A DNA stretch of 64,000 bases from positions 544,001-608,000 of the forward strand of contig CBDAOI010000002.1 in assembly GCA_965198005.1 (NCBI GenBank), read 5' to 3'. The stretch is from Spirochaetia bacterium. Its GTDB lineage: Bacteria > Spirochaetota > Spirochaetia > SZUA-6 > Bin103. The translations under genes and the position numbers were made by a program. Under the pieces are notes generated by a model, which was not told where the DNA came from, ran no database searches, and was given only the letters and a program-made list of their open reading frames with translations. Shown in pieces: positions 1 through 64,000 of this stretch (position 1 is its first letter; each line of letters begins with the position of its first letter).

Positions 1-489
1 CTTGATCAGAATCACGCGCACGTCGCGCACCATCGCGAACAGCATCTTGCGAATCGTCTGCGCCGCCCGTACCGACTGGCTCGACCCCTTGATGATCGAG
101 ATCTTGGTGACGCCCTGGACCAGATCGGCCACCTCCTGCCCGAACGTCGCGGTGATTTCCTCCAGGGACGAATCGGTATCTTCGACCACGTCGTGCAGCA
201 GCGCCGCCACCACGGTCGCGGTATCCAACCGGCTCTCCACCAGAATCGCCGCCACCTGCAGCGGGTGCACGATGAACGGGTCGCCGCTGGCGCGGAACTG
301 GCCGGAATGGCGGGCGTTGGCCCAGCGCGCCGCCGCCACGATGCGGCGCCGGGCCTCGTCCTCGTACTCGGTGAGCTGGTCGCAGAACCGGTTGACCAGG
401 CGCCGCGACGCCTGCGTGACCCGCGGGTAGTCGGCATGCGGTCCGCGGTCCCGCACTGCGTCGGCGGCGCAGTGCGTTAGCTCGGCCAT
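1..489 (-). CDS. rel: RelA/SpoT (p)ppGpp synthetase/hydrolase, N-terminal HD domain (runs off window)
   Basis: Frame absent from the ORF track; my translation from ATG 489 gives H-x-GQFRASGDPFIVHP, AALLHDVVEDT, LVQGVTKI, IRKMLFAMVRDVRVILIK. Confidence 0.93.
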   Translation of the reverse strand, partial: MAELTHCAADAVRDRGPHADYPRVTQASRRLVNRFCDQLTEYEDEARRRIVAAARWANARHSGQFRASGDPFIVHPLQVAAILVESRLDTATVVAALLHDVVEDTDSSLEEITATFGQEVADLVQGVTKISIIKGSSQSVRAAQTIRKMLFAMVRDVRVILIK

Positions 490-1406
490 TGGGCAACCAC
501 CACCCGCGGCAAGCCGGCAAGGTCCTCCAGCACCGCCGGCGCGGCGTACCCCTGGCGCTCGAGGCAGCCGGCCAGGCCGGCGGCACGCTCGGCCGCGGTT
601 TCCAGCACCAGAAAGCCGCCGGCGCGCAACCGCGCGCGGGCGCGGCCCAGCAGGCGCCGGGCCGGCTCCAGGCCGTCGGCGCCGCCGTCCAGCGCCAGCG
701 GCGGCTCGGGCCAGCCGCGCCGCTGCAGTTGCGCCACCTCGGCCGTGGTCAGGTAGGGAAGGTTGGCCACGATCAGGTCCCAGCGCGCGGGCGCCGGCGG
801 CAGCAGGTCGCAAGTTCGCAGCCGCACCGTTCCCGCCCCCAGGGCGCGGCAGTTGCGGGCCGCCGCGGCCACCGCGGCCGGCGCCAGATCGGACGCGCTG
901 ACCCGCCACTGCGGTCGTTCCAGTTGCAGCGTGGCGGCGATCGCGCCCGACCCGGTGCCCACGTCGTGCACCGTGACCGGTCCCCGGCGGCGGCCGGCCA
1001 CCGCGTCCCCGCAGCGCAACGCGGCGCCGACCAGCATCTCGGTCTCCGGGCGCGGGATCAGCACCTGCCGGTCGACCAGAAAGCGGCGGCCGTAGAACTC
1101 CTTGCAACCGCGCAGGTAGGCGACCGGGACGCCGGCGGCGCGGCCGGCCACCAGTTCCCGGAACCGGGCCCGCGCGGCGACCGGCAGCGGTTCGGGGTAC
1201 GCCGCGAACAGCCGCTCCTTGGAGATGCCCAAGGCATGCGCCAGCAGCACGGTGGCATCCAGCACCGGCGTCTCGTGGGCGCCGGCGCGCAGCCGCGCGG
1301 CGGCCTCCAGCAGGGCCGTGCGCACGGTCGGCCCGCGCTCCGGGGCCGGCGCCGGTCCCGGGCCGCCGGGAACCGGCGTGCGGGCGGCGACCGCCATTCC
1401 GGTCAT
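477..1406 (-). CDS. prmC: Release factor glutamine methyltransferase
   Basis: [33 protein letters not shown]; directly after prfA. Confidence 0.95.
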
Positions 1407-2503
1407 GCCTCCGCCCGTGCCTCCGCCCGCAGGTAGGCGTCGCGCGCGCTGGTCTGCAACGCCGCGACCACCTCCGCCAGGTTCCCCAGCAACACCTCTT
1501 CCAGCTTGTACAGCGTCAGGTTCACGCGGTGATCGGTGAGCCGGTTCTGGGGGAAGTTGTAGGTGCGGATCCGTTCCGAGCGGTCGCCGGTGCCCACCTG
1601 ACGCCGGCGCGACTCGGCGCGCTCGCGCGCCGCCTTCTCCTCCTCCGCTTCGAGCAGCCGCGCGCGCAGCACCCGCAGCGCCTTGGCCTTGTTCTTGTGC
1701 TGCGACTTTTCATCCTGGCAGGTAACCACCAGGCCGCTCGGCAGGTGGGTGATCCGCACCGCCGAATCGGTGGTGTTGACGCTCTGCCCGCCGGGCCCGG
1801 AGGAGCGGAACACGTCGATCTTCAAGTCCTCGGGCCGGAGCGCGAGGTCGGTCTCCTCCGCCTCCGGCAGGACCGCCACGGTCACCGCCGAGGTGTGGAT
1901 GCGACCGCTCGACTCGGTCACCGGCACGCGCTGGACCCGGTGCACGCCGCTCTCGTAGCGCAGGTGCGCGAACACGTCGGTGCCCGCGATCGAGAAGATC
2001 AGCTCCTTGAAGCCGCCGACCTCGGTGGCATGGCTGGAGAGGATCTCCGGTTTCCAGCCGTGCAGATCGGCGTACTTGCTGTACATCCGGTAGAGATCCG
2101 CCGCAAACAGAGACGCCTCGTCGCCGCCCGTGCCGGCGCGAATCTCCATGATCACGTTCTTGCGGTCGCGGGCGTCCTTGGGGATCATCTGCACCCGCAG
2201 CCGCTCGATCAGCGCGCCGCGTTGGTCCCGGAGCTGCTCCAATTCCTCCTGCGCCAGCTCCGCGAACTCCCCCTCCGAGTCGGTCAGGAGCTGCTCGGTC
2301 TCTTCGATCTCGCCGCTGACCTGCTGCAGGCGGCGGTACCCTGCGACGACCTGGCTCAGCCCCGCGTGCTCCTGCATCAACTCGCGCGTGCGGCGCTGGT
2401 CCTTGTACAATGCCGGATCGGCCAGCGCGCGCTCCACCTCCCGGAAGCGGTCCGCAGCGCCGCTCAGGCTGCGCAGCAACGAATGTGCCGGGTCGTCGCT
2501 CAT
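1403..2503 (-). CDS. prfA: Peptide chain release factor 1
   Basis: GGQ motif ([16 protein letters not shown]), RF1 PVT motif, [13 protein letters not shown]. Confidence 0.97.
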
Positions 2504-2574
2504 CGGCTGGTACCGCCCTCAGGGTAGCAGAAAACGGCGTGAAACGGGATCGGTCGCGGTCGAGTCAGGTCGAG

Positions 2575-3168
2575 TCAGTCGAATCGGTCACTGCCTCCGG
2601 CAGCCGCCGGCGGCGCCGCGCGGCGCTGGAACAGGAAGCCGAACAGGCTCCCGCACACGCCGCCGGCAATGTGGGCGAATTGCGAAACGGTGTCGGCGCT
2701 GAACGCGCTCGCCACCTCGCGCGCCAGATAGACCACCACCACCAGGATGAAGGTGAGCGGGATTTCGCCGGCGGCGATGTTGGTGAAGGAGCTCAGCAGG
2801 ATCATCATGAACACGATGCCGCTCGCCCCCATCAGGCCGGTGTCGAGCAGCGCCACGTTGAGAATGCCGGTCGCCAGCGCGGTTACCAGCATCATCAGCA
2901 CCAGCGGCCCCGACCCGTACTTCTCCTCCAGGATCGGTCCGATCAACAGGATCAGGGAGAAGTTGGCCACCAAGTGGGTCCAGTCCTGATGCCCCACCAC
3001 GTGCGAGACCAGGCGGAAGTAGCTCAGCGGCGAGGTCACGGCGAAGGTGGGGAGCACCGTGAAGTAGGTGCGCGAGACCTGCCCGCCGGTGATCAGGTCC
3101 GCGACCAGCACGGCGACGCTGAACAGGGTGTAGCTGAGCACCGCCGGGGAGTTGTAGCGAATCTTCAC
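2575..3168 (-). CDS. Rhomboid intramembrane serine protease
   Basis: HLVANF, GASG catalytic Ser, AHIAGG catalytic His, several hydrophobic segments. Confidence 0.9.
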   Translation of the reverse strand: MKIRYNSPAVLSYTLFSVAVLVADLITGGQVSRTYFTVLPTFAVTSPLSYFRLVSHVVGHQDWTHLVANFSLILLIGPILEEKYGSGPLVLMMLVTALATGILNVALLDTGLMGASGIVFMMILLSSFTNIAAGEIPLTFILVVVVYLAREVASAFSADTVSQFAHIAGGVCGSLFGFLFQRRAAPPAAAGGSDRFD

Positions 3169-4517
3169 GCGTCCGCTCCGACCACGTCGAGAATCCGGGC
3201 GGTCGCCTCCGTGACCGCGGCTTCGTCCACCGCTTCCAGGCGCAGGCGCAGCAGCGGCTCGGTATTGCTCGGCCGCAGATTGAACCAGAACCGCTGATAG
3301 CTCACGCTGACGCCGTCGAGCGTCTCCTGCTCGCCGTCGGCGAACGCGGCCCGCACGCGCCGCAGGGCGGCCGCCGGGTCCAGCCCGTCGAGGCGGATGT
3401 TGACCTCGTCCTGCTGCACGTAGCGGCCGCGTAGCGGCGCCACCAGCTCCGCCAGGCCGCGGCCGCGCTGCTGCAGCAGATTGAGCAGCACGCCGAGCCC
3501 ATAGATTGCGGACTCGGTGTAGAACGAGTCGCGCACGCGGAAGTACAGGTGACCGGAGGTCTCGTTGCCGTACACCGCGCCGCTGCGCACCATCTCATCG
3601 TACAGGAAGGTGTAGCCGACGCGGGACCTGACCGGGACGCCGCCGGCCGCCGCCACGGTCTCGGGGAAGGTGCGGGAGGAGATCAGGTCGTACACGATCG
3701 CGGCCCCCGGGTGGCGTTCGATCAGGGCGCCGGCGATCAGGGCGCCGGCGAAATAGCTCTCCACGACGCGCCCGGTCTCGTCGCAGATCAGGACCCGGTC
3801 GCCGTCGCCGTCCAGCACCGCGCCCAGCGCGGCACCGGTGCGGACCACCTCGGCGGTCACCTGGCACTGGCTGGCGCGTTCCAGCGGATTGGGGGGGTGC
3901 GCCGGGAAGGTGCCGTCCGGGGTGCCGTTCAGTATGGTGGCGTCCAGTCCGAGCCGTTCCGCAGCCGCCGCCAGCAACCCTCCGGCCGAACCGTTCGAGG
4001 CGTCGAGCACCACCCGCATGCCCCGTACCGCGGGCCGCACGTGCGCGGTGGCGAACTCCAGATAGGGCTCCAGCGCGGCCGGCGGCAGCAGTATCGGCGG
4101 CGGCGGCGCCGGGTCCGGTGCGGCCGCGTCCTGCGCCACCGCGGCCGCGATTTCACGCAGCCCGCTGGTGGCGCTGAACGAGCCGCCGCGGCGGTCGTAG
4201 AGCTTGAAGCCGTGGTACTGCGGCGGGTTGTGAGACGCGGTGGCCATCACGCCGGCGGCGTAGCCCCCGTGCATCTGGGTATAGTGCAGCGCCGGCGTGC
4301 TGGTGCACCCGACGCTCTCGACCGCGGCGCCGGCGGCCGCCGCCCCGGCGCAGAAGGCGCGCAGCAGCCCGGCCGAGTGGCTGCGCGCGTCGTGACCGCC
4401 GAGCAGCCGGCCGCCGCCGGTGCGGCGGGCGAAGGCGCGGCCGGTCCGGTAGGCGAGCGTGTCGTCGATCTCGACACCGTAGATGCCGCGGATGTCGTAT
4501 GCCTTGAACGGGTTCAT
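3165..4517 (-). CDS. Phosphomannomutase/phosphoglucomutase
   Basis: FKAYDIRG, TASHNP, DGDGDR, RPSNTEP. Confidence 0.95.
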   Translation of the reverse strand: MNPFKAYDIRGIYGVEIDDTLAYRTGRAFARRTGGGRLLGGHDARSHSAGLLRAFCAGAAAAGAAVESVGCTSTPALHYTQMHGGYAAGVMATASHNPPQYHGFKLYDRRGGSFSATSGLREIAAAVAQDAAAPDPAPPPPILLPPAALEPYLEFATAHVRPAVRGMRVVLDASNGSAGGLLAAAAERLGLDATILNGTPDGTFPAHPPNPLERASQCQVTAEVVRTGAALGAVLDGDGDRVLICDETGRVVESYFAGALIAGALIERHPGAAIVYDLISSRTFPETVAAAGGVPVRSRVGYTFLYDEMVRSGAVYGNETSGHLYFRVRDSFYTESAIYGLGVLLNLLQQRGRGLAELVAPLRGRYVQQDEVNIRLDGLDPAAALRRVRAAFADGEQETLDGVSVSYQRFWFNLRPSNTEPLLRLRLEAVDEAAVTEATARILDVVGADA

Positions 4518-4524
4518 GCCGTGC

Positions 4525-6471
4525 TCACGGCGCCGCCACGGACTGGTCCGCCCGGCTCCGCTCCAGCTCCTCCCACGCTGCCGTGGTCGCCTGCTGGGCC
4601 CTGGTGTTGGCCTGCAGTTCCTGCTTCAACTTACGCACGCACGCGCCGTCCGTGTACACCGCCGGGTCGCTCAGCGCCGCCTGCAGCCGGTGCTCCGCCG
4701 CCTGCAGCCGGTCCAGCTCGCTCAGCAGCTCCTGCTCGCGGCGGAGCAGCGCCGCCCGCTGCCGCTCGCGGCGCCGGCCGGCGGCGGCGTCCCGCGCCCC
4801 GCGCCCACCGCCGCCGGCACCCGCCGCGCGCCTGCCGTCCGCCGCCGGCGTGCCCGATGCGGCGCCCGCCGTCGCCGCTTTCTTCCAGCAGTAGTAGTCC
4901 CAGTCGCCGTGGTACAGCCGCACCCGGTCCCGGCCAACCTCCAGCACGCGCGTGGCCAGGCGCGCGATGAAGTACTCGTCGTGCGAGACGAACACCAGCG
5001 TGCCGGCGTAGCGGCGCAGCGCCTGCGTGAGGATCTGGATCGCGCTCAGGTCGAGGTGGCCGGTCGGCTCGTCCAGCAGCAGCAGGTTGGCCGGCTGCAG
5101 GAGCAGCCGCACCAGCGCGACCCGGCTGCGTTCGCCGCCGCTCAGCACCGCCAGCGGCTTGAACACCGCGTCGCCGCTGAACAGAAAGGCACCGAGCACA
5201 TTGCGCAGCCGCGGCATCAGGTCGGCCGGCGCCAGCGCCTCCACCTCCTCCAGCACCGTGTGCGTGCCGGTGAGCCGTTCGGCCCGGTCCTGAGCGAAGT
5301 ATCCCACGGTGACGCCGGTGCCGAGACTCACGCGTCCCGCCTGCAGCGGCGCCGCGCCGGCCAGCGCGCGCATCAGGGTGGACTTGCCCACCCCGTTCTC
5401 GCCCACCAGCGCCAATCGTTCGCCTCGGTCCAGCTCCAGATCCAGGCCGTCGATCACCCGCCGCGGGCCGTAGGCCAGGCTCACCCCGCTGGCGCTCAAC
5501 GCGCGCCGGCCTCCCTTCGGCGCCGGCGGGAAGCTGAACGAGACGTGTGGCTGCACCGGCGGCGGCTCCAGCCGTTCCAGCCGCTCCAGGTGCTTGACGC
5601 GGCTTTGCACCATGCGCGCCTTGGAGGAGTTGGCGCGGAACTTGCGCACGAACGCCTCCATGCGCGCGATCTCTTCCTGCTGCCGCTCGTACGCGGCGGC
5701 CATCTGGTCCAGCTCCTGCTCGCGCCGCTTGAGGTACGCCGAGAACGTGCCGGGGAAGCTGCGCAGCCGGCCGCGGTAGATCTCGGCCACCTCGGTACAG
5801 GTACGATCCATCAACATGCGGTCGTGCGCGACCAGCAGGTAGGAACCGGGATAGGAGCGCAGGTAGCCCTCGAGCCACTGCCGCGCCTCCAGGTCGAGGT
5901 AGTTGGAGGGCTCGTCGAGGAGCAGCAGGTCGGGACGCTGCAACAGCAGCTTGGCGAGTGCAATCCGCATCTGCCAACCGGCGGAGAAGGTGGCGGTATC
6001 GTTGCCGGCGTCGCCCGGCCGGAAGCCGAGCCCGCGGCTTACGCGGTCGCAACGCGCGGCGCGCGCGGCCGCCCCGTCCAGGTTTACCCGCTCGCTGAGC
6101 CGGCCGTAGCGGTCGAGCAGCTTCTCGATGATGCGCTCGTCGGAGGCGGCCGCCAGCTCTTCCTCGAGCGCCCGCAGCTCCCGTTCCGCGTGCAGCTCGT
6201 CGGCAAAGGCGAGGTCCAGCTCCGCCTGCAGGGTACGGCCGTGGTGGGCGATGCCGGACTGCGCCAGATAGCCGATCCTGATGCCGCGCCGCGGTATGAC
6301 GCGGCCGCGGTCGGGCCGGGCCTGACCGGCGATGATCCGCAGCAGCGAGGACTTGCCGCTGCCGTTCGCGCCGCACAACGCGATCCGGCTGCCGGATCCG
6401 ACGCTGAGACCGACGCCGTCCAACACCACCTGCTCGCCATAGGCCAGCGCAATCTCGGAGAGGGTAACCAT
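4525..6471 (-). CDS. ABC-F family ATPase (YheS-like)
   Basis: Two ABC domains (GANGSGKS, GENGVGKS; LLLDEP twice), no membrane segments, C-terminal coiled coil. Confidence 0.9.
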   Translation of the reverse strand: MVTLSEIALAYGEQVVLDGVGLSVGSGSRIALCGANGSGKSSLLRIIAGQARPDRGRVIPRRGIRIGYLAQSGIAHHGRTLQAELDLAFADELHAERELRALEEELAAASDERIIEKLLDRYGRLSERVNLDGAAARAARCDRVSRGLGFRPGDAGNDTATFSAGWQMRIALAKLLLQRPDLLLLDEPSNYLDLEARQWLEGYLRSYPGSYLLVAHDRMLMDRTCTEVAEIYRGRLRSFPGTFSAYLKRREQELDQMAAAYERQQEEIARMEAFVRKFRANSSKARMVQSRVKHLERLERLEPPPVQPHVSFSFPPAPKGGRRALSASGVSLAYGPRRVIDGLDLELDRGERLALVGENGVGKSTLMRALAGAAPLQAGRVSLGTGVTVGYFAQDRAERLTGTHTVLEEVEALAPADLMPRLRNVLGAFLFSGDAVFKPLAVLSGGERSRVALVRLLLQPANLLLLDEPTGHLDLSAIQILTQALRRYAGTLVFVSHDEYFIARLATRVLEVGRDRVRLYHGDWDYYCWKKAATAGAASGTPAADGRRAAGAGGGGRGARDAAAGRRRERQRAALLRREQELLSELDRLQAAEHRLQAALSDPAVYTDGACVRKLKQELQANTRAQQATTAAWEELERSRADQSVAAP

Positions 6472-6490
6472 GGTGCGGCCGGACGCCGGG

Positions 6491-8014
6491 TCAGCCTTCC
6501 TCGACGGCGTCGGCGGCCGGTGCGGGAGCCGGATCCGCCGGCGCGGTAGCGCCGTCTTCCGAGGATGCGGCGCCGGCCTCTGCGGGAGCCGGGTCTGGCG
6601 GCGCGGCGGCGTCGTCTTCCGGGGATGCGTCGCCCGCGCCGGGGTCGGCGGGCGGGTCGCCGGCGGGCGGGTCGCTGAAGGTGAAGAACATCACTACCGC
6701 GGAGCGGCTCACTTCGGCCACCAGGCGCGCCGCCCGGTTGGGCACCGCGGGGGTCAGCCGGACGCCGCCGGAGCCGTACTCCACCAGCAGCGTGAGCTCG
6801 ACCGGTTCGCCCGGGCGGTCGAAGGTGAAGGTGGCCGCGCCGTCGTACGACCCGCCCAACGCCGCCGCCGGGGCATAGCGGAAGTCCACGCTGCCGGACC
6901 CGGCCAGACCGGACGGCACCAGGCCCGGCACCAGCGCGTCGTAGCCGTGCCATTGAAACCGGCGGCCCTCGCGCAGCGTGAAGGTGCCGTAGCTCGAGCT
7001 CGTGAGCTGCGCCCCGCGGCGCATCAGATCGGCGAACAGCAGATCGCGGCGGGCGCGTTCGGCCGCGATCTGCGCCGGCACGTCGCGCTGCAGGTCCAGG
7101 AACTCCGGCGTTACCAGCCGGCCGTCCAGCACGTACGACAGCGCCACGTGGGTATCGCTCAGGACGGTGATGCGAGCCGGGGCCGCGTCGCCGTTGCCGG
7201 CGCCGCCCGGCGGGTGCAGCACGTACACGTTGGCGCCGACGCGCTCGATCTCCCGATAGGGGAACCGGCGCGTACCTCCCTCGCCGACCAGGGTGAACTG
7301 CTGCGCCGCCGGCTCGGGAAACAGACCATAGTCGGCGCGAAACCGCGTGAGGTCGTAGCGGCCGGTGCGGATCATGCCGGAGAAGTAGGCAGGCCGCCAC
7401 ACGGTGGTGAGCACCCGCTCCAGCAGCGGATCGGCGGCGCGCCGCCGGGCGATCTCCGCCTGCGGGTCGCCGTCCGTATCGAGCACGACCAGAAATTCGC
7501 CGAAAGTATGCCCCACGGTGCCGTCCTCCGCGAGCACCTCGTACCAATGGTTCTCGTACACGCCCACCGTGACCGGTTCGTCGCCCCGCCCCACCACCTT
7601 CAGCAGCTCGCCGGGACGCAGCTTGTAGATGATGGCCGCGGTGGCCGACGCCTCCGCCCGGATCGGCAGCCCGCTGCGTTCGGTGTAGGCGTAGGTGGCG
7701 GTAAACGGCGCGTAGGCGGCCGCGAAGGCCGACGCCTGCTCAGCGCCGGCGAACCGCCGGACCCGCCACTGCCGGATGGGCAGCGGCTCGTGCTCGACGC
7801 CGGAGGCGGGGGCGACGCCGGAGGCGGGGGCGGGGATGCGCGCCAGATAGGTCGCTTCCAGCTCCGACTCGTCCATCAGGTCGACGACCGCGCCGGTGGG
7901 CAGCGCGCCGCCGTCGCTCCACACCACCACGCCGTAGCCGATCGGCTCGCGACCGCAGGCGACTGCTACCAGCACCGCAACCACCCCCAACGCGTGGCGG
8001 GTGCGGAAGTTCAT
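6491..8014 (-). CDS. Lipoprotein with probable SH3b domain and acidic Pro/Ala tail
   Basis: ATG 8014 overlaps the upstream stop (ATGA); lipobox VAVAC; LPIRAEA...IYKLRPGE...WYEV SH3-like pattern. Confidence 0.75.
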   Translation of the reverse strand: MNFRTRHALGVVAVLVAVACGREPIGYGVVVWSDGGALPTGAVVDLMDESELEATYLARIPAPASGVAPASGVEHEPLPIRQWRVRRFAGAEQASAFAAAYAPFTATYAYTERSGLPIRAEASATAAIIYKLRPGELLKVVGRGDEPVTVGVYENHWYEVLAEDGTVGHTFGEFLVVLDTDGDPQAEIARRRAADPLLERVLTTVWRPAYFSGMIRTGRYDLTRFRADYGLFPEPAAQQFTLVGEGGTRRFPYREIERVGANVYVLHPPGGAGNGDAAPARITVLSDTHVALSYVLDGRLVTPEFLDLQRDVPAQIAAERARRDLLFADLMRRGAQLTSSSYGTFTLREGRRFQWHGYDALVPGLVPSGLAGSGSVDFRYAPAAALGGSYDGAATFTFDRPGEPVELTLLVEYGSGGVRLTPAVPNRAARLVAEVSRSAVVMFFTFSDPPAGDPPADPGAGDASPEDDAAAPPDPAPAEAGAASSEDGATAPADPAPAPAADAVEEG

Positions 8015-9300
8015 GCGCGGCCGACACCGTCCGCGCCATACCCGGCCGCAGGATAGGCCAACGCCCGCACCGGCACCTGCAACATCTGCCCCGGATGCAG
8101 GGTGCCGTTCGGTCGCAACCGGTTGGCGGCCGCCAGCGCCTCCACGGTGGTGTCGAAGCGGCGCGCGATGAGCCACAGGGAGTCGCCGCGCGCCACCCGG
8201 TACCGGCCTTCGAACGGGCGCTCCTCGGCGTGCGGCGCGGCGGCGGTGCCCGGATCCACGCCGTTCATCAGCGGGATGAGCAGTCCGTTTCCGACGCGCA
8301 GCTTGCGCGGGTTCACGCCGCGGTTGAACTGGCGGATCATCCCGACGTTGACCTGGAACGCCTCGGCCAGCTCCGAAATGGTGTCGCCGCTGCGGATCAC
8401 GTGCCAGTGCAACCGCACCAGCACGCCGTCGGCGTCTTCCAGTACCTCCGTGAACCGGTCGTAGGTATGCGCCGGAACCTTGAGCCGGTACGGCTCCGAG
8501 CGGGGCGCGGGCGGGGTGAGACCGTACACCAGCTCCGCGTTGGCCCGTTCCAGCAGGATCAACGGCACCTCCGCCAGCGTGCCGAGCAACCCCAGCTCGA
8601 TGCCCGCCGGCACCTCCAACTGCCGCCACTGCGTCATCAAGTCCACCGGCGGCAGCGCCCCCGGAAACGTGCGCACCGCCCGTAGGAACCCGTAGAACCG
8701 GGGAACGAATTCGCGCGTCTCGCGCGGCAGCAGGCCGCGCCGGCTCAGCTCCCAGTAGTCGCCGCTGCCGGCCGCCCGCACCACGCGCCGGATCCGCCCG
8801 AGACCGGCGTTGTAGGCGGCGAGCGCCAACTCCCAACTGCCCAGCTCGGCGTAGTTCCGGTCGAGGATGCGCAACGCGACGTCGGTCGCCTTCCAGAAGT
8901 CGAGTCGCTCGTCGATCAACTCATTGATCGCCAGGCCGTACAGGCGCGCGGTCGCCGGCATGAGCTGCCACAGCCCTGCCGCGCCCGCCCAGGAGGTGGC
9001 GTCGCTGGCGTACGCCGACTCGATCGCCGGCAGAAACAGCAGCTCCGGCGGCATGCCGCGGCGCTCGATCTCGGCCAGTACGTAGCCGCCGTAGAACCCG
9101 CTGAGGTCGATCATCCGCAGCATCCAGGGCCGCCAGTTGGTACTCCGGTAGCGCCTGGCGTAGTGCTCGACCCGCGGGTCGTCGGGAATCTCGAACAGCT
9201 TCGGCACGGCCGCGGAGCCGGTTTGCGCAGCCACGGGCAGGTGGGTGGCGGCCAGCAACAGCAGCGCCGCCGCCGGCACGGACAGAGGGCGCGGACTCAT
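8011..9300 (-). CDS. Lytic transglycosylase with two LysM domains (MltD-like)
   Basis: IESAY, AAGLWQLMPATA, LAAYNAG, LPRETR; LysM starts HVIRSGDTIS and YRVARGDSLW. Confidence 0.92.
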   Translation of the reverse strand: MSPRPLSVPAAALLLLAATHLPVAAQTGSAAVPKLFEIPDDPRVEHYARRYRSTNWRPWMLRMIDLSGFYGGYVLAEIERRGMPPELLFLPAIESAYASDATSWAGAAGLWQLMPATARLYGLAINELIDERLDFWKATDVALRILDRNYAELGSWELALAAYNAGLGRIRRVVRAAGSGDYWELSRRGLLPRETREFVPRFYGFLRAVRTFPGALPPVDLMTQWRQLEVPAGIELGLLGTLAEVPLILLERANAELVYGLTPPAPRSEPYRLKVPAHTYDRFTEVLEDADGVLVRLHWHVIRSGDTISELAEAFQVNVGMIRQFNRGVNPRKLRVGNGLLIPLMNGVDPGTAAAPHAEERPFEGRYRVARGDSLWLIARRFDTTVEALAAANRLRPNGTLHPGQMLQVPVRALAYPAAGYGADGVGRA

Positions 9301-10382
9301 AGCTTCTCACCGAAGAAAATGCCGGCCCACTCCCACCGACCGTCGATCTCGGGATCGGCCTTGAAGTCGATCTTTCGGAAATACAGGTACCAGGTCTTTA
9401 CCCGATACGACCAGCCCGTGGTACGCAGAAACGCCTCGCCGGCGTTGGAATCGGGGTCCAGCTCGCTGTCGAACTGCACGCGCGACAGCGGAAACGCCGC
9501 CAAGTCGAACACGCGCGCGACGTTCTCGTCGGCGACCTGCTGCTCCCAGGTCATGGCAAAGAACCCCGAGCCGGCACGCAGCCGGCGCAACGCCCGTCCG
9601 TCGCGCCGCCTGATTGCTTGTTTGACCGCGCTCACCAAGGTATCCAGGTCCTCCACTACCCAACTCTTGTCCGAGTAGTGGAAGTTAACTTTATTTTGCA
9701 CGTCCGCATAGGCATTTGGAAAACCCGGAATCACGGTCTCCGGGTATTGGAGGAACACGCTGTCGGCCTGCACCGCCTGCTCCCACTCGCCGAGCGCCTC
9801 GTACGCGCGCGCGAGAAAGAAGTGGCTGCGGCCGAGGTCGATCGCGTCGCTGAACCGGCTGATCAGCTCCTGGTACAACACCACCAGCCGGTGCGGGTCG
9901 CGTTCCAGGGCGATGAGCTGGTCGAGCGCGGAGCGGTGGATCGACAGTCCACGCACCAGCGCGTCCGGGTAGTTGCGCAGAATCCGTTCGTAGTAGTGCG
10001 CGACCAGCGGAGCGGAGCCCAGCTCGCGGTACCCCTCAGCCACCGACATCAGGTAGAACGAGTTGTACGGATCGGTCGGATGCGCCTCGACGTAGGAGGT
10101 GAGGAACAGGATCCGGCGCCGCGGGGCGCCCGCCGCCCGCAGCACCTTGGAGATCTCCTGCACGACCATGAACCGCTGCTCGGGGCCGCCCTGCTCCTGC
10201 TCCAGCAGGCCGGCCAGTTCCTGCAACCGCTGGTCGTAGTGGCGGTTGCCGGTCCGGTAGTGGGGCTGGTGCTGGCCGCCGCAGCCGGCCACCGCCGCGA
10301 CCAGCGCCGCGACGGCCAGCCGCCGGATCAGCCTAGCGCCCCGAAACCGTCGCCTGTGGCGCCGCTTTCGGCCCATCCCCAC
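9297..10382 (-). CDS. TPR-like lipoprotein
   Basis: Lipobox AVAGC, helical TPR-like segments, stop overlaps the transglycosylase start. Confidence 0.75.
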   Translation of the reverse strand: MGMGRKRRHRRRFRGARLIRRLAVAALVAAVAGCGGQHQPHYRTGNRHYDQRLQELAGLLEQEQGGPEQRFMVVQEISKVLRAAGAPRRRILFLTSYVEAHPTDPYNSFYLMSVAEGYRELGSAPLVAHYYERILRNYPDALVRGLSIHRSALDQLIALERDPHRLVVLYQELISRFSDAIDLGRSHFFLARAYEALGEWEQAVQADSVFLQYPETVIPGFPNAYADVQNKVNFHYSDKSWVVEDLDTLVSAVKQAIRRRDGRALRRLRAGSGFFAMTWEQQVADENVARVFDLAAFPLSRVQFDSELDPDSNAGEAFLRTTGWSYRVKTWYLYFRKIDFKADPEIDGRWEWAGIFFGEKL

Positions 10383-10417
10383 CTGCCTTCAGGAGTCTGT
10401 CGCGGTCCGACAGACTC

Positions 10418-11038
10418 CTAAAGCTCGATCGCGAGGCCGATCCACACGCCCAGATTGAACCCGCTGAGCTGGGTCAGGTTGATCTTGTTGTCGTTGGCCC
10501 GGCCGTCGTTGATCTCCCCCACGCCGTCGAACAGGGGGAAGGAGTAGGTTCCGCTGATCTGCGGCGCCAGCGACACGTTGCCCCACGCCACGCGGTACCC
10601 CAGATGCACGCGGCCGCCGAGCACCATGCCGGAAAGCGTGCCCAGGGCCTCGTTGGTCGCGGCACTTGCCTGGGCGTAGCCGCCGCTGGCGGCGAACCCG
10701 GCATAGGGCCCCTCCGGCGCGTCGCCGGACAGGTAGTAGTTGACGCCGATCGCGCCGCCCAGGTACCAGACCGACCAGTCGCCCGTCGGTCGTTCGGTAA
10801 CCAGGTACAGCAGGCTCAGCCGCTGGTTGCTATAGCGCGGTTCGATGAACCAGCTCCACTCGTAGTCGATGGTCGACTCGAACGAGGCCGTGTAGACGCC
10901 CTGCAGCGCCGGTCCGACCGGGTCGATGCTGATCAGCGACCGCGGCCCATCCATGTCCGCGAACCCGAGGGTGGCGGTACCGAGAACCAGCGCCGCGACG
11001 GCGCCGGCAACGCGTAGCGTTCGTAGTAGGTAGCTCAC
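10418..11038 (-). CDS. Small exported protein, probable outer-membrane beta-barrel
   Basis: Signal peptide, alternating aromatic/Gly strands (GVNYY, HLGYRVAW); GTG start inferred. Confidence 0.6.
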   Translation of the reverse strand: MSYLLRTLRVAGAVAALVLGTATLGFADMDGPRSLISIDPVGPALQGVYTASFESTIDYEWSWFIEPRYSNQRLSLLYLVTERPTGDWSVWYLGGAIGVNYYLSGDAPEGPYAGFAASGGYAQASAATNEALGTLSGMVLGGRVHLGYRVAWGNVSLAPQISGTYSFPLFDGVGEINDGRANDNKINLTQLSGFNLGVWIGLAIEL

Positions 11039-11235
11039 GTACTGTATGTACCACGCCTCCTCATGGCGGGTCAACCGCAGCGTACCGTAGTACCGTAGTA
11101 CCGTAGGCACGGTCACTCCACGTGGGGCCGGCCTCAGGCGAGGGTCGCGCGGAGCGCGCCGAGCGCGTTTGCCTCGACCGCGAGCGGCGGACTACACTCA
11201 CAACCGGCGCGGAACGGGCGCCGCCGGGAGGAAGC

Positions 11236-12450
11236 GTGGGCCAGTACATCACCATGGGCCGGGCCGGACTGGAGGTTCCGGACCATCCGCTCGTTCCGTT
11301 CATCGAAGGCGACGGGACCGGGCCCGACATCTGGGCCGCGGCGGTGCGCGTGTTCGACGCCGCGGTGCGGCGGGCGTACGGCGGCCGCCGGGCGGTCGCG
11401 TGGACCGAGGTGCTGGCCGGGCAGAAGGCGTTCGACGCCACCGGAAGCTGGCTGCCGGAAGCCACCGGAAACGCGTTTCGCGACCACCTGGTCGGCATCA
11501 AGGGGCCGCTCACCACTCCCGTGGGCGGCGGGATCCGCAGTCTGAACGTGGAGTTGCGCCAGCGCCTGGACCTGTACGTGTGCCTGCGGCCGATCAAGTA
11601 CTATCCCGGCGTGCCGTCGCCGGTGCGCGCGCCGGAGCAGGTGGACATGGTGGTGTTCCGGGAGAACACGGAGGACGTGTACGCGGGCTTCGAGCTGGCC
11701 GCGGAGACTCCCGCGGCGCGCAAGCTGCTGCGCTTCCTGCAGGAGGAGATGGGCTGGTCGATACGCCCCGACTCCGGCGTCGGCATCAAGCCGATCTCGC
11801 GTAGCGGCACCGCGCGCCTGGTCCAGGCCGCGATCGACTACGCCATCCGCAACCAGCGCCGGAGCGTCACCCTGGTCCACAAGGGCAACATCCAGAAGTT
11901 CACCGAGGGCGCGTTCCGCGAGTGGGGCTACCAGGTGGCCGCCGAGCAGTACCCGGACGCGACCGTGACCTGGGACCAGGTCGACGGCGAGGTGCCGCCG
12001 GGCAAGGTGCTGATCAAGGACACCATCGCCGACATCTTTCTGCAGCAGGTGCTGACCCGGCCGGCCGAGTTCGACGTAGTGGCCACCATGAACCTCAACG
12101 GCGATTACATCTCCGACGCGCTCGCTGCCCAGGTGGGGGGCATCGGCATCGCGCCGGGGGCCAACATCAACTATCGGACGGGGCACGCCATTTTCGAGGC
12201 CACGCACGGCACGGCGCCCAAGTACGCGGGCCGGAACGTGATCAACCCGTCGTCGGTAATCCTGTCGGGGGCGATGCTGTTCGAGTACCTGGGTTGGGAC
12301 GAGGCGGCGCGCCTGATCGACGGCGCGCTGACCCGGACCATCGGCGAGAAGCAGGTTACCTACGACTTCGCGCGCCTCATGGACGACGCCACGCGGGTAA
12401 CCACCAGTGCCTTCGCCGACCGCATCATCCACCACGTCGATGCCGCCTGA
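11236..12450 (+). CDS. icd: NADP-dependent isocitrate dehydrogenase
   Basis: [58 protein letters not shown] upstream of GTG 11236. Confidence 0.96.
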
Positions 12451-12469
12451 CGCCCGGAGACCGTCGCTC

Positions 12470-14464
12470 ATGGCTCTGCGTTCGGCCCCGCCCCGCGACC
12501 CGACCTGCCATCCGACCTGCCATCCGCGCCGGCCCCGGTGGACCTTCCTGCTGGGGGTTGCGCTGCTGCCGCTGGCCGGCCTGCCGGCCGCAGCCACGCC
12601 GGCCGCGCAGACACCCGAGGGGCAGCAGCCGGAAGCGGCCGCGGCGGCGCCGGTGGTGGGCGCCGGCTCCCGCTACTACGCGCGTACCCGGCGTGCGGGC
12701 GTGTTCGCCTCCACCGACGGCGGCCGCACCTGGGAGCAGCGCCGCGCCGGCCTGCCGGAGCGCGAGGTGTACCCGTTTCCGGAGCCGCGCGAGTACGCCC
12801 ACATCACCTCGCTGAGCGCCGATCCGACCGATCCGCGGCGCCTCGCCGCCACCACCGCCGCCGGCATCTGGCTGAGCGAGGACGGCGGCGAAGCGTGGCT
12901 GCGGGTGGCGACCGCCCCGCCGATCCGGCACACCGCCTACTTCACCAGCGTGGCGCTCTCCCCGCACGACGCGGATACGCTGCTGCTGGGCACCTCGTTC
13001 CACGGCCTGTACCAAAGCCGCGACCGGGGCGCGAGCTGGCACCGCGTCGCGGTCGGCCTGCCGTTCCTGACCGAGGGAGCGCTGTTCTACGAAGAGGTGG
13101 CGGCGGTGGGCTACGATCCGCTACGGCCGCGCGCACTGGCGCTGGCCGCCGGGTTCGACGGCGGGATCTTCTACAGTCCCGACCGGACGGCGCCCGACAC
13201 TTGGCGGCGCTATCCGCCGCCGGCGGCGGGCATCACCGACCTGCGGTTCGTCCCGAGCCGGACCGGGTGGACGCTGGAGGTGGCCAACGGCCGGGCCCGG
13301 TGGCGGCTCCGGGCCGACGGCACCTGGAGCCCGGCCATCCCGCTGCCGCCATTCTCCCGGCAGGACGAGCCGGCGCCGGCAGTGGCGCCGCGGGCAGCGG
13401 CCGCGCAGCGGCACGGCATCTACCTGCGCGCGGACACGGCGGCCTGGCAACTGCCGGAGGCGCTGGCGTTCCTGCGGCAGCACGGCCTCGACTCACTGGT
13501 GGTGGACTTCAAGGACGATGCCGGCAACGTGGCCTACGATTCACGACTGCCGCTCGCGCACGAGCTGGGCGCGGTTGACGGCAGAATCGACCTGGATCGC
13601 CTGGTGGCGCAGGCGCACGCGGCGGGCATCTACCTGATCGGGCGGCTGGTGGTGTTCAAGGACCGGCCCCTGTACCAGTGGGACAACCACCGGCTGGCGG
13701 TGTGGGACCGCGAACGCGATTCGCCGTGGGGCCACGTCGTCCCGCACGCGCCGGGCGACGAGCCGGACGAAGCGAACGAGGCGGATTCGCCCGCCGGCGC
13801 GCAGCTCGAGTTCTGGGTCGATCCGTTCGCGCGCGAGGTGTGGGAGTACAACGCCGCGGTGGCCGCCGAGCTGGCCGACCGCGGGGTGGACGAGATCCAG
13901 TTCGACTACGTGCGATTTCCCTCCGACGGTCCCCTGGCGCAGGCCCACTACCGCCATCGGCGCCCCGGCATGGACAAGATCGACGCGATCGAGTCGTTCC
14001 TGGCGGTGGCGCGCGAGCAGGTGGACGCGCCGATCGGTGCCGATCTGTTCGGCTTCAGCTCCTGGCACCGCACCGGCAACTGGATCGGACAGAACATCGA
14101 GATCTTCTCGGAGTACGTCGACGTGATCAGCCCGATGTTCTACCCGTCCCATTTCCCCGCGACGTTCATGGAGGAGATTGCCTATCTTGACCGTGCGTAC
14201 CGGGTGTACGCCGACGGTGTGCGCCGGGCAAAACACTTGGTGCAGGGGCGCAGCTACATTCGCCCGTACGTACAGGCGTTCCTGATCGGGCGCGAGTTGG
14301 AGATGGAACCGGAGGGCTACGGCCGCTACCTGACCCGTCAGCTCGAGGGCAACCGGACGGCGGGCGCGTCCGGGTTCACGCTGTGGAACGCTTCGAACAG
14401 GTATTACATGGTCACCGAGCCGCTACAACCGTACCTCGGTACCGGAGGAGAGGACACATCATGA
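12470..14464 (+). CDS. Secreted protein: BNR/beta-propeller N-terminus plus putative glycoside hydrolase TIM barrel (DUF4015-like)
   Basis: S-x-D-x-G-x-x-W repeats; VVDFKDDAG, RLVVFKD, DEIQFDYVRFP, SPMFYPSH. Confidence 0.8.
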   Translation: MALRSAPPRDPTCHPTCHPRRPRWTFLLGVALLPLAGLPAAATPAAQTPEGQQPEAAAAAPVVGAGSRYYARTRRAGVFASTDGGRTWEQRRAGLPEREVYPFPEPREYAHITSLSADPTDPRRLAATTAAGIWLSEDGGEAWLRVATAPPIRHTAYFTSVALSPHDADTLLLGTSFHGLYQSRDRGASWHRVAVGLPFLTEGALFYEEVAAVGYDPLRPRALALAAGFDGGIFYSPDRTAPDTWRRYPPPAAGITDLRFVPSRTGWTLEVANGRARWRLRADGTWSPAIPLPPFSRQDEPAPAVAPRAAAAQRHGIYLRADTAAWQLPEALAFLRQHGLDSLVVDFKDDAGNVAYDSRLPLAHELGAVDGRIDLDRLVAQAHAAGIYLIGRLVVFKDRPLYQWDNHRLAVWDRERDSPWGHVVPHAPGDEPDEANEADSPAGAQLEFWVDPFAREVWEYNAAVAAELADRGVDEIQFDYVRFPSDGPLAQAHYRHRRPGMDKIDAIESFLAVAREQVDAPIGADLFGFSSWHRTGNWIGQNIEIFSEYVDVISPMFYPSHFPATFMEEIAYLDRAYRVYADGVRRAKHLVQGRSYIRPYVQAFLIGRELEMEPEGYGRYLTRQLEGNRTAGASGFTLWNASNRYYMVTEPLQPYLGTGGEDTS

Positions 14465-14946
14465 AGGTGCCGCAACCCCCGCGACGGATCGGCCGATGGT
14501 GGGAGCGCCTGCGGGCCGTGGCCGGCGCCGCGCTCACGATCGGCGGCGGCGCGGCCGTACTGGGCTGCGCGAGCGACTTGCCGCCGCTGGACGCCGACCT
14601 TACCCCCGCGGAGTTCTTTCAGGCCGCGCAGGAGGCTACCGCGCAGGGCCGCTACGACCGCGCGATCGGCTACTACCAGACGTACCGGCAGCGGTACGGC
14701 ACCGATCCGGCGCCGGACCAAGTCGACCGTCTGCTGTGGGCCGACTACGAGATAGCCTTTCTCCACCACAAGAAGGGCGACGACGAGACCGCGTTGCTGC
14801 TGCTGCACGAGCTGGTTCAGCGCTACGCGCAACCCCAAGCCGTGAACTACTCCGCGGCGCCGCGGGTCATGGCGCAACGCGTGATCGCGGAGCTGGAAGG
14901 CACCGCGGACGCGCCGCCGCCACCCGCACCGGAAGCGGAATCGTAG
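14461..14946 (+). CDS. TPR/BamD-like lipoprotein
   Basis: Lipobox VLGC, helical repeats, ATGA overlap. Confidence 0.7.
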   Translation: MKVPQPPRRIGRWWERLRAVAGAALTIGGGAAVLGCASDLPPLDADLTPAEFFQAAQEATAQGRYDRAIGYYQTYRQRYGTDPAPDQVDRLLWADYEIAFLHHKKGDDETALLLLHELVQRYAQPQAVNYSAAPRVMAQRVIAELEGTADAPPPPAPEAES

Positions 14947-15002
14947 TCGGCGCGCGGGCGCCGCGGTAAAGCGGCAGGCAACATGGGGCTGTTGCTCAGG
15001 TC

Positions 15003-16019
15003 ATGAGACGTTCAAGCAGCTTGGGCCGGGCCGCGCCGGCCGCGGTACGCGCGCGGATCGTAACGGTCGTAGTGGTGGCATGGTGGACGCTCGGATGCGA
15101 ACCGATCGGCCATGCCCTGGAAGAGGACGTGGACCTGCTGCCGCCCGTGGTCCTGGGGGTGGCGGCCGTGGCCGAGGATACGGTAACCGTCACGTTCGAC
15201 GAAGCGGCCACCGTCACCGTCGAGGAAGTCGCGTTCGAACCGGCGATGGGCGTGGCGGAGGTGACCGCGGGGGAGACGGTGTCGATCCGGACCGACGGCG
15301 CCCTGGCCATCGGCGCGGAGTACACCCTGCATGCCACCGCCCGCGACGCGCGCGGCAACTCCACTACCTTCGTCGCCCGCTTCGCGGGCCACAACCCGCG
15401 CCCGCCCGGACTGCTGATCAACGAATTCACCACCAAGGGCAGCAAGAAGCGGCGAGACGCGATCGAGCTGTACGTCACCGACGGCGGCAATCTCGGCGGC
15501 GTCACCCTGTACGACGGCACCGCCGACGACTATCGCGACCACGTGGTGCTGCCCCCGGTCGAGGTGAGCACCGGCGACTACGTCGTGATCCACGCCACCA
15601 CCGACGGTCCGGGCGAGGGTGCGACCGAGCAGGCCGGGGAGTTGGACTTCTGGATGGAGAAGGGCGAGGGGCTGTCCGGCAACAACGGCGTGCTCACGCT
15701 GTACGTGGCGCCGACCGGAGAGCTGCTCGACGGGTTGCTTTACAGCAACCGCACGTCGGACTCGGATGAACGCTACCGTGGATTCGGCAGCAAGGCGACC
15801 ATGGAACGGGCCGACCGCCTGGTGGAACTCGGCGGCTGGCAGATCGTGGGGACGCAGGCGGCGCCGGAGGACGCGGTCAGCTCGGCCGCCACCACTTCCA
15901 CCCGCTCGCTCAACCGCGACTCATCGAGCACCGACACCGATGCCGCCGCCGACTGGCACACCGTCCCCACCCGCGGCGCAAGTTTCGGCTCCCCCAACGA
16001 CGACCGCGTCCACGAGTGA
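15003..16019 (+). CDS. Lipoprotein with Ig-like and lamin-tail-like domains
   Basis: TLGC lipobox; LLINEF...DAIELY, GLSGNNGVLTL. Confidence 0.65.
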   Translation: MRRSSSLGRAAPAAVRARIVTVVVVAWWTLGCEPIGHALEEDVDLLPPVVLGVAAVAEDTVTVTFDEAATVTVEEVAFEPAMGVAEVTAGETVSIRTDGALAIGAEYTLHATARDARGNSTTFVARFAGHNPRPPGLLINEFTTKGSKKRRDAIELYVTDGGNLGGVTLYDGTADDYRDHVVLPPVEVSTGDYVVIHATTDGPGEGATEQAGELDFWMEKGEGLSGNNGVLTLYVAPTGELLDGLLYSNRTSDSDERYRGFGSKATMERADRLVELGGWQIVGTQAAPEDAVSSAATTSTRSLNRDSSSTDTDAAADWHTVPTRGASFGSPNDDRVHE

Positions 16020-16027
16020 CGATCCGG

Positions 16028-16351
16028 TCAGACCTCGTTCTTGAACATGCCCTCGATGGTTTCGCGGGGGACGGCGCCGACCTGTTGGCGGACCACCTCG
16101 CCACGCTTGAACAGCAGCAGGGTTGGGATGCTGACGATGTTGAAGCGCTGCGCGATCTCACCGTGGTCGTCGACGTTGACCTTGGCCACCTTGAGCCGGC
16201 CGGCGTAGTCCTGGGAGATCTGCTGCAGCACAGGGGCGATCATCTTGCACGGGGCGCACCACTCGGCCCAGAAGTCGACGATGACCGGGGTGTCGGCCTC
16301 CAGCACCTCGGCGGTGAAATTGTCCTGGCTGATGGTTACTTCGGTTGACAT
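16028..16351 (-). CDS. trxA: Thioredoxin
   Basis: VDFWAEWCAPCK, SIPTLLLFK; GAGGAG upstream of ATG 16351. Confidence 0.96.
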   Translation of the reverse strand: MSTEVTISQDNFTAEVLEADTPVIVDFWAEWCAPCKMIAPVLQQISQDYAGRLKVAKVNVDDHGEIAQRFNIVSIPTLLLFKRGEVVRQQVGAVPRETIEGMFKNEV

Positions 16352-16422
16352 TGGTTGCTCCTCGGAAATGACGCATTCTCTGGCGTACGACAATATACTG
16401 GCATCCGGGCGCCGGAGCCACG

Positions 16423-17225
16423 TCAATCCGCCGGCGCGGCCGGCGCGCGCGGGCCGGCCGGCGGGTCGGCTTGGGCGTCGGCGCCGGCGGTCAGCAGCCG
16501 GGCGACCGCCTGCGCCATCAGGGGCCGGGGGGCGGCGTGCGGCTCCCGGCGCAGCAGGTGCACGAACCAGGTGCCCACCACCACGTAGGCCACGTGCGGC
16601 GCAAGCGCCCGCACCTGGCTGTGGTCGCGCACGCCGAAGCCGGCCAGCGGCCGGCCGCCCAGCTCCCGGATCGCCCGCAGGAAGGCCAGGTTGTCGTCGC
16701 CGATCGCGGTGTAGCTGCCGGTAATCCCCTTGCGCAGCGCGGCGTACACCCAGTCGGTCTCGACCTGCTCCACGATCAGGCGCAGGCGCTCCGGCGCCGT
16801 GCTCGGCACGACCACCGGGATCACGGCCACTCCGGTCGCGGCGCCGGCCGCGTACAGCCCCTCGTCGTAGTCGGGCGGCAGGTCGGGGGCAATGATCGCG
16901 TCCGCGCCGGCGGCGCGGCAGCGCTGCACGAAGCCGGCGACGCCGTTCCGGAACACGAGATTGGCGTAGCTCATCACCGCGATCGGGATCCCGGAATAGG
17001 CGCGCAGCGCCGCCACCAGGTCGAAGCCGCGCTGCACGGTGAACCCGGCGGCCAGCGCGCCGTCGCACGCGGCCTGAATGTGCGGGCCGTCGGCGGTGGG
17101 ATCGCTGAACGGAAACTGCACCTCCAGGAACGCCGCGCCGCCGTCCACCAGCCCCTTGCCCACCTCCAGCGACGCCTCCCAGTCGGGAAACGACGCCACC
17201 AGGTGGGCCATGACGCGCGCGCCGC

Positions 17226-17229
<4 letters not shown>
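16423..17229 (-). CDS. trpA: Tryptophan synthase alpha subunit
   Basis: LEVQFPFSDPTADGP, GITG, LAGFGV; ATGA overlap with trpB. Confidence 0.93.
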
Positions 17230-18466
<1,237 letters not shown>

Positions 18467-18470
<4 letters not shown>

Positions 18471-19957
18471 GCGGTACTCCGTGAGACGGTGGCGTGCGCC
18501 GCCGCCTGGATCTGGCGGAAGAACTCGCGCAGCCGGGCGGGGTCCTTGCGGCCGGGTGCGGCCTCGAGCTGGCTGGAGCTGTCGACCAGCTCCGGCGCGT
18601 GCTCCCGAATGATCGCGCCGACGTTGTCGGGGCCGACCCCGCCGGCCAGCCACAGCGGGTGGGGCGGGGGCTGCTGCGCGGCGCGGGCGGCCAGCAGGGC
18701 GCGGTCGACGCGGCGTCCGGTGCCGCCGCGCACCGCGCCCGAGAACGCATCCAGCAGCACGCGCGGACAGCGGTAGCGCCGCTCGGCGGCGAGGTCCGCG
18801 GCCGACCCCACCTGCAGCGCCTTGTAGTATGGAAACGCCAGCTCGTAGCACTGCTCCGGCGCCTCGTCCCCGTGGAGCTGCACGGCGTCCAGCAAGCCCT
18901 GCTCCAGCAGGCTGCGGGCGACCGCGGTGTCGTTCACCACCACCCCCACCGTGAGCGCCGGCACGTCGCCCAGCCGGACGATCTCCTCCGGGTCGGCCCG
19001 TCGCGGCGACGGCGCGAGGATGAACCCGAGCAGGTCTGCCCCCAGCTCGACCGCGCGTACGGCGTCGTCACGCCGGGTCAGGCCGCACACCTTGACCAGC
19101 GGCCGGCCGCCGTCGGCGCCGGCACGCGCGCTGCGGTCGTGCAGGGCGCCGAACACCCGCTGCCAGAACCGGTGTCCGCCGGCGGCGTGCTCCAGCACCC
19201 GGCCCAGCTCGGCCACCAGCTCCGGACGGCGCACCACCGCCTCCCCGACCAGCACGCCGTCGAACCCGGCGGCGCAGGCGAACGCGGCATCCTCGGCGGT
19301 GTGGATGCCGGACTCGAACAGCAGCGTCGTGGGCCAATCGATCGCGGGCCGCAGCCGCGCCGGCAGCGTGGTGTCCACCTGAAACGTGCTCAGGTCGCGG
19401 CTGTTGATGCCGGTCAACTCCGGACGGACGGCGCGCGCCTTGGCCAGGTCGGCGCGGTCGTGTACCTCCACCAGGGCCGTCATGCCGAGCGCGCGGGCGC
19501 GCGCCGCCAGCGCCCGCAGCTCCGCCACCTCGAGGCAGGAGGCGAGCAGCAGCACGGCGTCGGCTCCGGCGCGGCAGGAGACCTCCAGGTCCCGTTCGTC
19601 GAGCAGAAAGTCCTTGCGCAGCACGCTGAGCTGCGGGCAGGCCGCCTTCACCGCCATCAGGTCGCCCAGGGAGCCGCCGAAGTGATCGGGCTCGGTGAGC
19701 ACCGACACGTTACGCACCCCGGCCGCGGCGTAGCGGCGCGCCTGTTCAACCGCGTCCAGCCCGGCGGCGATGTTGCCGCGCGACGGCGAGGCGCGCTTGA
19801 TCTCGCACACCAGCAGGCGCGCGCGGGCGGCGGCCGCCGCCGGCAGGAACGGCACCGGCGGCAGGGTCCGCCGCGGCGGCACCGCCTCGCCCAGCTCCGG
19901 CCCCTCGACCCGCACCCGGCGGCGGCGGCCGGCTACGATCTCCTGCAGGTACGCCAC
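18467..19957 (-). CDS. trpCF: Fused indole-3-glycerol-phosphate synthase / phosphoribosylanthranilate isomerase
   Basis: EIKRASPSRG, VLRKDF, ESGI (TrpC), then VKVCGLT, VQLHGDE, GGTG, LAGG (TrpF). Confidence 0.94.
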
Positions 19958-19960
19958 GGG

Positions 19961-21589
19961 TCAACCGGAGCCGGCCGCCGCCGCCGGCTTCTCCCTGAGG
20001 CCGGCGGCGGTGGCGATCACCCGTTCCAGCAGCGCGGCCGCGCTGCCGTCGCTCAGCGCCGCGCGCGCGCGCCGGTAGCCGCCTTCGATATCGGCCGCCA
20101 CTCCGCACACGTACAGCGCGGCGCCGGCGTTCAGCGCCACCGCGTCGCGCAGCCCGTCGGCGCCGCCGCCGGCCAGCAGCGCGTGCGCCGCCGCCGCGTT
20201 GTCGGCGGCGCTGCCCCCTTTGAGCTGGTCCAGGCTCACGCACGCGATCCCGCAGCTCTCCGGCCCGAACTCGCGCTGCACCAGGCGGCCGTCCTCGCCA
20301 ATTTCTACCATTGTAGTGGGCCCGGTCACCGACACCTCATCCTGGCCGTCGCGACCGTGCACCACCAGCACCCGGCGCACACCGAGCAGCCGCGCGGCGC
20401 GCGCCACCGGCTCGCACAGAGCGGCGTCGTACACCCCGATCAACTGGAATTCGGCCTCGGCGGGATTCACCAGCGGGCCGAGCAGGTTCATCACGCTCTT
20501 GATCCCCAGTTCGGCGCGCACCGGCGCGGCGTGACGCATGGCGCCGTGGTAGGTGGGCGCGAACAGGAACGCGAACCCGGTCTGCTCCAGCAACGCGCCC
20601 GCCTGCTCCGGGGTGAGGTCGGCCGCGACCCCCAGCTCGCGGTAGAAGTCGGCGCTGCCGCTCGGTGAGCTCACCCCGCGGTTGCCGTGCTTGGCCACCC
20701 GGGCACCGCAGCTCGCGGCCACCAGCGCCGCCAGCGACGAGATGTTGAACGTGGCCAGGCCGTCGCCGCCGGTGCCGCAGGTATCCACCAGCGGCCCCGC
20801 GCACTCCAGGCGCCGCTTCTTGCGCTTCAGCACCGCCGCGAAACCGGCGATCTCCTCCGCGGTATAGCCCTTCAGCGCCAGCGCCACCAGCATCGCGGCG
20901 AGCTGACTGGCCGGCAGCCGGCCGGTGGTGACCTCGTCCATCAGCTCCGACGCTTCCTGCAGGCTGAGCGCCTCGCCCCGCATCACCCGGTCCAGCAGCG
21001 GGCGGAAGGTGAACGGCTCCCGCCGGTACTCCACGAAGTTGGCCAGCAGCCGGATACCGGCCTCGGAGGCGATCGACTCGGGATGGAACTGCACCCCCTC
21101 GACCACCCACTCGCGGTGCCGGATTCCCATCACCTCGCCGTCGGCGGTGGTGGCGGTAACCTCGAACTCCGGCGGGATGGTGTCGCGCTGCACCACCAGC
21201 GAGTGATAGCGCGTGAACACCGAGGGCGAGGGTATCGCCCGGAACAGTCCGCGCCCGTCGAGGCTGATCCGGTCGGTCTTGCCGTGCACGATGCTGCCGG
21301 CGCCGACGATGCTCGCCCCGAACGCGCAGCCGATCGCCTGATGGCCCAGGCAAACCCCCAGAATCGGGGTCTTGCCGGCGAAGTGGCGCACCACCTCGAC
21401 CGACACGCCCGCGTCTTCGGGGCGGCCGGGACCCGGCGAGATCACGATGCCCTCCGGTTGCAGCCGCTCCAGTTGCGCCACCGTGATGCGGTCGTTGCGA
21501 AACACGCGCACCTCGGTCGGAACCAGCGGCGCCAGATACTGAAACAGGTTGTAGGTAAAGGAATCGTAGTTGTCGATGATCACGTACAT
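19961..21589 (-). CDS. trpGD: Fused anthranilate synthase component II / anthranilate phosphoribosyltransferase
   Basis: IDNYDSFTYN, SPGPG, GVCLGHQ, QFHPES, then DTCGTGGDG, KHGNR, NLLGPL. Confidence 0.95.
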   Translation of the reverse strand: MYVIIDNYDSFTYNLFQYLAPLVPTEVRVFRNDRITVAQLERLQPEGIVISPGPGRPEDAGVSVEVVRHFAGKTPILGVCLGHQAIGCAFGASIVGAGSIVHGKTDRISLDGRGLFRAIPSPSVFTRYHSLVVQRDTIPPEFEVTATTADGEVMGIRHREWVVEGVQFHPESIASEAGIRLLANFVEYRREPFTFRPLLDRVMRGEALSLQEASELMDEVTTGRLPASQLAAMLVALALKGYTAEEIAGFAAVLKRKKRRLECAGPLVDTCGTGGDGLATFNISSLAALVAASCGARVAKHGNRGVSSPSGSADFYRELGVAADLTPEQAGALLEQTGFAFLFAPTYHGAMRHAAPVRAELGIKSVMNLLGPLVNPAEAEFQLIGVYDAALCEPVARAARLLGVRRVLVVHGRDGQDEVSVTGPTTMVEIGEDGRLVQREFGPESCGIACVSLDQLKGGSAADNAAAAHALLAGGGADGLRDAVALNAGAALYVCGVAADIEGGYRRARAALSDGSAAALLERVIATAAGLREKPAAAAGSG

Positions 21590-21599
21590 CGGCGTCCTC

Positions 21600-23048
21600 C
21601 TACAGCTCCAGCCCGACCGCGGCGGCCAGGGCACGCAGCTTGTTCTGGGTCTCCTCGTACTCGTTGCGCGGCACCGAGTCGTACACCACGCCGGCGCCGG
21701 CGTGCAGCACCAGCCGGTCGCCCTTCTTCACCGCCGAGCGGATGGTGATGCAGGAGTCGAGCGAGCCGTCCGGCTCAACATAGCCCACGATGCCGGCGTA
21801 GAAGCCGCGCGTCTCGCTTTCCAGGGCGTCCAGCGTCTCCATCGCCTGGATTTTCGGCGCGCCGGTCACGGTCCCGGCCGGGAACGTGGCGCGCACGGCG
21901 TGGGTACCGTCCCGGTCCGGCTGCAGGTCCGCCTCCACCTGCGACACGATGTGCATCACGTGCGAGTAGCGTTCGATCACGTTGCGCTCGGTCACTTCCA
22001 CGGTGCCCGGCCGCGACACCCGCCCCATGTCGTTGCGCGCCAGATCCACCAGCATCAAGTGCTCGGCCAGTTCCTTCTCGTCGGACAGCAGGTCGGTCTC
22101 CAGCGCCTGGTCCGCGCGCCGGTCGGCGCCGCGCGGCCGGGTGCCGGCGATCGGCCGCATCATGATGCGGCTGCCGGTCGTCTTGACGTGCACCTCCGGC
22201 GACGCCCCGAACAGTTGGAAGTCGCCGCAGTCCACGTAGAACATGTAAGGCGAGGGGTTGGCCGAACGCAGGTTGCGGTAGGCTTCGAGCGCCGTCAGCG
22301 GGGTCTCGATGACCAAGCGGCGTGACAACACCGCCTGGAACAGATTGCCCTTGATGATCTCCTCGCGCAGCAGCTCGACGCCGTCCATGAACTGCTGCTG
22401 GTCGTCGCTGCCCGGCACGGCCGCGGCCGGGTGGGAGCGGGGCTCGGTCATGAAGTTGAAGTCGAGGTCGTTGATGCGCCGCTCGGTCTCGTCGAGGGCG
22501 CGCTCCAGGTCGATGGCGTGCTCGTCGTAGTTGACGCCGACCAGGGTCAGCGTATCGGTATAGTGATCGAACACCACGAACACGTGGCCGAACACGAAGT
22601 ACGCCTCCGGCAACCCCAGCGAGTCGGCCTTCGCCACCAGCCGCACCGTGTCGAAGCGGGTGGCGTACTCGTACGACAGATAGCCGACGCCGCCGACCGG
22701 AAACGGGAACGGGTGCGGCCCTGACGCGCGATGCTGGTTGGCGAAGTACAGCAGCACGTCGAGCACGTCGCGCCCCGAGCTGCGCAGCCGGAAGCGGCGG
22801 CCGTCCCGCACCATGAACACCTCTCCGTTCCACTCCTCGAGCGCGAACGCCGGCCGCAGCAGCAGGATGCTGTAGCGTTCGCGGCCGCGGTGGAACGAGG
22901 CGGATTCCAGCAGCACGGTGGCATTCAGCTTGCGCGCCAGCGTGTAGGGAGTGAACCGCTCGCCCGGAATCGTACGCAGCGCGGTACGCTCATGGGACTG
23001 GAGGGAGACGGCCGGGGCGGATGCGATCGGATCGCTCTGTGTGCTCAT
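21600..23048 (-). CDS. trpE: Anthranilate synthase component I
   Basis: LLES, NPSPYMF, PIAGTRPRG, EHLMLVDLARND, FPAGTVTGAPK; GAGGAG upstream of ATG. Confidence 0.96.
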   Translation of the reverse strand: MSTQSDPIASAPAVSLQSHERTALRTIPGERFTPYTLARKLNATVLLESASFHRGRERYSILLLRPAFALEEWNGEVFMVRDGRRFRLRSSGRDVLDVLLYFANQHRASGPHPFPFPVGGVGYLSYEYATRFDTVRLVAKADSLGLPEAYFVFGHVFVVFDHYTDTLTLVGVNYDEHAIDLERALDETERRINDLDFNFMTEPRSHPAAAVPGSDDQQQFMDGVELLREEIIKGNLFQAVLSRRLVIETPLTALEAYRNLRSANPSPYMFYVDCGDFQLFGASPEVHVKTTGSRIMMRPIAGTRPRGADRRADQALETDLLSDEKELAEHLMLVDLARNDMGRVSRPGTVEVTERNVIERYSHVMHIVSQVEADLQPDRDGTHAVRATFPAGTVTGAPKIQAMETLDALESETRGFYAGIVGYVEPDGSLDSCITIRSAVKKGDRLVLHAGAGVVYDSVPRNEYEETQNKLRALAAAVGLEL

Positions 23049-23113
23049 GACATGCTCCTCGTCACGGTATGCGCCGGCCAGGTTGCCCGAGGAGCGAGGC
23101 CCGGGGCGGTGCC

Positions 23114-23214
23114 AATGAAACAAGCCGCCGACCCTGGTCACTCCCGACAACCAGAACCCGCGGCTCGTGGGGCGCTCTACAACGCATACGCCCCGCTGAC
23201 GTGGCGGCTCCCGG
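23114..23214 (-). promoter_or_regulatory. trp attenuator (alternative hairpins)
   Basis: mRNA GAGCCGC-GG-GTTCTGGTTG/TGACCAGGGT-CG-GCGGCTT followed by GTTTCATT; a second GAGCCGCC just after the leader stop can pair with the same 3' arm; internal GGGGCG/CGCCCC hairpin. Confidence 0.7.
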
Positions 23215-23262
23215 TTATCCCGAGACCCACCACCAGTAATGGCTCGCTACGGCCAGAGTCAT
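23215..23262 (-). CDS. trpL: trp operon leader peptide MTLAVASHYWWWVSG
   Basis: ATG...TAC TGG TGG TGG GTC TCG GGA TAA, three tandem Trp codons about 170 nt upstream of trpE. Confidence 0.9.
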   Translation of the reverse strand: MTLAVASHYWWWVSG

Positions 23263-23269
23263 GCCGTTG

Positions 23270-23299
23270 ATATTACAACACATCGCATCGCGACGTCAA
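23270..23299 (-). promoter_or_regulatory. Sigma70-type promoter of the trp leader
   Basis: TTGACG-N18-TAATAT, 7 nt before the leader ATG. Confidence 0.65.
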
Positions 23300-23422
23300 G
23301 CGGGCGGGCAAGCCGTTGGCGTCGGCCCGACGCTGCTGCCGGTCGCCCAAATCACGTACAGCCCTGGCGTTCCGCATTGCCGCAGTGCGCCGAACGAGCG
23401 TAGGCACGGTACCGGTGCTCAC

Positions 23423-24134
23423 TCAGAACCGTTCGGAGACTTCCAGGTAGCGCACGTCCTCGGCGGCCGCACGGTCCAGATCGGCGGCGTCGATCCGATA
23501 CCCTGCCACCACCGGCACTGCTTCCTCGCCGAACACCGCAGCAAGTGTGTCCGCACTCTCCCGACTGCGGCGGATATCGTCCGCGTCGATCCGATTGGCC
23601 ACTTCCACGGCAATCCACACCGGCGTTCGTTCGCGGCTCCGCTGCGCGTGCAGGATGACATCCGTCGCGATGATCCGCTGCTCCTGTCGCGAACTGATCC
23701 GGCCGGCCTCCGCGGCGTCCGCGATCGCTTCCTCGAATTCCGCTTCGGCTTGGGGTTGCCCGCTCAGCACGATCCGGGCGCGCCTCAACTGTAAGCGCTG
23801 ACTGAGCAACGGCCGAATCCTTCGATGCACCTGCGTCTCCAAATCCGACCCCTTGAGATATCCCACGTCGGTCTTGAGCCCCGACGTCGGTCTTGAGCTC
23901 CGCTACGTCGGTCTTGAGTTCCGCTACGTCGGTCTTGAGTTCCGCTACGTCGGCCTTGAGTTCCGCTATGTCCTTCTCGATGCGGTCCAGACGCGCCGGC
24001 ATGCCAAGGAACTCGTTCGTCAGCAGGGCGCGCAACAGCGACCGCTGAGCCTGTGGGTTGGCCTGCAACTCCGCAATGATGCGGGCTACCAGCGACTCCG
24101 GATCGAGTTGTTCGGACGCGTGCTGCATCACCAT
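23423..24134 (-). pseudogene. Heptad coiled-coil protein with PD-(D/E)XK-like C-terminus, frameshifted in a tandem repeat
   Basis: (DVAELKT)n joins ORF 23423-23866 (IIATDVIL...IAVEVANRID) if the 19-bp unit at 23865-23883 were 21 bp. Confidence 0.7.
23865..23970. repeat. 21-bp tandem repeat, about 5 units (one of 19 bp)
   Basis: ACGTCGGTCTTGAGTTCCGCT units start at 23865, 23884, 23905, 23926, 23947. Confidence 0.9.
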
Positions 24135-24334
24135 CGTGTTTCCCCCCGGGAAGACAACCAGAAACCTAAACCCGTATCCCCGCGTGGTCAAGGGAACGGC
24201 CTCGCGGCCTCGCGGCTTGTTGAAGCATGCAGGAAGGCGAGAGACCTTCTCCAGGCGCGCCAGGCGCGCTACCAGCTTGCTTCCCCACTGTCGCCCGGTG
24301 GGGTGGTTCCCCACGCGGGCGACAGTGAGATCGG

Positions 24335-24739
24335 CTACGACGCCCGCTTGGCGGCTGCGGGATCCTTGTCGGCGGCCGCGGCGTCCTCGCCGCCGCCGTT
24401 GGCGTCGGTCCGCCGCTGCGGCTGGAACTCCACGTGCTCGGCGACGATCATCACCTTCGAGCGGGCGTTGCCGTCGCCGTCCTGCCAGCGGTCCTGCTTG
24501 AGGCGGCCCACCACGCGCACGCCCCGCCCCTTCTTGAGGTAGTCGTTGCACACAGTCGCCAGCTTGCCCCAGGCGGTGGTTTCGATGAAGGAGACCTCCT
24601 CCTGGCGCTCGTCCTCCACCTTGTAGGAACGGTTCGACGCCACCATGAGGGTGCACACCGGCGTCCCCTTGGGGGTGAAGCGCAGGTCGGGGTCACGACA
24701 CAAGTTGCCTTCCAGCAACACGGAATTGAGATTGTTCAC
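24335..24739 (-). CDS. ssb: Single-stranded DNA-binding protein
   Basis: LNSVLLEGNLCRDP, TAWGKLA, LKKGRGVRVVGRLKQDRW; GGAGG upstream of GTG. Confidence 0.92.
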   Translation of the reverse strand: MNNLNSVLLEGNLCRDPDLRFTPKGTPVCTLMVASNRSYKVEDERQEEVSFIETTAWGKLATVCNDYLKKGRGVRVVGRLKQDRWQDGDGNARSKVMIVAEHVEFQPQRRTDANGGGEDAAAADKDPAAAKRAS

Positions 24740-25004
24740 AATGCCCTCCAGACAGTGTTTTGCGGAAGCCGCGCCGCGGGCGCTGCTCCGCTCTACCCTT
24801 GTCAACAGCGGCCGTTCGTTGCCGCTTCAACGGAGACGCCGCGCTGAGCACGCTCGGTGCTTCCGGTACCTGCGGGCCTACCGGGAGATCACGGGTGGCG
24901 GTTCGCGTACACCCCCGCCTGCTGGAGAATACCTGACGGGGTTGTCCGTCGACGTCGATCTCAACTCGGCGCGCTGGAGCGCGAGGAACTGCGGGCGGAC
25001 CGCT

Positions 25005-25847
25005 TCACGTGCCCCGCGGTCCGTCAACCGGGCGGTTCTTGCCGGTAGCTCGGAGGTTGGCGATCCTGCTCAGCAGGTCGAACCAGAACGGCGCGCCGAG
25101 ACTGATCGCCGCGACGGTCAGGAGCCAACCGACGACCACGCGTACCGTTATGCCGGGGAAGGGATCGGGATAGCCGATCGGAAACGTGCGGAGTTGCGCT
25201 CGCTCGTCGATCCCGCTCAGGTCTCCCGCCGCCACCGCTTCCTCCGCCGCAGCCGCAATCGCGCTGCGGAGCGCGCCGTCCAGCCACAGTTGCTCCGCGA
25301 TCCGCATCGTGTCCGCGTTCACCGCGACGGTGACGACCGCCGCTACCGCCAGCAGGAAGTACTTCACCTGCCGCTTGTACCAGCCCGCGATCCGGTCCAT
25401 GCCGGCGTCGAACCAATCGGCAACACGCCGCCCCAGCTCCTCGACCCGCGGCTCGGCCGTGTCCACCAAGCCGAGCAGCAGGTCGCGCGTCGGATTCTCG
25501 GCGTCGATCTTCCCGATGGTCTCGCGCAACTCCGCGGCGGTCAGCTCGAACGCGTGTTTGCCGGCCTTGTCCCGCGCCACGACCTCAAGCAGCGCGCCGG
25601 CGAAGATCTCCGGCCTGACGTACGACGGCAGCCGCTTCGGCTTGCGCAGCCCCTTGATCAGCGGGTGGTCGTACAGCGCCTGCGCGTACTCGTTGCCGAC
25701 CAAGTTCTCGATGCCGCGCCGGAGATTGCGCGAGCGCAGCCCAAACACGCCGGCGATCACCTCCTGTATCGAACTGCACACCAGACTCAGCGTCACGTAG
25801 AAGAAGATGAGGCCCAAGGCGACGTCAACGATCGGGCCGTTCAACAT
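25005..25847 (-). CDS. Hypothetical membrane protein
   Basis: Hydrophobic segments; WFDAGMDRIAGWYKR and SLGAPFWFDLL motifs. Confidence 0.75.
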   Translation of the reverse strand: MLNGPIVDVALGLIFFYVTLSLVCSSIQEVIAGVFGLRSRNLRRGIENLVGNEYAQALYDHPLIKGLRKPKRLPSYVRPEIFAGALLEVVARDKAGKHAFELTAAELRETIGKIDAENPTRDLLLGLVDTAEPRVEELGRRVADWFDAGMDRIAGWYKRQVKYFLLAVAAVVTVAVNADTMRIAEQLWLDGALRSAIAAAAEEAVAAGDLSGIDERAQLRTFPIGYPDPFPGITVRVVVGWLLTVAAISLGAPFWFDLLSRIANLRATGKNRPVDGPRGT

Positions 25848-26247
25848 TCATCCCACCCTCCCACACCTACCGATGCTACGATAGTAGCCGATCCGGCTGG
25901 TTGCGATCACCGGCACACCCAGAATTGATCGACCGCGCCTCGGCGGCCTCGGATGCACGCCTCGATCGGATGGTCGCGGAGTTGCAGTGGGCACGAGCGC
26001 AGCTCAATGTCCGGCTGGGGACGAACCGCGAGTTCCTGGCCGTAGCGCGGGGTGCTGCCGGAGCTCGCGGTCAGCCTCGACTACCGCAAGCCCCGCTCGG
26101 AGCCGCGGCCCGGCTCGCAATCGGAAACGCCTACCTGGCGATCGCCGCCGACCTCGGCTTCGACGTGCAGCAGGAACTGGTGGCGATCCCACGCTGAGGC
26201 GTGTGCACTGTCGGCATGCTCCGCCGCCATTTTCGGCGATGGTGGCG

Positions 26248-28011
26248 TCAGCCGCCAAACAGCGCCCGCGGGCCGCCGATTGCCTGAAGCTGCTCCTGCA
26301 GGAATTGCAGCCGCCGCTCCTGGTCATTCTCCAGCGACGGATCTTCCTGCAGTTTCGCCTCGTAGGCCTGCTTCACGTCGGGATGCTGCAGCAGCCGCTC
26401 CACCAGCACTTGCCGGCGCTCCGCCGGCATCTGCGCCAAGCTGAAGCCACCGCCGCCCGGACCGCCGCCAGCCGCTGCCCCGGTAGCGGCTCCCGCCCGC
26501 GCCGCGGCGGCGGGCTCTGTCCGTTGACCGCCTGCATCGGCCGCGTTCTGCCGCCCGGCATCGGCTTGGCCAGCACCAGTCTGGCCGCCGCCTCCGGCCC
26601 CCTGCCGCGCGCCACCTTGACCGGCGGGCGCGCCGCCGCCGAACAGTGCCTGCGGGCCGCCGATCGCCTGGAGCTGCTCCTCCAGGAATGCCAACCGCTT
26701 CTCCTCGTCCCTCTCCAGCGACGGATCCTCCTGCAGTTTCGCCTCGTAGGCCTGCTTGACCTGGGGATTCTCCAGCAGTCGCTGTACCAGTGCCTGACGC
26801 CGCTCCGCAGGCAACTGCGCCAAACTGAAGCCGCCGCCGGCGCCGCCCGGACCGCCCGCCGAAGCGCCTGCCACCGCCGTTTCCGGCAGCGGTTCCCCCG
26901 CGGCGCGTACCGCGGATCCGTCACGCAACGACTCATGGCCTACCGTCACCACTACGTCGCCGGCACTGAGGCCGCTGGTGACCTCCACCAGCTCCCGCGC
27001 CGACAGCCCCACCGCCACCGGCGTGCGCACTGCCACGCCTTCCTGCACGCGGTACACGATACTCTGGTCGCGCTCCAGCAGGATTGCGCGCTTGGGCACC
27101 ACCAGGGCGTCGGGCCGGGTTTCGGTCGGCACCTGCACGGTGACGAACGTACCCGGAACCAGCGCGCCGGCAGCGGCCATGGCGTTCAGTTCCACCGTGA
27201 CCTTGACGGTACCCGACTCGGCGTCGACCACGGGGCTGACGCGGATGATGGTCCCGGCGGCCCGGATGTCGCCGGCAGCCTGAATCCGCACTTCCTGTCC
27301 CACGCTCAGACTCTGCCGCCCCGCGTCGGGAACATGGATCACCGCCAGCAGCGGATCGGGGTCGAGCACGTGGAACAGCCGGGTGTTGGCCGAGATCGTC
27401 GCCCCCGGCTCCACCGACCGCTCGCCGACGATGCCGGTCAGCGGCGAGCGGATCTCGGTATCGCCGAGTTGCTGGCGGGAGCGTTCCAGCGCGATGGTAC
27501 GCAGCTCGATCTGATAGCGCTGATTCTCCAGTTCCCGTTGGGTGACGCCGCCATGCTTCGCCAGTTCGGCGGTCCGTTCGTACTCTCGCTGAATGTTGTC
27601 GTAGTGAGCCTGCGCCTCCGCCAGGGCAAGACGGGCGTCGTCCTGATCCAACTGCGCCAGCAGTTGCCCCGCGCGTACGGCGTCGCCCTCCTGCACCAGC
27701 ACCTCGATCACCGCGCCGCCGGCGCGGGCCACCACGTCGATGGAGCGCTCGGCGGTCAGGGTAGTGGTTGCCACCAGAAAGCTGGACACCGTCTCCCGCA
27801 CCACGTCCGCGGTCACCACCGGGAGGGCCGCGGTCTGGCCGCCGAAGCCGCCGCCCGCGCCGCCGAAGCCGCCCGTCGTGGCGCTTGCCTGGCTGCCGGA
27901 GCGGCCCAGAATGTTGTTCACCACGCCACAGCCGGCCAGCAGCGAGGCCAGGGCAAGCAGCCCGGCCAGCGCCAGTCCGGTTCTCACTCTCCGCTGCCGG
28001 TTGTCTCTCAC
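26248..28011 (-). CDS. RND periplasmic adaptor (MFP) lipoprotein with duplicated C-terminal domain
   Basis: LLAGC lipobox; VQEGDAVRAGQLL, IRSPLTG, LVVPKRAI; 68-aa module present twice. Confidence 0.9.
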   Translation of the reverse strand: MRDNRQRRVRTGLALAGLLALASLLAGCGVVNNILGRSGSQASATTGGFGGAGGGFGGQTAALPVVTADVVRETVSSFLVATTTLTAERSIDVVARAGGAVIEVLVQEGDAVRAGQLLAQLDQDDARLALAEAQAHYDNIQREYERTAELAKHGGVTQRELENQRYQIELRTIALERSRQQLGDTEIRSPLTGIVGERSVEPGATISANTRLFHVLDPDPLLAVIHVPDAGRQSLSVGQEVRIQAAGDIRAAGTIIRVSPVVDAESGTVKVTVELNAMAAAGALVPGTFVTVQVPTETRPDALVVPKRAILLERDQSIVYRVQEGVAVRTPVAVGLSARELVEVTSGLSAGDVVVTVGHESLRDGSAVRAAGEPLPETAVAGASAGGPGGAGGGFSLAQLPAERRQALVQRLLENPQVKQAYEAKLQEDPSLERDEEKRLAFLEEQLQAIGGPQALFGGGAPAGQGGARQGAGGGGQTGAGQADAGRQNAADAGGQRTEPAAAARAGAATGAAAGGGPGGGGFSLAQMPAERRQVLVERLLQHPDVKQAYEAKLQEDPSLENDQERRLQFLQEQLQAIGGPRALFGG

Positions 28012-28093
28012 CAGCCCGCCTCCTCTTGGTCCACTCCAGGCGCCGCCACGGCAGCGCCCGGTGCTCCGGCGCCACGCCGGCAGATGGCGCGCG

Positions 28094-31000
28094 TCACCGT
28101 CCCGCCTCCTGCGCAGTCCGACGTGGCGTTCGCCGATCGGCCGGCAGCATCGCCCACGCGACCCGCCGCAAGAACTGGGACAAGTCGTCGAACACAGCGT
28201 AGATGGTCGGCATCACCACCAGCGTCATGAAGGTGGAAGTGGTCAGACCTCCGACCACGGCCAGCGCTATCGGCCCCCAGGTTCCGGCGCGCCCCTCCAC
28301 CGGACCGAACACCCCGGGCGCCACCAGCGGCGCCACCAGCGGGAACAGCCCCAGCAGCGTGGTGCAGGCGGTAATGAGAATCGGGCGCAGTCGATCGCAG
28401 CCACCGGTGATGATCGCTTCCGTGCGCGCCATCCCGCCGGCGCGCAGCCGGTTGACGTGGTCTATCAGAATTATGCCGTTGTTCACCACCACCCCCGCCA
28501 GCACCATGATCCCGAGCCAGGAGTTGGTGTTGAGGGTGGTGCCCGTGAGGTAGAACAGCAGGGTCACCCCGAGCAGCGAGAACGGCAACGACGTGAGGAT
28601 CGTGATCGGATGCACGAACGACTCGAACAGCGCCGCCATCACCAGGTAGATGAACACCGCGGCGAGCAGCAGGGCGAACAGCGACGCCTGCTCCGATTGC
28701 TGGAAACGGCGGAAGTTCTGCCCCACCTCGGCGCTGTAGCCGGGCGGGAGCTGCTGCTGGTTCAGCATGCCCTCGATCTGGCCCCGCAGGCTGAACATGC
28801 CGCGCAGGTCGGTGTTGGCGGTTACCGAGACGATCTCGCTGCCGCCATCGCGCTGAATCGAGCGCGGACCCGGCTGGCGCTCGAAGGTGGCCAAGGTTCC
28901 GAGCGGCACCGCGCCGGCCCCCTGCTCCACCGGGAGCTGCGCCAACCCGCTCAGGTCGACGCGTGCCGTCTCCGTCACCCGCACCCGGATCGGCAACTCG
29001 TCAGCGCCCGCGGCCAGAGTGCCGGCGCTGCTCTCGCTCAGGTTGGCGCTCAGGAGCTGGCCCACCGCCGTGGCGCTCAGATCGGCGGCGGTAGCGCGGT
29101 CGCGGTTGACCCGTACCTGGAGCTGCTCGTCCCCCGACTCGAGGTTGGTGCTCACGTCGTCGACCCCGGGCAGCGCCCCCAGGCGGGCGCCGATGTCCTC
29201 CGCGAACAGCGCCAGCACCTCGGTGTTGGGGCCGGTGACGTCCACCGACACGCCCAGCGCTCCGCCACCGCCGCGGCCCCAGCGCCGCCCCACCGAGAAG
29301 GTATAGCCGGGAAGCTGCGGCAGCATGGCGCGAATCTCGTTGGTGAGCTCGGCGGTGGAACGCTGCGTGGAAGCGTCGTCGCGGAAGTACACGGTCACGC
29401 TGCCGTTGCGGGCGGAGAAGTTGGCCGCCACCGCGTCGATCTCCAGCTCGTCGGTGCGGGCCAGCAGGTCGCGTTCGAAAGCCGCGAACACCGCCTGCGT
29501 CTCGGCGAACGACATGCCGTTCTCGGCGCTAACCGCGATCGACATCCGCCGTGCGGGAGTGGGCGGCGTGAACTCGCGCTCGATCTTGGTGAGCAGATAG
29601 ACACCGCCGCCGAGCACGGCCAGCATGCAGCCGATGGTGATCAGGCGGTGGTGCAGGGTCCAGCGCAGTACCGCCCGGTAAGCCGCGGCGAGGCCATCCA
29701 TGAGCCGGTGCCGCCCGCCGCCGGCCGCCACCAGGAAGCGCGAGCTGACCACGGGAATCAGGCTCAGCGAAACCACCAGGGAGGCAATCATGGCGGCCAC
29801 CATGGTAGTGGCGAAGTCGCCCATGAAGCGCCCGAAGGGGGTGGCCGAGGTGAACAGCACCGGCACGAACACGATGATGGAGGTGATGGTGGCCGCGAAC
29901 ACCGGGGTGGTGACCTCGCCCGCGCCGCGAATGGCCGCCGCCTGCGGGGCCAGTCCCCGCTCCCGGTAGCGGTAGATGTTCTCCAGCACCACGACGCTGT
30001 TGTCCACCAGCATTCCCACGGCCAGCATCAAACCACTCAGCGAGATCACGTTCAGCGAAAAGTTGAGCCCGCCCACCCGCCGCATCAGGAACACTACCGC
30101 GAAGGTGGCGATGATGGAGATCGGGATGGCGATCGCCACCACCAGCGTTGCGCGCACCCTCAGCAGGAAGGCGAACAGCACCAGCACCGCGAGACCGGCG
30201 CCGATCAACCCCGAGTTGCGCAGATTGCCCAAGCTGGTGGTGATCTCCTGCGACTGATCGAAGAACACGAAGGTGGACAGACCCGGCGTCGCCGCCTCGA
30301 TGGCCGCCAACTGGGCGCGCGCGTCGCGGACCACGCTCACCACGTTGGCGTCGGAGCCCTTGAACACGCGCACCGTTACCGCCTCCGCCAGGTTGAGGCG
30401 CTGCACGCTCTCCTGGTCGCCCACCCCACGACGGACCACCCCCACGTCGCCGATGCGGGCGCCGGCACCGGCGATCGGCAGCGCCGCGATCTCTTCCAGG
30501 TCGGTGAACGAGCCCACCGAGCGCACGAAGTAGCGCCGCCCGCCGTCGATCAGGTAGCCGCCGGCCAGGTCCACGTTGTTGGCACGCAGGCTGCGGACCA
30601 GCTCGTCGACTGCCACTCCCAGCGACGCCATCGCCTGCGGATCGAGGTCGATCATCACCTCCTCTGCCTGCAGGCCGCGTACGACCACGTCGGCCACGCC
30701 GTCGAGCCGCAACAAGCGTGGCACGATCAGATCCTCGGTGATGCGTTCCAACTCGGCGCGGCTGCCTTCTCTGGCGACGCTGAGCTGCAGGATCGGGATA
30801 TCGGTGGTTGAGAAGTTGGAAACACGAATCCGCCCGATGCCGTCCGGCAGCTCGGCGCGGATGCGGTCGATGCGGTCGCGGAGCTCGGCCGCTGCCAGAT
30901 CCACGTCGGTGCCGACGACGAACTGGGCGCGAACCCGCGCCGAGCTGGCCGAGGAGGTGGAGCTCACCGACTCGATCCCGCCCATGCCGCCGATGGCGCC

Positions 31001-31207
31001 TTCAATCGGAGCGGCGACCCGCCGCTCCACCTCTTCCGGCGAAGAGTCGGGAAACGGCGCCACGACCGTCAGGGCCGGACTCTCGATCTCCGGCAGAAAC
31101 AGCAGCGGTAGCTGGCCGATGGCAAAGAAGCCGAACAGACTTACCGCGGCAATGGCCAGGATCACCCCCAGCGGGCGGCGTACGGAAAATTCGGCGAACG
31201 AGGTCAT
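28094..31207 (-). CDS. RND efflux permease 2
   Basis: 1037 aa; GMLVDNSVVVLENI, GVVVNNGI, RLRPILIT. Confidence 0.95.
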   Translation of the reverse strand: MTSFAEFSVRRPLGVILAIAAVSLFGFFAIGQLPLLFLPEIESPALTVVAPFPDSSPEEVERRVAAPIEGAIGGMGGIESVSSTSSASSARVRAQFVVGTDVDLAAAELRDRIDRIRAELPDGIGRIRVSNFSTTDIPILQLSVAREGSRAELERITEDLIVPRLLRLDGVADVVVRGLQAEEVMIDLDPQAMASLGVAVDELVRSLRANNVDLAGGYLIDGGRRYFVRSVGSFTDLEEIAALPIAGAGARIGDVGVVRRGVGDQESVQRLNLAEAVTVRVFKGSDANVVSVVRDARAQLAAIEAATPGLSTFVFFDQSQEITTSLGNLRNSGLIGAGLAVLVLFAFLLRVRATLVVAIAIPISIIATFAVVFLMRRVGGLNFSLNVISLSGLMLAVGMLVDNSVVVLENIYRYRERGLAPQAAAIRGAGEVTTPVFAATITSIIVFVPVLFTSATPFGRFMGDFATTMVAAMIASLVVSLSLIPVVSSRFLVAAGGGRHRLMDGLAAAYRAVLRWTLHHRLITIGCMLAVLGGGVYLLTKIEREFTPPTPARRMSIAVSAENGMSFAETQAVFAAFERDLLARTDELEIDAVAANFSARNGSVTVYFRDDASTQRSTAELTNEIRAMLPQLPGYTFSVGRRWGRGGGGALGVSVDVTGPNTEVLALFAEDIGARLGALPGVDDVSTNLESGDEQLQVRVNRDRATAADLSATAVGQLLSANLSESSAGTLAAGADELPIRVRVTETARVDLSGLAQLPVEQGAGAVPLGTLATFERQPGPRSIQRDGGSEIVSVTANTDLRGMFSLRGQIEGMLNQQQLPPGYSAEVGQNFRRFQQSEQASLFALLLAAVFIYLVMAALFESFVHPITILTSLPFSLLGVTLLFYLTGTTLNTNSWLGIMVLAGVVVNNGIILIDHVNRLRAGGMARTEAIITGGCDRLRPILITACTTLLGLFPLVAPLVAPGVFGPVEGRAGTWGPIALAVVGGLTTSTFMTLVVMPTIYAVFDDLSQFLRRVAWAMLPADRRTPRRTAQEAGR

Positions 31208-34200
31208 GAACGCACCTCCGGGGCTTCGCTGTCGGCGGCCGCGCTTGCGGACTCACTGCTACGGCGCGCCACGCGCCCGCCGACAAGGGAATACAGGGTC
31301 GGAATCAATACCAGCGTGATCAGCGTGGAGAACAGCAGCCCCCCGATCACCGTCACGGCCAGCGGCTGGCGCAGTTCCCAACCCTGACCGAGCCGCAACG
31401 CCAGGGGCACCAACCCCAGCACCGTGGTGGCCGTGGTCATCAGGATCGGGCGCAGCCGGGTCACCGCGGCCTGCTGAATCGCCGTCCGAGGATCCATTCC
31501 CCGGCGCCGCAGTTGATTGACGTAGTCCACCAGCACGATGGCGTTGTTGACCACGATGCCGGCCATCATGATCACCCCGATCAGAGCGATCGCACTCACC
31601 GGGACGGCGAAAATCGCCAGCGTCAACACTACGCCCACCAGACCGAACGGCACCGCCGCCAGAATGATGAGCGGATGCAGCAGTGACTCGAACTGCGCCG
31701 CCATCACCAGGTAGGTGAGCACCACGGCCAGGATGATGGCCAGCCGCATGCTGGCGAAGGAGTCGACCATGTCCTGCCACTGTCCGGCCAGCTCGGCGTG
31801 CACGCCGTATTCGGCTGCCGCCTGATCGAGCACCGCGCGCACCTCGCCCGTGACGCTGCCCAGGTCGCGTCCATCCAGATTTCCGGTCACCAGCACCACC
31901 GGCCGCTGGTCGATGCGGCGGATCTCGTTGGCGCCGTCGACCACGGTGACCGCCGCCACCGCCGACAGCGGCACCAGCACGTCGCCGACGGTAGTGACGA
32001 TCAGTGCCGCCAGATCATCGATGGTGGCACGGTCCTCCGGCCGGGTGCGCACCCGTAGCGCCACGTCCTGACGGCCGCGCTCCAGCTCGGTGGGCACCTC
32101 GCCCTGCAGCTTGGCAGCCACGATCCCACCCACTTCCTCGGCGTCGAGACCCAATTCGGCCAGTCTGGGCCGGTTCAGATCGAGCACCACCTCCGGGCTG
32201 GTGCCGGCCAGCCTGGCGCTGACATCGGCCAGTCCGGTGACCGTCTGCAGCCGGCCGGCGACCGCCCGTGCCGCGTGCTCCAGCACCGCGGGTGCCGCGC
32301 CGCTGATGCGCGCCTCCACCGCGGCGTCGAAAGTGAGCAACGGCGGACGGCCGAAGGTGACCGTGGCGCCGGGAACGCCGGCCAGCGCGTCGCGGAGCTC
32401 GGCCAGAGCCTGGTCCTCGCCGCCGCCCCGGTACTGCGGCCGCAGATCGATCAGGATCTGTCCGCGGTTCTCACGCACCTCGTTGCCGGTGCGCGACGAT
32501 CCGGCAACCGCGTAGGTCTGCGCCACCGCCGGCAACTCGGCGGCGCGGCGCTGCATCTCGGCCAGAGTGACGTCGGTACGCGCCACCGGAGTGCCGGGCG
32601 GCAACTCCACGTCGGCGACGATGGTGCCCTGACGGATCTCGGGAATCAGCTCGGTGCCGAGCAGCGGCACCAGACTCAGGGCGCCCGCCAGCAGCAGCAC
32701 GGAGAGGAGCACCACCAGGAACCGATGCCGCAACGCCCATCCCAGCAGGCGCGGGTAGCCGCCGCTGACCACGCCGTAGAATCGTTCAAACAGCCAGAAC
32801 AAGGGTGTGAGGAGCAGCCGCAGCAGCACCCCTGCGCCGCGCCCCACCGCCAGCAGGCCGCGCCCCGGTGCCGCGGCCACGCGCACCGACAGCAGATCGC
32901 GGGCGATCTCCTCCGCTTGCCGAGCGGGTGGCGGAGTATCGGCGGGTGCCGGGTCGACACGGCGAGTCGCAGGCGCCGGCCTGCGCAGACCGACGGCGCT
33001 GGCCATGGGAATCAGGGTCAGTGCCACTGCCAGGCTCACCACCAGCGAGAACGTGACCGTCAGCGCCGGATCGACGAATAGCTGCCCGGCGATGCCGCTC
33101 ACGAACACCACGGGGATGAACACACACAGGGTCGTCAGAGTGGACGCAACCACCGCCCCGCCCACTTCCGCGCCGCCGGCCCGGGCCGCGGCAGTGCGGT
33201 CGGCGGCGGCGTTCAGGTGGCGGTCGATGCTCTCCAGCACCACGATCGAGCTGTCCACCAGCATGCCGATGCCGAGCGCCAGCCCACCGAGCGACATGAT
33301 GTTGAGCGAGACGCCGCCCAGGAACATGAGAAAGAAGCTGGCGATTACCGAGATGGGGATCGCCAACCCCACCATCAGGGTGCTGCGCAGGCGGCGCAGG
33401 AACAGGTACAGCACCGCGATCGCCAGCACGCCGCCGAGCACCGCGGCCTGGATCACGTCGCGGATCGACTGTTCGATGAAGCGCGACTGGTCCGCCACCA
33501 CGCGCAACTCGACGTCGACCACGCCGGCCAGCTCCTCCGCCACCTCGGCGAGGCGGGCACGCACGGCGACGGCCACGGCGACGGTGTTGGCGGCGGCCTC
33601 CTTGTGGATCGCGACCTCGACGCTGGGCTGGCGGTTGGTGCGGGTGATCGTGGACTGTTCCTGGTAGCCGTTGCGCACCTCGGCCAGATCCTGCAGCCGT
33701 ATCTGGACATCGCCAACCTCGCCCACCACGATGCGGCCGATCTCCTCCAGGTCGGCGAACCGCGCCAGCACGCGCACGATATACTCGGCGGCACCGTCGG
33801 CTATGCTGCCTCCGGTGACGTCGACGTTCTCCCGCTGCAGCCGGCTGGCGATCTGCGACAGCGAGATATCGAGCAGCGCGGCACGGCGCTGGTCGACGTT
33901 GATCTGAATCTCCTCCTCCACGCCGCCGGAGACGATGGCGGCGGCCACCCCGTCGATGCTTTCCAGGCGCTGCTTGATCGACTGCTCGGCCAGCAGGCGC
34001 AACCCTGCCTGATCGGCCACGCCCACCGCGCCCGGCGCCGCGCTACCGACGCTGATGCGCATGATCGGATCCAGCGCCGGATCGAAGCGCAGCAGGATCG
34101 GCTCCTCCGCCGCACGCGGCAGCGCCAGTTGGGCGAGCTGCTCGCGTACGTCGATGGCGGCGAAGTCCATGTCGGTGCCCCAGGCGAACTCCATGATCAC

Positions 34201-34470
34201 GTCGGACAGACCGGCCCGGGAGATGCTGGAGAGGTCCACCACGCCCGAGACGATCCCCACCGCATCCTCGATGGAGGTGGTGACGAAGGTCTCGACGTCG
34301 GCGGGGGCCACGCCGGGGTACTCGGTGCGGATGGTCAGGGTAGGGAACGACAGGTCGGGCAGCAGGTCCACCGGCAGCTCGCGAAACGAGATCAGCCCGA
34401 ACATCACCAGGGCCACGAACAACACCACCACCGTCACCGGACGGCGGGTCGCCAGGGAAACGATTCTCAC
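31204..34470 (-). CDS. RND efflux permease 1
   Basis: 1088 aa; GMLVDSSIVVLESI, GIVVNNAIV, RLRPILMTT. Confidence 0.95.
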   Translation of the reverse strand: MRIVSLATRRPVTVVVLFVALVMFGLISFRELPVDLLPDLSFPTLTIRTEYPGVAPADVETFVTTSIEDAVGIVSGVVDLSSISRAGLSDVIMEFAWGTDMDFAAIDVREQLAQLALPRAAEEPILLRFDPALDPIMRISVGSAAPGAVGVADQAGLRLLAEQSIKQRLESIDGVAAAIVSGGVEEEIQINVDQRRAALLDISLSQIASRLQRENVDVTGGSIADGAAEYIVRVLARFADLEEIGRIVVGEVGDVQIRLQDLAEVRNGYQEQSTITRTNRQPSVEVAIHKEAAANTVAVAVAVRARLAEVAEELAGVVDVELRVVADQSRFIEQSIRDVIQAAVLGGVLAIAVLYLFLRRLRSTLMVGLAIPISVIASFFLMFLGGVSLNIMSLGGLALGIGMLVDSSIVVLESIDRHLNAAADRTAAARAGGAEVGGAVVASTLTTLCVFIPVVFVSGIAGQLFVDPALTVTFSLVVSLAVALTLIPMASAVGLRRPAPATRRVDPAPADTPPPARQAEEIARDLLSVRVAAAPGRGLLAVGRGAGVLLRLLLTPLFWLFERFYGVVSGGYPRLLGWALRHRFLVVLLSVLLLAGALSLVPLLGTELIPEIRQGTIVADVELPPGTPVARTDVTLAEMQRRAAELPAVAQTYAVAGSSRTGNEVRENRGQILIDLRPQYRGGGEDQALAELRDALAGVPGATVTFGRPPLLTFDAAVEARISGAAPAVLEHAARAVAGRLQTVTGLADVSARLAGTSPEVVLDLNRPRLAELGLDAEEVGGIVAAKLQGEVPTELERGRQDVALRVRTRPEDRATIDDLAALIVTTVGDVLVPLSAVAAVTVVDGANEIRRIDQRPVVLVTGNLDGRDLGSVTGEVRAVLDQAAAEYGVHAELAGQWQDMVDSFASMRLAIILAVVLTYLVMAAQFESLLHPLIILAAVPFGLVGVVLTLAIFAVPVSAIALIGVIMMAGIVVNNAIVLVDYVNQLRRRGMDPRTAIQQAAVTRLRPILMTTATTVLGLVPLALRLGQGWELRQPLAVTVIGGLLFSTLITLVLIPTLYSLVGGRVARRSSESASAAADSEAPEVRS

Positions 34471-34727
34471 CGCGGCCGCTCCCAGGAGTCGGCACGAGCA
34501 ACGTGCTGCATCACTGCTACAAAATACCGCACGTGCGGCCCGCTCGCCATGAACCTCATGGCTGGCGTCGCGTTCTCGGCCTGGCGCTGGCCCGTGCTCG
34601 CAACCTCGTCGGATATGTCATAGTAGGGGGCACTGAGCCACCCCCCGCATGCACCTCACACGACAGATCCCCCGGCAAGGATGATCGCTTGGCGTCTGTA
34701 AGTTCCCCTCTACAATCGGGTTGTAAC

Positions 34728-35033
34728 TTACTGACCCGCTGCTCGCTGTAACTGGGCCACGTCCGGGTTCAGTTGGCGGATCTCGCTGGCAGTGGTTTTC
34801 TCGACCGCTGCGGCGATCTTCTCCGGCAGGCCGTCCAGTTCCGTCAACTGTCTCCGTACGTCGTGGCCCAGCGTCTCCACTTCCTTGGTAAGTCGGTCGA
34901 GCCGACCGTCGACCCCATCGAGCCGACCGCGCATCTCGGCCAACCCGCTACGCATCTCGGTTGGTAGCTCGCCTACGGCCTGGAGCACGTCTTGCAACGT
35001 CGGTTCTTTGCCGTCCTCCTCGGATGTCGCCAT
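34728..35033 (-). CDS. Small coiled-coil protein
   Basis: AGGAGG RBS; heptads (RLDGVDG RLDRLTK); C-terminus resembles 52958-53155. Confidence 0.6.
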   Translation of the reverse strand: MATSEEDGKEPTLQDVLQAVGELPTEMRSGLAEMRGRLDGVDGRLDRLTKEVETLGHDVRRQLTELDGLPEKIAAAVEKTTASEIRQLNPDVAQLQRAAGQ

Positions 35034-35189
35034 CGGATCCTCCTGTGGTGGTGGGGTCCACTCCAGCGACTCCTCACCGATCTGACCAATCTTAGTATAA
35101 ATGCTTGACCATGTAGCCCCCGCCGGTAAACTGCTCCCTTGGGGGAGCCAATGACCGGCTGGAGCACAAGATTGACCGTGTTCAAGGAA

Positions 35190-36005
35190 GCCCTGACGAG
35201 GCGGCCATGCCGCACCACGCCAACCGCGACGCCGGGAATGTCGAAGTCGCGCATGATCCGGGAAATGGGACGGTCCTGCATTACCTGTTCTTCACGGAGC
35301 ACGAGATTCGAATCGGCTTTCAGCGCGGCGCAGGTTCCTGGTCCTACGTCGGCCGCGACGCGGTCGACTATGGGTCCGGCCGGTCGCGGCGCACCATGAA
35401 CTTCGGGTGGGACCTGACGACGCGCTACGGGCGCGACACCGCGTTGCACGAGGTCGGCCACGCCTTGGGATTTCCGCTGGGACGAGGACACGATCCGGCA
35501 CAACATTCTACGCAAGATCCATCTGCTGTCGATCGAGGGTTCGGAATGGGACCCCGACTCCATCATGCACTATCCGTTTCCGGCGGGACTGATTCTGAAG
35601 CCGGAGCGTTATCGGGAGCAACCGCTCATTCCCGAACCGGGGCTCTCGCCGACCGACGTCAAGCAGGTCATGGCGTTCTATCCGCCGCTGCGTCCGGCGC
35701 TCCCGGAACTGCGCCCCCTGAGGTCGGCGACGCTGACGCTTGCACCGGGCGAGCAGGCGGACTTCCTGGTCAGGCCGGGGGACAGCCGCGAGTACACGAT
35801 CCGGACGTTCGGTGCGGCGGACTCGGTCCTGGTGCTGTTCGAACAGATCGACGGAGCCAACCGCTATGTCGATGGCGACGACGACAGCGGGGCCGACCGC
35901 AATGCCTGCATGCGCCAGCGGCTGGTGCGCGGCCGGACCTATGTGGTTCGTCTTCGCCTGTACCATGCGTCGCGATCGGGCGAGGTGGCAGTGATGCTCT
36001 GGTAA
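35190..36005 (+). pseudogene. Zinc metalloprotease (astacin-like) with C-terminal PPC-like domain, internally deleted and frameshifted
   Basis: SWSYVG, LHEVGHALGFP, then in another frame WDPDSIMHYPF (Met-turn) and GDDDSG. Confidence 0.75.
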
Positions 36006-36089
36006 CGATACCGGCCGGAGGAATGAACCTGCGGGACCTGATTCGGGAGATTATGGACCGGGCTGAACAGCCCTGGCAGGAGGGAGCAC

Positions 36090-36306
36090 ATGCCTGTTAC
36101 CGAAACGCCCGCGCGACGGCAACCAGCTGGCCAAGCTGGTCGTCGATATGGCGACCGGGGCCGTGCCGAACGACAAGGACGAGATTCTCCAGCCGCCGGA
36201 GCCCACCGGACGCGCCAACAGCGCCAAGGCGCGGGCCGCCAGCCAGACGCCGGAGCGCCGGAGCGAGGTAGCCCGCAAGGCAGCCGCGGCACGCTGGGAG
36301 AATTAG
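36090..36306 (+). pseudogene. Small basic 'PKRPRDxNQLAK...ARKAAAARW' protein, ATG out of frame by 1 nt
   Basis: PKRPRDGNQLAKLVVDMATG...TPERRSEVARKAAAARWEN*. Confidence 0.65.
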
Positions 36307-36532
36307 CTGTGAGCGAGCCTCGAAGGGTCGTATGGGGTGCAGTAGGGGTGGTTGGATCTGCAGTAGCTATCTGCAATGACGGTTCTGCTTGGTGCCTTGT
36401 CGAGAGGTCGAATACGAACCGGTTGCCCTACAGCCAGCTTCCTGCCGGACGAATACGAATGGGTGGCGCTACCGCCGGTTCCAGGTACGCCGGCCCACGA
36501 ACAACGAGCTGGTCCTCCTCCCGGAGGAATGT

Positions 36533-36739
36533 GCGGAGATTCGCGATAGCGTCAGATCCACCTTGCGAAACGGGAATGATATGATCTATCTCCCAGCCGT
36601 ACACAGAGTGCACGTTACCATACTGCGTATACTGCATAGCGGAACCAAAGATGTCACGTCGCCACTCGCAAGGTGAGTAGTCTGCTATTGGTGTTCATTT
36701 AAGCCACACAGAACCATTTGTTTCTGACGTGCAGGACAT
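36533..36739 (-). pseudogene. HNH endonuclease fragment
   Basis: WRRDIFG...YGWEIDHIIPVSQGGSDAIANLR, with an internal stop and truncation. Confidence 0.75.
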
Positions 36740-36759
36740 TTTACCTCCCGGTAGTATGT

Positions 36760-37014
36760 TCAGTTCCCGGCCCAACAGTGCAGGTCATCGTGTTCTCTCA
36801 ACAGTTCAAAATACGCGGCTTTGCTGAGAGTACACCTTACCAAGTCCCATGCCTTTGCCGGCGGTATGCTTGAACGCCTTACACCGAATCGAGCAACCCG
36901 TTTCCCACAATCGAAAATACGAACCTGATCATGGTTTGGGGCGGAAGTGTCAAGGATACCGCCGAGTTTCATCTGGATAGTCAGAGCATCTTTTCGAGTG
37001 AAGCTGCGCTTCAT
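36760..37014 (-). CDS. HicA-like small basic protein (putative toxin)
   Basis: 84 aa, basic, NHD followed by beta strands; ATGA overlap with the upstream gene. Confidence 0.45.
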   Translation of the reverse strand: MKRSFTRKDALTIQMKLGGILDTSAPNHDQVRIFDCGKRVARFGVRRSSIPPAKAWDLVRCTLSKAAYFELLREHDDLHCWAGN

Positions 37015-37343
37015 CGAATCTCGATATAGTCCTTCAGGATGGACAATTGCCACTCCATGAATGCGCTGAGTGAATTCCTATTCTCCCTAAGACAATCAAA
37101 GGCATAGACTATGTCGTGCAATAGCGACACATACGCCTCTAAAATGTCATCCCCCTGCATACTAATCGCAGCCTCATCGAAGCTTGCCATCCAAGCTCCG
37201 TCCTCTGTTTCAAACACACGAATGGGTATCGGAACCTTCAACGTGTATCGATCCGTAGGTAAATGGCAAACATGCTGATCCGCAGTACTCCACATCGGCA
37301 CGCTTTCGCTGTCCGCACCGGTCGCAGATTTCTCAACGTGCAT
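37011..37343 (-). CDS. HicB-like protein (putative antitoxin)
   Basis: EDGAWMASF...SMQGDDILEA HicB-type pattern. Confidence 0.5.
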   Translation of the reverse strand: MHVEKSATGADSESVPMWSTADQHVCHLPTDRYTLKVPIPIRVFETEDGAWMASFDEAAISMQGDDILEAYVSLLHDIVYAFDCLRENRNSLSAFMEWQLSILKDYIEIR

Positions 37344-37679
37344 ATCGTGCTGGGTGCTAGAATCGTCCCGTCTGGAAGCTTAATGGTGGTAGGTGCGACG
37401 ATCACCAACTGGATAGGCACGACCTCCGTCTCGACCTTCTGAATCTGGACCTTCTGCGGGACAGGGATGCTTCCGGGTGTGGCAGGCATAGTCTGGCCGT
37501 CCTCCTCTCATGTACCGCTTAGGTATAGGTCTCATCGACCTTATGCGGATGTTCCCGGGACGACGCATGAGCGTGGAGTGCATGACCGAGAGCGTAGTAG
37601 GCGTAGCCCGCCAGTGCGAGCCCACTCTCGCCGCCCAGATGCACATCGTGGTTCAGGATCCACTGCAGCCACAGGCCAC

Positions 37680-38375
37680 GGCGTCGACGATCGTCGCGCG
37701 TCGTTCATAGCGATCAGCGATCAGGTTGAACAACAGTTCGCCACCAGCGCGGTCGAACGGGACAAAGCCCAGCTCGTCGATGATCAACAAGCTCACCCGA
37801 CGCAGCCGCAGCTGCAGCCGTCCCAGTTCCCGGTCGTCCCTGGCCTCCAGCAGCTGGCGCACCAGATCGGCCGCTTTGACGAACAGCACGCGGAACCGCC
37901 GCTTGGCCGCTTCCACTCCCAAAGCGATGGCCAGATGCGATTTGCCGGTGCCGATCGGACCGGCGATCACCACATCCTCGGGCTTCTCGACGAACTGACA
38001 GGTCGCCAGTTCGATGATCTGCTGCTTGGAGACCCCCGCCATGGCATCCCAGTCGATCTGCCCCAGGGTCTTCAGGTCGGGAAAGCGCGCTTCGCGCAGC
38101 CGGCGCGCAGTGGTGCTGGCTTCACGGGCGCGGATCTCGCTGTCGAGCAGTTCCCGCAGGTATTCCGCGTAGGTCCAGGAGTCGGCACCGGCTTGGCGAG
38201 CGAGTTGCCCGTATTCACGCCGCATGGTCGGCAGCTTGAGAGACTTCAGGTGCTGCTCGATCACCGCATCCGTCAGCTCGCTCATCAGTCGCTCCCCAGC
38301 AGCAGCGCGTCGTAGGCAGCGGCGGGCGTCGACTCCACTTGGTAATGCTGCAGCGCCGCCGGTACCGGCACCGTC
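37680..38375 (-). mobile_element. istB: IS21 remnant: IstA C-terminal tip plus truncated IstB
   Basis: GPIGTGKSHLA, LLIIDELGF; upstream overlapping VESTPAAAYDALL*. Confidence 0.9.
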
Positions 38376-38389
38376 GCCGGCGGCGTGCT

Positions 38390-39009
38390 CGGCTGTCCTG
38401 CTGAAGCATCCAAACGACCGATTGAGCGTCCAACCGGGTGCTGGGACCAGACATGCTCCGCCTGCGGGCCTCTTCGAGTACGCAGTCGAGAAACTCTAGG
38501 GCGTACTCGTACTCACCCCCTATATCACCAGCGGAATACGGTGGATAGCCCAACCTCCGATACGTGTCTCGGAACCGACCCCGCCGGTACGGCGGATACC
38601 GTGCGGGGTCGATCCCCATCATGAAATACGAAGCAGCATTGAGGCGAGTGCCCGTGGCTCCTCGTGGTAACACGCTCTCGGGCAGCTTGGCATCGAATGA
38701 GCGAACGCGGTCGCCGGGGCGGCGGCCGTCTTCGGACCACAGTTCAAAAAGCGCACCACGCGCCTCGTCCACGTTGCGGTCGATCCATCCGATGAGTTTC
38801 GTGTTATTGCGCCAGTTAACGATGTTGTTCTGCTTGTGCCCGATCGCTTCTTTCACCAGCCTCGGCCAGTCTCGTTCATCGCGTAGCAGCGCCTCGCGGG
38901 CTCTCGTCAGCGCCCTACCAAGTTCGATCTTGTATCGTTCTACCCGGTCAATCTCCTCGTACCTCTCCCTCGCCGTTGCGAGGTACGAGTCCCATGCGGC
39001 TTCCGTCAT
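38390..39009 (-). pseudogene. N-terminal domain of a McrB-like restriction protein, truncated at the IS21 junction
   Basis: ERYKIE, YPPY, RLDAQSVVW pattern; no GTPase domain follows. Confidence 0.4.
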
Positions 39010-39065
39010 CGAGATGCCGGGATGTCGCGTTCGTTACGATTCTGCTGTTGAACGCGGATGTTCAT

Positions 39066-39317
39066 TCAGGTCAGAACCCGAAGAGCCTGCTCGGGTGCCT
39101 TGTCGAGTATTCGGAGCAGTGCCCTTGCCGCGCCGGTCGGGCAACGTTTGCCCTGCTCCCAGTTGCGGATCGTCTCGTGCGGCACGTCGATGCGACGCGC
39201 CAACTCCACCTGCGTCAGTCCCAGGCGCCGGCGCACCCGGCGGGTATACTGCGCCATGTCCCGCATCGCCTCGGCGTCGTCCTCGTACTGCTGCAAGCCA
39301 AGGTCCCTTTCGGTCAT
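39066..39317 (-). pseudogene. XRE-family HTH antitoxin-like fragment
   Basis: RRRLGLTQVELA...TIRNWEQGKRCPTGAARALL. Confidence 0.8.
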
Positions 39318-39329
39318 CTCACCTGGCGG

Positions 39330-39650
39330 GCAACAACCTGCTTTGAGCGCTGGTGCAGCCTGCTGCGGAAAGGGTGCGTCGCCGCGGTGATCAAGGAACT
39401 GCAGGAGTTGCACGACAGCGGCCGCTACACCGAGAAGCAGTGCTACGACATCCAAGGCGAGATCAACTACTTCACGGCGAACAAGGAGCGGATGGACTAC
39501 CCGCTGTATCGGTCGGTCGGTCTGCCGATCGGCAGCGGCGTAGTGGACAGCGCGTGCAAAAAACGTGGTCGCCGCGCGGTTGAAGCAGAGCGGCATGACG
39601 TGGTCGCTGAACGGAGCGAAGGACATGCTCCAGCTTCGGGCATCCGTCCT
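39330..39650 (+). mobile_element. ISKra4/ISLre2-type transposase C-terminal fragment
   Basis: NYFTANKERMDY...PIGSGVVDSACK, RLKQSGMTW. Confidence 0.85.
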
Positions 39651-39699
39651 CTTTCCAGGAGAGGAACATCGTGTTCGCGGGCAACGACGCCGATGGGCT

Positions 39700-39867
39700 G
39701 CGGTACGGCACCACCGATTCGCCAGCCAGTCGCGCAGCAGCCCTTCCTCGATCGGGCGATTGGACCCGGTCGGACCGGTCACCCATGAAGCGGTAGTCCA
39801 ACTCGTCCCGGAGCAACGCGATGACACGGGTTTGGGTCGCGCGCTCGGACTTGCCGATGTCGTTCAC
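39700..39867 (-). pseudogene. hsdR: Type I restriction HsdR N-terminal fragment
   Basis: GKSERATQTRVIALLRDELDY...NRPIEEGLL; position at the end of the hsdS operon. Confidence 0.65.
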
Positions 39868-40420
39868 CGATGACCCAGCCAGTACTGTTCGACCATCCAC
39901 AACGGCTCGCCCTTCAGGCACAGTCTGATGAGCTGAATCAGCCGTTCGTAGTCTTTCGAGTCGAGCTTCGACCAGCGGGCGAGCTGCCATTCCTTCCGGT
40001 ATCCGCCGATATCTAGCCTGGCAAGCGTTCTCAACATCGCTGCATCGATGGGTGGGTGCAGATTCTTCACCCGTGCATCGGCGTGGTACCCACCGCATAC
40101 GAGACGGGACTTCAGATAGCAGGTGATGAGTTTCGCCGCGACGCCGTGCGTGAAGGTCAGGTTGTGACGCACCGCCTGGCTCACGACCCGCCTTCGCCAC
40201 GCCCGATGGCAGACATCCATCTTCGCCGGCGCCGGCAGCCGCTCGGGGGTCGTGAAATCCTCGTCGAAACCGCAGAACTCAAGAATGTCCAGACCCTAGT
40301 TCAACCTTGAAGCGACAGCCCGCGACCGATGCGGCCCGACCGGCCGCCCACGCTGCGAACATGTGCTGGTGGCGTTCGATACCGTAGGGTTGCGCCGGCT
40401 TGTCCGCCAGCCGGGAGGCA
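39864..40420 (-). pseudogene. Hypothetical RM-associated gene, frameshifted near 40290
   Basis: HMFAAWAAGRAAS continues, after a shift, as THGVAAKLITCYLK...LHPPID; stop overlaps the hsdR GTG. Confidence 0.5.
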
Positions 40421-40476
40421 CGCGGTGTCCTGCCGCCAGGCCGCCCGTTCACCCCGATCGGACTCACCACGGTCGC

Positions 40477-42447
40477 TTACGCGGCGGCGCCCTCGCCGAG
40501 GATCTCGACGGTGACGTAACGCTTGAACTCGTCGACGCCCGTGAAGCACCGGAACCCTGCCTGACTGGCGAGGGCCAGCGTCTGCCCTTCCTCGTTCAGC
40601 AACACAGCCACGGGCTGGCTCAGCTCCTCCTGGATGCCGTTCGGCCACACGAGATCGAAGACCGCCTTCTGTTCGCCGGACTCCGGGTCCGAGAAGTCAT
40701 AGGCCACCACACCGCGGGGGAGACCTGTGGCCTCCATCCACTCGTTCAGCGATTCCAGCTGTGCCTCTTCCTCCTCGCTCGTGATGCCGCCAAGGACACG
40801 GGCCGGCACAGGCGCGACCGCCGTCGCACTCGCGAGCCACCGGGTGTCGCCGTGCAGCAGATCCTCCATACGCCGGTTGAGCTCCGCCGCCAGCAACTCC
40901 TTCCTGGCTTCGAGGAAGTCCCGAAACCTTTCCATCTTCCAGAGTGCCGGGTCCATCGGGATCCACTGTGACGCCAGGCCGCCGGGGTGACGTGTCTCGA
41001 ACTTCGGGAAGTATTCCTCAGGCAGCCGGTCGCTGATCTCCAGGTTCGTGTCCTTAGTCTGGAAGCAGAAGTTCGCGAGGGCGTTGACTTCCGGGCGCCT
41101 GTACTTGCACTCGTAGAGCCGGGCCTTCGGGAAAATGTGGTGCACCTCCAGGCTACTCATCTTGCCGAGCAGGCTCGCCTTGAGCGGCAGCCCGGCCCCC
41201 CAGTCCTTGGCTTCTCCCATGCGGGTAAGCAGGTACAGCACCGGATAGAACCGCGCGCCGAGGCTCCACCCGGTGAAGTGGCCCGGCTCGGCCCGCAGCC
41301 CCCCGTGCCAGAGCCGCAACTGCTCCAGCAGCTTGTCAAGGCCGCCGTCGTCGCCTTCGAGCGCGGCGAGGTCCTGGTCGATGAAGGACTCGGTGGAGCC
41401 GGAGAAGCGCCCCCACATGGCCGCCTGCACGAACCAGAAGAGCAGCTTGTCGCGTTCCTTCGCACTCATCGCGCCGCGTTGCTTCGCTTGGCGCTGGTCG
41501 AGATAGCGCACCATCACCGGCACGCCGAAGCGACCAAAGAACACCTGGTCGTGGTCGAGACCCAGCCGCCCGCCGATGAAATTGAGGCTCGTGTCGATGT
41601 GTTTCGTCGTGCGGGCGAGCGCGTCCTGTACCTCGGTGGCACTCTTCTCATGCAGGTGCTGGAACCTTGCCTCCCCGGTCAGCACCGTGTTCACCGAGCG
41701 CAGCAGCCAGTCGAGCGTGAAGTGGTAGCCGGCGTTGTTCCACTCCTTGAGCCTGACCTTCATCGCATCGCGCCCTTCAGGCCACTCGGCGCAGATCTTG
41801 GCGAGGGCAAGGTCGCCCTTGGAGAGCTTGGTGCCACCGCTGTTCACCCGGTTGAAGATGTTGACGACCACGTCGAGCGACTTGTCCGCGCCGGTGACTT
41901 CCTCAACGTGCAGGTCCACCTCGACGATACCGAGCAGCTGGCTCAGGCGCCCGACGTAGTCGCCGACCTTGGGCGCTAGCGCCGGCTGCTCCGTGAGGCG
42001 CGTGCGCGTGACGAACTCGCCCAGCCCCGCGATGCCCTTCTGCATCAGCTCGGTCACGTCGGTCCACAGCGGATCGCCCTTCATCTTCACCGGCTGGTAG
42101 AACTCGAAGGTCTCCATCTCCAGATGAAAGCGCAGTCCCGTGAACGCCCGGGTGTTGCCATCAAAGAACTTTGGCGCCCTCCCACGCACCACGCCGTACA
42201 GGGAGGTCATGCGCTGCTGGCCGTCGAGCAGGAGCTTCACCACCCCCGCGGCAAGCGCGCCGTCACCGCGGTGCGCGGCGGTCTTCGCCTCGGTGGCCCA
42301 CACCAGGAGCCCGCCAACCGGATGGCGGCGGTAGAGCGAGTCGAACAGGCCGCGCACCTGATCGCGGTTCCAGACGTAGCCACGCTGGAACTCGGGCAAT
42401 GCCATGTGCCCGCTGTCGATGTAGTCGAGAATTGTGGAGATCTTCAT
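40477..42447 (-). CDS. GmrSD-like nuclease (DUF262 plus HNH-like) with extra C-terminal domain
   Basis: LPEFQRGYVW, LLDGQQR, FNRVNSGG, EVHHIFPK...N...N. Confidence 0.88.
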   Translation of the reverse strand: MKISTILDYIDSGHMALPEFQRGYVWNRDQVRGLFDSLYRRHPVGGLLVWATEAKTAAHRGDGALAAGVVKLLLDGQQRMTSLYGVVRGRAPKFFDGNTRAFTGLRFHLEMETFEFYQPVKMKGDPLWTDVTELMQKGIAGLGEFVTRTRLTEQPALAPKVGDYVGRLSQLLGIVEVDLHVEEVTGADKSLDVVVNIFNRVNSGGTKLSKGDLALAKICAEWPEGRDAMKVRLKEWNNAGYHFTLDWLLRSVNTVLTGEARFQHLHEKSATEVQDALARTTKHIDTSLNFIGGRLGLDHDQVFFGRFGVPVMVRYLDQRQAKQRGAMSAKERDKLLFWFVQAAMWGRFSGSTESFIDQDLAALEGDDGGLDKLLEQLRLWHGGLRAEPGHFTGWSLGARFYPVLYLLTRMGEAKDWGAGLPLKASLLGKMSSLEVHHIFPKARLYECKYRRPEVNALANFCFQTKDTNLEISDRLPEEYFPKFETRHPGGLASQWIPMDPALWKMERFRDFLEARKELLAAELNRRMEDLLHGDTRWLASATAVAPVPARVLGGITSEEEEAQLESLNEWMEATGLPRGVVAYDFSDPESGEQKAVFDLVWPNGIQEELSQPVAVLLNEEGQTLALASQAGFRCFTGVDEFKRYVTVEILGEGAAA

Positions 42448-42700
42448 ATCAGCCTTGTCCTGCCGGTGAGGAGTTCCTGCATCATGCCCTGCTTGAGGTC
42501 ACGGGTCCTGTCCCGCCGCGACTCCAACGCTGACAGTTCGGCGTCCATGTCGGCGAGTACGGCAGCGATGGCCGTTTGCTCAGGGGCAGAGGGAACCGTT
42601 ACCTCTATTCTGGAGAGCGCAGCCGCACTGATGTGCACTACTGCATTACCTTGTCCCATGCTCGCCTTCTGCGCGTTGATGGGCGACATACAGTAGGAAG
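42444..42700 (-). pseudogene. hsdS: Type I restriction specificity subunit C-terminus
   Basis: EQTAIAAVLADMDAEL...LKQGMMQELLTGRTRL. Confidence 0.88.
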
Positions 42701-42741
42701 TCTCGTGAACACCTAATGTCAGTGATTCGGTCCGCGTTCTC

Positions 42742-43180
42742 TGGGGTGGTCCCGGTTCGTTGGACAGCCCGAGGGATAGGTTAAGGTGTATTCCGTTGTT
42801 GTCAACCCACCCCTCCTTGTCAAGAACAGGTGGCGGTAACAGGGGGTGGGGGTCCGGGGGAGGGGGGGCTTGATCCTGTGGACATTGTGGATAACTCCCC
42901 GCACCGGATCGCACACCCGCTCGCCCTCTGACCTCGGAACCCGCAATTGCCACCTGCTCCCCATGTCCGTTACGCCACCTCCCGTCCGGGCGCCGCGACG
43001 CCGCGGTAGGCCTCGGACGGCGTCCGGCCACCGAGTGCCGAGTGCGGTCGTACCTCGTTGTAGAACTCGATCCACTCGTCGATCACCCGCTGCGCCACGA
43101 AGCCGTCCGCCAACTCGTGCAGGTACACCGCCTCGTACTTCAGCGAGCGCCACAGCCGCTCGATGAACACGTTGTCCAGA
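42742..43180 (-). mobile_element. IS3-family right end and transposase C-terminus
   Basis: NVFIERLWRSLKYE...YNEVRPHSAL; terminal ...CCACCCCA at 42742. Confidence 0.85.
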
Positions 43181-43604
43181 CACCGACCGCGTCGGCGCGG
43201 AGAACGTAGCCCGGAACCTTAGTAGGCTCCAGGCTCAGTGTCGATCGGTCGGATTGCTCGTCGTCGTCGGTACAGGCTTCTACATCAGCGCCCTGCTCTC
43301 CGACTCGCCGCTTGGCGCCGCCGCGCCCGATCGCGGGTTGCGTGACCGCTTGACGCACGAGCTTGAGTTCGACGGTCCCGCGGCGCTCGTCCAGCGCCCG
43401 CAAGCGCTCGATCCCGCCCCCGGACGGTACCGATTCGGAACCGTGAAGTCGCGCGCTGGACACGTCGGCGACCGGCTCCACGATCATCTCGGCGGATTCG
43501 CTCGAGGCGGCGGCCGCGGCCTTGCGCGGATCGCCCACATCCGAACCACGGTGGGCAGGTCCAGCTCTTCCCGGATAGCGAGATGGGCCGACGTGTGTCC
43601 TATT

Positions 43605-44090
43605 CCGGAAGCGGGCATCGTGCGGTTCCGGTCGCGCGGCATCAACCAGACCGGCGACGTGGTGATCGACTACACCCGTAGCGCGCTGATCTACAGGCGC
43701 GGGGCCTCGCCCCAGTATGGACCTGGAGGACTCGGTGCCGGCGGACTAGCGTGCCGCGGCACGCCCGATGATCGAGCCGGCGCTGCCGGAGGTTGCGCGC
43801 GGGCAGCTGCTGGTGCGGGTCAACCCGATCGGCGATCCGGACCACGCGACCGACCTGCGGCCGTGCCGCTGGCCGCGGTGGGGGCCTGATGGTGCCGAAG
43901 CTGGAGCGCGTGGTGTGAGCCGCGGACTCTGGCCGCCGAGCTGGAGGGGCGCGAGGCGGCGGCGCACCTGGCGGCAAGTTCCACCTTCCTGGTGGTCCTG
44001 ATCGAGACGGCCCGCGGCGTGCGCGACGCGGACGCCCTGCTGGAGGCGGCCGCCGGGCGCGGCACCGTGGCGTTCGCCGGCGACCCGCGT
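43605..44090 (+). pseudogene. MaoC-dehydratase tail and CitE/HpcH-like lyase fragments
   Basis: GIVRFRSRGINQTG; DLEDSV, VRVN, LMVPK, LIETARG, with stops and shifts. Confidence 0.6.
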
Positions 44091-44294
44091 CTTCGGGTGG
44101 CAGGTGGTGCCCATCAGCTTGCCCTGCCGCTGCTCCTGCCACACGGTCACCCTCGTTGGTTGTGCTGCCTGCGCACTCATCTCTCTAGTTCCTCCCTGCC
44201 GTCCACGGGATCGCACGCCGCCGTGGGCCAAGCGAGCAGAGCATCACCAAAACAGCCCGGCGGCGTCAAGCCCCGGACGCCGGAGCGCCGCCGG

Positions 44295-45284
44295 CTACTC
44301 ACTCGTTACGCCGCATCGGTCTGCCACCGCGCGTGCGAGCGCACGAAAGTCGCGGTAGCAACCCTGCACGGCGTTGGCGTGGCCACCGATCGCGCCGTCC
44401 GCCGGTTTCAGGGAGAACATCGGTTTCCGCGCCTCCTGTGCCAGCGGCATCAGGCTCCGAAAGTGTTTCAGCGTGGCCAGGCAATGCGGGTCGGTGTCGG
44501 TGGATGGGACGTTGTTCGCGGGCGAATCAATGACGAAGTCTCGATACGCACCCGGGATGCGGCCCATCCAGCGTTCATACGCCTTTGCCGGTCGGTTCAG
44601 CCGTACGGCATGTTGCAGCACCACGTACCCGAGCGGCTGCATCCCGCCTGGCGGCAGGTCGAGGTCGGCCACCGGGTTACGTTCCCGGCGCTCTGCCCAC
44701 TGCTTCCTCCATTGCCGTAGCGTCGGCCCGAGATTGCGCAGGCCTTGTATGGAGTACAGGTCCGGTGCCAGCGGGACCACAACGTGGTCGGCGGTAACCA
44801 ATGCCGCGCGATTCAATGCGCCGAGATTCGGTCCCACGTCCACCAGAATCAGGTCCGCCAGCATCTGTTCCGCGGCCATGCGCAGGGCACGCCAAAGCGC
44901 AGACAGCACACGGAAGGCTCGTGGCTTCTGGTCGAGACAGTCCGGCCAATTGCTCGCCAGTTCATCTTCCGCGCCCGACAACAGCATGTCGCCGGCGACC
45001 AGCCCGATCCCCACTGCCGGCTCGATCACACGCGGCTGTTGTACGTCTCCGGTTCCGTCCAGCAGTGGGCGCAGCGCGGCATAGATCGTTCCGTTACCGT
45101 GATCATCCGCCCAGAGCCGCTCCAACTCGCCATCGTCCAGAAACATGCTGGTCAGGTTGGCCTGCGGATCCAGATCGGCCACCACCACCTTGTAGTCAAG
45201 CCTGGCGTACATCCACGCGAGGTGATAGACGAGGGAGGTCTTCCCCACGCCGCCCTTGTTGTTGAACACGGCGATGCTCTTCAC
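44295..45284 (-). CDS. ParA/MinD-like ATPase
   Basis: NNKGGVGKTS, DLDPQANLT, VDVGPNLG; GTGA overlap with the upstream gene. Confidence 0.9.
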   Translation of the reverse strand: MKSIAVFNNKGGVGKTSLVYHLAWMYARLDYKVVVADLDPQANLTSMFLDDGELERLWADDHGNGTIYAALRPLLDGTGDVQQPRVIEPAVGIGLVAGDMLLSGAEDELASNWPDCLDQKPRAFRVLSALWRALRMAAEQMLADLILVDVGPNLGALNRAALVTADHVVVPLAPDLYSIQGLRNLGPTLRQWRKQWAERRERNPVADLDLPPGGMQPLGYVVLQHAVRLNRPAKAYERWMGRIPGAYRDFVIDSPANNVPSTDTDPHCLATLKHFRSLMPLAQEARKPMFSLKPADGAIGGHANAVQGCYRDFRALARAVADRCGVTSE

Positions 45285-46471
45285 GGCGCAATCCGTACCG
45301 TGGCTACCACGAGAGTCGGCTGGAAAGCGAACTCGGGCGGCGGGTTGCCGTTCTCGGCCAGGGTCTGGCGGGCGAGCCGTATGCCCACGCCGAAGCGTTG
45401 CGCGAAGCCGAGGCGGTGCATGATCTCGGCCAACAGCGGATTGCGGTAGTCGGTGTCACCCGTGCCGAAGTTCTCCGGGGTGATTCTCCCGTACAACCCG
45501 CCGGGGCTCGCAATCTCTACACGGTCCGCGAACCAGTGAATTCGTACCGGTGTGTTGGTTCCTTCGTAGGTGCGGTGCATGACGGCGTTGTACGCGAGTT
45601 GCCGCAGTGCGTCGATCGGATAGTCGGGGCGGCGCCGTTCGCGCAGCGCACCCACGACCTCGGTGCGAACCGAAACGTTCAATTCGAGCAGCTCGTCGAG
45701 GCGGCGCACCACGTCGTCCAGGCGCCCGGTGAGCGGCTTCTGATCCCGGATAGGGTCCGTAATCTCGCTGCCGTCGATGCGCAGGAATTGAACGTACGCG
45801 CCGGGTACGAATGCTTGCGGATCCACTCCAAACGCAAGCACGGCCGCCCAGGTCGGCGTTCCGCGATGAACCAGCCGCAGAGACTGCAATTGATGCGCCA
45901 GCGGTCGTTCGTTCTTCTCGAGAACTTCCGGCGCAATCGCATTGGGCAGGTAACAGCGCCGTGCGAAGTCCAGATCGAGAGCCTCGATAGCGACGCCGGG
46001 GGCTGGTCTCATGTCGAACGGCACGTCGGTTGCGCGGCGGCGCTCGCTGAGTATGCGCTCGTCCGAAACGGCTGCCTCGCGTACGGAGGGACCGACGCGG
46101 ACCCAAACGCGACCGCGGTACCGTACCGGTGGATCGTGTGCCGGCTCGACGGTTACGACCGCCACGTCGCAGCCGTTCAGCAGCCGCTTCTGGACGGTCA
46201 TCGACGGCAACGGCAGGATGTCGCCCTCTCCGCGAATGTTCGCGAGCCGCGTCAGCACCTCGTCATCGATCGTCAACGACGCGCAGGCCCCGTCATCCTG
46301 AACGCCAACCAGCACCACACCAGCGCGGCCATTTGCAGGCAGATCATTGGCAAACGCGCAGATGTTCCGCCGGATTTTCGTGCCGTCGGCAACTGACCTC
46401 TTGCGTTCCACCAAGTCAGACTCCAGGTCCGACATCATTGACTCGAGTTCAGAATCGGAATATGTTGCCAT
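45281..46471 (-). CDS. Schlafen AlbA_2 domain plus HATPase_c_4-type domain protein
   Basis: ESDLVERK, ICAFAN, LVGVQDDG; NAVMHRTY, IASPGG, YRNPLLA, GVGI. Confidence 0.85.
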   Translation of the reverse strand: MATYSDSELESMMSDLESDLVERKRSVADGTKIRRNICAFANDLPANGRAGVVLVGVQDDGACASLTIDDEVLTRLANIRGEGDILPLPSMTVQKRLLNGCDVAVVTVEPAHDPPVRYRGRVWVRVGPSVREAAVSDERILSERRRATDVPFDMRPAPGVAIEALDLDFARRCYLPNAIAPEVLEKNERPLAHQLQSLRLVHRGTPTWAAVLAFGVDPQAFVPGAYVQFLRIDGSEITDPIRDQKPLTGRLDDVVRRLDELLELNVSVRTEVVGALRERRRPDYPIDALRQLAYNAVMHRTYEGTNTPVRIHWFADRVEIASPGGLYGRITPENFGTGDTDYRNPLLAEIMHRLGFAQRFGVGIRLARQTLAENGNPPPEFAFQPTLVVATVRIAP

Positions 46472-46574
46472 TACTGATCATCGCTGCGGCATCGCCACCC
46501 GGATGTGGCGCTCGGCAAGCGTCAGGTCGAATCGTAGCACGTTCATCCTATCGCAACCAGCGCAGCGCGGTAAA

Positions 46575-46670
46575 ACGGGCCAACTGCCGGTGCGGCCGCC
46601 GCCGGTCGCGACGGTACGCGCTTACAAGGGGTTGAACGTGGTCGAGCGCGCATTCCGCAGCTACAAGGGT
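46575..46670 (+). mobile_element. IS1634-like transposase fragment
   Basis: VRAYKGLNVVERAFRSYK. Confidence 0.65.
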
Positions 46671-46779
46671 GGCGAGGTCACCACCTGGTGGACGCTGGCG
46701 TCGTCGAGCAACGATAGGTCGCGTGCATCATGGTTGAAGAGCCGATGCCGCGTGGGTATCTGGCGCACCGCCTCCGCGA

Positions 46780-46967
46780 TCAGCGTCAGGAGGCGCCGAT
46801 CCCGCGCGATGCGTGGCAAATCACACTGCAGGTCGGCCAGGTGACGCAGCTCTCCTGGGCGACCTCGCAGCCTGCCGCACCGCCAAGCTCGGCGGCCACG
46901 TCGATGCCTGCGATGCCTGCGGCGAGGTGCGCGTATCGTACAACTCCTGCCGCAATCGCCACTGTCC
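46780..46967 (+). mobile_element. IS91-family transposase zinc-binding fragment
   Basis: CRTAKLGG...CDAC...YNSCRNRHCP. Confidence 0.85.
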
Positions 46968-47105
46968 TGTAGATTCCGGGCGAGCCCTACCAGGCATTCC
47001 GGGGAACGTTACCACTGAATCCGGGCAACCTTACCAGCGATTCCGGGGCAAGCCTTCCAATTTTGGGTGGTTACCGGAATCGGTGGTAGGGATGATCGGA
47101 ACGGA
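46968..47105. repeat. IS21-type terminus / MITE-like remnant
   Basis: Begins TGTAGATTCCGGG; four roughly 22-bp ATTCCGGG...TACCA units, then inverted CCGGAAT...TGGTA. Confidence 0.6.
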
Positions 47106-47109
47106 CCGG

Positions 47110-47303
47110 CGCGCATCAACGTCTCTTATCGAGGAAGCTTCCCGCAGGTTGAACGCGTCCTTGATCTGAACCACCGCTCGCGGCTGGACCAGATCGACGC
47201 AGCGCTCGCGGCCGTGGGGCTGCGTCTGGATGTGGTGGGGGTCGCCGAAACAGACTCACCGGCAGCCGTCGCGACCGATGGGGCTGCAACTCCCTACGTA
47301 TAG
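47110..47303 (+). pseudogene. HicB-like antitoxin C-terminal fragment
   Basis: QVERVLDLNHRSRLDQIDAALAAVG. Confidence 0.55.
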
Positions 47304-47333
47304 CTGCTGCGCCTCCCGCTGTCCGGCACCGCG

Positions 47334-47795
47334 ATGGCGCTGGCGGTCGCCCTGCCCGACGTCGACCGCGACGGGCGCCGCGACATCGTGATCGGCAACG
47401 ACTACGAGGTGCCCGACTCTCGTCTACCTCAACCGGCCGAGGCACTGGGTGAAGGCGGCGCCGTTCGCGCGGACGGCTACAACACGATGGCGTTCGCCGA
47501 AGGCGACTGTCGACAACGACGGCCGCTTCGAGCTGCTGGCGGCCGACATGAAGCCGTACCGTTCGGGGAGCCGACCTCGACCCGGGGCCTGGGGACCGGT
47601 GCTGCCGCCGGACGCCCACGACACCGGACGCGCCCAGATATACGCCAACCCCTGCAGGTGCGGGATGCGGCCGGCGCGTCCCGCAACCGCGCGGCCGGGG
47701 TCGGGGTCGACGCCACCGGCTGGAACTGGTCGGCTCAGTTCGGCGGTCTGGACAACGACGGCGACCTCGACCTGTACACGGTCAACGGCATGTCG
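47334..47795 (+). pseudogene. FG-GAP/VCBS repeat protein fragment
   Basis: DVDRDGRRDI, DNDGRFEL, LDNDGDLDLY. Confidence 0.7.
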
Positions 47796-47879
47796 GCGAG
47801 GCGTTCGGTCACCTGCCCGGCGCGGGGCTGCAGTCGAAAGACTGGCCAATGCCAGGCGGACAAAGCCCGCTCCGGATGC

Positions 47880-48200
47880 TGTCGCGGAGCGGGTCGAGGT
47901 CCTAGCTGCGCCGTCGGCCGAGACGTGGTGCAGCGAGGTACGCTCGTACCTTGAGTTACTGCAGCGCGTGGTGGATCAGACCAAAGCGGCGGGTGTTCGC
48001 CGGCGAGACGGTGCCGGCGAGCGAGAAGGTGGTGAGCCTGTTCGAGCCGCACACCGACATCATCTGGTGGTGGAGACCGGCAACCCGGCCGATAGTGAAC
48101 GCTGCCTGCCGATGCTGGAGCGGCACGGGAAACCTACGGCGAGGCGACGCGACGAGTGGCGTTCGATGGCGGCTATGCGTCGCGGGCGCGCCGCGATGCC
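47880..48200 (+). mobile_element. IS5/ISNCY-like transposase fragment
   Basis: VPASEKVVSLFEPHTDII, GNPAD, DGGYAS. Confidence 0.7.
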
Positions 48201-48242
48201 CTCGAAATACATCCGGCAACCTGTTCCTCCTGACGCCCCGCG

Positions 48243-48477
48243 CTACTCCAACCTCAGGCCAAATGCCGAATCGCGGTGTAATTGAATATCCGCGATGTCT
48301 TCCGACGTGAACGGCGCGCTGTGGTGGGGACACTCTATCTCCTCGGCGTTAAAAACCAACACGTCGTTGAGTTGATCCCCATTCTTGAGCCGAATATCGA
48401 CTCGTTGATAACCCATGCCGGACTCGGGTAGTCTTGCAGAGCTGATCAACCCAACGCTCAGGAAGTTGGAACCGCAT
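48243..48477 (-). pseudogene. Small PESGMGYQ-domain protein (1-nt frameshift near 48435)
   Basis: MRFQLPERWVDQLC / RLPESGMGYQRVDIRLKNG. Confidence 0.55.
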
Positions 48478-48479
48478 AA

Positions 48480-48857
48480 CTACCTGTCTGGAATTGTGTC
48501 CGTTTGGATCAAAGTACTGGGCGGCGTATCCTGCTCGAAACGAACTTCAACACCGCCGCCTGACTGACTGTAATTCGGAGCTACTGTACTGTTGGAACGA
48601 AAACTTCCATGAGTATTGACGATGATACTCTTCGGCTCGATATCGATTACTTGGATGTCGCCATCGACGATTATCCTGCCGTCCTGATCCTGATAGCCAG
48701 CAAGTTCATGCATGTGCTCCAGGTTGATACATAACTCGGCGTTCATTATCAATAAACGATTTCCGCTACCACTCGTTTGCACAAGCTGGTACCCCATGCC
48801 AGACTCGGGTTGGGACAGCAGAAACTCTCGGACGTTGCCGTCAACCTTAGCGAGCAT
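48480..48857 (-). CDS. PESGMGYQ-domain protein with TNT-like C-terminal motif (probably internally deleted)
   Basis: GAGGAGG RBS; QPESGMGYQ; VAPNYSQSGGGVEV. Confidence 0.5.
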   Translation of the reverse strand: MLAKVDGNVREFLLSQPESGMGYQLVQTSGSGNRLLIMNAELCINLEHMHELAGYQDQDGRIIVDGDIQVIDIEPKSIIVNTHGSFRSNSTVAPNYSQSGGGVEVRFEQDTPPSTLIQTDTIPDR

Positions 48858-48879
48858 CCATCCTCCTCGTATGGCACAC

Positions 48880-48932
48880 AGCGGTGAGGTGCGTGCCCGA
48901 TCGCGAAGTAGTTCATCCACCCGCGCAGGATC
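48880..48932 (-). mobile_element. Group II intron maturase fragment
   Basis: ILRGWMNYF (domain X motif); only about 17 codons. Confidence 0.5.
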
Positions 48933-48944
48933 GTGGCGCCACTC

Positions 48945-49112
48945 TTGCGCTTACCAGCGGGGAGAGGTTACGCACCTCCATGTCTTCGATCATTCTCTGT
49001 CGCAGTGGTGTCATGATGGAGTCCTCCTCGTGTAGAGACGCGTGGTCCATCAGCCCCCGGAGCGCGGCTACGCTCCGGGGGCAACCACCCGTCTCCCGGT
49101 TAGTAGCGTTCA
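48945..49112 (-). mobile_element. End of an IS91-like element with tyrosine-recombinase N-terminus
   Basis: GAGGAGG plus MTPLRQRMIEDMEVRNLSP; hairpin CCCCCGGAGCG/CGCTCCGGGGG at 49054-49081. Confidence 0.6.
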
Positions 49113-49268
49113 GACACCATGTAAGGGTTTTGTTTGGGAAGGGCCTTGAGGCCCGAGACGGCAGACGCCATCCCTACCGCGAAGCGGTTTAGTTCAATAT
49201 GTACGTATGTACGATTGTCGAGCCAATCCAGCCTCACGTCGCGGCGCGCGAGTGCGCGCGACAGGAAC

Positions 49269-49707
49269 TCACTTGGTGCCGTCGCTGTGTTCGTCTGTCT
49301 CCGTGTCTTTGGTCGGTCGCCGCTTGCGTCTGCTAACAGCGAATAGGGAAACCAGCCCAATCAGAGGCGCAATCAAGGTAATCAAGCCCGTGACGCTATG
49401 GCCGGTAGCAAGCAAATATACGGCGCCGCACAATGCCACTAGCGTCACCAACAGAGCTGACCGCCTCCCCTGTCTTTCGCTATCGACCGCAGCGCCTAAG
49501 GAGATAGATTCCATCTCATGTTGATGAGCTTGTTGCTTCTCGGCCATTGTGAGCGTTCGCTCGGCGAATCCCGGCAGGATTGCTCGGCGCGTCGCTCGGT
49601 TGGGGTGCAGGCGCGGGATCGCTCGTTTGAGCATCGGGCGGCAAGTTGCTCGCCTGCGAATCAGTCGGCGCGTCGCTCGGTTGCGGAGTGGAGGGCGGAC
49701 CGTTCAA
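49269..49707 (-). pseudogene. DUF2335-like membrane protein
   Basis: ILPGFAERTLTMAEKQQAH plus two TM segments; N-terminus out of frame. Confidence 0.6.
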
Positions 49708-49708
49708 T

Positions 49709-50065
49709 CTAATCTAACGCAAGCGTCATATGCTCATCAGATGCTGAGCGTTCATCGGGCGCCGAGTACAGATTTTCAGGGAGCGCTGGCAGCGAAGGTT
49801 CTGTGGCCACCTCTTCTTTCAGTGCGTCACATATGTAGCTGCCGACGACGACCCAAGGCTCGGCAACATGGCTTGAGCGATACGATTCAAGGTGCATGGA
49901 GCCTATCCGGCCAAGAAATGGAAACACTGAGCACGCACCAGAGAGAAAAGAGTCGAGCTTGGTCTCAGCGGATTTGCACGATCTGGCGGCTGTCCCTACT
50001 GAAAAGAAGGATGCGCTACGACGCGCAGTGCTTACACGCCATAGCTCGTCTCGATCTCGGAACAT
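49709..50065 (-). CDS. Hypothetical partner of the DUF2335-like gene
   Basis: SFLSGACSV...WVVVGSYICDAL; start uncertain. Confidence 0.4.
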   Translation of the reverse strand: MFRDRDELWRVSTARRSASFFSVGTAARSCKSAETKLDSFLSGACSVFPFLGRIGSMHLESYRSSHVAEPWVVVGSYICDALKEEVATEPSLPALPENLYSAPDERSASDEHMTLALD

Positions 50066-50209
50066 CGAACCTAGCCATTTTCGCGGTATCCGGCGCAGGT
50101 CGTGGTCACCGGTTCTCTCTGATCCACCGCTCTCACTAATCACTTTGCATCTACCACCTAAGCTAACATGAATACTGCCGATAGCGACTACAGTCAAGGG
50201 GTGACTACC

Positions 50210-50240
50210 CATGCCGAGCTCGGCCTGCGGGATCGCCTCG
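50210..50240 (-). repeat. 31-bp orphan copy of msp-like 3' sequence
   Basis: CATGCCGAGCTCGGCCTGCGGGATCGCCTCG (EAIPQAELGM), identical to the main gene and cassettes 1 and 2. Confidence 0.85.
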
Positions 50241-50244
50241 TGGA

Positions 50245-50866
50245 AACCGGCAGTGATAGTGCCCCCCCTCGGCGTTTTTAGGGACCCTGCGGGGGCGGCA
50301 TTCAAAGAGACCTCAGGTCGGCACTGAAAAGACCCCCCTCCTCGGCATCGAAAAGGACCCCCCCACGATGCACGGTTGGTGCGTGCACACAACGAACCAC
50401 GTGAGGAGGGTCAGAATGGCCAGGAGGACATCGACGATGGAACTACAGGATATCGTCCGACGACTGCGAATGGGGCAGTCGATCAAGGCGATCAAGCGTG
50501 AGACCGGCAAGCACCGGCGCGTGATCCGCAGGCTGCTGCTGCTCGCCGAGCAGGAGGGGTGGCTGGATGAGCAGGATGAGGTGCCGTCCGAGCAGCAACT
50601 CAGGAGGTGTACCACGAACAGCGGAGCGGCGAGGAGGGCCGCCGGCATCCGCTCGACTCGCACCGTGAGCAGATCGAGGGGTGGCGCGAGGAAGGCTACA
50701 GCTTCCTGGTGATCCACAAGTTGCTCGAAAAGCGGGCGGTGGAATACTCGGAGACCACGGTGCGCCGCTACATCCATCGCCACTTTCCGAAGGCGGTGCG
50801 ACCGGTGATGCGGCGCGAGACGACCGCTGGCGAGGTGATGGAGGTGGACTTCGGACACCTGGGGCT
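50245..50866 (+). mobile_element. istA: IS21 left end plus truncated, frameshifted IstA
   Basis: Repeated CGGCA...GACCCC units; HTH N-terminus, SETTVRRY, GEVMEVDFG. Confidence 0.85.
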
Positions 50867-51095
50867 CACCTTGCCGCGCTCGCTCCGATGCGCGCACTTC
50901 CGCTGCCGTGCGCTACCCTCCCGGCGGCGTGGGTGTCTCCGTCCTGCGCGTGGGTTCTCGGGCGCGTGCACGGTGCGCCACGGCCGTCCGCCGGGTTACT
51001 CGGTATCGACACCCCAGTACCGTAGCCCGCGGCCGCAAGCAACTGCTTGCCCCGGACGTCGAGCGCGAGCACGTGCGCCGCCCCGGTGGCGGACG

Positions 51096-52529
51096 GGGTG
51101 CCAATGCCAAAAGCGGTAACAGGGGTTGACACGATCAAGCGGCGGCTGCCCAGGGCTGTGGTTGGGGCTGGAAGTAGCGTTCCAACTCACCGTTGAGGAG
51201 TGCCAAGCGGGTGCGCAGCACGCACTCGTTGTCGTGGCGCTTCCAACGCATTCCGTTGCCTTTGAACCGTCGCCCGACGACAAACTTGCACTGACCTTCC
51301 ACTGAGCCGCTGCCGATTGGCCAACCAGCTGCTCGGTAGCGCGGGTAGTCCATGCGCTCCTGGTTGTTCTTGAAGTAGTTGGTCTGCTTCCAGGCAAGGT
51401 CGCTGTCGCTGGTCTTGGGCACCGCGCGCTTCATCTCGTGAATCATTTGCAGCACCTCGCCCTCCCACATCATCGTCGACCAGCGGCGGCGTCGTGCTGT
51501 ACGCAGCGATGTCGGCAGCAGATCACCATAGTCAGTGAGGTGTTTCTCAGCATGGTAGTAGTCGAGAATTTGTACCGCTCCGGGAAAGTGGGTCATCTGC
51601 AATTCCCAATTGTGGTGCGCGCCATCGGCCAGAAATAGCGTCTGCCCGGCATCCATGAAGCCCATCTGCAGCCCCGCCTGCTCGGCGTACTCGGCGAATT
51701 CCTTGCGTGGTCCGTAGCGCGCGCCCGTCCAGCGGTCGATGATCTTCTTCCCTTCCCGCTGCTCGATGACTATCAGGTTGCACTCCTTGTGACAGGTCGG
51801 AGCGCGCAGGCTCGCACGCCCCGTTACTCCTTCCAGCTCAGTGATTTGTGGACTCATCGTTCCGTCCACCTCAACCACCATCAGCGGGCACGGTCGATCC
51901 CTGCGCGCCGCTTCGATCAGAGGAGCTTCCGGAATACGCTCCCCGGTCTTCTCGGTGGTCCGCTGCACCGCCGTCGCACTTACGCTGAATCCCAGCAGCC
52001 GCTCCAGCTTCTCTGCCGCCCCCTGGTACGACTCATCAGCGCCCAGCGCGCAGATCAGCAGCGTCATCAACGGTGAGTACCCGAAACAGCCGTCCATTCC
52101 CATTTGCGCATCCAGCGGCGCTATACTCCCCGACCGATCCCGGTACCGGTAGCACCGTCGCGGGCGTACTACCTCCTCCCCAAATCGGTTGATGAAGCGT
52201 AGATTGCGCACCCGCTCGAACACCGCCACCTCGTCCCCCACCTTGATCTGGTTGGCGTGGGTCGGCTCTTCGACGCCCTCGACCACCTCCTGGACCATCA
52301 TGTCCCCAACCCAGTTCACGAACTCAAGAATCTTCCCCTCGGCGTCGTGCAGGCCGATCTGGCCGCCGTTGATACGCCCCCTGAGCTGCTTGACGAGGTC
52401 CTGAGCCTGCTCTATAATTTCTTCCGTCTTCATGGTCTACCTGCCTCCTGAAAGTTTGCTACTTGGGCAGGTAGACCTTTTTTGTCCCTCAAGTCAATGG
52501 TTTTGCTACCGCTTTCGGCGTTCGCACCC
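51096..52529 (-). mobile_element. Complete ISKra4/ISLre2-type IS
   Basis: Inverted repeats GGGTGCCAATGCCAAAAGCGGTAAC / GGGTGCGAACGCCGAAAGCGGTAGC (21 of 25 match); no target duplication seen. Confidence 0.82.
51135..52433 (-). CDS. ISKra4/ISLre2-type DDE transposase, intact
   Basis: EVDGT, ADGAHHNW, ILDYYHA, IGSGSVEGQCK. Confidence 0.9.
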   Translation of the reverse strand: MKTEEIIEQAQDLVKQLRGRINGGQIGLHDAEGKILEFVNWVGDMMVQEVVEGVEEPTHANQIKVGDEVAVFERVRNLRFINRFGEEVVRPRRCYRYRDRSGSIAPLDAQMGMDGCFGYSPLMTLLICALGADESYQGAAEKLERLLGFSVSATAVQRTTEKTGERIPEAPLIEAARRDRPCPLMVVEVDGTMSPQITELEGVTGRASLRAPTCHKECNLIVIEQREGKKIIDRWTGARYGPRKEFAEYAEQAGLQMGFMDAGQTLFLADGAHHNWELQMTHFPGAVQILDYYHAEKHLTDYGDLLPTSLRTARRRRWSTMMWEGEVLQMIHEMKRAVPKTSDSDLAWKQTNYFKNNQERMDYPRYRAAGWPIGSGSVEGQCKFVVGRRFKGNGMRWKRHDNECVLRTRLALLNGELERYFQPQPQPWAAAA

Positions 52530-52794
52530 AGCGCCGTCATATACGCTGATGGGCACCTCGTCTCCCTCATGATGCCGCACTTGGTCGGGGCCGACGTTGA
52601 TCCCACACGGGAAGGCAGCCGTCTCTGACCCTGGTACACGCCTGACTTCGCCGGCGCCAACCTCCGTGCACCGGTCGATGGCGAACTTGCGTGACCGGAT
52701 GTCGTCCCTGCAACTCAGCCACTTGCTCAGAGCGTTCTCGACGGCACAAGGGGTGACGGCGCGGAAGGTGGTCCGCTCGTATCTGGCGGTGGTG

Positions 52795-52960
52795 CCGGCG
52801 CTCCGGCGTCAGGCTTGCGGCGCGCGCTGCGGCACCTCTTGCCCGCCGGTCGGTTCGGGGACGGGATCGTCTGGCTTACCGTGGTCGACGGGCTGGTCTC
52901 CGACCGACATATCGACGATTAGCTTGGCGAGTTGGTTCGGGTCGCGCGGCCGCCGACCTA
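52795..52960 (-). pseudogene. Second 'RPRDPNQLAK' small-protein remnant
   Basis: RRPRDPNQLAKLIVDMS...ARAASLTPERR. Confidence 0.6.
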
Positions 52961-53471
52961 TGCAGCACCGCCCGCTGTCTGAAGCTCGGCCACGTCGCGT
53001 TTCAGGTTCGCCACGTCCGCCTGCAGAATACGCAAATCGGTGGCGTAAGTTGTTCGCTCCACAGCCGCGACGATTTCCGCGACCAAGTGGCCCACGACGT
53101 CCTTACCCGACCACGCGGGCTGGACCGCGGCGGCTATCCGCTCGAAAAGGACCAACCGCGCCGAGTCAACCCCTGGACCACACCCTCGGCAATCTCCTGA
53201 GCTAACCCGTTGTGGAGGAATGCCAACTCCTGCCTGACGAAGCGGCCGTGAATCTCCATGTCCTTGGTCAACTTAGCCATCTTTTCATCGAAACCGGCCA
53301 TCTTTTCATCGAAACCGGCCATCTTTTCATCGCGGCCATCTTTTCATCGAAACCGGCCATCTTTTCATCGAAACCGGCCATCTTTTCATCGAAACCGGCC
53401 ATCTTTTCATTAAGACTGGCCACGTTATCATAGAGCCTGACCAGCAAATCGTCTCTGTCGGCCTCCGTCAT
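52958..53471 (-). pseudogene. Heptad coiled-coil protein (EKMAGFD)n, frameshifted
   Basis: GGAGG RBS; one repeat unit 4 nt short; second shift near 53150. Confidence 0.6.
53276..53410. repeat. 21-bp tandem repeat, 7 units (one of 17 bp)
   Basis: GCCATCTTTTCATCGAAACCG at 53276, 53297, 53318, 53335, 53356, 53377, 53398. Confidence 0.92.
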
Positions 53472-53547
53472 CCAATGCACCTCCAGTGTACGGATATTCC
53501 ACTAGCTAGCTAGCTATACCACATGGTGGCACGGTTCATCAAGCGGG

Positions 53548-53624
53548 ACCAAAGGTCGCGGCGCATCTTCATGGAGCTGGTGCCCTCGATGCCGGTGGTC
53601 ATGAGGTAGCCGGCGATGGCCCAT
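53548..53624 (-). mobile_element. IS1595-family transposase fragment
   Basis: WAIAGYLMTTGIEGTSSMKMRRDL. Confidence 0.65.
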
Positions 53625-53705
53625 AGTCAGGGTGCCACCGAGGGTGTCGGCGAAACCAAAGCTCAGTTTGCCGTTCACCAACACCTGGTCGTCGGCTGAG
53701 TCATC
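53625..53705 (-). pseudogene. Diverged msp-like fragment
   Basis: DDQVLVNGKLSFGFADTLGGTLT aligns with DMMVNANLSYGF-DALGGKLT. Confidence 0.6.
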
Positions 53706-54125
53706 ACACTTGCGTCACCTGTAGTAGTCAGCGTAATAGTCTCCGCCGCCGGGGCAGACGTTGGTGTGCTCGGTCCCCCCGATCAAGTGGCGGAAGACGC
53801 GCTGCGCCGGGCCACGGTGGCCGGGGCGATCGTGGTGGCACCGGGCGGCGACGGTTCAGCGGAGATGCCGACTGGTAGGGCTCACCGTCGGCGCCGGCCA
53901 CCAGGAAACTCGTATTCGAGCCGTTCCGCGCCCGATCCCGTCGGGCGCGACGTTTGCTGATGCTGATCCCGGTGACCTTGGGGAGCCGATTGGGGGGTCT
54001 CCATCATCGACTGCGTTCAACCGAATCGTGATCTGCGCTCCGATGCTGCTGAGCGTAGCAGTCGCCCTTTTTGCCGGGATCGTCGTATTCGTTGACACGG
54101 ACGACACGGACCTCCAATCACCCAA

Positions 54126-54157
54126 CAAAAAACGGCGCATCCGGGAGGGATGCGCCG
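54126..54157 (-). terminator. Intrinsic terminator after cassette 3
   Basis: CGGCGCATCC-CTCCC-GGATGCGCCG plus T tract. Confidence 0.9.
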
Positions 54158-54186
54158 TGGTTGTCGAAGTGACCTGGTAGGGGGGT

Positions 54187-55298
54187 CTAGTATTTGACCT
54201 TGGTCCAGGCGGTCAGGACGCCCAGGTCGTCGTTGTCCGGATCGAACAGCGATTTGGACTTCCACTTCATGCCGAGTTCGGCCATCGGGATCGCCTCGGT
54301 TAGCAGCACCTGGAGTTCGGTATCCACCTGGGACTTCTCGTTATCCAACCGGTTGAGGGTGACGTCGATACTCGGGGTCAGCTTGCCGCCGAGTGCGTCG
54401 AACCCGTAGCTGAGGTTGGCGTTGACCATCATGTCGCTCTTGTCGTTATGGGTCTTGCCCGTGGGGGTGTCGGGAGCTTCGGGATTACCGTTGGCAATAT
54501 CGAACAGTCCCCAGGAAAGCCCGAGGCTCAGGTTCTCGACCAGCCCCATTCCGTCGCCCATCGTTCCGTCGTCCTTCAGTCTGACGTCACGTCACTCGCG
54601 ACATCGTTGTCGGTGGAGTAGATGTAGTTGGCATCCAGCTTTGGTGCCGGTCGACAGCGCGAAGCCCAGCCCGGCGCCCAACTCGTAGTCGGTGCTGGCC
54701 TCTCTGCGGTGTCGGTGGCGCCGGTCAGCACGACGTCGTCGGCGCCCGCCGACAGGGACAGATCGCCGAGGTTGCCCGTGATCTTGGCCGCGAAGCCGGT
54801 CGCCCGTCCGACGGTCGGGTCGCTGTCGTCGCCCTCGATGGTCCGGACGCCCTGCAGGTCGACCGTGGCCGGGCCGATGTCCACGTCGATGTCACCGTTG
54901 ACGTACCAGTCGTGCTTCCTGGCCAACTCGTCTTCCTCGGCCGCGGCATCGTCCGCGGGCTCGTCATAGCCAAGCCCCGAAGAGACTCCCACCGCGATGC
55001 TCGGACCCTCCTGTCGAGCCCGGCGTGGTGCCGTGGCCGCCGAGATGGACGCTGAGATCCTCGTCGTCGCTCTCCGCGTTGCCGGCGTGGTCGTCATCCT
55101 CGACCGCAGGGATCAGGCCCGCCTTGTTGCTGGGAGACGTGTAGATCTGGATCGACGGCGGCCGGTTGATCAAACTTGGCGGTTACGTCCGGATTTTGAC
55201 CACGGCTAGCGCCCTCATGGGTGTGCCCCTCGTGGGCAGCCGCAGGTGTAGTTCGGGAACGCACCAGCGGCTGCGGGCGTGGCTTCACCGGCTGGCAC
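54187..55298 (-). pseudogene. Silent msp-like cassette 3 (3' part only)
   Basis: Homologous to 57736-58760; ends TAWTKVKY; several indels; no signal peptide. Confidence 0.85.
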
Positions 55299-55320
55299 TT
55301 GGCGGCGTGATCGACCTGAC

Positions 55321-55356
55321 AAACAAAACGACGGCGCATCCGGGAGGGATGCGCCG
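55321..55356 (-). terminator. Intrinsic terminator after cassette 2
   Basis: Same hairpin at 55332-55356. Confidence 0.88.
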
Positions 55357-55392
55357 TCGTTGTCGAAGTGACCTGCTAATTGGGGATCTAGT

Positions 55393-56473
55393 CTAGGACT
55401 TGACCTTGGTCCAGGCGGTCAGGACGCCCAGGCTGTCGTTGTCCGGATCGAACAGCGAGTCGGACTTCCACTTCATGCCGAGCTCGGCCTGCGGGATCGC
55501 CTCGGTCAGCACCAGCTTGATCTCGGTGTCCACCACGGCCTTGTCGCTATCCAACCGGTTGTACTTCACGTCGATGCTCGGGGTCAGCTTGCCGCCGAGC
55601 GCCTCGAACCCGTAGCCCAGGTTGGCGCCGACCATCATGTCCAGCTTGTCGTTGTGCCCCTTATCCTCGTTGTCGGGATTGCCGTTGGTCAGATCGTACA
55701 GTCCCCAGCTCAGCGCCAGGCTCAGGTTCTCGATGATCCCCGCGGTGTCTTTCAGGCTGACTTCCACGTCGCTCGCGACGTCCTTGTCGGTGGAGTAGAT
55801 GTAATCGGCATCCATCGTGGTGGTGTCGGTCAGCGCGAAGCCCAGGCCGGCGCCCAACTCGTAGTCGGTGCTGGCCTCTGTGGTGTCGGTGGCGCCGGTC
55901 AGCACAATGTCACCGCCCGCCGACAGGGACAGATCGCCGAGGTTGCCCGTGATCTTGGCCGCGAAGCCGGTCACCGGTCCCACGGTCGGGTCGCTGTCGT
56001 CGCCCTTGATGGCCTGGACGACCTGCAGGTCGACCGTGGCCGGGCCGATGTCCACGTTGATGTCACCGTTGACGTACCAGTCGCCCTTCCTGGCCGACTC
56101 GTCTTCCTCGGTCGCGGCATCGTCCGCGGGCTCGTCATAGGCAAGCTCCGAAGAAATCCCGACCGCGATGCTCAGCGCCTCGGTGTCGTAGCCCAGCGTG
56201 GTGCCGTGGCCGCCGAAGGTGGACGTTGAGATCGTCGTCGTCGCTCTCCGCGTTGCCGGCGGCGTCGTCATCCTCGACCGGGGGGGATGAGGCCCGCCGC
56301 GTTGCTACTGGGAGACGTGTAGACCGGATCGACGACGGACGGTTTGATCATCTTGGCGGTTACGTCCGGATATTGACCACGACAGCGCGCTCATGGGTGT
56401 GCTCCTCGTGGGCAGCTGAAGTGTCGTTCGGGAACGCACCACCGGCTGCGGGCGTGGCTTCGCCGGCTGGCAC
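55393..56473 (-). pseudogene. Silent msp-like cassette 2
   Basis: Open from about 56225 to the stop (TAWTKVKS); frameshifts further 5'. Confidence 0.88.
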
Positions 56474-56495
56474 TTGGCGGCGTGATCGACCTGAC

Positions 56496-56528
56496 AAAAA
56501 AAACGGCGCATCCGGGAGGGATGCGCCG
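56496..56528 (-). terminator. Intrinsic terminator after cassette 1
   Basis: Same hairpin at 56504-56528 plus T8. Confidence 0.92.
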
Positions 56529-56558
56529 TCGTTGTCGAAGTGACCTGCTAATTGGGGA

Positions 56559-57649
56559 TTAGTAGGAAACCTTGGTCCAGGCGGTCAGGACGCCCAGGCT
56601 GTCGTTGTCCGGATCGAATACCGAGTCGGACTTCCACTTCATGCCGAGCTCGGCCTGCGGGATCGCCTCGGTCAGCACCAGCTTGATCTCGGTGTCCACC
56701 ACGGCCTTGTCGCTATCCAACCGGTTGTACTTCACGTCGATGCTCGGGGTCAGCTTGCCGCCGAGCGCCTCGAATCCGTAGCCGAGGTTGGCGCCGACCA
56801 TCATGTCCAGCTTGTCGTTGTGCCCCTTATCCTCGTTGTCGGGATTGCCGTTGCTCAGATCGTACAGTCCCCAGCTCAGCGCCAAGCTCAGGTTCTCGAT
56901 GATCCCCGCGGTGTCTTTCAGGCTGACTTCCACGTCGCTCGCGACGTCCTTGTCGGTGGAGTAGATGTAATCGGCATCCATCGTGGTGGTGTCGGTCAGC
57001 GCGAAGCCCAGGCCGGCGCCCAACTCGTAGTCGGTGCTGGCCGCGGTGGTGTCGGTGGCGCCGGTCAGCACAATGTCACCGCCCGCCGACAGGGACAGAT
57101 CGCCGAGGTTGCCCGTGATCTTGGCCCCGAAGCCGGTCGTCGGTCCCACGGTCGGGTCGCTGTCGTCGCCCTTGATGGTCTGGACGACCTCCAGGTCGAC
57201 CGTGGCCGGGCCGATGTCCACGTTGATGTCACCGCTGACGTACCAATCGCCCTTCCTGGCCGACTCGTCTTCCTCGGTCGCGGCATCGTCCGCGGGCTCG
57301 TCATAGGCAAGCTCCGAAGAAATCCCACCGCGATCCTCGGACCCCTCGGTGTCGTAGCCCAGCGTGGTGCCGTGGCCGCCGAGGTGGACGCTGAGATCGT
57401 CGTCGTCGCTCTCCGCGTTGCCGGCGTCGTCGTCATCCTCGACCGCAGGGATCAGGCCCGCCTTGTTGCTCCGGAGACGTGTAGATCTGGATCGACGGCG
57501 GCCGGTTGATCAACTTGGCGGTTACCGTCCGGATTCTTGGCCACGACAGCGCCCTCATCGGTTGTGCTCCTCGTCGGCAGATGCAGTGTCGTTCGGGAAT
57601 CGTTCGGGAACGCACCACCGGCTGCGGGCGTGGCTTCGCCGGCTGGCAC
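56559..57649 (-). pseudogene. Silent msp-like cassette 1
   Basis: Near-identical to cassette 2; ends TAWTKVSY; frameshifts 5' of about 57320. Confidence 0.88.
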
Positions 57650-57671
57650 TTGGCGGCGTGATCGACCTGAC

Positions 57672-57705
57672 AAAAAAAAACGGCGCATCCGGGAGGGATG
57701 CGCCG
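57672..57705 (-). terminator. Intrinsic terminator of the full-length msp-like gene
   Basis: Hairpin 57681-57705 plus T9. Confidence 0.93.
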
Positions 57706-57735
57706 TCGTTGTCCAAGTGACCTGCTAATTGGGGA

Positions 57736-59814
57736 TTAGTAGGAAATCTTGGTCCAGGCGGTCAGGACGCCCAGGCTGTCGTCGTCGGGATCGAATACCG
57801 AATCGGACTTCCACTTCATGCCGAGCTCGGCCTGCGGGATCGCCTCGGTCAGCACCAGCTTGACTTCCGTGTTTACCATGGAAGGCTCGCTATCCACCCG
57901 GTGGAAGGTAACGTCGATGCTCGGAGTCAGCTTGCCGCCGAGAGCATCGAAACCGTAACCAAGGTTGGCGTTTACCGCCATGTCCATCTGATCGTTATGG
58001 GTATTGTCTTCGGTGTCCGGGTTACCGTTGGTCACATCAAACAGTCCCCAACTGAGCCCGAGGCTCAGGTTCTCGACGATGCCCGCGCTATCCTCCAAAG
58101 AGACGAACACGTCACTCGCAACGTCCTGGTTGCTGGAATAGATGTAGTCGGCATCCAGTGAAGTGGTTTCGGTGAGCGCAAAACCGAGGCTCGCGCCCAT
58201 CTCCCAGTTGGTCTCGGCCGCCGCGTCGCCAATGGCACCGATCAACTCCACGTCCGCGCCCGCCGATAGGGACAGATCGCCGAGGTCGCCCCCGATCTTG
58301 GCCGCGAAACCGGTCGTCGTCGGATTGTCGCTGTCCTGGCCTTGGATCGACTGCACGACCTGCAGATCGACCTGGGCCGGTCCGATATCCACCATTATGT
58401 CACCGCTCACGTACCAGTCACCCTTCGTGGCCGACTCGTCTTCCTCGGTTTCGGCATCGTCCTCCGGCTCGTCATAAGCAAGCTCAGAAGAGACACCCAC
58501 AGCGATGCTGAGACCCTCAATATCGTAGCCCAGCGTGATGCCCTTACCGGGCAACTCGACCTGAACGTCGCCATCATCGCTAACCGATGCATTGTCGGCG
58601 TCCAACACGTCGTGCTTGTCATCGTCACCTTCGAGGGCATCGATCAACCCCGCCTTGTTGTCGGGACCCGAGAAGATCTGAATCGACAGCGGCCCGTTGA
58701 TCAGCTTGGCGGTGATCGTCGGATCCTTGATCACGATAACGCCCTCGTGGGAGTGCGCACCATGCTCATGCGGCCCATGAGTATGCGTATCGTGGGTATG
58801 TCCGGCATTCTCGGTGTTGTGCGTGTGGGAATGAGGCAGGATTGCCGGGATCTCGTACTCGCTAATGTCGAATTCGTCGAAGGCCTCGTCGTTATCGTCG
58901 CGGTCCATGGCCGTAACCAGATGATAGTGGACTGGAACGGCAGGCTGTTCTACGCCACCCACGTCCTCCGCGGGCTCCGATACTCCGGTCCGCGCAACGT
59001 TACCCCCCGCTCGTGCGACGCAGCTTGTACTACATTCATCGGTCGGTCGCGTAAAGCTCCCAGGACCGGTTTGCGGACGTGTGCTTTCGTCCACATCGGC
59101 CGTGTCTGCGTCATCCTCAAATACCGGCACTCGGGATCCTTGTTCGCCTGCGTCTGCGAAGGATGGCAGTGCATGTGTATGGGTAATTTTTGCGTATATG
59201 GGTCCAGTGTATTCGGTATCTTGAATATTAGTGGACTTTCAGGGTCGCACCCCCTCAGTTTCTCTATCCATCACATACCCTGTGTACCCACTGTCCGTAA
59301 TCTCACCGAGACTATCTGCAGGTAAACTGGAGCCGAAATACGTATTCGGAACAATTACGGGATCTTCGCTTCCGTCAATAGTGCCGTGACTATGGGGATA
59401 GGCCGGATACATGACACTACCGTCACCGGTCATGCTCTCAGTCGCGGATGGACTGGCAGCAGCGCCGCCGGTATCGGCCGTAGCCGCGCTCGTGTCCTCC
59501 GAGGTCTTGTGCACGTCATCATGACCTTGGTCGATGATGATCCGGAAGTCCTTCAGCTCGATCACGCCGATCCAGCCCGTGGAGTCCATGCCCATGTCCA
59601 TCGGGTTGGAACTGGACATCTTCGGCACCAGCGTGAGGCTGATGTTCGAGCTGAACTCGTTCTTGAACCCGAGCTTCTGATGATCCAGGTTGTAGCCAAG
59701 GGTGGCCGTGGCATCACCAGAGATCTCGAATTCCGTGTTGATAGCCATTTGCCCATACAGGCCAGCCGAGCCCGCGGCAAGTAGCACCACTAGCAGAAGT
59801 GAAAGTTTTCTCAT
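57736..59814 (-). CDS. Msp/Tpr-family major outer sheath beta-barrel protein with about 260-aa insertion; one in-frame TGA at 59239-59241
   Basis: AAGGAGG RBS, signal peptide, ISGDATATLG..GFKN..ISLTLVPK..IELKDF (MOSP_N-like), terminal KISY; the two track ORFs share one frame. Confidence 0.8.
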
Positions 59815-59914
59815 CACTTCCTCCTTCAGTTATTGTCGGGGCTCCGGAGCGTCACCCGGGGTCTTTCGGGCCAACGACCCGGCAGAACCCTGCCCCCGCT
59901 TTCCGTTGGTGCGA

Positions 59915-60370
59915 ATATTGCACCGCACACTACGGCTTTGTCAACTACTATATCAAGTTGCGTCAAAGATTTTGCCCGACGCGCGAGGTCTTGTCCAGTC
60001 CCCCCGCCAGGCCGCGTAAACGCGCTCATCTCCGATCTCCTCCGCCCACGCCCGAGTGAGGCGCCGCCGCCCGCCAGGGGCCGCGCCGCCCGCTCCCGCC
60101 GGGACGCTCCGGCAGGTGCAGGTCGTGGGAAACAGAAGCATAACATACGCGCGCAGGTCGTGTCCACCCCCCAGCGCAACTTTTTGCGCGGTGGGGAGGT
60201 GGGTTCTCCCCTGCTGCGACGATCGGCAGCATGGAGGATGAATATATCAGCATCATACGACACGCGTCAAGTCTACCACAAGTGGCAAGGGTACCACAAG
60301 TGGGAAATCTACCACAAGTGGCACGTCTATGACAAGTGCCGAATATACCACCAGCGGCAGGTCGTGTCCA
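59915..60370 (-). promoter_or_regulatory. Cluster of sigma70-like promoters facing the msp-like gene
   Basis: TGGACA-17-TATATT (60370-60342), TTGACG-18-TATATT (60270-60241), TGGACA-18-TATGCT (60166-60137), TGGACA-17-CAAAAT (59997-59969), TTGACA-18-CAATAT (59944-59915). Confidence 0.6.
60256..60363. repeat. 18-bp tandem array, 6 units, core TACCACAAGTGG
   Basis: Units at 60256, 60274, 60292, 60310, 60328, 60346; three perfect cores. Confidence 0.88.
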
Positions 60371-60417
60371 GGGCGTCCGCCCGGCCCTGCGCCGGGCCGC
60401 GGACGGGAGGCGGGCGG

Positions 60418-60732
60418 TCATCCGGCGGCCTCCGCGGCGGCGGCATCTCCAGGGAGTGGCTCGCCGTTGGCGCGCCGCCAGGGTGCGGCCAGCATGCCCT
60501 CGATCCGCGCGACCCGTTCGCGCAAGTCGGCGACGGCGGCGTCCAGGCGGTCGAAGCGCGCTTCCAGGCGGTCGAAGCGCGCTTCCATACGCGCTTCCAG
60601 GCGATGTACGGCGTTCATCAGCAGCCCGAAGGCAGTAATGACCGCAGCCAGCAACGACACCCCCACGGCAAGCATGGCGACCAACTCGGCGGTCATGCGG
60701 GCGGCCTCGGGGTCGGGACGCTCGGTGGGCAC
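60418..60732 (-). CDS. Small membrane-anchored coiled-coil protein
   Basis: TM segment then (RLEARFD)n; true start may be ATG 60696. Confidence 0.65.
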   Translation of the reverse strand: MPTERPDPEAARMTAELVAMLAVGVSLLAAVITAFGLLMNAVHRLEARMEARFDRLEARFDRLDAAVADLRERVARIEGMLAAPWRRANGEPLPGDAAAAEAAG

Positions 60733-60844
60733 TGCTCGCGGCGGCCGGTTGACCGGTCGCGGCGGCGGCGGCTACCATCGGCACGCCCGGCGGGCGGCAG
60801 TCCACAGCCGCCCGGATGCGCCGGGAACGGGGTGAGAGAGACGA

Positions 60845-62062
60845 ATGGGTGCCGAATTCAGCCTTTCCATATATCCGTGGGTGTACGTCAGCAAGTTCGA
60901 CGACGGCTCATGGTACCACGACTTCATCGAGAAGCGCCACCTGTCGCCGGCGGCGGAAGCGGCGCTGCCCGACGCGGACCGGGAACAACTATACCGCGAA
61001 CGCAACCAGTTTGCAAGCCTCCCGCTGGTGACGTATTCCACGCAGTACGCGATGGCGTGCTTCGAGGGGCTCAAGGCGTTTCCGCAGCCGGACGGATCGC
61101 TCAAGCTGTTCCGCCCGCACGAGAACGGACTGCGAATGAAACGGTCGATGGAAGGGCTGTACATGCCTGGTGTTCCCGTTGACCTGTTCGTGGACGCGGT
61201 GCGCGGCGTCGTGGCCCGCAACCAGGCAATCGGCTTCGCGCCGGAGTACGATCCGGCCTGGGAGCGGGACGAGTTCGAGTCCGGGCACTCGGTGTACGTC
61301 CGACCCTTCTCATACGCCGAAGCGGGGATCGGCGTCAACCTGTGCGAGGCACCCTATTTCATTGTGGTGAGCACGCGCGTGGGCGCCTACTTCGGCGCCG
61401 GCGATTCCTCGCCCACGGTGACCACCCGCCGCATCCGCGCCACGCCCGGCGGCACCGGCTGGATCAAGTGCTGCGCCAACTACGTCACCAGCGCGCTGGC
61501 CAAGCGGGAGGCGGAGCAGGGCGGCTACCTCGAGTGCGTGTTCCTCGACGCCCGCCACCAGCGCTACCTTGAGGAGGGTTCCTCCTGCAACCTGTTCTTC
61601 GTGCTGTCCGACGGCCGGCTGGTCACGCCCGAGCTGGGCGACACGGTGCTGGCCGGGATCACGCGCCGCACGGTGATCGAGCTGGCCGCCGAGCGCGGCA
61701 TCCCGGTCGAGGAGCGCGCGGTGGCGATCGAGGAGGTGCTGGACGACGCGGTGGAGGCGTTCGGCACCGGCACCGCGGCCGGGGTCACCTACTTCAGCTC
61801 GATCCGGCACGGGGAGCGCGAGCAGGTGTTCGGCGACGGCGCCATCGGGCCGGTGGCGCACGCCTTCCGCAGCCGGCTCAAGGGGGTGCAGTACGGAGCG
61901 CTGGAGGACCGCTACGGGTGGATGGTGCCGGTGGCGGCGGGAGGGGATGACGCGGGGGACGCTGCCGGAGCGGCGGCCGCGGCGGTGGCGGCGGAGGGCG
62001 TGGCGGCGGCCGAGGGCGCCGCGGACGGGAGTGCGGCGCTGGCCGGCACGGCGCGCGGCTGA
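60845..62062 (+). CDS. ilvE: Branched-chain amino acid aminotransferase
   Basis: FEGLKAF, LFRP, YVRPF, IKCCANY (PLP Lys), LAGITR, GTGTAA. Confidence 0.93.
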   Translation: MGAEFSLSIYPWVYVSKFDDGSWYHDFIEKRHLSPAAEAALPDADREQLYRERNQFASLPLVTYSTQYAMACFEGLKAFPQPDGSLKLFRPHENGLRMKRSMEGLYMPGVPVDLFVDAVRGVVARNQAIGFAPEYDPAWERDEFESGHSVYVRPFSYAEAGIGVNLCEAPYFIVVSTRVGAYFGAGDSSPTVTTRRIRATPGGTGWIKCCANYVTSALAKREAEQGGYLECVFLDARHQRYLEEGSSCNLFFVLSDGRLVTPELGDTVLAGITRRTVIELAAERGIPVEERAVAIEEVLDDAVEAFGTGTAAGVTYFSSIRHGEREQVFGDGAIGPVAHAFRSRLKGVQYGALEDRYGWMVPVAAGGDDAGDAAGAAAAAVAAEGVAAAEGAADGSAALAGTARG

Positions 62063-62589
62063 GCGGACTGCCTCAGAACGGCACTCCGAACACGAGGAAG
62101 CCGGAGTACGCCCGGGTGCCGGCGCCCAATGCCGGCGCCGCCCGCTCACCCGCACCGATCGAGAAGCGGTCCTGACGATACGTGCCACCCAGGCCTGCCC
62201 GAATCGCGTTCTCAGCCAACTTCGACGTCAGCGTCTCTCCCGGATACACGGGACGACCGTCTGCGCGCCGCTGAACGTTCGCTCTACGTCCGGAGCACCA
62301 CGCAGCGAGACCTCCCCGCCACCCACGGGAAGCGTGCTCTCCGGCTGCAACCCGATGTAGTCGTGAGCGTTGTAGCCGCGCCAACTGCCCAGCTCGGCGT
62401 CGGTGAGCAGGCGCCCGCGGTACCCCTGCTTCTCGACGTAGAACGCCAGCCGGCGGAAGAAGCGCGCCTGCACCGCGTAGCTCGCGGTGTCGAAGATCAG
62501 CACCGGCGGGTGAAGGGCATCGGATCGCCATTCGATGCCACGCCGGTGTACACCCTATTTCGAACACTATCTGACCCGTCGGCGCCATG

Positions 62590-62753
62590 TCGACCGTGCC
62601 GATCTTGCGACCGGCGAGGCCGAGGAGACCTACGTCGACCCCGCCAAGCAGCGTGGCGCCAAGAAGGGTGGCGAGGCGCGCGCCGCTACGCTCAACCCAG
62701 AGAAGCGGCAGCGGATCGCCAAGGACGCGGCCGCCAAGCGCTGGGAACAGTAG
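62590..62753 (+). pseudogene. Third small basic '...KGGEARA...AAAKRW' protein, 5'-truncated
   Basis: DLATGE...KKGGEARAATLNPEKRQRIAKDAAAKRWEQ*. Confidence 0.6.
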
Positions 62754-62763
62754 GCCGGGTTGT

Positions 62764-63099
62764 TTACCTGTCTTCGCGATGGCCGCGGGCGAGCGTTTGC
62801 CTGATGAAGCGGGACGCGAAGCTCAGGAAGGGCAGCAAAGCCGATGCTCCGAAGGCGACGACGCCACCGCGCGGCAGGTCTAGCAGGAACCCTGTGAAGG
62901 CTGCCGCGATGAGGGCAAACGCCAATAGTCCGGCGATTATCTGCCCTCGCTCGGACTTCTTGATGTCGCTGGCGACGAGCAACTCATTCATCTTGCGGCT
63001 ATGCTCTTGCGCCTTGGTTGCCAGATCAAACGTCGTATGCGCGGACCAACTCCGGCGGCGGATACGGCCCTTGGTAGATCTCGATGCTCTGCCGGACAT
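62764..63099 (-). CDS. DUF2335-like membrane protein
   Basis: ATKAQEHSRKM...RGQIIAGLLAF plus second TM; possibly internally deleted. Confidence 0.45.
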   Translation of the reverse strand: MSGRASRSTKGRIRRRSWSAHTTFDLATKAQEHSRKMNELLVASDIKKSERGQIIAGLLAFALIAAAFTGFLLDLPRGGVVAFGASALLPFLSFASRFIRQTLARGHREDR

Positions 63100-63156
63100 T
63101 AGGTTTGTCGGGTTGCTTCTCCTTACCCGGCGTGGCGTTCCGCTCTCGACGGTTGC

Positions 63157-63420
63157 TCACTTGCGTGGCGCGAGATGGCCTTTGGCCGCCACGCGATTAA
63201 AGGCGCGTCCGAAGTGCACAAAGGCGTCGGCGAAGTACCGTTCGATTTCCGCTTCCTGCTCCTCGATGGTCGGCGGACTGGCATCATAGTCACTGAGCAC
63301 GTCCAGGAAATCCACGGCGGTCGCCACGCCACCCCAAAAGGTCGGCCTCGTCAGAAGTCGTGGGCTTCCGTAGCAACACTGGTCTATCGGCTCGGCCTGA
63401 CGTAGTCGAATGGCCCGTTC
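63157..63420 (-). CDS. Hypothetical partner of the DUF2335-like gene
   Basis: PTFWGGVATAVDF...FVHFGRAF; start uncertain. Confidence 0.4.
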   Translation of the reverse strand, partial: ERAIRLRQAEPIDQCCYGSPRLLTRPTFWGGVATAVDFLDVLSDYDASPPTIEEQEAEIERYFADAFVHFGRAFNRVAAKGHLAPRK

Positions 63421-63609
63421 GAGCCCAATAGGCCTGCGGCATTCCGCAGTATGGTGAGTGGCGCGCCGTTGCTTGGAAGCCTTGCGAACGGTGGGTACTA
63501 GCATCGTAGTCATCCTCTCTATGTGCCAAGGTGCTATAAATGAAACCAAACTGCAGCGCATTCGTCAACCACCGGCATACTGCTGCCGCCGGGGAAGAGA
63601 AAACTGCCT

Positions 63610-64000
63610 CTGGCCAAGCGCGAGGCGGAGCAGGGCGGCTACCTCGAGTGCGTGTTCCTCGACGCCCGCCACCAGCGCTACCTCGAGGAGGGTTCCTCCT
63701 GCAACCTGTTCTTCGTGCTGTCCGACGGCCGGCTGGTCACGCCCGAGCTGGGCGACATGGTGCTGGCCGGGATCACGCGCCGCACGGTGATCGAGCTGGC
63801 CGTCGAGCGCGGCATCCCGGTCGAGGAGCGCGAGCAGGTGTTCGGCGACGGCGCCATCGGGCCGGTGGCGCACGCCTTCCGCAGCCGGCTCAAGGGGGTG
63901 CGGTACGGAGCGCTGGAGGACCGCTACGGCTGGATGGTGCCGGTGGCGGCGGCGGGGGATGGCGCGGGGGACGCTGCCGGAGCGGCGGCCGCGGCGGTGG
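63610..64000 (+). pseudogene. ilvE: Duplicate of the ilvE 3' part with a 102-bp deletion
   Basis: Matches 61496-61990 with about nine substitutions; runs off window. Confidence 0.92.

Follow-up and report, generated by a model that had tools for sequence, protein, structure and literature searches.

Our results show, on the minus strand of the window (the whole stretch of 64,000 nt that was analysed), an array composed of one full-length gene (59814-57736) and three downstream units that are truncated at their 5' end. The array is real. We give a probability of roughly 0.55 to the reading in which the locus is a recombination-driven hypervariable porin locus, with the downstream cassettes being relics of tandem duplication that still trade sequence with the expressed gene. 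The cassettes are probably not the main donors of the swaps observed. All family matches found in the source genome lie at the array locus (6/6), and the GC content of 66% agrees with the high-GC spirochaete proposed in the initial annotation of this DNA.

Layout of the array and state of the cassettes

A 23-nt stem, GGCGCATCCCTCCCGGATGCGCC, is found four times on the minus strand (57704-57682, 56527-56505, 55355-55333 and 54156-54134), and the spacings between these identical stems, 1177, 1172 and 1199 bp, reproduce exactly the three tandem units that had been described at first. The units U2, U3 and U4 align to the full gene along ~1.2 kb of its 3' part with a mean column identity of 84%, and the common start point claimed for them was confirmed: each begins immediately after the preceding T-run, and the first 60 aligned nucleotides are identical at 60/60 positions between U2 and U3 and at 57/60 between U2 and U4. 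All four stems score as terminators, and prediction over 53800-60300 returned four promoter-like sites, three upstream of the full gene and one within U1, with none in the cassette region 57681-54134, which bears out the description of the cassettes as promoterless, 5'-truncated and terminator-ended. The features of the locus are as follows.

59820-59826, minus strand: RBS AAGGAGG, 5 nt before the ATG (read from the sequence)
57736-59814, minus strand: full-length promoter-proximal gene, 692 codons from the ATG (59814), with TAA at 57738-57736 and one in-frame TGA (ORF and translation)
59749-59814, minus strand: signal peptide MRKLSLLLVVLLAAGSAGLYGQ (translation; helix 2-23 in the model of P0034, which has an identical N-terminus)
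59530-59748, minus strand: constant N-terminal module with three predicted barrel strands (~99-100% identical in P0034, P0028 and P0185)
58729-59529, minus strand: hypervariable His-rich linker of 267 codons, a predicted giant loop between strands 3 and 4 (comparison and model)
59239-59241, minus strand: in-frame TGA, codon 193 counting from the GTG at 59817 (translation)
57739-58728, minus strand: body of the expressed gene, unit U1, class U1, 330 codons (comparison with other bodies)
57675-57834, minus strand: shared 3' homology block formed by the last 32 codons, the 3' UTR and the terminator (U1-U2 identity 91/95 and 67/68)
57682-57704, minus strand: terminator stem of U1, followed by T9 (stem search and terminator scoring)
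56505-57681, minus strand: cassette U2, without promoter or RBS, with 5 frameshifts in the 5' quarter, an intact 220-codon ORF (57221-56559), its own stop codon and the terminator 56527-56505 (alignment, ORFs, terminator scoring)
55333-56504, minus strand: cassette U3, with 5 frameshifts in the 5' fifth, an intact 292-codon ORF (56271-55393) and the terminator 55355-55333, whose T-run is interrupted (alignment, ORFs, terminator scoring)
54134-55332, minus strand: cassette U4, with 6 scattered frameshifts, insertions of 18 and 12 nt, a divergent 3' half and the terminator 54156-54134 (alignment)

The units had been taken to encode diverged versions of the last ~340 codons of the gene, and they do align with its 3' part, but with 5, 5 and 6 frameshifts, respectively, and with intact ORFs of only 220 and 292 aa. 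All five frameshifts of U2 lie within 26% of the coding span from its start (P=0.0012), all five of U3 within 21% (P=0.0004), and the rear two-thirds of both cassettes are free of them. Since promoter, RBS and signal peptide are missing and the units are partially frameshifted, the cassettes cannot make the protein. Once the register is corrected they contain no nonsense codons, an absence that is not significant in simulation (P ~0.10 when U2/U3 are set against U4, 0.51 when U2 is set against U3).

Nucleotide identity to U1 is 78% for U2 (480/618) and U3 (481/618) and 466/617 for U4, and between U1 and the cassettes it stays at 69-88% per 60-nt window up to alignment column 1130; for U1 and U2 the 480/618 of the body gives way, near the 3' end, to 91/95 and then 67/68. 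U2 and U3 are 98% identical over columns 471-1130 (611/624), and U2 is a mosaic within the array, with a U1-like 3' end (98% in the column window 1191-1250) and a U3-like body. Because U1 shows a dS of ~0.53 and an omega of 0.35-0.47 against U2-U4, it is a functional allele of long standing that did not arise by recent copying; among the cassettes omega is 0.7-0.8. The concentration of differences in loop-like segments turned out to be only moderate: the two body classes differ at 33.5% of the 173 residues outside predicted strands and at 21.4% of the 154 within them.

Sequencing runs were compared at the locus, which is polymorphic in every one of them. The frameshifted stretch of U3 recurs without gaps in short-read contigs of other runs (X1, 56227-56439; X2, 56228-56415), and the U3/U4 junction is bridged by a short-read contig from another study (X11, 54930-55373). 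In a DNA contig of X11, the N-terminal module is followed by a different loop, then by 58756-58674 and then by U3-like sequence from 56253 downward. In contig-based depth, which was left out of the evidence because gaps in cover prove nothing, U1 and the loop reach 0-6 in three DNA runs and most flanking bins 10-40 in X1 and X2. The RNA run, read with the same limit on gaps, gave no cover on the cassette junction bins 55136-55402 and 56204-56470 and did cover the U2 and U3 bodies; the source of this RNA may be E2-class genes expressed in other strains. Joints that skip or return by one unit of 1172 nt (55010 to 56183 and 56284 to 55113) have sides of just 25-45 nt with 90% likeness and were not relied on.

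The full-length gene and its predicted product

The gene had been called complete, and its RBS, ATG, signal peptide and terminator are present, but the reading frame is interrupted by the in-frame TGA at 59241-59239. A stop codon in the linker is present in none of 10 other full-length proteins (0/10), and the TGA in the expressed copy of the source genome means either that the allele is null or that the consensus is wrong at this site. An RNA contig covering the TGA site differs from the window by 32 letters and 12 gaps, and a contig of the RNA library spans 57913-58711 with a single difference to the U1 body. The His-rich linker is missing in nine orthologues, those in the alignment being 444-489 aa long, and linker alleles are 39-53% identical to one another.

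In the model of P0034, body residues 370-696 have a pLDDT of 85-96 and the loop one below 50, with N-terminal strands at 28-42, 47-61 and 82-88. The predicted plan is thus one of three N-terminal strands followed by a His-rich loop of ~270 aa and a body of ~330 aa. The structures most similar to the model are those of membrane beta-barrels, with E 1.8e-4 in Foldseek and a Z of at most 7.0 in VIA, and the C-terminal ends read TKVSY or TKISY, with an aromatic last residue. As modelled, the product is a large, closed outer-membrane barrel of ~16-19 antiparallel beta-strands, with a generic porin-like fold. A fold computed from 17 sequences was set aside (pLDDT 41).

The gene had been called Msp/Tpr-like in the initial annotation; direct membership of the Msp/Tpr family was not supported. 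MOSP_N (PF02707) and MOSP_C (PF02722) gave no match to the 192-aa and 464-aa pieces of the window protein at E<=0.1, none to five orthologues at E<=1 and none to P0034 at E<=0.01; the pieces, the orthologues and P0034 have only sub-threshold matches, to OMP_b-brl and Autotransporter. Among remote homologues recovered with the family profile, 2 of 99 match MOSP_N (best E 8.6e-18) and MOSP_C (1.7e-7), and of ten tested singly none matches MOSP_N and one matches MOSP_C, weakly. A profile search of PDB sequences returned a chance match alone (E 0.36), and NCBIfam assigned no family to P0034.

Modular variation among relatives

The gene is present as a single copy in 9 of the 10 same-genus genomes searched. 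A look for the array in related genomes had been proposed; nine sister-species genomes with the gene have one match each, but the design does recur in other assemblies, which were compared at the protein level. A scan of genome contigs with a single protein gave 61 pattern matches, none of them confirmed, and metagenome contigs scanned by alignment and with a 21-nt conserved pattern gave no match. Full-length genes are accompanied by cassette ORFs in four cases: P0034 with P0008 (5821-nt contig), P0028 with P0032 (15852 nt), P0185 with P0030, P0038 and P0039 (19796-nt contig) and P0187 with P0009 and P0010 (2065258 nt). From the equal contig sizes we infer that each of these full-length genes shares a contig with its cassette ORFs.

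Comparison of 11 full-length genes recovered loop alleles and body classes in all four combinations, with the joint always at ...AKLINGPLSI. P0027 and P0031 are identical over a 315-aa prefix and then diverge (222/307 aligned residues identical), and P0003 and P0186 are identical over 277 aa, with divergence after. Since the members of each pair share prefixes and not bodies, loop alleles B and D are each paired with bodies U1 and E2. Loop B with U1 and loop D with U1 are each represented by one short metagenome contig (1934 and 1820 nt) with conserved sequence at both ends, and these could be chimeric assembly paths. P0027 and P0186 have bodies 99% identical to that of U1, and E2-class bodies are 71-73% identical to it; the different bodies joined to identical loop alleles are 73-74% identical to each other. 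In an assembly of the E3 class the N-terminal module is 89% identical, the body is 58% identical to U1 and 62% to E2, and a cassette ORF is 98% identical to U3. The proposal that the expressed gene varies by recombination is supported by these identical loop alleles on different bodies, as judged from sequence comparison.

The cassettes, including those of other assemblies, always belong to one class, which is E2-like. Against the body of P0003 their rear two-thirds are 95-100% identical in most 20-aa windows and their front windows 47-67%, and the cassette-type front third occurs in none of the 11 full-length expressed genes. U1-class cassette ORFs of at least 185 aa were absent from the protein collection, and no E3-class cassette was seen in it either. 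The variants of E2 expressed bodies (TTAAS/TTEAS, SVFDPDDDS/SLFDPDNDS and GFAAK/GFGAK) each have a cassette counterpart, and the front third of P0028 carries U3-like patches. Cassette ORFs of other assemblies show breaks in their rear part (P0009, P0010, P0011, P0020 and P0026), and that of P0020 is fused to a transposase fragment (PF07592). The view of the cassettes as donors of the switches observed was not supported: the U1 body is 78% identical to U2 and U3 and no mosaic of them, and their front third has no place among the full-length genes.

Origin and role of the cassettes

The layout is shared with several known systems. One promoter-bearing expression site adjoins contiguous promoterless cassettes, as in the spirochaete Borrelia, where a single vlsE expression site has its silent vls cassettes in a contiguous array (PMC11499132). 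The vls cassettes are ~90% identical to the central region of their cognate vlsE (PMC11499132), whereas here the cassettes are 78% identical to their own expressed gene and reach ~90% only against E2-class genes of other assemblies, at the protein level. The present units also differ from vls in measuring 1.17 kb, in reaching the gene end and in belonging to an unrelated protein family. The vls cassettes form one uninterrupted array and are not known to have stop codons or terminators of their own. Tandem copies that lack promoter, RBS and 5' coding region and keep a variable 3' part are, equally, the arrangement of pilS and vlhA. Neisseria pilS copies lack promoter, RBS and the 5' coding part, hold 3' variable and conserved sequence, can form tandem arrays and recombine with pilE at short conserved stretches (PMC4534519). 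The likeness of the 5'-truncated, promoterless tandem copies is one of layout; unlike pilE/pilS, the locus encodes a barrel protein and not a pilin, and its copies number only three, lie immediately downstream and all have a stop codon and a terminator of their own. In Mycoplasma synoviae, vlhA has one promoter site, and recombination with pseudogenes that lack a promoter yields lineages with different expressed alleles (PMC4206340, PMC2825196). There the pseudogene pool is large and is the source of expressed variants, whereas here the whole-body variants (U1 and E3) have no cassette counterpart.

In Borrelia hermsii a downstream 5'-truncated vmp pseudogene is reportedly activated, and by analogy the truncated copies could here join the expressed gene by deletion between homologous stretches. 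The protein resembles Treponema Msp/Tpr in being a predicted spirochaete outer-membrane barrel with an N-terminal module, but the window protein, its orthologues and P0034 have no MOSP match. The tprK gene draws on many short donor segments and is not known to use kilobase copies. No prior description of such an array was among the literature matches listed.

In our preferred reading, the surface-exposed parts of the barrel would vary among strains by homologous recombination. The gene is modular, with a constant signal peptide and three N-terminal strands, His-rich loop alleles of ~270 aa and body classes of ~330 aa (U1, E2, E3 and others), and loops and bodies would be reshuffled at two places, the joint ...AKLINGPLSI and the conserved 3' end with its terminator. 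The downstream units may be relics of a tandem duplication, running from the loop end to ~20 nt beyond the terminator, that took place in an ancestor with an E2-class body, and unequal crossing-over would then have raised their number. They would still recombine with the expressed gene, leaving the rear two-thirds near-identical to E2 bodies and the front third drifted and broken. Because the rear is intact and E2-like and the front third is not, the cassettes would be no more than a passive reservoir from which the rear two-thirds could be converted in patches, and whole-body switches would need full-length alleles of other strains. The likeness of cassette rears to E2 bodies could instead come from recent common origin and fast evolution of the front loops, and plain decay fits as well, since the rear parts of P0009, P0010, P0011, P0020 and P0026 are broken.

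That the cassettes are inert and decaying since one tandem duplication, with no exchange and with all variation coming from alleles of other strains, is nevertheless distinctly unlikely. Every unit is frameshifted, omega among the cassettes is 0.7-0.8, ORFs of other assemblies are broken, one with a transposase fragment, and whole-body swaps are beyond what the cassettes could supply; but divergence is uneven, with junction and terminator near-identical and the front third far more diverged than the rear, U2 is a mosaic and the frameshifts are not placed at random. An end-to-end joining of strain variants of one gene by the assembler is hardly credible. The assembly has four contigs and 90% completeness and the locus is polymorphic, as such an artefact would have it, but the unit-start junction, in which a terminator is followed by a loop fragment, is absent from single-copy alleles, X11 bridges U3/U4, and independent assemblies contain full genes with cassette ORFs.

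Programmed surface variation of the vls, pilS or vlhA kind, with cassettes kept as silent donors for a unidirectional segmental conversion that alters exposed loops, is an idea that we entertain only tentatively. It would account for the single expression site beside truncated copies with a common 3' homology block, for a design kept in at least four other assemblies irrespective of expressed body class, for the intact rears of U2 and U3 and the lack of nonsense codons, and for the matched E2 variants and the patches in P0028. Against it, the expressed body of the source genome is not a mosaic of its own cassettes, U1- and E3-class cassettes and expressed copies of the front third were not found in the proteins compared, diversity is small (three cassettes, two of them 98% alike), the nonsense-codon result falls short of significance and sister-species genomes have one match each. 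Equally doubtful is a true silent-cassette system in a non-pathogenic sponge-associated spirochaete, in which donors would rewrite the rear two-thirds of an abundant barrel protein, with modular swapping of the giant His-rich loop and the body, selection by phages or host phagocytes and an off state represented by the TGA allele. Relic copies in exchange with a hypervariable porin gene remain our preferred reading.

To our knowledge, arrays of silent copies adjoining one expressed surface gene are almost exclusively a feature of vertebrate pathogens. The same layout is found here in an uncultured spirochaete, with close strains in sponge metatranscriptomes. Should the cassettes contribute, the range of recombinational surface variation would widen to include symbioses of microbes and animals in which adaptive immunity is lacking, and selection there would come from phages or host phagocytes. 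Two subjects would merit study even with relic cassettes: the body classes, which are deep and balanced, and the predicted exposed His-rich loop of ~270 aa in an apparently well-transcribed barrel, a likely receptor or metal-binding surface.

Organization of the array

The whole locus lies on the minus strand of the window, where the sequence shows a full gene followed by three downstream units, the promoterless cassettes U2, U3 and U4; U1 denotes the body (3' part) of the full gene.

Features of the array
59826-59820, minus: RBS AAGGAGG of the full gene, read from the sequence
59814, minus: ATG of the full gene, followed by the signal peptide
57738-57736, minus: TAA stop of the full gene, upstream of the first terminator
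57704-57682, minus: 23-nt terminator stem GGCGCATCCCTCCCGGATGCGCC followed by a T-run, upstream-most of four
57681-56505, minus: cassette U2, from alignment with the gene's 3' part
56527-56505, minus: same stem and T-run, end of U2
56504-55333, minus: cassette U3, from the same alignment
55355-55333, minus: same stem and T-run, end of U3
55332-54134, minus: cassette U4, from the same alignment
54156-54134, minus: same stem and T-run, end of U4

All four stems score as terminators, and the unit spacings of the initial annotation (1177, 1172 and 1199 bp) were reproduced when re-measured between stems. The cassettes align to the final ~1.2 kb of the full gene plus its terminator (mean column identity 84%) and share one start point directly past the preceding T-run, with 60/60 (U2-U3) and 57/60 (U2-U4) of the first 60 aligned nt identical. 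Four promoter-like sites occur in 53800-60300 (1.3 expected by chance), none of them inside the cassettes. In this genome, whose contigs have 66% G+C, the family is confined to the array (6/6 matches).

The full gene had been described as complete, but it carries an in-frame TGA at 59241-59239 (minus strand). This premature stop was seen only in the allele of this genome; the locus is publicly annotated as a 390-aa ORF (P0002) beginning downstream of the TGA, and no stop was found in the loop of the 10 other full-length or nearly full-length genes. The cassettes, previously taken for coding units of ~340 codons, are open to the natural stop for only 220 codons in U2 and 292 in U3. Frameshifting indels fall at alignment columns 164, 201, 260, 413 and 428 in U2, 191, 221, 241, 281 and 371 in U3, and 214, 399, 405, 713, 780 and 831 in U4, those of U2 and U3 being limited to the first 26% (P=0.0012) and 21% (P=0.0004) of the coding span, respectively, as judged by the position of the last frameshift. 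The frameshifts are not long-read errors, since short-read contigs of two studies match 56227-56439 and 56228-56415 gap-free and the U3/U4 junction is spanned by a contig from a third study (54930-55373). U3 has a C7 run (56280-56286, minus strand) at which P0004, a cassette ORF in another assembly, continues in a frame implying one extra C; the resulting open frame is 319 aa long, with a local shift in an acidic loop.

Several features flank the array. A 432-aa ORF ~1.7 kb past the last cassette (51135-52433, minus strand) matches a transposase family, ISKra4, with E 2.9e-59 and a score of 201.3 bits, below the cut-off of 205. A small gene contains MAGFDEK heptads encoded by a tandem repeat of 21 nt (53276-53410, 6.6 copies); one 17-nt spacing splits this gene into two overlapping frames (53134-53322 and 53268-53480), and a 4-nt indel at 53501-53502 varies between sequencing runs. 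Upstream of the full gene lie an 18-nt tandem repeat (60268-60363, 5.3 copies, 67% matches) and a stretch with many differences in several runs (60132-60264).

Protein fold, relatives and transcripts

The proposed Msp/Tpr membership was not borne out by Pfam, which gave no MOSP match for the window's pieces, 5 orthologues or the intact same-species protein P0034, and only sub-threshold OMP_b-brl and Autotransporter matches. Because only 2 of 99 remote homologues found by the family profile match MOSP_N and MOSP_C, a link to Msp/Tpr would be distant at most. The structure of P0034, modelled with an alignment of 99 sequences, has a signal helix, strands at 28-42, 47-61 and 82-88, and a body (pLDDT 85-96) made up of some 14 long strands plus a few shorter ones, residues 92-369 being unmodelled. 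Membrane barrels account for all of its best structural matches (Foldseek E from 1.8e-4; VIA Z <=7.0), and the protein is predicted to have a generic large-barrel fold of no specific family.

Compared with 9 aligned orthologues, the window's gene has ~255 extra residues at the boundary between N-terminal module and body, and the cassette starts fall near the end of this insertion. The inserted loop (58729-59529, minus strand) contains many HxH-type runs, e.g. HSHTHNTENAGHTHDTHTHGPHEHGAHSHEG, with similar His-rich insertions in other loop alleles and in L017, a protein of a second genus; this suggests a putative exposed metal-binding surface.

The same array was sought in related genomes: 9 of 10 same-genus genomes have one match each (open frames of 449-512 aa) and no second, cassette match was found in these 9. 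The N-terminal module also occurs in 13/13 genomes of the second genus, and the relatives' records are uncultured Spirochaetaceae or Spirochaetia MAGs. In other assemblies of the lineage, protein searches and cluster look-ups yielded another 10 genes of full or nearly full length, along with many cassette-like ORFs (154-319 aa). One of the latter, P0020, has its start fused to a fragment matching transposase family PF07592, which suggests that an IS inserted into a cassette.

Full genes and cassette ORFs, paired by equal contig sizes
5821-nt contig: P0034; cassette ORF P0008
15852-nt contig: P0028; cassette ORF P0032
19796-nt contig: P0185; cassette ORFs P0030, P0038, P0039
2065258-nt contig: P0187; cassette ORFs P0009, P0010

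Four RNA runs of a single study, labelled sponge metagenome, contain 28-33% of the sampled words. One of them, X7, yielded a 799-nt contig matching the U1 body apart from 1 difference, a loop variant of 588 nt and pieces over the N-terminal module, in a library where DNA may occur and from contigs that give no expression levels. In X7 and in each of three DNA runs whose contigs were aligned to the locus, summed contig depth peaks far above all other bins at 59675-59941 (5' untranslated region and gene start), with loose contig ends at 59826, 59866 and 59909, and the stretch 59826-59909 seems common to many related strains or species.

Recombination of loop and body

The window's gene and the 10 others were cut at FRIIID and AKL.NG and grouped by loop (~270 aa, His-rich) and barrel body (~330 aa).

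Loop alleles and body classes
Loop A: window
Loop B: P0027, P0031, P0034 (274-275 of 275 identical)
Loop C: P0028
Loop D: P0003, P0186; P0185 at 86%
Other loops: P0187, P0044, P0042
Body U1: window, P0027, P0186 (99% identical)
Body E2: P0031, P0034, P0003 (98-99%); P0028 (94-95%); P0185 (90-91%)
Body E3: P0187, P0044
Fourth body class: P0042

Different loop alleles are 39-53% identical, and U1 and E2 bodies 70-74%. P0027 and P0031 are identical over their first 315 residues and P0003 and P0186 over their first 277, each pair diverging directly after ...AKLINGPLSI; loops B and D therefore occur with both U1 and E2 bodies, a pairing that, judging from these sequences, cannot have arisen without recombination. 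B-with-U1 (1934 nt) and D-with-U1 (1820 nt) are each a single short contig that could be a chimeric path, which leaves A-with-U1 (window) and B-with-E2 (P0034, P0031) unaffected. In run X11, one contig links the N-terminal module to a non-matching loop, then to 58756-58674, and from there to U3-like sequence running downward from 56253.

Origin of the cassettes and source of body switches

U1 differs from U2-U4 at dS ~0.53 (omega 0.35-0.47) and is an old, constrained allele. U2 and U3 differ at dS 0.048 (omega 0.79) and either from U4 at 0.18 (omega 0.71-0.76). U1 and U2 share their final 32 codons (91/95 identical) and the 3' UTR with terminator (67/68). U1 as a mosaic of the cassettes was rejected (69-88% identity per 60-nt window, columns up to 1130). 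Across all assemblies, the cassette ORFs belong to the U2/U3 kind save one U4-like (P0006), none being U1-like. Compared with the E2 gene P0003, U2 reaches 95-100% identity in windows of codons 200-340 but only 50-67% in those of codons 40-100, and the cassette-type front third (..NRPPSIQIYTSPSNKAGLIPAVEDDD..) is found in 0/11 expressed genes. The most different expressed gene, P0187, has an N-terminal module with 89% identity and a body with 58% identity to U1 and 62% to E2; in its assembly, one cassette ORF matches U3 at 98%, even across the out-of-frame parts.

We favor, at a probability of roughly 0.55, that the cassettes are tandem E2-class duplicates still in homologous exchange with the expressed gene. 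An ancestral E2-class segment would have been duplicated in tandem, the front third of the copies drifting while the rear two-thirds stayed intact and E2-like, and recombination could have run in either direction. Continued exchange is argued for by the drifted front third, the intact E2-like rear two-thirds and the mosaic 3' ends. A programmed donor system is less likely, the front third of the cassettes being absent from the 11 expressed genes. The closest known designs are pilS, whose copies lack promoter and RBS, keep the 3' end and may be arranged in tandem (PMC4534519), vlhA, with promoterless pseudogenes and a single promoter site (PMC4206340, PMC2825196), and vls, a contiguous set of silent cassettes beside one expression site (PMC11499132). 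We found no earlier description of this locus among the papers listed by the literature searches. That the cassettes are inert relics, as their frameshifts might suggest, is still less probable given their intact rear two-thirds, and an artefactual array is very improbable beside the bridged U3/U4 junction.

The preferred reading of duplicates in exchange does not extend to whole-body switches, which the cassettes cannot supply: their front third differs and is disrupted, and none of them is of class U1 or E3. Such switches need full-length alleles and so point to inter-strain exchange at the conserved joint and at the 3' end, which is likewise conserved.
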